A stretch of DNA of 34,897 nucleotides, from the IMG/VR virus record IMGVR_UViG_3300012667_000098, positions 1 through 34,897 of that record. The stretch is one strand, 5' to 3'. Made by a program: the position numbers and the translations under genes. Origin of the DNA: a virus. Taxonomy: Duplodnaviria > Caudoviricetes. Below are positions 1 through 34,897 of the stretch, in pieces (position 1 is the first letter of the stretch; each line of letters opens with the position of its first letter). The notes beneath the pieces were generated by a model. The model did no database searches and had not been told where the DNA came from. It was given only the letters and a program-made list of their open reading frames with translations.

Positions 1-1
1 G

Positions 2-391
2 GGTGATCTAGAAAAAGGACACTTTGATAAAGATGCGGGCCAAATTACTAACACCCTAGCAAGAATGATGATTAAACTGTGCGAGCGTTACGCTACACGG
101 GGTAATGTTCGCGGCTATACCTACAACGATGAGATGAAGGGACAAGCTATTTTACAACTAACACAGATTGGATTACAGTTTGATGAATCTAAGAGCGATA
201 ATCCTTTTGCCTATTTTACTGCCGCAGTTACTAATAGTTTTGTGCGTGTTATTAATATTGAAAAGCGCAATCAAAATATCCGAGATGACATCTTGGAAAT
301 GAACGGTATGAATCCATCTTATTCTAGAACTGGTGCAGGCGAGCATGCCGCGGCACTGAAACGACACAATGAGGACACATCTAGTGAGTAA
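2..391 (+). CDS. gp55: T4 gp55-like late-transcription sigma factor (5'-truncated by window edge)
   Basis: The frame is open from position 2, upstream of the tracked ATG at 65. RGYTYNDEM...FDESKSDNPFAYFT...SFVRVINIEK matches the gp55 family pattern. The gene lies directly upstream of gp47/gp46 as in T4-like phages. Confidence 0.85.
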   Translation, partial: GDLEKGHFDKDAGQITNTLARMMIKLCERYATRGNVRGYTYNDEMKGQAILQLTQIGLQFDESKSDNPFAYFTAAVTNSFVRVINIEKRNQNIRDDILEMNGMNPSYSRTGAGEHAAALKRHNEDTSSE

Positions 392-1397
392 TTTATTTAA
401 AAAAGTTGCCTGTTTTACAGATATCCACTTCGGGCTGAAGTCTAACAGTAGTGTACACAATCAGGACTGTTCTGATTTTGTAGATTGGTATATTGCTAAA
501 GCAAAGGAGGAAGGTTGTGACACTGGAATTTTTATGGGTGATTGGCATCATAATCGTAACAGCCTTAATATCACTACTATGGATTATAGTCTTAGAGCCC
601 TTGAGAAACTTGGAGCGGCTTTTGATAACTTTTATTTCTTTCCTGGCAATCATGATCTTTATTACAAAGACAAGCGGGATATCCACAGTGTCGAATTCGG
701 CAAGTATATTCCTGGTATCACTGTGGTACACGAGCCCATTACTGTTGGGGACGTCACTATGTGTCCTTGGCTCGTTGGGGAAGAATGGAAAACCGTAGGC
801 AAGAAAGGTGGCAAGTATATCTTTGGACACTTTGAACTACCCAACTTCTTTATGAACGCTATGGTTCAAATGCCGGACCACGGTGAGATTCAACTAGATG
901 CATTTAAAGAATACGAGCTAGGATTTAGCGGACACTTCCACAAGCGCCAAGCTCGCGGAAACATGCACTACATTGGTAATGCGTTTCCGCACAACTATGC
1001 AGACGCATGGGATGATGATCGCGGTATGATGATATTGGAATGGGGCGGTAAGCCCGAATATCACAGCTGGCCGGAACAACCTACATTCCGTACTGTAAAA
1101 CTAAGCCAACTTATTGACGAAGCGGACACATTGATCTTGCCCAAGCAACATCTTCGTGTTACACTAGACATTGATATTAGCTACGAAGAAGCGTCATTCA
1201 TTAAAGAAAAGTTCATTAGCGATTACTCTATTAGAGAACTTACTTTAATCACTGAACGCAAGGATGTTGAAATGAACACTAGCATTGATGTACAAGCATT
1301 TGAATCTGTAGACCAAATTGTGTCTAGTCAAATTGTAAACATCGAAAGTGACACATACGATAAGAACACACTTCTAGCAATTTATAACAGCCTATGA
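384..1397 (+). CDS. gp47: Recombination endonuclease subunit, Mre11/SbcD-like metallophosphoesterase (T4 gp47-like)
   Basis: Phosphoesterase motifs TDIHFG, GDWHH, GNHD, GHF and GHFH are present. The likely start is GTG at 384 with GAGGA at 371-375 (the ORF track starts at 369). Confidence 0.92.
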   Translation: MSNLFKKVACFTDIHFGLKSNSSVHNQDCSDFVDWYIAKAKEEGCDTGIFMGDWHHNRNSLNITTMDYSLRALEKLGAAFDNFYFFPGNHDLYYKDKRDIHSVEFGKYIPGITVVHEPITVGDVTMCPWLVGEEWKTVGKKGGKYIFGHFELPNFFMNAMVQMPDHGEIQLDAFKEYELGFSGHFHKRQARGNMHYIGNAFPHNYADAWDDDRGMMILEWGGKPEYHSWPEQPTFRTVKLSQLIDEADTLILPKQHLRVTLDIDISYEEASFIKEKFISDYSIRELTLITERKDVEMNTSIDVQAFESVDQIVSSQIVNIESDTYDKNTLLAIYNSL

Positions 1398-3175
1398 CAT
1401 TAAAAATAAAAGAACTAACAGTAAAAAACTTTATGAGTGTGGGCAACCAGACTCAGGGCGTTAACTTTGCTCAAGAAAACTTAACACTAGTACTTGGTGA
1501 GAACTTGGATCAAGGCGGTGACGACAGTGGCTCACGCAACGGTACTGGTAAAACTACTATTGTAAATGCTTTGAGTTTTGCTCTGTACGGCAACGCTCTT
1601 ACTAACATTAAGAAAGATAACCTAATCAACAAAATCAATAACAAGAACATGTTGGTTACGCTGTCGTTTGAAAAGAACGGTGTTGAATATCGCATCGAGC
1701 GGGGACGCAAGCCTACGCTAATGAAGTTTTATGTCAATGACGAAGAGCAAGGCGCAGAAGAAAGCGATGACGCACAAGGTGATATGCGTGAAACCCAGAA
1801 GGACTTAGATGAACTGCTGGGTATGAGTCACGACATGTTCAAGCACATTGTTGCACTTAACACTTATACAGAACCGTTCTTATCTATGAAGAGCGGAGAA
1901 CAGCGTGTAATCATTGAACAGCTACTTGGCATTACTTTGCTAAGTGAAAAAGCAGAAACTCTTAAAGAGCTTATCCGTCAAACTAAAGATGCTATTATAC
2001 AAGAAAGCGCAGACATTGAAGCGGCTAAGAAATCTAACGATAAAATTCAACTAAGCGTAGACAGTTTAATTACTAGACAAAATGCTTGGAACACTCAGCA
2101 TGATAACGATTTAGAAAAGATCGGTCGTGCTATTATTGAGTTAGAAAGCGTAGATATTGAAGCAGAGCTTTCAGCACATGCTACTTTAAAAACTTATTTA
2201 GAGCAGGCAGCTAAACTAAAGAGCCTGAACAAAGAGAAAGCAACGCTAGAGAGCGCGACAGCGCAAGCAGAGCGTAGCGTAAAGAAATACGCTAGCGAGC
2301 TTGCTGCCTTAGATGGTAAGAAGTGCCACGCTTGTGAGCAGGACTTGCATGATCACAAACATGAAGAACTAACTGCTACAGCTACTAAGCACCTTACAGA
2401 AGCACAGAATTACTTAGATAAAGTTAACAAAGACTTAGATAAGATTCAAACAGAAGTAACTGCTATTGGCGAACTAACTACTCGTCCTAACACTTACTAC
2501 GACACTGTTGAAGAAGCACTCAAGCATCAAAACAACTTGAAGACTTTGGAAACTAACTTGACAATCAAAGCAGGTGAAACTGATCCCTATCAAGAACAGA
2601 TCGACGAGCTACGCAATACTGCCATGCAGGAAATCAACTGGGATAAAGTTAATGAGCTTAACGCTCTTAAGGATCACCAAGAGTTCTTGCTTAAACTTCT
2701 AACAAGTAAAGACAGCTTTATCCGTAAGAAGATTATCGATCAGAACCTAGCATACTTGAATAACCGATTAACATATTATCTCGACAAGATGGGCTTGCCG
2801 CATACCGTTACATTCCAGAATGACTTGAATGTAGAAATTATGCAACTAGGACAAGACTTGGACTTTGATAACTTGTCGCGTGGTGAACGCAATCGTTTGA
2901 TCTTGTCCTTGAGCTGGGCATTCCGTGATGTATGGGAAAGTTTGTATCAAAGCATTAACCTGTTGTTCATTGACGAATTGATTGACAACGGTTTAGATGC
3001 TAGTGGTGTAGAAGGTGCTTTGGGCGTACTTAAAAAGATTGCCCGTGAGCGTAAGAAGAATGTATTCTTAATCTCGCACAAAGACGAACTGATCGGTCGT
3101 GTTAACAATGTACTTAAAGTTGTTAAAGAAAACGGCTTTACATCATATGCAAATGATCTAGAGGTTACAGAATGA
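1394..3175 (+). CDS. gp46: Recombination endonuclease ATPase subunit, Rad50/SbcC-like (T4 gp46-like)
   Basis: Walker A GSRNGTGKTT, long coiled coil with central CHAC zinc hook, ABC signature LSRGE, Walker B LLFIDE and H-loop ISH. It overlaps the gp47 stop (ATGA). Confidence 0.93.
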   Translation: MTLKIKELTVKNFMSVGNQTQGVNFAQENLTLVLGENLDQGGDDSGSRNGTGKTTIVNALSFALYGNALTNIKKDNLINKINNKNMLVTLSFEKNGVEYRIERGRKPTLMKFYVNDEEQGAEESDDAQGDMRETQKDLDELLGMSHDMFKHIVALNTYTEPFLSMKSGEQRVIIEQLLGITLLSEKAETLKELIRQTKDAIIQESADIEAAKKSNDKIQLSVDSLITRQNAWNTQHDNDLEKIGRAIIELESVDIEAELSAHATLKTYLEQAAKLKSLNKEKATLESATAQAERSVKKYASELAALDGKKCHACEQDLHDHKHEELTATATKHLTEAQNYLDKVNKDLDKIQTEVTAIGELTTRPNTYYDTVEEALKHQNNLKTLETNLTIKAGETDPYQEQIDELRNTAMQEINWDKVNELNALKDHQEFLLKLLTSKDSFIRKKIIDQNLAYLNNRLTYYLDKMGLPHTVTFQNDLNVEIMQLGQDLDFDNLSRGERNRLILSLSWAFRDVWESLYQSINLLFIDELIDNGLDASGVEGALGVLKKIARERKKNVFLISHKDELIGRVNNVLKVVKENGFTSYANDLEVTE

Positions 3176-3363
3176 GAGACTTAGCACTTGTAGATGCAGT
3201 TATTGCACTACATGAAATTGCTAGGTTAGTTGAAGATCAAGTTGGGCAGGGCAACCTGTCCGACGATCTACGCAACTGTGCGAACAGACTACATGTACTC
3301 AGCATCGATCAAGGTCGTGCTAGTAATGTAGCTGACGAAATTATTAAACAGGCAAAAGAGTAA
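3172..3363 (+). CDS. Hypothetical protein (63 aa)
   Basis: Translationally coupled: ATGA overlap with gp46 and TAATG overlap with the next gene. GAGG lies upstream. Confidence 0.7.
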   Translation: MRDLALVDAVIALHEIARLVEDQVGQGNLSDDLRNCANRLHVLSIDQGRASNVADEIIKQAKE

Positions 3364-3614
3364 TGCATCAAGACGAAGAGTTGCACGAGCAACTCATGTT
3401 AGCATTTAGGGAATATTTTAAAACCAACCAGGAATGGATGGCTAAAGGCACACGACGGGCGGGTATGGATACTCGCGAATGTCTCAATGTTATCAGGCGA
3501 ATATGTAGCGAACGCCGTAAGTCAATTATGGAATGGCGCTACGAATTGAACGAACAAACTAGGCTTAAAAAGGCTCAAGATCAACAGGCACCCAAGGATG
3601 ATGATGCTAACTAA
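3363..3614 (+). CDS. Small helical protein, possibly histone H1-like (Hc1-type) nucleoid protein
   Basis: KGTRRAGMDTRECL...RRKSI resembles the GNKAAGTRARKAL...RKEI pattern of Hc1-like proteins. The CDS is well supported but the function is tentative. Confidence 0.5.
   Translation: MHQDEELHEQLMLAFREYFKTNQEWMAKGTRRAGMDTRECLNVIRRICSERRKSIMEWRYELNEQTRLKKAQDQQAPKDDDAN
3608..3613 (+). promoter_or_regulatory. Possible variant late promoter TAACTA for a leaderless GIY-YIG transcript
   Basis: TAACTA-N4-ATG has the same spacing as TAAATA-N4-ATG at 10261-10273. There is no Shine-Dalgarno before ATG 3618. Confidence 0.35.
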
Positions 3615-3617
3615 AGC

Positions 3618-4043
3618 ATGTCATGGACTTATCAGAATCAACTCGTAGAAACATTACCTGAAGATTGTGTTGGGTTTGTGTACATTATCACAAATATTAT
3701 CTCTGGCAGAAAATACATAGGCAAAAAGCTCGCCAAATTCTCAAAGACTACAACTAAAACTGTAACCTTAAAGAATGGCACAAAGAAGAAAAAGAAGATT
3801 CGTAGCAAAGTCGACAGTGACTGGCGCGAGTACTACGGAAGTAGTCCAAATCTTCAAAAAGACATAGACACACTAGGCACAGAAAACTTCACAAGAGAAA
3901 TCCTATATTACTGCAACTCTAAGGCGCAATGCTCTTATATCGAGGCAAGAGAACAATTTTCCCGCAAAGTATTAGAATCAGACGACTATTACAACGGACA
4001 CATTCAAGTTCGTGTACATGGGTCACACATATTAAAATCTTAG
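3618..4043 (+). CDS. Minimal GIY-YIG endonuclease (catalytic domain only)
   Basis: GFVYIITN...GRKYIGKK, YYGSS, FTREIL, the conserved Glu (YIEAREQF) and YYNG. It carries a lysine-rich insert and has no C-terminal DNA-binding repeats. Confidence 0.85.
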   Translation: MSWTYQNQLVETLPEDCVGFVYIITNIISGRKYIGKKLAKFSKTTTKTVTLKNGTKKKKKIRSKVDSDWREYYGSSPNLQKDIDTLGTENFTREILYYCNSKAQCSYIEAREQFSRKVLESDDYYNGHIQVRVHGSHILKS

Positions 4044-4346
4044 GCTAACAATACAGTAAGGGCTCGCACCGGCTAAAATCGGGTGCCGAACAGTTGAAAC
4101 CTGGACATCGTGTCGCAGGGATCCGCAGACTTGCCGCTGTAAGCAAGCACTTAATCACTATCCTTAACAGGACGACGATCGCTTAACACCTGCGGTTTGA
4201 TTATTTGAAGAGAGTTAAAAATAGGGAAAAAGAGGGGATAAGAACCCCAGGTTTACTAGTGTGTTAGCGTATGTTAGTAAACTGCCGTTGAATAAAGTCT
4301 TTGCTCGTGGTACCGGTCAACCGCCACTGTAACGCAATAACGCTAA

Positions 4347-4435
4347 GTGACAAAAGTGCAACTCAGATAATGTCCATTTTTGTTTTTTCTTTGCCCGGCC
4401 TGGGCAAAGTGTGACTGAACAATCTAGATAATATC
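4347..4435 (+). repeat. Imperfect direct repeat GTGAC-N(4-7)-CAA-N3-AGATAATRTC, 2 copies
   Basis: Copies at 4347-4374 and 4411-4435, with cores 61 bp apart. They flank a T-tract and the hairpin CTTTGCCC/GGGCAAAG (4389-4409). Confidence 0.55.
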
Positions 4436-4502
4436 TTTAACTGCTTCGCAGCAAATACATCATATAAGAAATAAAGAATAGCTTGAGCGATAGCGATAAG
4501 CT

Positions 4503-4523
4503 GATGAACTTTAGTTCATCTTT
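4503..4523 (+). terminator. Perfect inverted repeat followed by TTT; possible terminator or 3' end of the structured RNA
   Basis: GATGAACT-TT-AGTTCATC-TTT. The U-tail is short. Confidence 0.4.
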
Positions 4524-4531
4524 AAGTGTAG

Positions 4532-4538
4532 ATAAATA
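4532..4538 (+). promoter_or_regulatory. T4-type late promoter (ATAAATA)
   Basis: Matches the TATAAATA core, followed by an AGGA RBS and ATG 4556. Confidence 0.7.
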
Positions 4539-4555
4539 TTGCATAGGATAAGAAC

Positions 4556-5623
4556 ATGAAGATATATGAAATAATCTCGGAAAATAAACAAGTAGATGAA
4601 GGAATAGTTAGCAATGTAGTTAACTGGGCTGGCGGAAAAATAGCTAGTTCTGACATTACTAAGAAAGCAGTAGCTGATCTTGCTGCCAAATATGCTGAAC
4701 GAGTTATGGCACATCAGCGAGCTGGAAAGGGGAAGAAGTTTGTCTCTACACAGTTTATAAAAAATAATGCCCCTAAAGAGGCTAAACGAGAATTATTATC
4801 TGATCCTAAGTATATTGCGTTGATCCAAAAAGAAGGCGACAAGATTATGAGAAATTCTAACCTGTCGGCTATTGCAGGCAAAGTTGGATTGTCAACTCTT
4901 GCAACTGGATCTAAGTGGGATATTACTAAAGCAGTTGGTAGTAGATTAGTAAAGCTCTATTCAAGCTGGCAGATTATTGGCATGTTCAGAGACTATAATT
5001 CAAATGTTAACGCATGGGATGCAGAACTACAGAAACAAGTAGCCGCTGGTAAAATTACACAAGAGCAATATCAAGCCCAACTTGCTCATATTCGTAAAAC
5101 TGAAATGGGATTACTGGTTACTAAAGTAGGTGCAGGCCTACTTGGCAGTGCTATCGTTCGAGGATCAGTTGCGCCAATTGCAGGTTTGTTTAAACTAATT
5201 CCTCTAACTGCTCCGATCGGATCTGTTATCTCTGGTCTAGGTGCCGCAGGTAGTGCGTATCTATATACTAAATTAAATTCTAAAGAAGGTAGCGAAGCAG
5301 TTGCTAGTATTATGGTTGGCAATGCGTTAGGCGATGCAGCCACTTCTGCTATAGGTGGTACAGTAACTAATGCAATGGATTGGATAACTGGTACTGCTAA
5401 AGAAGCTGCCGAAGCAGACAGACAACCAGCTCAAGGCGGGCAAGCCGCTAGCCAAACCCTAGTTAATGCACCTGGGCAACAACCAGCTAAACCTGCTGCT
5501 CAAACTACAACTGCTCCTACAGCACCAACAATGCCCGGTAATAATACAACTGCTAAAGCAGATATGTATACTCCTGCAGGTTATAGTAGAGATGCCGCGG
5601 GTAATTTAATCTACGGTGATTAA
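4556..5623 (+). CDS. Putative internal head / ejected virion protein with hydrophobic Gly/Ala-rich helices
   Basis: Late promoter upstream. The N-terminus MKIYEIISE resembles the T4 capsid-targeting sequence (MKTYQEFIAE). There is a long hydrophobic stretch and a Pro/Gln/Thr-rich tail. Confidence 0.5.
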   Translation: MKIYEIISENKQVDEGIVSNVVNWAGGKIASSDITKKAVADLAAKYAERVMAHQRAGKGKKFVSTQFIKNNAPKEAKRELLSDPKYIALIQKEGDKIMRNSNLSAIAGKVGLSTLATGSKWDITKAVGSRLVKLYSSWQIIGMFRDYNSNVNAWDAELQKQVAAGKITQEQYQAQLAHIRKTEMGLLVTKVGAGLLGSAIVRGSVAPIAGLFKLIPLTAPIGSVISGLGAAGSAYLYTKLNSKEGSEAVASIMVGNALGDAATSAIGGTVTNAMDWITGTAKEAAEADRQPAQGGQAASQTLVNAPGQQPAKPAAQTTTAPTAPTMPGNNTTAKADMYTPAGYSRDAAGNLIYGD

Positions 5624-5859
5624 AACCACGGTAGTTGAGTTTCTTTAGTAGTTTCTAAGTTATCTTCAATTACCGCATACATTGCATCGCGGTCTTCGCT
5701 AGAATAAAAATGTAAGAGTTCGTGCATAGTTACACCACCACGCATGAACCAGCTAATTCTAGCTAGCTCTTTTTTAAACCCTTTAATTTGTTCATCTAGC
5801 CCAACTAGATACTCTTCGATCTGTTCGTTAGATAATTTAGTTAGGCGCTGGCGAAAAAA
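5620..5859 (-). CDS. -1 frame extension of the hub/chaperone gene (not in ORF track)
   Basis: 79 sense codons FFRQRLTKLSNEQIEEYL...ISWFMRGG...DNLETTKETQLPWF*. The frame fills the gap exactly to the convergent stop at 5620-5623 and is entered at slippery T TTT TTC. Confidence 0.7.
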   Translation of the reverse strand, partial: FFRQRLTKLSNEQIEEYLVGLDEQIKGFKKELARISWFMRGGVTMHELLHFYSSEDRDAMYAVIEDNLETTKETQLPWF

Positions 5860-6668
5860 CTTGCATTGTCCATTTCAATAGTGATACTAGATTGATGGTT
5901 GCATTCAGGACATTCAACAGGGTGTGTAGGACTTTCCCATTCGGCTCTTACTTTAGCCAAGTGTTCTTTGATAGCATCAAAAATAACTTTATCACAGTTT
6001 TCTAACCACTCATTGATATAAGTTCTTTCAGTTACCACGGTATTTCCTACTTCAACACTTTCAATGCTAATAGACAGTGCTTCGTTTTGAACTAGGGCAA
6101 TGTCTTTGAATAATGCATTCATAGTTTCTGCTCGTTCTTTATTATCTTCAATCTTATCTGCTTGTCTAATTCGTTGTTGCAGTTGTGCATTCTTAATTGA
6201 AAAGTCAGTGATCTGTCTATAGTTCAACGGCTGTAGTTTAACAACTAAATCCTTTAATACAATTTTACTGTCATACTTGCAATTAGTATAATGGTCAATT
6301 AGTTTAGATAATTCCAATGTGTAGTCGTTAACTGTTTTGCACCCCGGGCAAACATGTTCCACTTCCATTAAGTTACCAAATGTAGCGATACGGATAGCAG
6401 TGAGAATTAAGTCAACATCTAAGTTACTAACATCCCATGCGTTTTTAATTGCTGGACAGCAACTTTCGATAACTTTAACTGTGGTCTCGCCTGAATATAA
6501 TGCATCTGGAGTTTTAATTAGAATCTCGTCCATACCAGTCATTCCGTAAACAGGCATGTTTTCCACAGACCCTTGCAGTGTACCAGGCTGATTGAATACA
6601 CCTTTTGAGGGTAAACTAATGTAGATCTTAGGTTGTCTAAAGAACTGTTGTAATGGGTTTTGTGACAT
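5841..6668 (-). CDS. Baseplate hub assembly protein / tail chaperone (T4 gp26/gp51-like)
   Basis: N-terminal YISLPSKG, MTGMDEILIK, DVDLILTAIRIAT and two CPxC motifs. It is divergent from the tape-measure-like gene and has a GGAG RBS. Confidence 0.75.
   Translation of the reverse strand: MSQNPLQQFFRQPKIYISLPSKGVFNQPGTLQGSVENMPVYGMTGMDEILIKTPDALYSGETTVKVIESCCPAIKNAWDVSNLDVDLILTAIRIATFGNLMEVEHVCPGCKTVNDYTLELSKLIDHYTNCKYDSKIVLKDLVVKLQPLNYRQITDFSIKNAQLQQRIRQADKIEDNKERAETMNALFKDIALVQNEALSISIESVEVGNTVVTERTYINEWLENCDKVIFDAIKEHLAKVRAEWESPTHPVECPECNHQSSITIEMDNASFFASA
5853..5859 (-). other. Putative -1 ribosomal frameshift slippery heptamer T TTT TTC
   Basis: In-frame X XXY YYZ (AGT TTT TTC GCC), three sense codons before the TAA of 5841..6668. 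Confidence 0.65.
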
Positions 6669-6680
6669 ATCGCACTCCGG

Positions 6681-6687
6681 ATAAATA
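6681..6687 (+). promoter_or_regulatory. Late promoter (ATAAATA) for the tape-measure-like gene
   Basis: Motif in the 60-bp divergent intergenic region. Confidence 0.65.
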
Positions 6688-6695
6688 TATAATAG

Positions 6696-6703
6696 TATTT
6701 ATA
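6696..6703 (-). promoter_or_regulatory. Late promoter (perfect TATAAATA) for the hub/chaperone gene
   Basis: TATTTATA on + is TATAAATA on -. A GGAG RBS lies at 6675-6678 before ATG 6668. Confidence 0.75.
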
Positions 6704-6728
6704 TACGCATTTTATTGGTGGAATTTAT

Positions 6729-8507
6729 ATGGCAGTTGAAAACGGCGCAGAGTTTATATCCTTTTTAGGAACGGCAGCAACCGGTCTAGGCAAACTTGCG
6801 ACTGGAACTGCCGACCTTGGCACAGCTATGGGAGTAGCTACTAGCTCTCTCAAACTAATCCCCGGAGTAGGTGACGGCCTAAGCAAGCTAGCTGGCGGCA
6901 CTGCTGAATACACAATGGCTGTTAACAAGGCAGCGAACAGTACAGCAAACTACGGTACTTCAATGGCTAACAACACTGGCCAACTGCAAGAGTTAACTAA
7001 AAACTCACGCATGAGTTTAGACGACTACACTAAAACTATTGCACAAAACTCAGTTGGTATCAGCGGCTTTGGCAAGAACATGGATCAATCGGCTAAGAGA
7101 TTCTTAGAGTTTGGTGCAATTTTACAAGAGTCGGATGTTGCTAAGAAGATGAAAGATGCAGGCGTTGCATCTAAAGACTTTAACGACTTATTAGCTATCT
7201 CCATGACTAATCGTAGAACATTGGACATGAATGATGCAAAATCTAAGCAATCTGCAATTGAAGGAACAATGCAACTAGCAATGCAAATGGATGAGATTGC
7301 TAGGATCACAGGTAAGAGTGCAGAAGCACAGCGTAAAGATTTAGCAACAAGTTTGTCAAGAGCAGATGTACAAGCTGAATTGCTAGGCATGTCTGACGAA
7401 CAACGCACTGAATTTATGAAAATGAAAACAGCAGTTGGCCCGCTAGGTGAGTCAATTGGTAGTCTAGCTGATGAGATTATGACAGGCGGTGTTCGTACTA
7501 AGGAAGGTTCTGCTAAGTTTGCAGCCTTAGGGCCAGCAGGCGCAGATTTTGAAAAAGCAGTATTAGCTAGTAAAGAAGCTAAAACAAAAGAGCAAAAAGA
7601 TGAAGCAGCCGCCGCAATGGAACGAGCTAAGATTCGTATTACCGAGTATCAAACAAGTAAAGAATTTAGAGACCAAGTTAAGTACGACACAACCGCCACT
7701 GGCGACGCAGCTCGTAAGCAATTCCAAGAAAATGCAACTATTAATTCACAACTGGCTGCAATTAGAAACGACGGTGTTAAAACTGAAAAAGAATTAATTG
7801 ACGCTAAAAAAGATGCCGCCAACAAAAGTCGAAAAGGTGTTGACCTAGATACTGGAAAAGTAGAACCTGGCAGTGTTGTAGGACTAGGTTTAAACAAAGC
7901 CCAGCAAGCAGTAGAAGCTACTACTGCCGCAGTTGGCGGACAAATTAAGAAGTTAGGTGACGAGGCAGGCACTGCCGCTGAAAAAGTTGGCTTACTTGCT
8001 AAAATCCCAACAACTAGAGTAGATGTTGAAAAAGTAGGCAGTGACCTTATCAACAAAGTAACCGGCGGCAAAACAACTCCGCCGTCAACTGTAGGTTACA
8101 CTCCCGGACAAGGTCCAGTAAGTAGAGCAGAAGGATCGCTGGGATCAGTTGGCAAGCTGATTGAAGATTTTGGTAAAGGTACTCCAGCTGTGTTGCACGG
8201 CAAAGAAGGCGTAGTTACTGAAAACCAACTGAACGGGATTATTGCCCAAATTAAATCAGCCGCACAAGCAGAAGCAAGCAAAGCGTCCGAAAGCGCCGCA
8301 TCAAAATCAGCATCAGCGGCTCCTACAAGCGCAGAAGGCACTGCACCTAGCACTGACAATTCATCCATGAGTGACTTCGCTACCCAGCTAAGTCAGTTAA
8401 ATAAGATGATGGGACAATTAGTATTTTATTCTGAGCAAACAGCCGAGAATACAGGCGTACAGATTAAAGCTACTAAAGGTTTGTCTGGTAATAGATTGGC
8501 CTTCTAA
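6729..8507 (+). CDS. Tape-measure-like / baseplate hub protein (T4 gp29 analogue)
   Basis: 592 aa, Ala/Lys/Gly-rich and helical, with a C-terminal PAVLHGKEGVV motif typical of tape-measure-like proteins. Adjacent to the frameshifted chaperone-like gene. Confidence 0.6.
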   Translation: MAVENGAEFISFLGTAATGLGKLATGTADLGTAMGVATSSLKLIPGVGDGLSKLAGGTAEYTMAVNKAANSTANYGTSMANNTGQLQELTKNSRMSLDDYTKTIAQNSVGISGFGKNMDQSAKRFLEFGAILQESDVAKKMKDAGVASKDFNDLLAISMTNRRTLDMNDAKSKQSAIEGTMQLAMQMDEIARITGKSAEAQRKDLATSLSRADVQAELLGMSDEQRTEFMKMKTAVGPLGESIGSLADEIMTGGVRTKEGSAKFAALGPAGADFEKAVLASKEAKTKEQKDEAAAAMERAKIRITEYQTSKEFRDQVKYDTTATGDAARKQFQENATINSQLAAIRNDGVKTEKELIDAKKDAANKSRKGVDLDTGKVEPGSVVGLGLNKAQQAVEATTAAVGGQIKKLGDEAGTAAEKVGLLAKIPTTRVDVEKVGSDLINKVTGGKTTPPSTVGYTPGQGPVSRAEGSLGSVGKLIEDFGKGTPAVLHGKEGVVTENQLNGIIAQIKSAAQAEASKASESAASKSASAAPTSAEGTAPSTDNSSMSDFATQLSQLNKMMGQLVFYSEQTAENTGVQIKATKGLSGNRLAF

Positions 8508-8527
8508 ATCAAGGATTAACAAACAAC

Positions 8528-10258
8528 ATGAGTTGGAAAAAGTATTTTACCCCAGTACCTGTGAATAATTCACCAAGTCTAATGCCTGGCGCAAGCTCAG
8601 GAGCAAGACCAGGTCCTGCCCAGACAAACTATTCAAGCTACTTGCCTGACATTTATTCGGGCAGTCCAAACCGTATTGATCGCTATCAACAATACGAAGT
8701 AATGGACAGTGATCCAGAAGTTAATGCGGCTTTAGACATTCTTGCAGAGTTCTGTACACAAAAAGAAAAGAGTGGCAAAAGTCCTTTTACTGTGCAGTGG
8801 CGCAGTAAAGCAACTAACAGCGAAATCCGTATCTTAGGCGAATACCTACAACAGTGGTCACGCTTGCAAAAGTTTGATACTCGCATTTTCCGTATTATGC
8901 GAAATGTATTCAAGTACGGTGATGCATTCTTTATCCGCGATCCAGAAACACAAAAGTGGTCTTATGTAGATCCAAGTAAAGTTGTTAAGATTATCGTTAA
9001 TGAAAGCGATGGCAAGAAGCCTGAGCAATTTATCGTTAAAGATCTAGCACCTAACTTTGAAAATTTAGTTGCTACACAAATCACAGCTAACATCAATCCA
9101 CGCAACAACGGTGGCGGCACTATTCCAACTAGCGGCGCCTTAGGTGCTAGTGGTGTTCAGAAAACTAGCGGCAGCGGTTACTCGAACAGTTCAACAGGCT
9201 CACGCTTTGGCATGAGCGAACAAGAACACGCAATTAATGCTGATCATGTAGTACACTTATCACTGTCAGAAGGTTTAGATAATAACTTCCCGTTTGGTAA
9301 CAGCTTACTTGAAAATATTTTTAAAGTATACAAGCAAAAAGAATTGTTAGAAGATGCGATTCTAATTTATCGTATACAGCGAGCTCCAGAGCGCCGTGTA
9401 TTCCATATTGACGTTGGTAACATGCCGTCGCACATGGCTATGGCATTCGTTGAAAGAGTTAAGAACGAGATTCATCAGCGCCGTATTCCAAGTCAGACTG
9501 GTGGCGGTCAGAATGTAATCGACTCAGCATACAATCCGTTATCAATCAACGAAGATTACTTCTTCCCAACAACAGCAGAAGGTCGTGGATCTAAAGTTGA
9601 AACATTGCCAGGCGGTACTAACCTTGGCGAGATTGATGACTTGAAATACTTTACTAACAAGCTATTCCGTGGCTTGCGAATTCCATCAAGCTACTTGCCA
9701 ACAGGCGCAGATGACTCACAAGCATCATTTAACGATGGTCGTGTGGGTACTGCATACATTCAAGAATTGCGTTTTAACAAGTACTGCGAGCGTTTACAAA
9801 GTCTTATCACTGCGGTATTTGATGAAGAATTCAAAATGTTTATGTACTCAAAAGGCGTAAACATTGACTCTAACCTATTTGAATTAAAGTTTAATCCTCC
9901 TTTAAACTTTGCAAGTGCAAGACAAAGTGGCTTAGACAGCGAGCGTATTAACACATTTAATACTATTCAAGCTGTTCCATATATGTCTAAACGATTTGCA
10001 TTGAAGCGTTTCTTAGGCTTATCAGACGATGAAGTTGCAGAAAACGAACGCATGTGGGGCGAAGAACAAGGTCAAGGCCAACCTACTAATACAGATGCTG
10101 CCGGCGAATTGCGATCAGCAGGTCTAAGTGCCGCAGGTATCGAAGGCGATTTAGGTATGGCAGGAGACTTGACAGCACCAGACGACATGGAAGGTGAAGA
10201 AGGTGCTGCACCAGTTGCACCAACAGGCGGCGCACCAGCCGCTCCTCCAGCAGCCTAA
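8528..10258 (+). CDS. gp20: Portal vertex protein (T4 gp20-like)
   Basis: LLEDAILIYRIQRAPERRVFHIDVGNMP, EDYFFP, GRGSKVETLPGG.NLGEIDDLKYF..KLFRGLRIPSSYL and ELRFNKYCERLQ. Confidence 0.95.
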   Translation: MSWKKYFTPVPVNNSPSLMPGASSGARPGPAQTNYSSYLPDIYSGSPNRIDRYQQYEVMDSDPEVNAALDILAEFCTQKEKSGKSPFTVQWRSKATNSEIRILGEYLQQWSRLQKFDTRIFRIMRNVFKYGDAFFIRDPETQKWSYVDPSKVVKIIVNESDGKKPEQFIVKDLAPNFENLVATQITANINPRNNGGGTIPTSGALGASGVQKTSGSGYSNSSTGSRFGMSEQEHAINADHVVHLSLSEGLDNNFPFGNSLLENIFKVYKQKELLEDAILIYRIQRAPERRVFHIDVGNMPSHMAMAFVERVKNEIHQRRIPSQTGGGQNVIDSAYNPLSINEDYFFPTTAEGRGSKVETLPGGTNLGEIDDLKYFTNKLFRGLRIPSSYLPTGADDSQASFNDGRVGTAYIQELRFNKYCERLQSLITAVFDEEFKMFMYSKGVNIDSNLFELKFNPPLNFASARQSGLDSERINTFNTIQAVPYMSKRFALKRFLGLSDDEVAENERMWGEEQGQGQPTNTDAAGELRSAGLSAAGIEGDLGMAGDLTAPDDMEGEEGAAPVAPTGGAPAAPPAA

Positions 10259-10260
10259 GC

Positions 10261-10266
10261 TAAATA
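10261..10266 (+). promoter_or_regulatory. Late promoter TAAATA, probably giving a leaderless mRNA
   Basis: TAAATA-CATC-ATG with no Shine-Dalgarno. Confidence 0.6.
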
Positions 10267-10270
10267 CATC

Positions 10271-10510
10271 ATGATCCTAAGAGAATTGTTTTATATAGAC
10301 CCTGATACAAGAGCGCAAGCTAACGACTTGCGTTATTCGGCAGGCCATGATTCGTCTATAATGAAAAGATCAGATACAAGAAAGACTAGATTAACACTAG
10401 GACAAATTAATGAATTAAGAAAAGCAAGTGAAGCACACATATTAGATCAAGAAAGCGAATTGGCTTTTATTACTAAGATGTATGCAACCCCAGCGGCACC
10501 TGCGGCATAA
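10271..10510 (+). CDS. Small head-module protein (79 aa), function unknown
   Basis: Lies between portal and core genes, has its own late promoter, and contains RKTRLTLGQINELRK. Confidence 0.75.
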   Translation: MILRELFYIDPDTRAQANDLRYSAGHDSSIMKRSDTRKTRLTLGQINELRKASEAHILDQESELAFITKMYATPAAPAA

Positions 10511-10576
10511 ATATTCCATTAAATCACAAAACGAGGCGTTTTTGTGGTATTATCATACACTTTTTAAACTCTAGTG

Positions 10577-10582
10577 TAAATA
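10577..10582 (+). promoter_or_regulatory. Late promoter TAAATA
   Basis: Upstream of an AGGAG RBS and ATG 10618. Confidence 0.6.
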
Positions 10583-10617
10583 TTACACAGCCTTGTAATC
10601 AATCATAGGAGAAAAAC

Positions 10618-11448
10618 ATGACTGACCGTACACAATTTGAAGCCATGCTTGAGGCATTGATCAATGAAGATCAAGAAACAGCAAAAGAGATTTTCCATAA
10701 TATCGTAGTTGCAAAAAGCCGCGAAATTTACGAAGAGCTATTAGAATCTGATTTTAGTATTTCTGAAGAGGAAGATGAAGAAGAAGATATGGAAGAAGCC
10801 TTTGGTGAAGAAGAAGGTGAAGAAGAAGCACCTGCTGATGACGAAGAGTCAGAAGAAGGCGAAGGCGACGAAATGGGCGCTGACGACATGGGTGGTGAAG
10901 AAGAAGAAGGTGAAGACCTAAGCAGTGACGAACAGACAGATCGTATTTTAGATCTAGAAGACGCATTAGAAGAACTAAAAGCAGAATTTGAACAGTTGAT
11001 GGCTGGTGAAGAAAATGAACCAGAACACGCTGACATGTTTGGTGGCGACGAAATGGGCGCTGACGACATGGGTGGTGACTTAGAGTCTGAATTAGACGAA
11101 TTAGGTCAACCAGTATTTGAATATGTAAACAAAGTATCATTACCAAAGCACGGTGACAACGGCGTTAATGCTAAGTCAATCGTAGCTAAGAAAAACGACA
11201 TGGGTGGAACATCTGCTAACATCGTTAAAGGTGGTACAAGTGAAACAGGTGGCACAAAAGGTGGTTTACTAAACCCAGCTACTAAAGAAGACAACGCAGG
11301 CAACATCAACAAGCCAGGCGCAAATGCAGGTAAGACAGCTTTTAAAAAGCGTGAACCAGGTCATGGCGCTGAGAAGAAAGGTGCTGCACCACAAGAAGAC
11401 AAGAGCGCAGGTAGCCCATTAAACGGCGCACCAGGCCGCGCTAAGTAA
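10618..11448 (+). CDS. Highly acidic prohead core/scaffold-like protein (positional analogue of T4 gp67/gp68)
   Basis: Glu/Asp-rich centre, short coiled coil and Gly/Lys-rich tail. Lies between portal and protease with a strong RBS. Confidence 0.65.
   Translation: MTDRTQFEAMLEALINEDQETAKEIFHNIVVAKSREIYEELLESDFSISEEEDEEEDMEEAFGEEEGEEEAPADDEESEEGEGDEMGADDMGGEEEEGEDLSSDEQTDRILDLEDALEELKAEFEQLMAGEENEPEHADMFGGDEMGADDMGGDLESELDELGQPVFEYVNKVSLPKHGDNGVNAKSIVAKKNDMGGTSANIVKGGTSETGGTKGGLLNPATKEDNAGNINKPGANAGKTAFKKREPGHGAEKKGAAPQEDKSAGSPLNGAPGRAK
10864..11078 (+). repeat. 35-bp exact direct repeat (GDEMGADDMGG), copies at 10864-10898 and 11044-11078
   Basis: GGCGACGAAATGGGCGCTGACGACATGGGTGGTGA occurs twice, 180 bp apart. 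Confidence 0.9.
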
Positions 11449-11469
11449 TAAGAAGAGTACATAGATAAT

Positions 11470-12099
11470 ATGTCACTATACCTCCGAGAGAATCTCAGTT
11501 TCAACGAAGCAAAAATGGTCGTTGAGTCTGATGACAAAGAAGGAAAAAACTTATACATGTCCGGGATTTGTATCCAGGGCGGTATTCGTAACGCTAACCA
11601 GCGTGTTTATCCTGTTAATGAGATTGGCAAGGCTGTTAAGACCCTTAACGATCAGATTCAAAATGGCTATTCAGTTCTCGGAGAAGTAGATCATCCAGAT
11701 GATCTAAAAATTAACCTGGACCGTGTTTCCCATATGATCGTTAATATGTGGATGGACGGCCCTAATGGTTATGGTAAACTGAAAATTTTACCAACCCCTA
11801 TGGGACAACTAATTAAAACAATGCTGGAAAGCGGCGTTAAGTTAGGTGTTTCAAGTCGCGGATCCGGGAACGTCAGAGATGACGGTTCCGGTGAAGTATC
11901 AGATTTTGAGATTATCACAGTAGATATGGTAGCTCAACCTAGTGCTCCGGGAGCATATCCAACACCAATTTATGAACACCTGATGAATAGTCGTGGTGGT
12001 CTTAATGCCTTGCGTATAGCGCAAGAGGTGAAGGGTGACCCGAAGGCACAGAAATATCTCAAAGAGAGCCTATTAGGAATAATTGGCAAACTCCAATAA
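11470..12099 (+). CDS. gp21: Prohead core protease (T4 gp21-like)
   Basis: NANQRVYP, LGEVDHP, RVSH, LPTPMG, GVSSRGSG and DMVAQPSAPGAY, including the catalytic His/Ser motifs. Confidence 0.95.
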   Translation: MSLYLRENLSFNEAKMVVESDDKEGKNLYMSGICIQGGIRNANQRVYPVNEIGKAVKTLNDQIQNGYSVLGEVDHPDDLKINLDRVSHMIVNMWMDGPNGYGKLKILPTPMGQLIKTMLESGVKLGVSSRGSGNVRDDGSGEVSDFEIITVDMVAQPSAPGAYPTPIYEHLMNSRGGLNALRIAQEVKGDPKAQKYLKESLLGIIGKLQ

Positions 12100-12112
12100 C
12101 AAGGAGAATCAC

Positions 12113-13210
12113 ATGTTGGATGCACTAAAAACTTTATTCGAGAACAATGTGATTTCTGAAGAGATCCAAGAGTCTATTGAGAAAGCATGGGAATCTCGTG
12201 TAAACGAGAACCGTGAACAAGTTTCTCAACAACTCCGCGAAGAGTTCGCACAAAGATACGAGCACGATAAGAACGCAATGATTGAAGCTGTTGACAATAT
12301 GTTATCAGAACAATTAGCTAGCGAACTTGTTGAATTTGCAGAAGATCGTAAGCAATTAGCTGAAATGAAGGTTAAGTATGCACAGAAGATGAAACAAGAT
12401 TCTGGCATGTTGAAGGAATTCGTTCTTTCACAACTTAAATCTGAAGTTGCAGAATTGCATGAAGATCAAATGGCAATGGCTAGTAAGTTTGGCACATTAG
12501 AACACTTCGTAGTGGAAGCTCTAGCTCAAGAAATTACAGAGTTTTATAAAGATAAACAGGACTTGGCCGAAACCAAGGTTCGTTTAGTTCGCGAAGGTCG
12601 CGAGCAAATCAAGCAAGTTAAACAACAGTTTGTTGAGCGTGCCGCAAAGATGGTTGATCAAGTAGTAAGTGAAAACTTACAAACTGAAATCACTTCACTA
12701 AAAGAAGACATCGAAGCAGCTCGTCGCGCAGACTTTGGTCGCAAGCTATTCGAGGCTTTTGCCGCAGAATACAGCACAAGCTACTTGAATGAAAAATCAG
12801 AAACTGCAAAATTACTCAAAGTCATAGACATGAAAGATTTGGCTATTCAGGAAGCTGCTCAAGCAGTTGTCCAGGCTGAACAAATACTAGAAAGTAAACA
12901 AGCAGAAGTCCAGGCTTTGAAAGAAGCAGGCGAAAGAACAAAGATCATGAGTGAACTACTAGCTCCGTTAAACGCAGAGCAACGCAGTATCATGGGTGAA
13001 TTGATGGAGAGCGTAAAGACTACTAAACTTAACGAAAGTTTTGAGAAGTATCTTCCAGCTGTAGTAGCTGGTAAAGCGCCGCAGAAGAAACAGGCACTCG
13101 TAGAGGCAAAAGAAATTACAGGAAATAAAGAAATTTCCAACAGCGTTCGTAGCAGCGAGGAACAGTCAAACATCGTTGACATCCGTCGCCTCGCTGGACT
13201 AAAAATTTAA
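12113..13210 (+). CDS. gp22: Prohead scaffolding protein (T4 gp22-like)
   Basis: Glu/Lys-rich coiled coil between protease and capsid genes. The start is placed at ATG 12113 after AAGGAG (the track gives 12083). Confidence 0.8.
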   Translation: MLDALKTLFENNVISEEIQESIEKAWESRVNENREQVSQQLREEFAQRYEHDKNAMIEAVDNMLSEQLASELVEFAEDRKQLAEMKVKYAQKMKQDSGMLKEFVLSQLKSEVAELHEDQMAMASKFGTLEHFVVEALAQEITEFYKDKQDLAETKVRLVREGREQIKQVKQQFVERAAKMVDQVVSENLQTEITSLKEDIEAARRADFGRKLFEAFAAEYSTSYLNEKSETAKLLKVIDMKDLAIQEAAQAVVQAEQILESKQAEVQALKEAGERTKIMSELLAPLNAEQRSIMGELMESVKTTKLNESFEKYLPAVVAGKAPQKKQALVEAKEITGNKEISNSVRSSEEQSNIVDIRRLAGLKI

Positions 13211-13222
13211 GGAGAAATTTAA

Positions 13223-14386
13223 ATGTCAGAACTACTAAATGGCCGTTGGGCAGAGACTAAAGAGGCCCTATTAGAAGGCCTACAAGGAACAAAGAAATCA
13301 GTAATGGGCGTGACTCTAGAAAATACTAAAAAGTATTTGCAAGAATCTGCTACTGCTGGTGCTACTTCTGCCGGCAACGTCGCAACTTTAAACCGCGTGA
13401 TTCTACCAGTAATCCGTCGTGTAATGCCAACCGTTATTGCTAACGAATTGGTAGGTGTACAACCAATGACTGGCCCAGTTGGTCAAATCCATACATTGAG
13501 AGTTCGTTATTCAGACAGCTCAAGCAATGCTGGTGTTACTGCTGGTGAAGAGGCATTAAGCCCATTCAAGATTGCTGAAGGCTATTCAGCTGATTCAACT
13601 GGTAAGGCTGTTTCTACAGCATCTCTAGAAGGTCAAGCTGGTAAGCGTATGAGCATCCAGATCTTGAAACAAACCGTTGAAGCTAAGACTCGTAAGTTAA
13701 GCGCTCGCTGGACTTTCGAAGCTGCTCAAGACGCACAAGCCCAACAAGGTATTGACGTTGAAGCAGAAATCATGGCTGCATTGGCTCAAGAAATCACTGC
13801 TGAAATCGACCAAGAGATCCTAGCATCTCTAAGCTCACTAGCTGGTTCAGCCGCAGAGACATACAACCAAGCTGCCGTTTCAGGTACTGCTACATTCGTT
13901 GGTGACGAACACGCTGCTCTAGCTGTTCAGATCAACCGTGTTGCTAACTTGATCGCTCAGCGTACACGTCGTGGTGCTGGTAACTGGGCCGTTGTTAGCC
14001 CAACAGCATTGACAATCCTTCAATCTGCTACTACTAGCGCATTTGCTCGTACAACAGAAGGTACATTCGAAGCCCCAACAAACACTAAGTTCGTTGGTAC
14101 ATTGAACAACGCTATGAAGGTTTATGTAAACAGCTATGCTACATCTGACGATGTATTAGTTGGTTACAAAGGTTCATCAGAATCAGATGCAGCGGCATTC
14201 TATTGCCCTTACATCCCATTGATGAGCTCTGGTGTTGTACTAGATCCATCAACTTTCGAACCAGTCGTTTCATTCATGACTCGTTATGGTTATGTTGAGT
14301 TGTCAAACACTGCGTCATCTCTAGGTAACGCAGCTGACTACTTAGGTAAAGTTGGTATCACTACAGCTAACGTCAAGTTCAGCTAA
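13223..14386 (+). CDS. gp23: Major capsid protein (T4 gp23-like)
   Basis: GVQPMTGPVGQIHTLR, VEAKTRKLSARWTFEAAQD, EITAEIDQEI, AFYCPYIPL and FEPVVSFMTRYG. Confidence 0.96.
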   Translation: MSELLNGRWAETKEALLEGLQGTKKSVMGVTLENTKKYLQESATAGATSAGNVATLNRVILPVIRRVMPTVIANELVGVQPMTGPVGQIHTLRVRYSDSSSNAGVTAGEEALSPFKIAEGYSADSTGKAVSTASLEGQAGKRMSIQILKQTVEAKTRKLSARWTFEAAQDAQAQQGIDVEAEIMAALAQEITAEIDQEILASLSSLAGSAAETYNQAAVSGTATFVGDEHAALAVQINRVANLIAQRTRRGAGNWAVVSPTALTILQSATTSAFARTTEGTFEAPTNTKFVGTLNNAMKVYVNSYATSDDVLVGYKGSSESDAAAFYCPYIPLMSSGVVLDPSTFEPVVSFMTRYGYVELSNTASSLGNAADYLGKVGITTANVKFS

Positions 14387-14414
14387 TCAACTTACCGTAA
14401 GGTTAGTTAATATT

Positions 14415-14439
14415 AAAGGGCTCTTCGGAGCCCTTTCTT
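14415..14439 (+). terminator. Rho-independent terminator with cUUCGg tetraloop
   Basis: AAAGGGCTC-TTCG-GAGCCCTTT-CTT just after gp23. Confidence 0.85.
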
Positions 14440-14446
14440 ACGAATG

Positions 14447-14454
14447 TATAAATA
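14447..14454 (+). promoter_or_regulatory. Late promoter TATAAATA (perfect)
   Basis: Exact T4 late consensus immediately after the terminator. Confidence 0.8.
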
Positions 14455-14462
14455 CTATGTAT

Positions 14463-14520
14463 GATTCACACAGGGTGAATTTTATGCGGAAATCCAACCG
14501 CGTATGGCCTAGAACGCCAT
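14463..14520 (+). promoter_or_regulatory. Structured 5' leader with three tandem hairpins
   Basis: GATTCAC/GTGAATT, TATGCGG/CCGCGTA and ATGGC/GCCAT lie between the promoter and the AAGGAG RBS. Confidence 0.55.
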
Positions 14521-14541
14521 CTTTCTTAAGGAGAAAATAAA

Positions 14542-15465
14542 ATGGGACGTCCTTTAAATAAAAAATATTTTGGTAACCGCAACATCGGTTCTGCAAGTAC
14601 GGCAGCAGATAATGCTATCGGTGGCGGAGCAGTTGCTAGCGTTACATTAGATGCATTAGGTGCATATACAACTCGCCCAACAATTACATTTGCTGTACCA
14701 ACAATTCCAGGCGGTGTTCGTGCTACTGGTACAATTACTTCTGAAGTAGTAACCGCCGCAGTATCAAATGGTGTTACAGGTGAAGGTTACACAGTTGGTG
14801 ATTTAGTTACATTTGACGGTATTGATGGGGTAATTGGTTATGTTGCTACCGTTGGTAGTGGTGTTCAAGAAATCCAAAGCATTACATTTACACAAGCAGG
14901 TACAAGCCGTGGTACATTTACAACATTGCCAGCTGACCTTACTGATGTAGCAGTTATTGGTGGAACAGGTACATTAAGTACTGTTAACATTTCCTTCCGT
15001 GCTAAAGCAGTTGTAATTACAGAAGCAGGTTCTGGTTATGTAGCCGCACCTGAGCCAACATTTACACAATCTGTAACTGCTGATTCAGTTAACATGTTAG
15101 TTGACAGCACAACAGTTGGTACAGTTGGCAATCAAGAAAATGCAGTTCGTATGACAGCATACTTAACAGGCGGTTCAGCAACTGAAGTTGATATCATTCG
15201 CCAAGTTTCAACTAACCGTTACAAAGTAACAGACGGTACTCGTACTGGTATTGTTGCTCTTCAAACAACTGAAGCAAACGCAGCCGGTGAAGGTAGTATT
15301 CTTGCTACTGACAGCGATGCTGGTACTTACTATGTTACTAAGTTAACAGCTCACAAAGCAACATTAACTCGTGGAACAGGTACACAGTTTGCAACAGGCC
15401 AAGCTATCCAATGGACATTTGGCGCAGCTACTGAAGGTGCAACTGTACAACTTTCTAACGCTTAA
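14542..15465 (+). CDS. Virion structural protein (possible capsid decoration/vertex protein)
   Basis: Thr/Gly/Ala/Val-rich and beta-type. It has its own promoter, RBS and downstream hairpin, directly after the major capsid gene. Confidence 0.55.
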   Translation: MGRPLNKKYFGNRNIGSASTAADNAIGGGAVASVTLDALGAYTTRPTITFAVPTIPGGVRATGTITSEVVTAAVSNGVTGEGYTVGDLVTFDGIDGVIGYVATVGSGVQEIQSITFTQAGTSRGTFTTLPADLTDVAVIGGTGTLSTVNISFRAKAVVITEAGSGYVAAPEPTFTQSVTADSVNMLVDSTTVGTVGNQENAVRMTAYLTGGSATEVDIIRQVSTNRYKVTDGTRTGIVALQTTEANAAGEGSILATDSDAGTYYVTKLTAHKATLTRGTGTQFATGQAIQWTFGAATEGATVQLSNA

Positions 15466-15473
15466 TTAGTATA

Positions 15474-15496
15474 AGGGGACTTCGGTCCCCTACTTA
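15474..15496 (+). terminator. Hairpin with cUUCGg tetraloop, probable terminator
   Basis: AGGGGAC-TTCG-GTCCCCT followed by a weak U-tail. Confidence 0.7.
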
Positions 15497-15506
15497 AGGA
15501 TAACAC

Positions 15507-16577
15507 ATGTCAAGAATTTTAAGAGTAAGCGAAGGTGATTATAGAGTCCAGGTACAGACTGGAGGTATTATCACTTTGGATACCGGATCTGAAACCGGCA
15601 AGGTTGTCGTTACAGGTGACTTAGAAATACAAGGTAACACCACGACAGTCAGTACAGCTAACTTAGCGATTGAAGACAACACTATCCTACTTAACAAAGG
15701 TGAATCTCTTACACACGCAGGTATTACCGAAGGTACTGCTGGTGTTGACATTTCTAGAGGATCTCGCCCAGTAGCAAAATTAGTATTTGACGAATCGATA
15801 CAATGGTATGATCCGGCAACTAGCGGTCAGGTAACTGGCGCATGGGTATTTAGAACAGGCGGTGCTCGCTATAACACAGACGGCACTTTATCGGGAACAG
15901 TCGACCCAATTAAAACAGCAGGTATTCGTGTAGCTTCTATTGCTAACGACGGCACTACTGATTTAGTATTTGACTTACAGAATTCAACAAAAGTATTGTT
16001 AGTAGGTAACAGTACAAACTACGAAGCTCGAGTAGTATTAAACAATCACATTCCTAACAGAAAGTATGTTCATGACTATGTAGCTGCCACAGGCGGTGTA
16101 GCTGATGTAGACACAATTTATAAAGAAGATATATACGGCACAGAAATGGCTCGTGTTAGAACCAATGCAATTGGTAGTAACGGATCAGTTACTGTATTAA
16201 TTGAAGAAACGCTACTGTGTACATTTGCTTCTTCTGGACTAACATTCCAGAACAACATTAATATTAACAACAACACTATTACAAACTTCTCCGTTGATAA
16301 TTTAATATTATCAGCGCAAGGTAGCGGTACAGTAGAAGTTGATGCATTCTTACAACTAGATGACAGGTCAACAATTACAACTCCTGATCCGTTGACAGTA
16401 TCATTGCCTACAAATTATAGCGGTCCTGTACTATTTTCTAGTACAGTTAGAGGCGCAGGCAAAACTGGTATATACTTTGTTAGAGAAAGATTAGCCGATG
16501 ACGGCAGCGCAACAGAACAAGTTAACGACGAACTAGTTGCAAAGAATAGAGCACTACTATTCAGTATGATATTTTAA
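15507..16577 (+). CDS. Virion structural / fibre-like protein
   Basis: VVVTGDLEIQGNTTTVSTANLAIEDNTILLNKG is typical of phage fibre/baseplate beta-repeats. AAGGA RBS. Confidence 0.6.
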   Translation: MSRILRVSEGDYRVQVQTGGIITLDTGSETGKVVVTGDLEIQGNTTTVSTANLAIEDNTILLNKGESLTHAGITEGTAGVDISRGSRPVAKLVFDESIQWYDPATSGQVTGAWVFRTGGARYNTDGTLSGTVDPIKTAGIRVASIANDGTTDLVFDLQNSTKVLLVGNSTNYEARVVLNNHIPNRKYVHDYVAATGGVADVDTIYKEDIYGTEMARVRTNAIGSNGSVTVLIEETLLCTFASSGLTFQNNININNNTITNFSVDNLILSAQGSGTVEVDAFLQLDDRSTITTPDPLTVSLPTNYSGPVLFSSTVRGAGKTGIYFVRERLADDGSATEQVNDELVAKNRALLFSMIF

Positions 16578-16586
16578 GGACACATA

Positions 16587-16928
16587 ATGGCAATTTATAA
16601 CACATCGATTACTACATCGGCAGCAGAATTGAGTAGCGGTTCTGGTAATCGTGCAATTACTACTGTTATTGTATGTAACACAGCAACATATAACCCTGCT
16701 AGTCCAACTAGCGGACTAACATACTTGTATTTGTATGCAGTTCCAAGCGGCGGTAGCGCAAGTAGTCCTGACACTAATACTACTATCGTAAATAAACTTC
16801 CTATTCCTGCAGGAGAAACTGTAACTTTTGATCAAGAAAAGATGGTACTAGGCACAGGTGATATGCTAGTTGGTAAAAGCGAAAGCCCTGCAAATCTAGT
16901 AGTAACAGTGAGCACATTGGCAGTATAA
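16587..16928 (+). CDS. Small beta-sandwich virion protein (113 aa), paralogue of 19828..20160
   Basis: Shares TVI...N and IP..(E/Q)(T/S)......(K/R).VLG with the 110-aa gene. Confidence 0.6.
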   Translation: MAIYNTSITTSAAELSSGSGNRAITTVIVCNTATYNPASPTSGLTYLYLYAVPSGGSASSPDTNTTIVNKLPIPAGETVTFDQEKMVLGTGDMLVGKSESPANLVVTVSTLAV

Positions 16929-17446
16929 TGAGATACTTAAGACAACAGAACATTAATCGTAGAGCGCCGTATGATCAGCGTCTTTATGTAGACATGACTG
17001 ATAGTATTGTCATGACAACTACAAATAACATGCTTATGCCTAAAGGCACAACAGCAGAGCGTCCAGTTAGCCCAGTTAACGGAATGATTCGTTACAATAC
17101 TGATATTGTAACAGATGGAGAAGTTGAAGTATACCACAGCGGTACTTGGAGAAGCTTGCGCTTCAAAGAGTCTACAGGTATTACTCAACAGAATTTAGGT
17201 AACGGTGATGCAGTTGAAACATACTTTGGTCCATTGAGCCCTGCACCTCCTACTCAAGTTGCTAGCAATACAACATGGGGTGGACAGAACTTGATCGTAG
17301 TTGTTGAGAATGTGCTTCAACTATTCAATACTAACTATACCATTGTACAAGATCCAGTAGGTAAACCATCAGGTTACTATGTATCTTTCGACTCACCTGT
17401 ACCATTAGGTAAACCAGTTACAGTACTACACGGTTTCGATCAGTAA
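16928..17446 (+). CDS. Virion structural protein
   Basis: PKGTTAERP...GMIRYNTD...EVY..GTW module, then GNG....F...VVVENVLQ...Y...F..PVP.G beta module. Confidence 0.6.
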   Translation: MRYLRQQNINRRAPYDQRLYVDMTDSIVMTTTNNMLMPKGTTAERPVSPVNGMIRYNTDIVTDGEVEVYHSGTWRSLRFKESTGITQQNLGNGDAVETYFGPLSPAPPTQVASNTTWGGQNLIVVVENVLQLFNTNYTIVQDPVGKPSGYYVSFDSPVPLGKPVTVLHGFDQ

Positions 17447-17460
17447 ACTAAGGAGTCGTC

Positions 17461-18630
17461 ATGTCAAGACAACTTGGTAGAATTAGCGGTCCGTTACTAT
17501 CAGCAGACTTACAGCGTGATGGCGTTAACCTTGCCTTTGAAACTGACTTATTATACCTTAGCGTAGATGCAGTTGACGGCGGCGGCGCATTAGATTCTAC
17601 TAAATTCCGCATTGGTATTAATAGTGATGCTATTCCTATTGATAGTGCTTTATTTGTTAACGACACGATTCGTAGTACAAATTTAATTACTACGACTCAG
17701 TTTACAGTACCAAACTTTTCAATCACTACAGATACAATCCAGCAACTTACTGGTACATTGTATATTCAACCTAATCAAGCAGACAATCCTACAATTACCG
17801 CAGTAGCATTAGGTACTTCAAGATTGCGCTTTGACAACAACGAAATCTTAAATGCCACTATAGATAGTGATATTAATTTTAGTCCAGTTGGTACTGGCAT
17901 TACTAATATTCGCAACAGCGTAGAAGTGTTAGGTAGTTTACATGCTACAGGTAACATCACATGGGACGGCGATATTACGCTGGGCAATAATGCCGATGAC
18001 AATATTACATTTGCATCGGATGTTAATAGCGACATTGTCCCAAACTATCCTTTAGATTTATTAACTACCGAACTAGCTGACTCTTTAGCTACTGAAGGTG
18101 GAGACTTTATTGTTAATGAAGTTTTAGAATCTTATAATCTCGGTAGCGCCGTTAGAGTGTGGAATACTATCCACTCAAATATAGTAAACACTAGGTCAAC
18201 TTATGCTGACTTAACAAGTGTCACAACTATGACTGCTGGCAATTTTGTGTTTAACAATAACACAATAACAAATACTGTAAGTACAGAACCTATGTATCTT
18301 ACACCAAATGGTACCGGGCAAGTATTGTTTAACGACAATAACTATGTGCTCGGTAACAACTTTATTAATCAGGTTGACACTCCTTTTACTATTGCTAGTA
18401 CAGGGCAAGGGTATGTTAAGTTTACTGGCAATAAAGGTCTAGCAATTCCTATCGGCCCAACAATAGGAACAGAAGGCGCTGAACTCGGCATGATCAGATA
18501 CGACACCGATTTAGGATTCGCCCAAGTATTCAACGGCACTAACTGGGTATCTGCTATAGGTAGTTCAACATCAGTTAGTCTAGAAGATACTTATGATACA
18601 ATGGATATCTGGTCTCTTGTACTAGGTTAA
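17461..18630 (+). CDS. Fibre-like virion protein, paralogue of 18751..19824
   Basis: GRISGPLL...LAFETDLLY N-terminus, G.LHATG.I..DG.I.LG core and GMIRYDTD C-terminal module. Confidence 0.65.
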   Translation: MSRQLGRISGPLLSADLQRDGVNLAFETDLLYLSVDAVDGGGALDSTKFRIGINSDAIPIDSALFVNDTIRSTNLITTTQFTVPNFSITTDTIQQLTGTLYIQPNQADNPTITAVALGTSRLRFDNNEILNATIDSDINFSPVGTGITNIRNSVEVLGSLHATGNITWDGDITLGNNADDNITFASDVNSDIVPNYPLDLLTTELADSLATEGGDFIVNEVLESYNLGSAVRVWNTIHSNIVNTRSTYADLTSVTTMTAGNFVFNNNTITNTVSTEPMYLTPNGTGQVLFNDNNYVLGNNFINQVDTPFTIASTGQGYVKFTGNKGLAIPIGPTIGTEGAELGMIRYDTDLGFAQVFNGTNWVSAIGSSTSVSLEDTYDTMDIWSLVLG

Positions 18631-18643
18631 AAACCCAATCAGC

Positions 18644-18649
18644 TAAATA
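18644..18649 (+). promoter_or_regulatory. Late promoter TAAATA
   Basis: Intergenic, ~100 nt upstream of ATG 18751. Confidence 0.6.
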
Positions 18650-18650
18650 C

Positions 18651-18739
18651 TATACTGCAAAAGTTTGTCCAAAACTTTGCGATATCAAACTGTGGTAAAC
18701 CGGCAATGTAATCAGGTTAACCGTGAAACACGGGGTATA
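18651..18739 (+). promoter_or_regulatory. Structured 5' leader (multibranch)
   Basis: Closing stem TATACT/GGTATA encloses GCAAAAGTTT/AAACTTTGC, AACC/GGTT and CCGTG-AAA-CACGG. It ends 1 nt before AGGAG. Confidence 0.5.
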
Positions 18740-18750
18740 CAGGAGAGCTG

Positions 18751-19824
18751 ATGGCTGTTGGACGAATTTCCGGTCCGCTCTTAAAAGCAAATCTGCTACG
18801 CAAAGACTTAATGCCTCTTGCGGAACAGAACTTAGCTTTTGAGACCGACCTACTCTATATCGATGTTATTAACGGCCGAATTGGTGTTAAAACAACGGCT
18901 CCTGAATACGACTTAGATGTCGCAGGTACAACACGCACATCAAATTTAGAAGTAACTACTACCGCCACACTAGCAACATTTACGATTGTTGGCGATACAA
19001 TTAGCAGTACAAGTTCTAACATCAACCTTACTCCACAAGGTACAAATCCAGTAGTTTATCAAGGTACAATTATTGTTGATCAATTAAGCATCAACACTAA
19101 TACTATCGCTACGACTGGTACAAATACAAACTTAGAAATTACAACCACTGGTGTTGGTAAAGTAAACTTCAACTCCGATGTTGAAGTATACGGAGACTTA
19201 CACGCAACTGGTATAATTACTGCTGACGGGAACATCCAGTTAGGTGATGCAGATACTGATAACATTGTATTCAGCGGTGAAGTTGACAGTGATATTATTC
19301 CAAACATTGATAATACCTATAATTTAGGCTCAACTTTAAAGCGTTGGTACACTGTATATTCAAATGTTAACACAGTAACTACTACAAACAGTACTTACTT
19401 GTATACAGATAATTTTCAAACTAGCGGTATTGATATTACTGGAAATACTCTTACTACTAGAGTTACTAATGCAGATTTACACTTAACCACAAGCGGTACT
19501 GGCGGGGTTAGAATTGGCAATTTAAAGTTTTTAAATAATACAGTTACTAACATTTCAACTAACGCAATTACTGAATTTACAGAAACTGGCTCTGGGTATG
19601 TAAGAATTGCAGGTACTAACGGTGTAGTTATTCCAAGCGGCGCAAGTAATACTCGCCCGCAAATCGCATTCCAAGAAGTTGGAATGATTAGATTTAATAC
19701 AGATTTACAGTTAGTAGAAGTATTCAACGGCAATGGATGGACATCAGTTGCAGGTACATCAGGCGGTGTAACATTTAACGACGCAACAGAAATTGGTGTT
19801 GCAATGGTACTAACATTAGGATAA
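18751..19824 (+). CDS. Fibre-like virion protein, paralogue of 17461..18630
   Basis: Same architecture, plus GRIGVKTTAPEYDLDVAG and GMIRFNTD...EVFNGNGW. Confidence 0.65.
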   Translation: MAVGRISGPLLKANLLRKDLMPLAEQNLAFETDLLYIDVINGRIGVKTTAPEYDLDVAGTTRTSNLEVTTTATLATFTIVGDTISSTSSNINLTPQGTNPVVYQGTIIVDQLSINTNTIATTGTNTNLEITTTGVGKVNFNSDVEVYGDLHATGIITADGNIQLGDADTDNIVFSGEVDSDIIPNIDNTYNLGSTLKRWYTVYSNVNTVTTTNSTYLYTDNFQTSGIDITGNTLTTRVTNADLHLTTSGTGGVRIGNLKFLNNTVTNISTNAITEFTETGSGYVRIAGTNGVVIPSGASNTRPQIAFQEVGMIRFNTDLQLVEVFNGNGWTSVAGTSGGVTFNDATEIGVAMVLTLG

Positions 19825-19827
19825 AAC

Positions 19828-20160
19828 ATGGCAACCCTTTTTAAAAATAAATTATACTCAGAGCTAGGTACAGATAACACAACTGTGCTAACTACTGAGT
19901 CAAACGCAAAAACAACAGTTATCGGTTTAAGTTTAACTAACCTTACAGACAGTATTGTACTAGTAAGTGTACAACTTGAAGACACTATTAGCACGGACAT
20001 TGCATATTATGCTAAGGATGTGTTAATTCCACCTAATCAAAGTTTGCGTTTAATCAATGGCGGCGAGCGTTTAGTATTAGGACCGTCAACTAGTGTTAGG
20101 ATACAATCAAACACCGCAGACTCGTTAGATTTAGTAATGAGCTATGTTGAGATTGTTTAA
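19828..20160 (+). CDS. Small beta-sandwich virion protein (110 aa)
   Basis: TTVIGLSLTN and IPPNQSLRLINGGERLVLG; paralogue of 16587..16928. Confidence 0.6.
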   Translation: MATLFKNKLYSELGTDNTTVLTTESNAKTTVIGLSLTNLTDSIVLVSVQLEDTISTDIAYYAKDVLIPPNQSLRLINGGERLVLGPSTSVRIQSNTADSLDLVMSYVEIV

Positions 20161-20169
20161 GGATAGAAT

Positions 20170-20550
20170 ATGACATACTATGTAGGTAACGAAAACAGTT
20201 TAGCAGATTTATTAGGTGCAAACAATCCTAGATATTTCTACGCACTTCGCAGAACTGACGAAGGCGAACTATTCTTTGCAAAGATTGATCAACTTAAAGA
20301 TACTGATGATACTATTATCATCAATGATCCCGGACTAACTGAAAACAGTTATGAAGAATTTTCATACGGCACTGATTACTTTGACGGTCGTTTAGAAGAA
20401 GATCATTCTAGACCGTTTACTAACCTGCACTGGGATCAGTATCGCTGGGATAACAAAAACATTTATTACTACATTAATCCCAACGGAGAATTTGTAGTTA
20501 GAGTAAACAAAGAGTATGTTTACACACCAGAACAAATCGTTAGCATATAA
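20170..20550 (+). CDS. Hypothetical virion-associated protein (126 aa)
   Basis: FYALRRTDEGELF...YYINPNGEFVVRVN, AAGGA RBS, directly before the giant gene. Confidence 0.65.
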   Translation: MTYYVGNENSLADLLGANNPRYFYALRRTDEGELFFAKIDQLKDTDDTIIINDPGLTENSYEEFSYGTDYFDGRLEEDHSRPFTNLHWDQYRWDNKNIYYYINPNGEFVVRVNKEYVYTPEQIVSI

Positions 20551-20569
20551 GCATTAAGGACAAATAAAA

Positions 20570-23500
20570 ATGGCAGAATTTAAAATTGGTAGATTGCGCT
20601 TCACATGGAGAGGGCAATGGGCTACCGGAACATTTTACAACAGAGATGCTGTAAGTCAGTATAATGGCAAGACTTATGTATGTTTAGAACCTCATACATC
20701 TGGAGAGTTCTACGATGATTTAGCACACATTAACCAACAAGGTGCAAGTACCCCTTACTGGACATTAATGCTTGAAGGCAAAGAATGGAAGAGTGCTTGG
20801 GAACCAACAACATTTTATAGTTTAGGAAACATTGTAACCTACGGCGGTGTTGTTTATGTATGTACAGAACAACATACCAGCGGATCAGCGCAGATTGACC
20901 TAACCAAGTGGGACACATATTCTAGATTTGATAACTGGAACAATGCATGGGCAACAGCTACAGTATACGGCCTTGGCGACATTGTCAAGTACGGCGGCAT
21001 TGTTTACCGTTGTGTAACAAACCATCTTTCAGATGCATCCGTAACTGCTGGCTTAGAATCAGATCAAGCCAAGTGGGAAGTAGTTAACAATGGTATCGAC
21101 TATAAAGGTCTGTTCTCAACTTCTACTCGTTACAAGAAAAACGATCTAGTAAAGAACGGCGCAGACATGTATATCTGTTTAGCAGGACATACTGCATCAT
21201 CGTTTGATGTAACTAAATGGTCTACTTGGTTGCCTGGTTTAGATTTTGGCACAACATGGAATTCTGGAGCAACTTATCAAATTGGTGACTTGGTTATTTA
21301 CGGCGGTTACTCATATGTTTGCGTAACCTCTAATAACACTTCTAATATTCCGTCAACTAGCACTAGCGACTGGAACATTGTAACTGAAGGTTACTCAATG
21401 AAGAATGAGTGGGACGCTGGATCGTCTTACAAGATCGGTGATGTAGTTCGCCGTGGCGGCTTGCTATTTGTTGCAGTATCAGATAACACAAGCAAAGACC
21501 CATCTGGATTTAGTGTATCAACAACTTATGCTTCCGCTGGCAGTAGCGGAACTACTTTAGAAGTTGCTTCTACAGCCGGTATTGTACCGGGGATGATTGT
21601 TCACGGTGTTGGATACTTGCGCGGCCAAACAGTTGTGTCTGTAGTTGATAATACTACATTGGTAATTAGCGAAGGCCCGGACGGCGTAGCAGTCGATGGA
21701 GAAACTATTGCATTCATCGGTGTAAATTATGTATTCTGGACATTATCAGTCCCTAGCGTTGACTGGAAAAACTTCTGGGAATCAGACGTCGACTATGTAA
21801 TTGGAGATTTAGTAATCTGGGGTAACGGCACATACCGCTGTGTAAGTAACCACACTAGTGGTGAAGTATTCCGCCCTGACTTAGATACTGACAGACAGTA
21901 TTGGATTGACTATCTATTACATGCTAGAGAAAATGCAGGTAACTCTCAAGGTGACCTAGTAGCGTTCGACGGAACTTCCCCAGCGGCCATTGCAATTGGC
22001 CCTGAAGATTATCTATTAAGGATTAACACAGACTTGCCAGAGTGGGCAAAGATTTTAAAAGTTAATAAAGTTTTCTATGTAGCTACTGACGGTGTAGATG
22101 CTGACGACTACGGTGATACTTTAGATAAGCCGTATGCTTCTGTGCAGTACGCAACTACTAAAGTTTTAAACGGTACAGAGTTTCAAAATTCAAACGCATT
22201 ATTAAAAGCAAACAAAGAATGGCTAGTCGAAGAACTGTATCAATGGATGGTTTACCAGTCAGCAAATAATAATATTCCATTCTCAACTACTTCAGTATTT
22301 GATGAAACAGCATCTAAAAGAGATGCAAGATTAATCATCGATGCAATTTCGTATGACATGTCTAGAACTGGCAATAGTCAGATTGTTGCCGCAACAATTA
22401 AATATTTTGCTGACGGTAGCACTACTACATTCTACAATCAAGAAACTGATGACGCTCAAGACTATATTGTTGCATCATTAACTAAATTAAAAGAATTAAT
22501 GAATGCAGTGTTTGAAAATGATCAACCTGCATTTAACTACCAACAATTAAATGTAACATGGGATTCGGGAACAACATACGAAACTGATGATGTTGTATTC
22601 TTTGCTGGTAACTATTATATCAGTTTATTAGACAATAACACTGACAGCCAACCTGATGTATCAGAATCGTGGGAATTAACAACTGTTCCTACAACTGTAG
22701 TAGAACAAACAATTGACCTAGTAAATATTCCTGAAGGTGGATCAGTTGCTGAAATGACATCGTTAATGGATATTGTTATCACAGCAATTACTAATGCAAA
22801 TACTAGAACAGTTCCACAACCTAATCAAGGCATTACATCTACAATCTTTGTTAAGACAGGAACATACTCAGAAGATTTACCAATCATCTTACCAGAAAAC
22901 TGTGCGTTGTGCGGCGACGAACTTCGCGGCACAGTTATTCAACCTAAGAAGACAGTGTACACTTATACTACTTCTGCAAGAGCTTTAACTAACAGATTCA
23001 CATTGCATTCTACAGACGGTTTAGAAGTAGATATGCCAATTCAGTTTGTATCTGCAGGTATTAACGATGAGTTTAGCGAAATTATCATCGGACAAACTTT
23101 CTATGTATTAGAAATTGTTGGCAAGGAAATTACAGTATCAACAGAACCAGGCGGCAGCGAGTACGAACTAGTTTCAGGCACTGGCTTTATGACAGTATAT
23201 GCCGGCGATTGTTTGAAAGATATGATCTATGTTCGAAACGGTTCGGGTGTTCGTAACATGACATTAACTGGATTAGCCGGAACATTAACTGAGCTAAACA
23301 TTAACCTAACACGCAGACCTACTGGCGGAGCGTATGTATCATTAGATCCAGGTGCTGGGCCAGAAGATACTACAGTTTGGATTTTAAAGCGCTCGCCTTA
23401 TATCCAGAACGTCACAACATTCGGTGTTGGTGCAACAGGTCTTAAGATTGACGGAACATTGCATAACGGTGGCAACAAGTCTATCGTTTGTAACGACTTT

Positions 23501-26500
23501 ACACAAATTATCAGCGACGGTATCGGTGTATGGTGTACTGGTACTGGTTCACTAACTGAGTGTGTATCAGTGTTCTCATACTACAACTATGCTGGTTACC
23601 TAGCTGAAGACGGCGGCAGAATCCGTGCTACTAACGGTAACAGCTCTTACGGTGTGTACGGTTGTATTGCTGAAGGATTCGACGATACTGAAGTTCCTAT
23701 CGCCGGCGTTGTTGACAATCGATCAAGTCAAGTTCAAGCAAGTGTACAAAGCTCGTTTGGTGTTAGTGCTCAACTATTAAAGATGCAATATGCTAACGCA
23801 GGTTCTGGATACAATGAATCAACTACTAACTTATTAAAGAATAGTAATCACCTTGATGAAACTGTTTCGTGGACTAGCGATGGTAACTTAACAATCCAAC
23901 AGAATACTACTTCACCAAGCGGTTATGCCGATGGATGGACATTAACTGGTAACACTTCAACTACTGATTCAAGCTACTTATATCAAGACTTAGTAGTGGC
24001 AGCTCCAGGCGCTTCATATACTGCGCTACCAGGATTGAATGTAACAGGTTCTGGTATTGGCGCCGACTTTAATGTAACAGTAAACAGTACTTCATATGCA
24101 GTAACAGTTAACGAAGGCGGTTCTGGTTATGTTATTGGCAATCAAATTAGAGTATTAGGCAGCGCCCTTGGCGGCATTGACGGAACTAATGACTGTTTTG
24201 TAACAGTGGCTACATTGTCAGGAAGTTCTATCCTAACAGTAACAGTTACTGGTACAGTACCAGAAGGCAGCGCATTGCCTTACACATTTAGCATCTATGC
24301 AAAGCAAGGGTCATCAAACTCGTTTGATGTATACGCATCTTATAGCGGCTCTGTAGCAATGACAAGTTCTATCAACTATAATTTTGTCACAGGTAACTTT
24401 ACACCTGCTGCCACAGGTGGCGGCCTAGTTCCAACATCATATGGTAAATTAGAATTGCCAAACGGCTGGTATAGAATTTGGTTTACATTCTATGATAAGA
24501 ATGCATTAAACACTGCATTACAGATTAGACTATATCCAAGAGGTCGTGCTGCCCCTGCAGGTAGTACTAGATTCTATGGATCACAATTACAAATTAGTAC
24601 TAGCCCAACATTCTACTTAGAAACAACTGACACTCGTCACACTGCATTTGCTAACTATCGCATTGTCGGTGCTGGTACAGGCGCAGAAACTATTGGCGAC
24701 GAATTAAGAACAGGCGCAGTATTCCAGACTCGTGTTACTGAAGTTGGTTCAGGCCTAGGTGGCGCTGGCTACTTAACATCACAAAACAACGCCCAAGCAG
24801 GCGACGATGTATCAGTTACATTGTCTGGGTCTGATACTAATCTAGCAACAAACTATATTGGTATGCGTGTATTCTTAAACAGTGGTACAGGTGCTGGTCA
24901 GTACGGTTACATTAGTGCGTACGATGATGCAATTTCAAAAGTTGCACAAGTTCTAAAAGAATCTTTTGAACCGTTAGGTATTGTTGGATCTGATAGCACT
25001 GCTGATACGCTATCATTATCTCCTAGTTTTAATACATCTACATTGTATGAGAATCAACGAGTACAATTTATTCCAACTTACTATAACACAACTGTTAGCA
25101 GTACAGGTATTGACTCTATTACTGTTACTGCATCTACAGGCGGAACTGTTAATACATTGACAGTATCTAGCACAAAGAAACTAACTGCTAATATGCCTAT
25201 CAAGTTCTTTGGAACTACATTCGGCGGTGTTGTTACAGACTTTGTTTACTATATTAAAGAAATTGTTGACGATGTAACTATCACAGTGTCAACTGAAATC
25301 TTTGGAGCAGTTTGGTTATTGACTACATCATCTGGATCGTTCACTATGACGTTCCCAGGTTACAACAGTTATATTTCTGCTAGCACTTCTAACATGCAAG
25401 TGAACATGCCTGTACAATTTACAGGTTCTTCATTAGGTGGTATCAGCGTAGGTACAACTTACTATATTAACAGTATTGTCAACGCAAATACTTTTACTAT
25501 TAGCTCAACACTGGTTGAAATAGAAGCTACCGCATCAAACGCATCAACAAATGCGTTAACTACTGCGTCTACAGCATCACTAGTTCCGTTGAATCCAATT
25601 GTATTCTCAGGCGTAACTTTTGGAAATATTGTAGCAGGTACAACTTACTACATTAATAAAATTGTAAGCCCAGGTGCATTCACAGTAACTGATGCAATTA
25701 TTTCAGTCCAAGCAAGTGAAACTGCAATTTCAACAAACTTGATCACAGTTAACAGTACTGCTGGCTTTATTGCAAATAATCCAATTATATTCACAGGCAA
25801 CACATTTGGCGGCATTGTGAACGGAACTACTTACTATATTCTAGCGATTAACGATGATACTACTTTTACAATTAGTACAAGTCCTGGAGGTTCAGCGTTT
25901 AACTTAACATCAGCTACTGGTGATATGTTAACACGAACTACAGACGGCCCAGTAGTATTAACTACTGATACAGGATCTATGACTGGTTCTTCTACTAACG
26001 CTAAGACTTCATTATCATACGGCTTTGGCGCAATGAATGCAACATTCAGCACTAAACTATTTGGCAATGTTTTAGCAGGCACAACTTATTATGTTAGAAC
26101 TATCAACAGTGATTCATTTACTGTTAGTGAAACACTAGGTGGCGGAAACTTTGCACTAAAAACAGACGCAGGCGCAATGAATGTGGCAGCAGTTGGTTGG
26201 GATCATATTAATCCAGGTACCCCAATAGCAGACAACTTAGACAACTCAACAGTTTACTTTATCGAAGCTAGAACAATTTATAGTGCTCCACCATTCTTAC
26301 AAACTGCAACAGACATCAATGCTATTGCTCCAGGTACAGAGTGGATTAGCGTAGCTTATGGCAACGGAACTTTTATGGCACTGCCTAGCGGTAATGCAAC
26401 AGGCGGTATGTCTGTTAATGGTACTGATTGGGAAGCATTCACACTACCAGATATGCGTAGTTGGGTTGACCTTGCTTACGGTAATCACTACTGGGTTGCA

Positions 26501-28258
26501 TTATCTGAAGACGGCTCAATCACTGACACTTATTCTAAAGTAGCAGTTTCTAACTCTACTGGTGCTGGATGGAGAATGTTTGATCTTCCAGCAAAGACAA
26601 CATGGAGCAATATTGCATATGGCAATGGCCGATTTGTAGCGATTGCTACAGGAACAGCTACATCGGCATACAGTACGACATTTGGATCAACTTGGACAGC
26701 TGGAACAGGCCTTCCAAATACAACTTGGTCTGATTTGACATATGGTAAAGGTCTATTTGTTGCAGTAGCTACCGGCGGAACAACTGCGGCATATACTACA
26801 ACAGGCGCAACTTGGACTTCTGCAACACTACCAGCATCAACAACTTGGTCAAGTGTTGCGTTCGGTAACAACTTGTTTGTTGCAGTATCAAACACTAGTT
26901 CACCGTCGGCTTACAGTCAAGACGGCCAGACTTGGTCCTTAGGTAATGTTTCAATTACTGCTGATAAGATTGCTTATGGGCAAGGTGTGTTCGTAGCAGT
27001 TGATTCGGCTAGCGGCACCGCCTACACCAGTGAAGACGGCGAAAACTGGATTGTTAGAACAGTAACAGATGACGGATACGGCGCTATTACTTTTGGTTAT
27101 GTTGCTGAAGATGATTACGCTGGTAAGTTTGTAACAGTAGCGGGACAATCAATCAGTAGCATTATCAGCGCAGGCGCAAGAGCTAAAGGTCGTGCAGTTA
27201 TTACTTCAGGTAAGATTAGATCAGTTAGTCAGTGGGAAGCAGGTAGCGGTTATGCTACAGCGCCTACATTAACATTTACAGATCCAAACGTCACTAACTT
27301 AGTTACTGTAGAAATGCGATTAAGCAATGGCACATTAGGTAATCCAACTTTTGTAAACAGAGGTCAGGATTATAACACTAACTCGACAGCAATTACTATT
27401 ACCGGTGGCGGTTATGCTGATACTTTCCAAGTTGGATTGACTATCATTGTTAAGAATTTAACAAGTTTACCACGCCCTGGCGATAACTTAGTAATTGAAG
27501 GAAACGACAAAGTATATAAAGTTACAGATGCAAGAGCAGTGTTCGGTACAACTGCTCCAAACATTCAAGCAAACATTCAAGTATCTCCTGAGATGACTAC
27601 AGCACTAAGCCCAGTACACGAAGCTAATGTTACAATTCGCCAGAAGTACAGCCAGTGTAGACTAACAGGTCATGACTTCTTGAATGTAGGTTATGGTAAC
27701 TATATTGATTCTAGATATCCAGGTGTTCCAACAGACACAGTGCTTGCTCCTCAAGACCAAGCAGTTGAAGTTAACTTTGGTCGTGTGTTCTACACAAGTA
27801 CTGACCAAGACGGTAACTTTAAAGTTGGTAGCTTGTTTGCAGTCGAACAGTCAACAGGTATTGTTACTATTAGCGCATCACAGTTTGGATTGAGTGGATT
27901 GGAAACATTGAGCTTAGGTGGTATTGCAGTTGGCGGATCAAGTGTTATTGTTAGACAGTTTAGTACAGACTCATCGTTTGTAGCAAACAGCAATGAAATT
28001 ATCCCAACACAGCGAGCAGTTAAGGCTTACTTAGAATCTCGTCTAAGTCAAGGTGGTTCAAACACATTTACTGGACAGTTGATTGCTGGTACAGTATTAA
28101 TTGGTGGCGCAGACAAGATCTCTAGTACAATTCCAAACGGTATTGCAGGATCAGTTGTAAGAATGCCAAACACCGTGCGTGTAGAAGGCGAATTTGCAGG
28201 CTGGGATGGCGACGGTATGGCATATCAGTTCTTTATGAAGAACGCTAATAATCGCTAA
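20570..28258 (+). CDS. Giant multidomain virion protein (2562 aa), putative tail fibre/adhesin
   Basis: N-terminal W...T.Y..GD.V.YGG..Y.C...H repeats (CBM5/12-like). Beta-helix-like motifs VKTGTY.E.LPI and GDELR. GTTYYI repeats and W..VAYGNG.FVA propeller-like repeats. C-terminal GHDFL...STDQDGNF domain. Confidence 0.8.
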   Translation: MAEFKIGRLRFTWRGQWATGTFYNRDAVSQYNGKTYVCLEPHTSGEFYDDLAHINQQGASTPYWTLMLEGKEWKSAWEPTTFYSLGNIVTYGGVVYVCTEQHTSGSAQIDLTKWDTYSRFDNWNNAWATATVYGLGDIVKYGGIVYRCVTNHLSDASVTAGLESDQAKWEVVNNGIDYKGLFSTSTRYKKNDLVKNGADMYICLAGHTASSFDVTKWSTWLPGLDFGTTWNSGATYQIGDLVIYGGYSYVCVTSNNTSNIPSTSTSDWNIVTEGYSMKNEWDAGSSYKIGDVVRRGGLLFVAVSDNTSKDPSGFSVSTTYASAGSSGTTLEVASTAGIVPGMIVHGVGYLRGQTVVSVVDNTTLVISEGPDGVAVDGETIAFIGVNYVFWTLSVPSVDWKNFWESDVDYVIGDLVIWGNGTYRCVSNHTSGEVFRPDLDTDRQYWIDYLLHARENAGNSQGDLVAFDGTSPAAIAIGPEDYLLRINTDLPEWAKILKVNKVFYVATDGVDADDYGDTLDKPYASVQYATTKVLNGTEFQNSNALLKANKEWLVEELYQWMVYQSANNNIPFSTTSVFDETASKRDARLIIDAISYDMSRTGNSQIVAATIKYFADGSTTTFYNQETDDAQDYIVASLTKLKELMNAVFENDQPAFNYQQLNVTWDSGTTYETDDVVFFAGNYYISLLDNNTDSQPDVSESWELTTVPTTVVEQTIDLVNIPEGGSVAEMTSLMDIVITAITNANTRTVPQPNQGITSTIFVKTGTYSEDLPIILPENCALCGDELRGTVIQPKKTVYTYTTSARALTNRFTLHSTDGLEVDMPIQFVSAGINDEFSEIIIGQTFYVLEIVGKEITVSTEPGGSEYELVSGTGFMTVYAGDCLKDMIYVRNGSGVRNMTLTGLAGTLTELNINLTRRPTGGAYVSLDPGAGPEDTTVWILKRSPYIQNVTTFGVGATGLKIDGTLHNGGNKSIVCNDFTQIISDGIGVWCTGTGSLTECVSVFSYYNYAGYLAEDGGRIRATNGNSSYGVYGCIAEGFDDTEVPIAGVVDNRSSQVQASVQSSFGVSAQLLKMQYANAGSGYNESTTNLLKNSNHLDETVSWTSDGNLTIQQNTTSPSGYADGWTLTGNTSTTDSSYLYQDLVVAAPGASYTALPGLNVTGSGIGADFNVTVNSTSYAVTVNEGGSGYVIGNQIRVLGSALGGIDGTNDCFVTVATLSGSSILTVTVTGTVPEGSALPYTFSIYAKQGSSNSFDVYASYSGSVAMTSSINYNFVTGNFTPAATGGGLVPTSYGKLELPNGWYRIWFTFYDKNALNTALQIRLYPRGRAAPAGSTRFYGSQLQISTSPTFYLETTDTRHTAFANYRIVGAGTGAETIGDELRTGAVFQTRVTEVGSGLGGAGYLTSQNNAQAGDDVSVTLSGSDTNLATNYIGMRVFLNSGTGAGQYGYISAYDDAISKVAQVLKESFEPLGIVGSDSTADTLSLSPSFNTSTLYENQRVQFIPTYYNTTVSSTGIDSITVTASTGGTVNTLTVSSTKKLTANMPIKFFGTTFGGVVTDFVYYIKEIVDDVTITVSTEIFGAVWLLTTSSGSFTMTFPGYNSYISASTSNMQVNMPVQFTGSSLGGISVGTTYYINSIVNANTFTISSTLVEIEATASNASTNALTTASTASLVPLNPIVFSGVTFGNIVAGTTYYINKIVSPGAFTVTDAIISVQASETAISTNLITVNSTAGFIANNPIIFTGNTFGGIVNGTTYYILAINDDTTFTISTSPGGSAFNLTSATGDMLTRTTDGPVVLTTDTGSMTGSSTNAKTSLSYGFGAMNATFSTKLFGNVLAGTTYYVRTINSDSFTVSETLGGGNFALKTDAGAMNVAAVGWDHINPGTPIADNLDNSTVYFIEARTIYSAPPFLQTATDINAIAPGTEWISVAYGNGTFMALPSGNATGGMSVNGTDWEAFTLPDMRSWVDLAYGNHYWVALSEDGSITDTYSKVAVSNSTGAGWRMFDLPAKTTWSNIAYGNGRFVAIATGTATSAYSTTFGSTWTAGTGLPNTTWSDLTYGKGLFVAVATGGTTAAYTTTGATWTSATLPASTTWSSVAFGNNLFVAVSNTSSPSAYSQDGQTWSLGNVSITADKIAYGQGVFVAVDSASGTAYTSEDGENWIVRTVTDDGYGAITFGYVAEDDYAGKFVTVAGQSISSIISAGARAKGRAVITSGKIRSVSQWEAGSGYATAPTLTFTDPNVTNLVTVEMRLSNGTLGNPTFVNRGQDYNTNSTAITITGGGYADTFQVGLTIIVKNLTSLPRPGDNLVIEGNDKVYKVTDARAVFGTTAPNIQANIQVSPEMTTALSPVHEANVTIRQKYSQCRLTGHDFLNVGYGNYIDSRYPGVPTDTVLAPQDQAVEVNFGRVFYTSTDQDGNFKVGSLFAVEQSTGIVTISASQFGLSGLETLSLGGIAVGGSSVIVRQFSTDSSFVANSNEIIPTQRAVKAYLESRLSQGGSNTFTGQLIAGTVLIGGADKISSTIPNGIAGSVVRMPNTVRVEGEFAGWDGDGMAYQFFMKNANNR

Positions 28259-28283
28259 ACTAGAAACGGAAAAATTGAATAAG

Positions 28284-28290
28284 ATAAATA
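28284..28290 (+). promoter_or_regulatory. Late promoter ATAAATA
   Basis: Followed by a GAGGA RBS and ATG 28311. Confidence 0.7.
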
Positions 28291-28310
28291 CTATCAGAGG
28301 ATGATATAAA

Positions 28311-31300
28311 ATGGCAGAATTTAAACTAGGTAGAATCAGATTTGTATGGCAAGGCGAGTGGACCTTTAGCACAACTTATGTAGTAGACGACATCGTCAGC
28401 ATCAGTGGTAAAAGCTACATTTGTGTAAGAAGTCATACCGCCGGCGTTACAGATGGTACATTTGCTGGCGACCTAAACATTCCAGGTGCACCAAAGTGGG
28501 AACTAGTAAGTGACGGTACTGAGTGGCAGGGCGACTGGACAGCGAGCACTTATTACAATGCTGGATCACAAGTTAAGTACGGTGGTTTAGTATATGTTTG
28601 TACTACTGCACATACTTCATCTACCTATGTATCTCCAACATGGTACGGCTTAGAAGGCCTTGGCAAAACAACTCCTGGTATTCAAGATGATATTGGAAAC
28701 TGGGAAGTATTCGCTGAAACATTTAACTGGACAGGTAACTGGGCTCCAGTAACTCGCTATCGTCTAAACGACTTTGTTGCATACGGCGGTGTTACTTATG
28801 TATGTAATACTGCTCACATCTCAGGCGCTGATGCAGCCGCAGGATTAGAAGCAGATATTAGCAAATGGGATATCTTTAATAAAGGTATTACTTACTTAGG
28901 CGATTGGAATCCAGCAGGCGACATTCGCTACAGACTAAATGATGTAGTTAAGTATGGTGCTAGTACTTGGATTTGCGTAACACCTCACACATCAACAACT
29001 AGCTTTGACGATGTTAAGTTTGAAATCTTCGTTGAAGGTTTAGAATTTGAAAGCACATGGGACACTGGTACAATCTATCAAATTGGTGATACTGTAACCT
29101 ACGGTGGTTACTCATACATCGCCAAGCGAAACAACATCGGTTCAAATCCGTCTACAGGTGCTAACGCAACCTTAGACTGGACAGTTTATACCACTGGCTT
29201 TAACTTCCGTGGCGACTATGTCGGCGGAACAGCATACCTTGTAGGCGATGTAGTTCGCTTAGGTAGCTATACATATCTTGCAGTTGATGACAGCACCGAC
29301 GAAGTTCCTCCAAACTTAGCGTTCTGGAATAGATTGAACTCTGGCGTTAACTGGACCAACCCTCAAGAAACATTTACAGGTGTTGCCGGTACTACACTAA
29401 CTGGTATTGGTGAACTAGCAACATTTGATATCACTCGTTCAGGTACTGCATACAGCGTTGTAGTTAATGCAACTGGACAATATTATGCAGTTAACGACAC
29501 AATTAAAGTTTTAGGCTCAGCAATTGGCGGCCTAAGCCCAGTTAACGACTTAACAATTACAGTAACTGCCGTTGATGCAGGCGCAATTGAAACTGTTACT
29601 AGCTCAGGTATTGCAGTAACATGGACTGACAGTAATGTTTATGTTCTAGGTGATGTTGCATTCTACGGTGCAAACAGTTATATCTGCGTTGCTGGACATA
29701 CTGCTGAAACAGCAAATCGTCCAGATAATGATGTTGCTTCGGAATTCTGGAACTTACTAGCTGCCGGTTCAGAATCAGCAGTACTAACAGTCCAAGGCGA
29801 CACATATTTTTACGGCGCAAACGGCCCAACAAGATTACCAATTGGTACAGATGGACAGATCTTGCGTGTTCGTGGTGGATACCCAACATGGACTTACTAC
29901 GGTGTAGTTAACAACATTGTTTATGTTGCCCCTACAGGTACAGATAGTGAAGAAACTGGCTGGGGTCTAACTATAGACAAGCCATGGAAAACTGTTCGCT
30001 ACGCTTGTGACCAAGTTAGACACGGCTACCTAAACAGAAACGCAACTGCTATCTTAAAGAAGAATAAGCAGTTCATCATGAAAGAAATTTCAAACTGGGT
30101 AATTGATACTTACTCAGTAGCTGTAACTGCTAGTAGCAACGGCACTAACGAGTTTACAGCAGATGATACCTCAACATTAACTGCCGGAATGCCAATTGAG
30201 TTTGACGGCATTGGCGGCGGCGTTGTAGCAGGTACTAAGTATTTTGTAAAAACTGTAGTCAGCGACACTGCATTTACTATTAGCGAAACACAAGGCGGAA
30301 CAGTTAAGCCGTTGTCTACCACTAGTATTGCAATGACTGGCCAACTATCATACGATCAAACATTGTGCGAAAGAGATACTGGTTTGTTAGTTGACGCTTT
30401 AATTCACGACATCGGTCGTGGCGGCACTGATATGACAACTAAGGCTGCACTAGCCTATTACACAACTGCTGGCTTCAGCTATATCAACAGCAACTTTGGA
30501 CAACAAACTGTTCAAACTATTGCCGCATACACTTACTTGAAAGAGTTAGTGGGTAATGTATTAGCACAAGTTGCTCCAGATGTAAACTATCAGGCAGCTA
30601 ACGGCGTTGTAAACGGCGCAGTACAAATTGTTGATTCATCGTTAGTTGCAGAAGCTGGTATTGCCACTGTTACTGACTCATTACTAACTATTGTTACTGA
30701 TGGTATTGCCGCAGGCACAGCAACAGCTATTCCTGCAAGTGTTAAAGCTAACACAACAGTTAATGTTAAGACAGGTACATACTATGAAGTATTGCCAATC
30801 ATTATTCCTCCGTTCACTGCGGTTGTAGGTGATGAACTTCGTAGTACTGTTATTAGCCCAAAGGCAGCGATTCCGAACTTAGTTAACGATAAAGAGAAGA
30901 CAACTTCTGCGCTTAACAGAATTAAAGCAATCGTTCCGAACATTGTTTCAAATACTACAGTAGTTCCAACAACTGGAAACACTACTGCTCAAGTAGTATC
31001 TGTTGGAACTTACACAGGCGCAGTTGAGTTAACTTCTAACATCAACATCATGACTAATGTACTTGCTAACGGAGCAACTAGTGCCCCTGCATTTACATAT
31101 CCTGACCCGACTGGCTATGACGCTGGTTACTTAAATGCTCGCCGACTAATTGTTGCAAACAAGCAATTCTTAAAAGACGAAGTTGCAGCCTACATGGTTG
31201 CTAACTTTAGTTCTGTTTGGACAGGGTTAGGCGTTGACGGACAAGCCGCTTGCCAGCGTGACGTTGGCTATATTGTTGATGCATTGACATATGACTTAAC

Positions 31301-34300
31301 ATACGGCGGTAATTTAGCAACAGTAATCGCAGCTCGCTCATATTATACAAATGGTACATTTGTTGAACCATCAGGCGAGAAAGCAGCCGCACTAGCAGTT
31401 CAACTTTATATCAAATCTATTATTGATAATATTGCTACTGGTGATGATGCAGGTTGGACTAAGCTAAGTGCTAGTGTACAAGATGTATCAGGTACTGCTG
31501 GTTCAGCAGGTGCCGCAACATTTGCGCAGGCTCGCATTCAAGAAGTACATGATACTATTGACACTGGCACTGCTCCTACAACTATTGCTCCAAGTACAGC
31601 ATGGGTTGCAAGCGCATTGACTACGGCTAACACTAATATCCAAGCACAGAAAGCACACATCCAAGCTTCTGTAATCCGTTGGATTAACGAATCTTATCCA
31701 GATTTAGTATACAACACGGTAACTTGCTCTCGTGATGCAGGTTACATTGTTGACGCATTATGTTACGACATGATGTTTGGCAGCAACTTCCTATCAGTAC
31801 AAAATGCATTGAGCTACTACAGAGGTCTAACTTCTACAGCAATAGTATTAGCAGATCAACTAGCTCCTACACTAAGCGTAATTGGTTATGTTGGTGCATC
31901 AGTTAAAGAAATTGCTAGTGGTGTTACTGGTGTAGTTGGTAGCGTGTCAGCAATTGAACGCATTGAAGCATCAGCTGATGTTATCTATGACGTTTTAAAC
32001 AACGGCGTTACCTCAGCTCCAAACGAAATCATTACTGATCCTAGCGACTTAGATACAGATTATGCAGGCGCTAGAAATCAAATTGCTAACAACTATACAT
32101 TTATTAAGGCTGAAATTTCAGCGTACTTGAATGTAAACTATAACTCTGTATGGACAGCGTTAGGTGTAGCCGGCCAAGCTAGTTGCCAGCGAGATGTTGG
32201 TTATATCTTAGACGCACTACGCTACGACTTAACATACGGCGGTAACACACAAACTTTAATTGTAGGTAGTTCATACTATTCATACATTAACTTAGTAATT
32301 GCTAGCACAGAAAAAACAGCAACTCTTGCTGCCTACGCTAGACTAAAAGACATTATTGACAATATCTGTTTAGGTACTACATTTACAGTATCAGCAGGCA
32401 ACGGCGAAACACAATCAACAGGTGGTGCAAAAGACACAGTTGGTACAGCAGCCGCATTTGCACAAGCTCGTGTTCAAGATATCTATGACTGGATTGATGA
32501 TGGTCTATCACCAGCTGCGATTGCTCCAGACACTAGCTGGGTAGATGCTAATTTACTTGCAGGATTTACAGCATTGCAGGCTAAGAAAGCAGAAATTCAA
32601 TTAGACGGCACTGCATGGGTACACAAGTATTATCAAGAACTATCATTTGTTGAAGCAACTTGCGCTAGAGACATTGGATACATGGTAGATGCAATGGGCT
32701 ACGACATGATGTTTGGCAGCAACTTTGCGTCGATCATTGTTGGTAAGAGCTACCATCGTGCAATTACATCAACTCAGTTAGTTATTGCAGAACAGAAAGA
32801 TGCTAGCTTAGGTCTAGTTAACTTCTTAAAGTATAAAGCTAAAGGTGTTGCAACAGCAGGCGCAGTTGCATTGATTAGTTCAAATATTGATGACATTACT
32901 GGCACTATCGCTGGAGGTGTAACTCCACGCTTTACATGGCCTGACTACACTGGTATTGATTCTGGATACCAGGCAGCTAGAACATTACTAAGTGATAACA
33001 AAGAATTCTTTAGAGAAGAAGTTATTGCTTATATTTCAGCAAACTACCCTAGCATCACATATGATGTAACTACTTGCCAACGCGATGTTAGCTACATTGT
33101 TGATGCATTACGCTACGATTTAACATATGGCGGCAATATTGCTACCCGTCAAGCCGCAGCCGCATACTTCTCAGGCTTATCATCTGCACTACAAATTGAC
33201 GGCGCTGATAAGGCTGCAACTTTGGCAGCATACACATTCCTAAGAGACTTGATGGAAGATGTATCACAGAATACACTAGCAACTGCGCTACAAACTAATG
33301 TATCACAAGTTCGTGGCGTTGCTGGATCAGTAGGTGCTGCCGCTGAAATTGTATCTTTAATGGATGACATTATTGCTACGATTGACAGCCTAGCAAACTT
33401 ACCAGCACAAGTAGATCCAGGCACTACATGGGTCGATAGCGACTTATTAGCTAAACAAGCCGCATTAGATGCAGCCAAGACTACAATCGTTGCGGCTGTA
33501 TCAGATTTTATCGGAACAAATTATCCAAACTTAGTATATGATGTTGTCACATGCGAACGAGATGTTGGCTACATTATTGATGCTATCGGTTGGGATATGG
33601 TACTCAACAGTAACTATCAATCTGTTAAGGCAGGTATGAGTTACTATAGAGCAACAGCAGCCTTAGTGTTAGGCGATCAAAAGAAAGCTACACTTGATGC
33701 ATTTAGATTCTTAAAAGGTGAAATTGCAGATGTAGTTGCAGAAAGTGCAACAGCTACTACCCGAGTTAAATCAGGTATGTCAATTATTATTGATATATTA
33801 GCTAACGGCATTGGTAACACACCGCAAGTAACTGGTACATTAACATACAACAACACTCTAGGTACAATTAATGCAGTTGAAGCAATTAGAGCTAACAAGA
33901 ACTTCTTAGCTTCTGAAGCAACAGCATGGATTAGCGATTACTTTGGCGACACTGTAATTGGAACAGACAGTGCTGACAACACCGTTGACACAAGACTACC
34001 ACACAACTTATCAGTTGGCGACACTATTGTGTTTAAGACAACTGTAATTAACGCAGTTATTAAAGCAACTAGCTCAACAGGAAACTTAGTAACTGTTAAG
34101 TCAACAGCAGGCTTTATGGTTGGTCAAAAGTTTACTACTGTAATTGGTACTATCGGTAACATCCTTGCTGGTACAGTTTACTATATTGCAAGCATTGTTA
34201 ACAGTACACAAATTACATTAACTGATACATTTGACGGCGCCGCGATTGATCCAGGTACTGGCACAGGTACTATTACTGCAACTGTTGGCGCAACAGTTGG

Positions 34301-34897
34301 CGACATTCTAATAGGTACTCAGTACTATGTATTATCAGTTCCAACAATCACATCGTTCACATTTGGTGAAGCTCCAGATAGCTTAACATCAACACCTGTT
34401 ATATCTGATACAGGATCGATCATGGTATCATATTACTATGACGAAGTATCATGTAAGCGTGATATGAGCGCATACTTAGATGCATTAATTGAAGACTTAC
34501 AGTACACTGGTAACTATCAGTCAACTTATGCCGCAACATTGTACAACAATGCCGTAGCAGGTTCTGAATTGTCTGACATGTTCTGGGTAAGCAACAGTAC
34601 TGGTCTAAGAAACTGTACTCTAAGCGGTCTAAACGGACAACTTACAGACGAAAACAAGTATGGAACTAAGCGTCCAACAGCAGGTGCGTTCGTAGCATTG
34701 AACCCAGGCTTTGGTCCTAACGATAGCCGTGTATGGGTAATGACTCGTTCACACTATTCACAGAACGTCACAATGTTCGGTACAGCATGTACTGGTGCTA
34801 AGATTGACTCTGCACTACACAGTGGCGGTAACAAGTCGATGGTTAAGAACGACTTTACAACAATTCTAAGTGATGGTATTGGTGTATGGTGTACAGG
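28311..34897 (+). CDS. Second giant virion protein (>2195 aa, 3'-truncated; absent from ORF track), paralogue of 20570..28258
   Basis: Starts MAEFKLGRIRFVWQGEW, versus MAEFKIGRLRFTWRGQW in the paralogue. The same frame reads DFTTILSDGIGVWCT at the window end, matching DFTQIISDGIGVWCT. All internal motifs checked are in this frame. Confidence 0.9.
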   Translation, partial: MAEFKLGRIRFVWQGEWTFSTTYVVDDIVSISGKSYICVRSHTAGVTDGTFAGDLNIPGAPKWELVSDGTEWQGDWTASTYYNAGSQVKYGGLVYVCTTAHTSSTYVSPTWYGLEGLGKTTPGIQDDIGNWEVFAETFNWTGNWAPVTRYRLNDFVAYGGVTYVCNTAHISGADAAAGLEADISKWDIFNKGITYLGDWNPAGDIRYRLNDVVKYGASTWICVTPHTSTTSFDDVKFEIFVEGLEFESTWDTGTIYQIGDTVTYGGYSYIAKRNNIGSNPSTGANATLDWTVYTTGFNFRGDYVGGTAYLVGDVVRLGSYTYLAVDDSTDEVPPNLAFWNRLNSGVNWTNPQETFTGVAGTTLTGIGELATFDITRSGTAYSVVVNATGQYYAVNDTIKVLGSAIGGLSPVNDLTITVTAVDAGAIETVTSSGIAVTWTDSNVYVLGDVAFYGANSYICVAGHTAETANRPDNDVASEFWNLLAAGSESAVLTVQGDTYFYGANGPTRLPIGTDGQILRVRGGYPTWTYYGVVNNIVYVAPTGTDSEETGWGLTIDKPWKTVRYACDQVRHGYLNRNATAILKKNKQFIMKEISNWVIDTYSVAVTASSNGTNEFTADDTSTLTAGMPIEFDGIGGGVVAGTKYFVKTVVSDTAFTISETQGGTVKPLSTTSIAMTGQLSYDQTLCERDTGLLVDALIHDIGRGGTDMTTKAALAYYTTAGFSYINSNFGQQTVQTIAAYTYLKELVGNVLAQVAPDVNYQAANGVVNGAVQIVDSSLVAEAGIATVTDSLLTIVTDGIAAGTATAIPASVKANTTVNVKTGTYYEVLPIIIPPFTAVVGDELRSTVISPKAAIPNLVNDKEKTTSALNRIKAIVPNIVSNTTVVPTTGNTTAQVVSVGTYTGAVELTSNINIMTNVLANGATSAPAFTYPDPTGYDAGYLNARRLIVANKQFLKDEVAAYMVANFSSVWTGLGVDGQAACQRDVGYIVDALTYDLTYGGNLATVIAARSYYTNGTFVEPSGEKAAALAVQLYIKSIIDNIATGDDAGWTKLSASVQDVSGTAGSAGAATFAQARIQEVHDTIDTGTAPTTIAPSTAWVASALTTANTNIQAQKAHIQASVIRWINESYPDLVYNTVTCSRDAGYIVDALCYDMMFGSNFLSVQNALSYYRGLTSTAIVLADQLAPTLSVIGYVGASVKEIASGVTGVVGSVSAIERIEASADVIYDVLNNGVTSAPNEIITDPSDLDTDYAGARNQIANNYTFIKAEISAYLNVNYNSVWTALGVAGQASCQRDVGYILDALRYDLTYGGNTQTLIVGSSYYSYINLVIASTEKTATLAAYARLKDIIDNICLGTTFTVSAGNGETQSTGGAKDTVGTAAAFAQARVQDIYDWIDDGLSPAAIAPDTSWVDANLLAGFTALQAKKAEIQLDGTAWVHKYYQELSFVEATCARDIGYMVDAMGYDMMFGSNFASIIVGKSYHRAITSTQLVIAEQKDASLGLVNFLKYKAKGVATAGAVALISSNIDDITGTIAGGVTPRFTWPDYTGIDSGYQAARTLLSDNKEFFREEVIAYISANYPSITYDVTTCQRDVSYIVDALRYDLTYGGNIATRQAAAAYFSGLSSALQIDGADKAATLAAYTFLRDLMEDVSQNTLATALQTNVSQVRGVAGSVGAAAEIVSLMDDIIATIDSLANLPAQVDPGTTWVDSDLLAKQAALDAAKTTIVAAVSDFIGTNYPNLVYDVVTCERDVGYIIDAIGWDMVLNSNYQSVKAGMSYYRATAALVLGDQKKATLDAFRFLKGEIADVVAESATATTRVKSGMSIIIDILANGIGNTPQVTGTLTYNNTLGTINAVEAIRANKNFLASEATAWISDYFGDTVIGTDSADNTVDTRLPHNLSVGDTIVFKTTVINAVIKATSSTGNLVTVKSTAGFMVGQKFTTVIGTIGNILAGTVYYIASIVNSTQITLTDTFDGAAIDPGTGTGTITATVGATVGDILIGTQYYVLSVPTITSFTFGEAPDSLTSTPVISDTGSIMVSYYYDEVSCKRDMSAYLDALIEDLQYTGNYQSTYAATLYNNAVAGSELSDMFWVSNSTGLRNCTLSGLNGQLTDENKYGTKRPTAGAFVALNPGFGPNDSRVWVMTRSHYSQNVTMFGTACTGAKIDSALHSGGNKSMVKNDFTTILSDGIGVWCT
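30366..34514 (+). repeat. Eight C-x-R-D-x-G-Y-x-x-D-A-x-x-x-D helical protein repeats
   Basis: Cys codons at 30366, 31251, 31725, 32184, 32661, 33075, 33552 and 34452, all in the 28311 frame. Confidence 0.85.

Follow-up and report, generated by a model that had tools for sequence, protein, structure and literature searches.

In ColE1, a G-run in the upstream part of RNA II base-pairs, close to the origin, with a C-run on the template. In this plasmid a long folded transcript forms an R-loop and primes, with a DNA stem-loop site nearby (PMC5935869). Phage T4 is described as having at least five origins, of which oriF is primed from an R-loop and three lie near strand switches; its R-loops arise at a T-rich unwinding element and show no sequence specificity, and the origins have no motif in common (PMC3016281). 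A third point of reference is the RNA motif Polynucleobacter-1, which a table in Weinberg et al. (2010, PMC2864571) lists without function, as a probable RNA and a probable cis-regulator. No function or longer form of it was found in the literature, taken without supplements S1, S3 and S7 of that paper, and the motif is not named in the passages of PMC10690425 and PMC13282480 examined.

The window analysed here, a stretch of 34,897 nucleotides, is a fragment of a T4-like phage in which a late sigma factor, gp47, gp46 and two small genes are followed by a GIY-YIG gene, and in which baseplate hub, portal, protease and major capsid genes lie 3' of a gap at 4044-4555. At 512 nt this gap is indeed the largest non-coding one in the window (the next-largest measures 217 nt), and the gene order fits the claim of the first-pass annotation that it marks the boundary of the replication and structural modules. 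Polynucleobacter-1 (RF01718) matches 4061-4206 over its full model, 1-141 (cmscan, 88 bits, E 1e-17, gathering score 37), and is the sole Rfam match in the gap: GOLLD, ROOL, HEARO, ARRPOF, RNase P, group I and II introns and ribozymes gave no match at gathering score in 4044-4555, nor did Rfam return RNAI. ARAGORN found no tRNA or tmRNA genes in the window. A group I intron, RNase P and an HDV-like RNA were also considered by eye and dropped, there being no Rfam match and no room for a P4-P6 domain. The description of the RNA as new thus fails for its first third; the strong cmscan match is confined to 4061-4206, and we found no publication on the part beyond it. The element spans 4053 to about 4435; against the 141 positions of the Polynucleobacter-1 model, which ends at 4206, it measures some 380 nt, to which a tail of hairpins is added, and it includes three more knots as well as the twin repeats.

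Two relatives that have this module too, G001 and G002, are 345-347 kb genomes that are 99-100% complete, and the closest cultured capsid proteins (66-72%) are those of jumbo phages of the Phosso, PA5oct, GAP32 and PBECO4 groups. Eighty loci with the GIY-YIG protein were collected, and 72 have at least 450 nt past its stop codon. Among these 72, 50 align across the whole gap, 5 carry the element about 0.8-1 kb further downstream, and two variants (11 and 6 loci) have a different 5' part and the same 3' domain. At six loci (L005, L013, L014, L016, L042 and L074) unrelated genes lie between the nuclease gene and the element, as at a cargo site. Elsewhere in the window, the Rfam cis-regulatory RNA freshwater-2 (RF02980, 72.8 bits) occupies 14464-14544 on the plus strand, directly 3' of the major capsid gene, and also occurs once in the 140 kb of G001 scanned. 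The baseplate-hub (gp26-like) gene lies at 5624-6668 on the minus strand, and the adjoining 217-nt gap appears to hold a short minus-strand continuation.

Single-sequence folding of the element is unremarkable, being no better than shuffles on either strand (z -1.38 for plus, -1.91 for minus), with z ranging from +0.57 to -1.54 for four sub-regions on both strands. Covariation, in contrast, is strong. The 158 window-type copies were reduced to 116 at <90% identity (mean identity 65%), and mutual information among these homologues picks complementary pairs from 4053 through 4520. For 94 named pairs in 60 homologues, 91.7% of cells pair, as against 76.3% in shuffled and 36-42% in slid controls, and two-sided change occurs in 77 of the 94 pairs as against 54 in shuffles, these controls being generous in that the structure was derived from the same sequences that were tested. 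Thus the earlier proposal of a large plus-strand structured element with pseudoknots is backed by covariation, and its stems sit at the positions it gave them.

In the 5' domain (4053..4206, plus strand; cmscan and covariation), Polynucleobacter-1 is joined by a pseudoknot, 4053-4056/4137-4140, and by the pairs 4062-4063/4072-4073, with covariation z of 21.9 for 4053-4140 and 15.9 for 4062-4073. Both had been missed by the first-pass annotation, as had the crossing core helices and the twin repeats described below. Homologues uphold P1 (4066-4086), P2, P3 and the three-way junction at 4152-4203, and the pair 4161-4173 covaries as U-C/C-U. After an A-rich linker comes a variable hairpin (4234..4248, plus strand), also confirmed by covariation, and then a G-U-rich stem at 4251..4282 (plus strand) whose loop, 4264-4270, pairs with 4340-4346. 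All 12 pairs of this stem and all 7 of the pseudoknot show two-sided change. The stem had been credited with 14 bp and five G-U pairs; 12 bp are supported, and the higher count depends on two terminal pairs, of which one is incompatible with the pseudoknot. The argument for plus-strand polarity survives, with G-U at 15% versus A-C at 0.8% in 4251-4282, and 27% versus 0 in 4177-4197. This excess of G-U over A-C is seen in the 5' and middle stems and is absent from the last hairpin.

The conserved core (4285..4346, plus strand), with its invariant linkers and the pseudoknot partner 4340-4346, is itself a knot, in which helix 4287-4291/4317-4321 crosses helix 4301-4310/4324-4337; the top covariation pairs here reach z of 35, 28, 23 and 21. 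Two of the helices originally drawn in this region, TTGC/GCAA and GTGG/CCAC, are found in the homologues. The outermost, CGTTG/TAACG, is not, having 13% A-C, and 4289-4291 pair with 4317-4319 instead. Nor do the homologues keep the alternative pairing of 4102-4108 with 4370-4376, which is Watson-Crick in 32% and mismatched in 39%. Between the repeats, the hairpin at 4389..4409 (plus strand) is well supported (covariation z 17.5, 15.4 and 14.6). A three-way covariation of 4294 with 4392:4406 suggests a base triple, or a switch between core and hairpin by alternative pairing.

The patch at 4441-4520, which had been read as three terminal hairpins of the RNA, has a different character. A mini-hairpin at 4441..4451 reads C(TTC)G on the plus and C(GAA)G on the minus strand, and C(GAA)G is found in 63 of 150 distinct tails. 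The second, at 4480..4502, is a GA-GC(GNNA)GC-GA hairpin with tandem G-A and is likely a single-stranded DNA structure. The last, at 4503..4520, is borne out as a hairpin and has almost no G-T pairs; of the 150 tails, 73 have C(GNA)G as its loop and 38 have C(GNNA)G, while the window itself has C(TTTA)G. We take C(GAA)G, C(GNA)G and C(GNNA)G to be the loops of very stable DNA mini-hairpins. From the sequences of these loops, the hairpins are more likely DNA structures than parts of the RNA.

Several of the top covariation signals are not complementarities but identities at a constant offset of 61. They arise from two interrupted direct repeats that enclose the 4389-4409 hairpin: R1 (4359..4374, plus strand), which is ACTC followed by a 7-nt variable core, and R2 (4420..4435, plus strand), which is ATCT followed by the same core. 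A pattern that fixed only ACTC..A and ATCT..A, leaving the core free, matched in 176 of 198 loci (144 distinct). R1 equals R2 at the four variable core positions in 142, 144, 144 and 144 of the 144 distinct loci, where chance would give fractions of 0.50, 0.80, 0.55 and 0.69. Fourteen of the 22 loci missed by the pattern were inspected, of which 11 match, 2 are diverged and 1 lacks R1; 7 of the other 8 have short flanks. The copy without R1 (L087, ~1530-1545, plus strand) also lacks the hairpin and keeps the core and R2, owing to a deletion or an assembly error. Ten different repeat cores exist, with 45 core changes on a tree of 106 of the 116 sequences built from the 5' region, on which position +4 changes 32 times per repeat and 33 times jointly, counts that phage recombination may inflate. 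The repeat 11-mer occurs once and twice in two 345-kb genomes. In a 327-kb phage contig (G014) with four copies of the element, one copy shows a C-to-T change in R1 and R2 alike, so that the matching of R1 to R2 is per locus.

What the repeat pairs with is narrowed by the observation that no complementary third site occurs at a fixed place between -1200 and +600 nt in 107 loci; the partner must therefore be either an antisense transcript or the opposite strand of the DNA. The simplest partner would be the DNA template strand, with R1 as the RNA strand of an RNA-DNA hybrid and R2 as the putative hybrid site and RNA 3' end. At +4 and +11 to +13, mismatches of the kind tolerated by an R1 RNA on the template of R2 stand to those of the opposite arrangement at 2:0, 120:1, 11:4 and 11:8, a lean that favours the former. 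Positions -2 and -1 lean the opposite way (5:25 and 1:3), and most mismatches there are of neither kind. The invariant CTC/TCT interruption is left without an explanation.

The element is not confined to lake phages closely related to the window. BLASTN of the window element against cultured phages gave no match, and profile and covariance models of the window family miss the cultured-phage copies (best E 0.3). GAP32, slurp01, Phosso and Paride nonetheless have, at the syntenic place, a gap with no or almost no ORFs. That of slurp01 recurs four times in slurp01 and five times in GAP32, on the same strand and 53-111 kb apart, and TATAAT precedes all nine copies. They agree with the window element in the order of helices, in a covarying pseudoknot and in having repeats on either side of a hairpin. 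A descriptor of the core combined with a pairing test matches the window and 9 of 9 slurp01 and GAP32 copies, misses PA5oct, Phosso and the bacterial islands described below, and has a background of 2 matches in 446 kb of unrelated DNA, with no extra match in 692 kb of phage DNA. The window element and these copies are probably related; the link falls short of proof, since the models miss the cultured copies and it rests on the descriptor. In PA5oct, the RNA-seq-annotated ncRNA004 is reported at 0.08% of phage reads early and 0.02% late (PMC7318152). It matches the syntenic gap at 83% across about 125 nt, its annotated 3' end is the last base of a repeat that lies behind a hairpin, and by eye it appears to be kin to the window element. 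G001 and G002 have one copy each, while none of the four in G014 lies beside a GIY-YIG nuclease and one lies behind RNase HI. Phosso has a 1-kb ORF-free, hairpin-rich gap between resolvase and RNase HI (L452, 3760-4773), which our models do not match, and Vibrio phage 2.275.O has a P-loop NTPase gene (L451, 7999-9699, plus strand) where related jumbo phages have the non-coding element.

Copies also occur in bacteria. A scan of bacterial genomes gave about 20 true copies, mainly in Polynucleobacter, among 120 of 121 matching stretches, most of which match by chance. Island copies match RF01718 at 70-97 bits. Five islands integrated at tRNA genes of Polynucleobacter and relatives were mapped (L362, 7110-17971; L364, 4384-13945; L366, 3765-17566; L367, 3394-17333; L368, 760-18713); they measure 9.5-18 kb, and all five are bordered by tRNA-end repeats, have an integrase-like gene and carry repeated TGTCG-TTT-AAA-CGAC palindromes. 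Their repeat cores differ from those of the phages, yet match within each locus (22 of 25 identical, 2 G/A and 1 other). Island cargo comprises an integrase, a small tyrosine recombinase, a clamp-loader-like ATPase and DUF6641. As in phage satellites, there are an integrase, att repeats and a small size, and no capsid or transfer family was recognised among the island proteins scanned, a subset of the ORFs. It is possible that these islands are satellites of the jumbo phages; the island-type pattern and DUF6641 gave no matches in viral contigs.

Of 63 DUF6641 loci with enough flank, 39 match the element, 5 of them partly, and about 20 hold a gene of 150-175 aa in its place. In these RNA-less islands (L423, 673-1128, minus strand, and some 20 related loci) the slot protein is modelled as a small beta-barrel (pLDDT 87). 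It has no Pfam, PHROG or Atlas match, and the model no Foldseek match at E 0.001, the best Z being 6.3 (rmsd 3.0, 83 aligned) to generic beta-barrels. The model has no initiator match, so that the label of initiator is unsupported for this gene, and a swap for a Rep gene is likewise unconfirmed.

Evidence for expression comes from eight RNA-library runs, available as contigs only. Some contigs bridge the GIY-YIG gene and the element, cover drops beyond about 4430, one contig stopping at 4426; contigs give no ends, strand or level, and with DNA carry-over possible they hint at transcription of the element in the lake phage. No sigma-70 promoter was found ahead of the element in the window, from which we infer read-through from the gp46 operon.

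Taken together, these sequences make a cis R-loop of some function fairly likely. That the element is, more specifically, a candidate replication origin primed by an R-loop RNA, similar in its working to ColE1 or T4, we would put at about an even chance. This reading draws on a self-matching, promoter-led cis element that is kept in jumbo phages, where it is sometimes evenly spread, and in small islands of helper type. RNA polymerase would read through from the gp46 operon or, in other genomes, start from a dedicated promoter, and the fold would keep R1 single-stranded beside the core. Behind the polymerase, R1 would pair with the template at R2, about 55 nt downstream, through 3 bp, the fixed CTC/TCT interruption, 7 bp, a G-T wobble and 2 bp, giving a lasting RNA-DNA hybrid. 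The transcript end, or a cut by RNase H near R2, would then supply a 3' OH for leading-strand synthesis, and the hairpins at 4441-4520 may extrude on the opened strands and aid the loading of helicase and primase. The islands, as satellites, would bear such an origin and borrow the replisome of their helper phage. More tentatively, with the balance somewhat against it, the element could represent a widespread and unrecognised class of origins, in which a triple-pseudoknotted RNA with a built-in, freely varying guide invades its own gene, and which is evenly repeated in jumbo phages and captured by satellite islands; the core may cut or position the primer end.

Other observations speak for an origin. 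In G001 and G002 some 6-8 kb separate the element from the main strand switch, RNase HI genes adjoin it in L095, beside one G014 copy and at the Phosso gap, no recognised initiator family was found among the island proteins scanned, and ncRNA004 of PA5oct peaks early. Several observations count against an origin. No RNase HI was matched in G001 and G002 in a search for that type of RNase H only, slurp01 and GAP32 having it, and several island genes without known function could be an initiator. In G001 and G002, GC and AT skew track the coding strand, with no inflection at the element. The lean at -2 and -1, the fixed interruption, the slot protein without an initiator match, the failure of the models to reach the cultured copies, the nuclease gene upstream in most lake-phage loci and the loss of R1 in L087 weigh against it as well. 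Separately, a template RNA of a retron, DRT or DGR was rejected, as RVT_1 was found in none of four genomes, and in neither of the two near-complete ones; a divergent reverse transcriptase could escape this search.

The repeat evidence would fit any cis R-loop, so the same self-pairing could instead make a cis-acting entry site for packaging, for recombination or, as a late-transcription enhancer, for sliding-clamp loading, rather than a primer. An ATAAATA at 4532..4538 (plus strand), late-promoter-like by what we take to be the consensus, follows the element, and 4 of 5 copies of this motif in the window precede other late genes. Such a role would also suit the clamp-loader-like ATPase of the islands, the small genes that islands often carry and whose MKIxEI start recurs in phage genes downstream of the element, and the structure-specific nuclease (GIY-YIG, RusA-like or EndoVII) that is the element's usual neighbour. 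However, the copies in cultured phages stand behind a TATAAT promoter of host type, ncRNA004 is highest early, and the gene after the element has the opposite orientation in many loci; in the window this is a plus-strand gene of 355 aa that starts MKIYEI (4556..5623) and varies among homologues. We consider an entry site of this kind unlikely.

Quite unlikely, in our estimation, is a free RNA acting in trans in the manner of GOLLD or ROOL, with the repeats as a symmetric RNA motif, a dimer contact or twin sites for protein binding or processing. The ornate fold with its G-U bias, the presence of the element in RNA libraries and the annotation of ncRNA004 as an RNA would all agree with it. Against it, the repeats maintain identity, not complementarity, at positions free to vary across ten cores and 45 changes, and matching is per copy within one genome, both of which are hard to reconcile with a single protein or with antiparallel RNA pairing; in addition, DNA-type hairpins follow the element.

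The neighbouring nuclease (SegE-like, 141 aa, 3618..4043, plus strand; PF19835, E 6e-33) raises a further alternative, in which the RNA is its scaffold and guide, R1 being the guide and ATCT a motif read by the protein, with a nick at R2 and R1 spared. All 72 gene-first loci with at least 450 nt downstream carry the element within about 1.4 kb, and the gene is upstream in 68 of 71 RNA-first lake-phage loci with at least 800 nt upstream. The protein consists of the catalytic domain alone, its basic insertion is longer than that of RNA-less cultured relatives (no solved relative was found by sequence), and the fixed CTC/TCT difference resembles self-protection. On the other hand, gp46 likewise precedes the element in 63 of 66 loci, so that synteny accounts for the linkage. 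In the three RNA-first loci without the GIY-YIG gene its place is taken by RNase HI, a RusA-like nuclease or a TATAAT promoter, the first two thus able to occupy the slot; a search for GIY-YIG in these contigs, which are 7-25% complete, was empty. Conversely, all five of the GIY-YIG-bearing cultured phages examined lack the element. The gene was not found in the complete genomes of slurp01 and GAP32, in the island loci or beside the four G014 copies, and bacterial copies mostly have no GIY-YIG nearby. Thus RNA and nuclease do not co-occur obligately as in an OMEGA-like RNP; the GIY-YIG gene is a usual neighbour and dispensable for the element, and we regard its guidance by the RNA as very unlikely.

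Most improbable of all is that the whole element folds as single-stranded DNA and serves, without any RNA intermediate, as an origin of the single-strand or nick-and-relocate kind: GNNA loops other than GNRA also occur in the 4389-4409 hairpin, and the repeats could let a DNA 3' end move from R1 to R2, but G-U of 15-27% in two stems, the covarying U-C/C-U pair, A-rich linkers, promoters ahead of stand-alone copies and the RNA-seq annotation in PA5oct all speak for RNA.

If the R-loop origin proves correct, it would give a function to an RNA motif listed without one since 2010, would supply candidate origins for RaK2/GAP32/PBECO4-like and lake jumbo phages, for which we found none in the literature, and would reveal a sequence-programmed way to make an R-loop in cis. 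The related copies lie in cultured E. coli and Cronobacter jumbo phages, where the repeat pair is suited to a test by compensatory mutation.

Short internal guides are familiar from the bridge RNA of IS110 and from OMEGA, in which a segment of RNA equals the top strand of a DNA site and pairs with the bottom strand. Unlike these, the element has neither a recombinase nor a RuvC or HNH partner, and its only match is its own DNA. Our best reading is that the element would work like ColE1 and T4 oriF while belonging to neither family. Its likeness to ColE1 is that a long folded transcript would form an R-loop and prime, with DNA stem-loops close by. It differs in that the match lies about 55 nt away and consists of a variable 7-mer with a fixed interruption, that no antisense RNA I was seen, and that jumbo phages and islands carry it, at times as 4-5 copies. 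With oriF and oriG of T4 it would share several origins per genome, a promoter with a persistent R-loop and a place near strand switches, in a host phage that is itself T4-like; unlike the T4 origins, it keeps a conserved fold and a sequence match.
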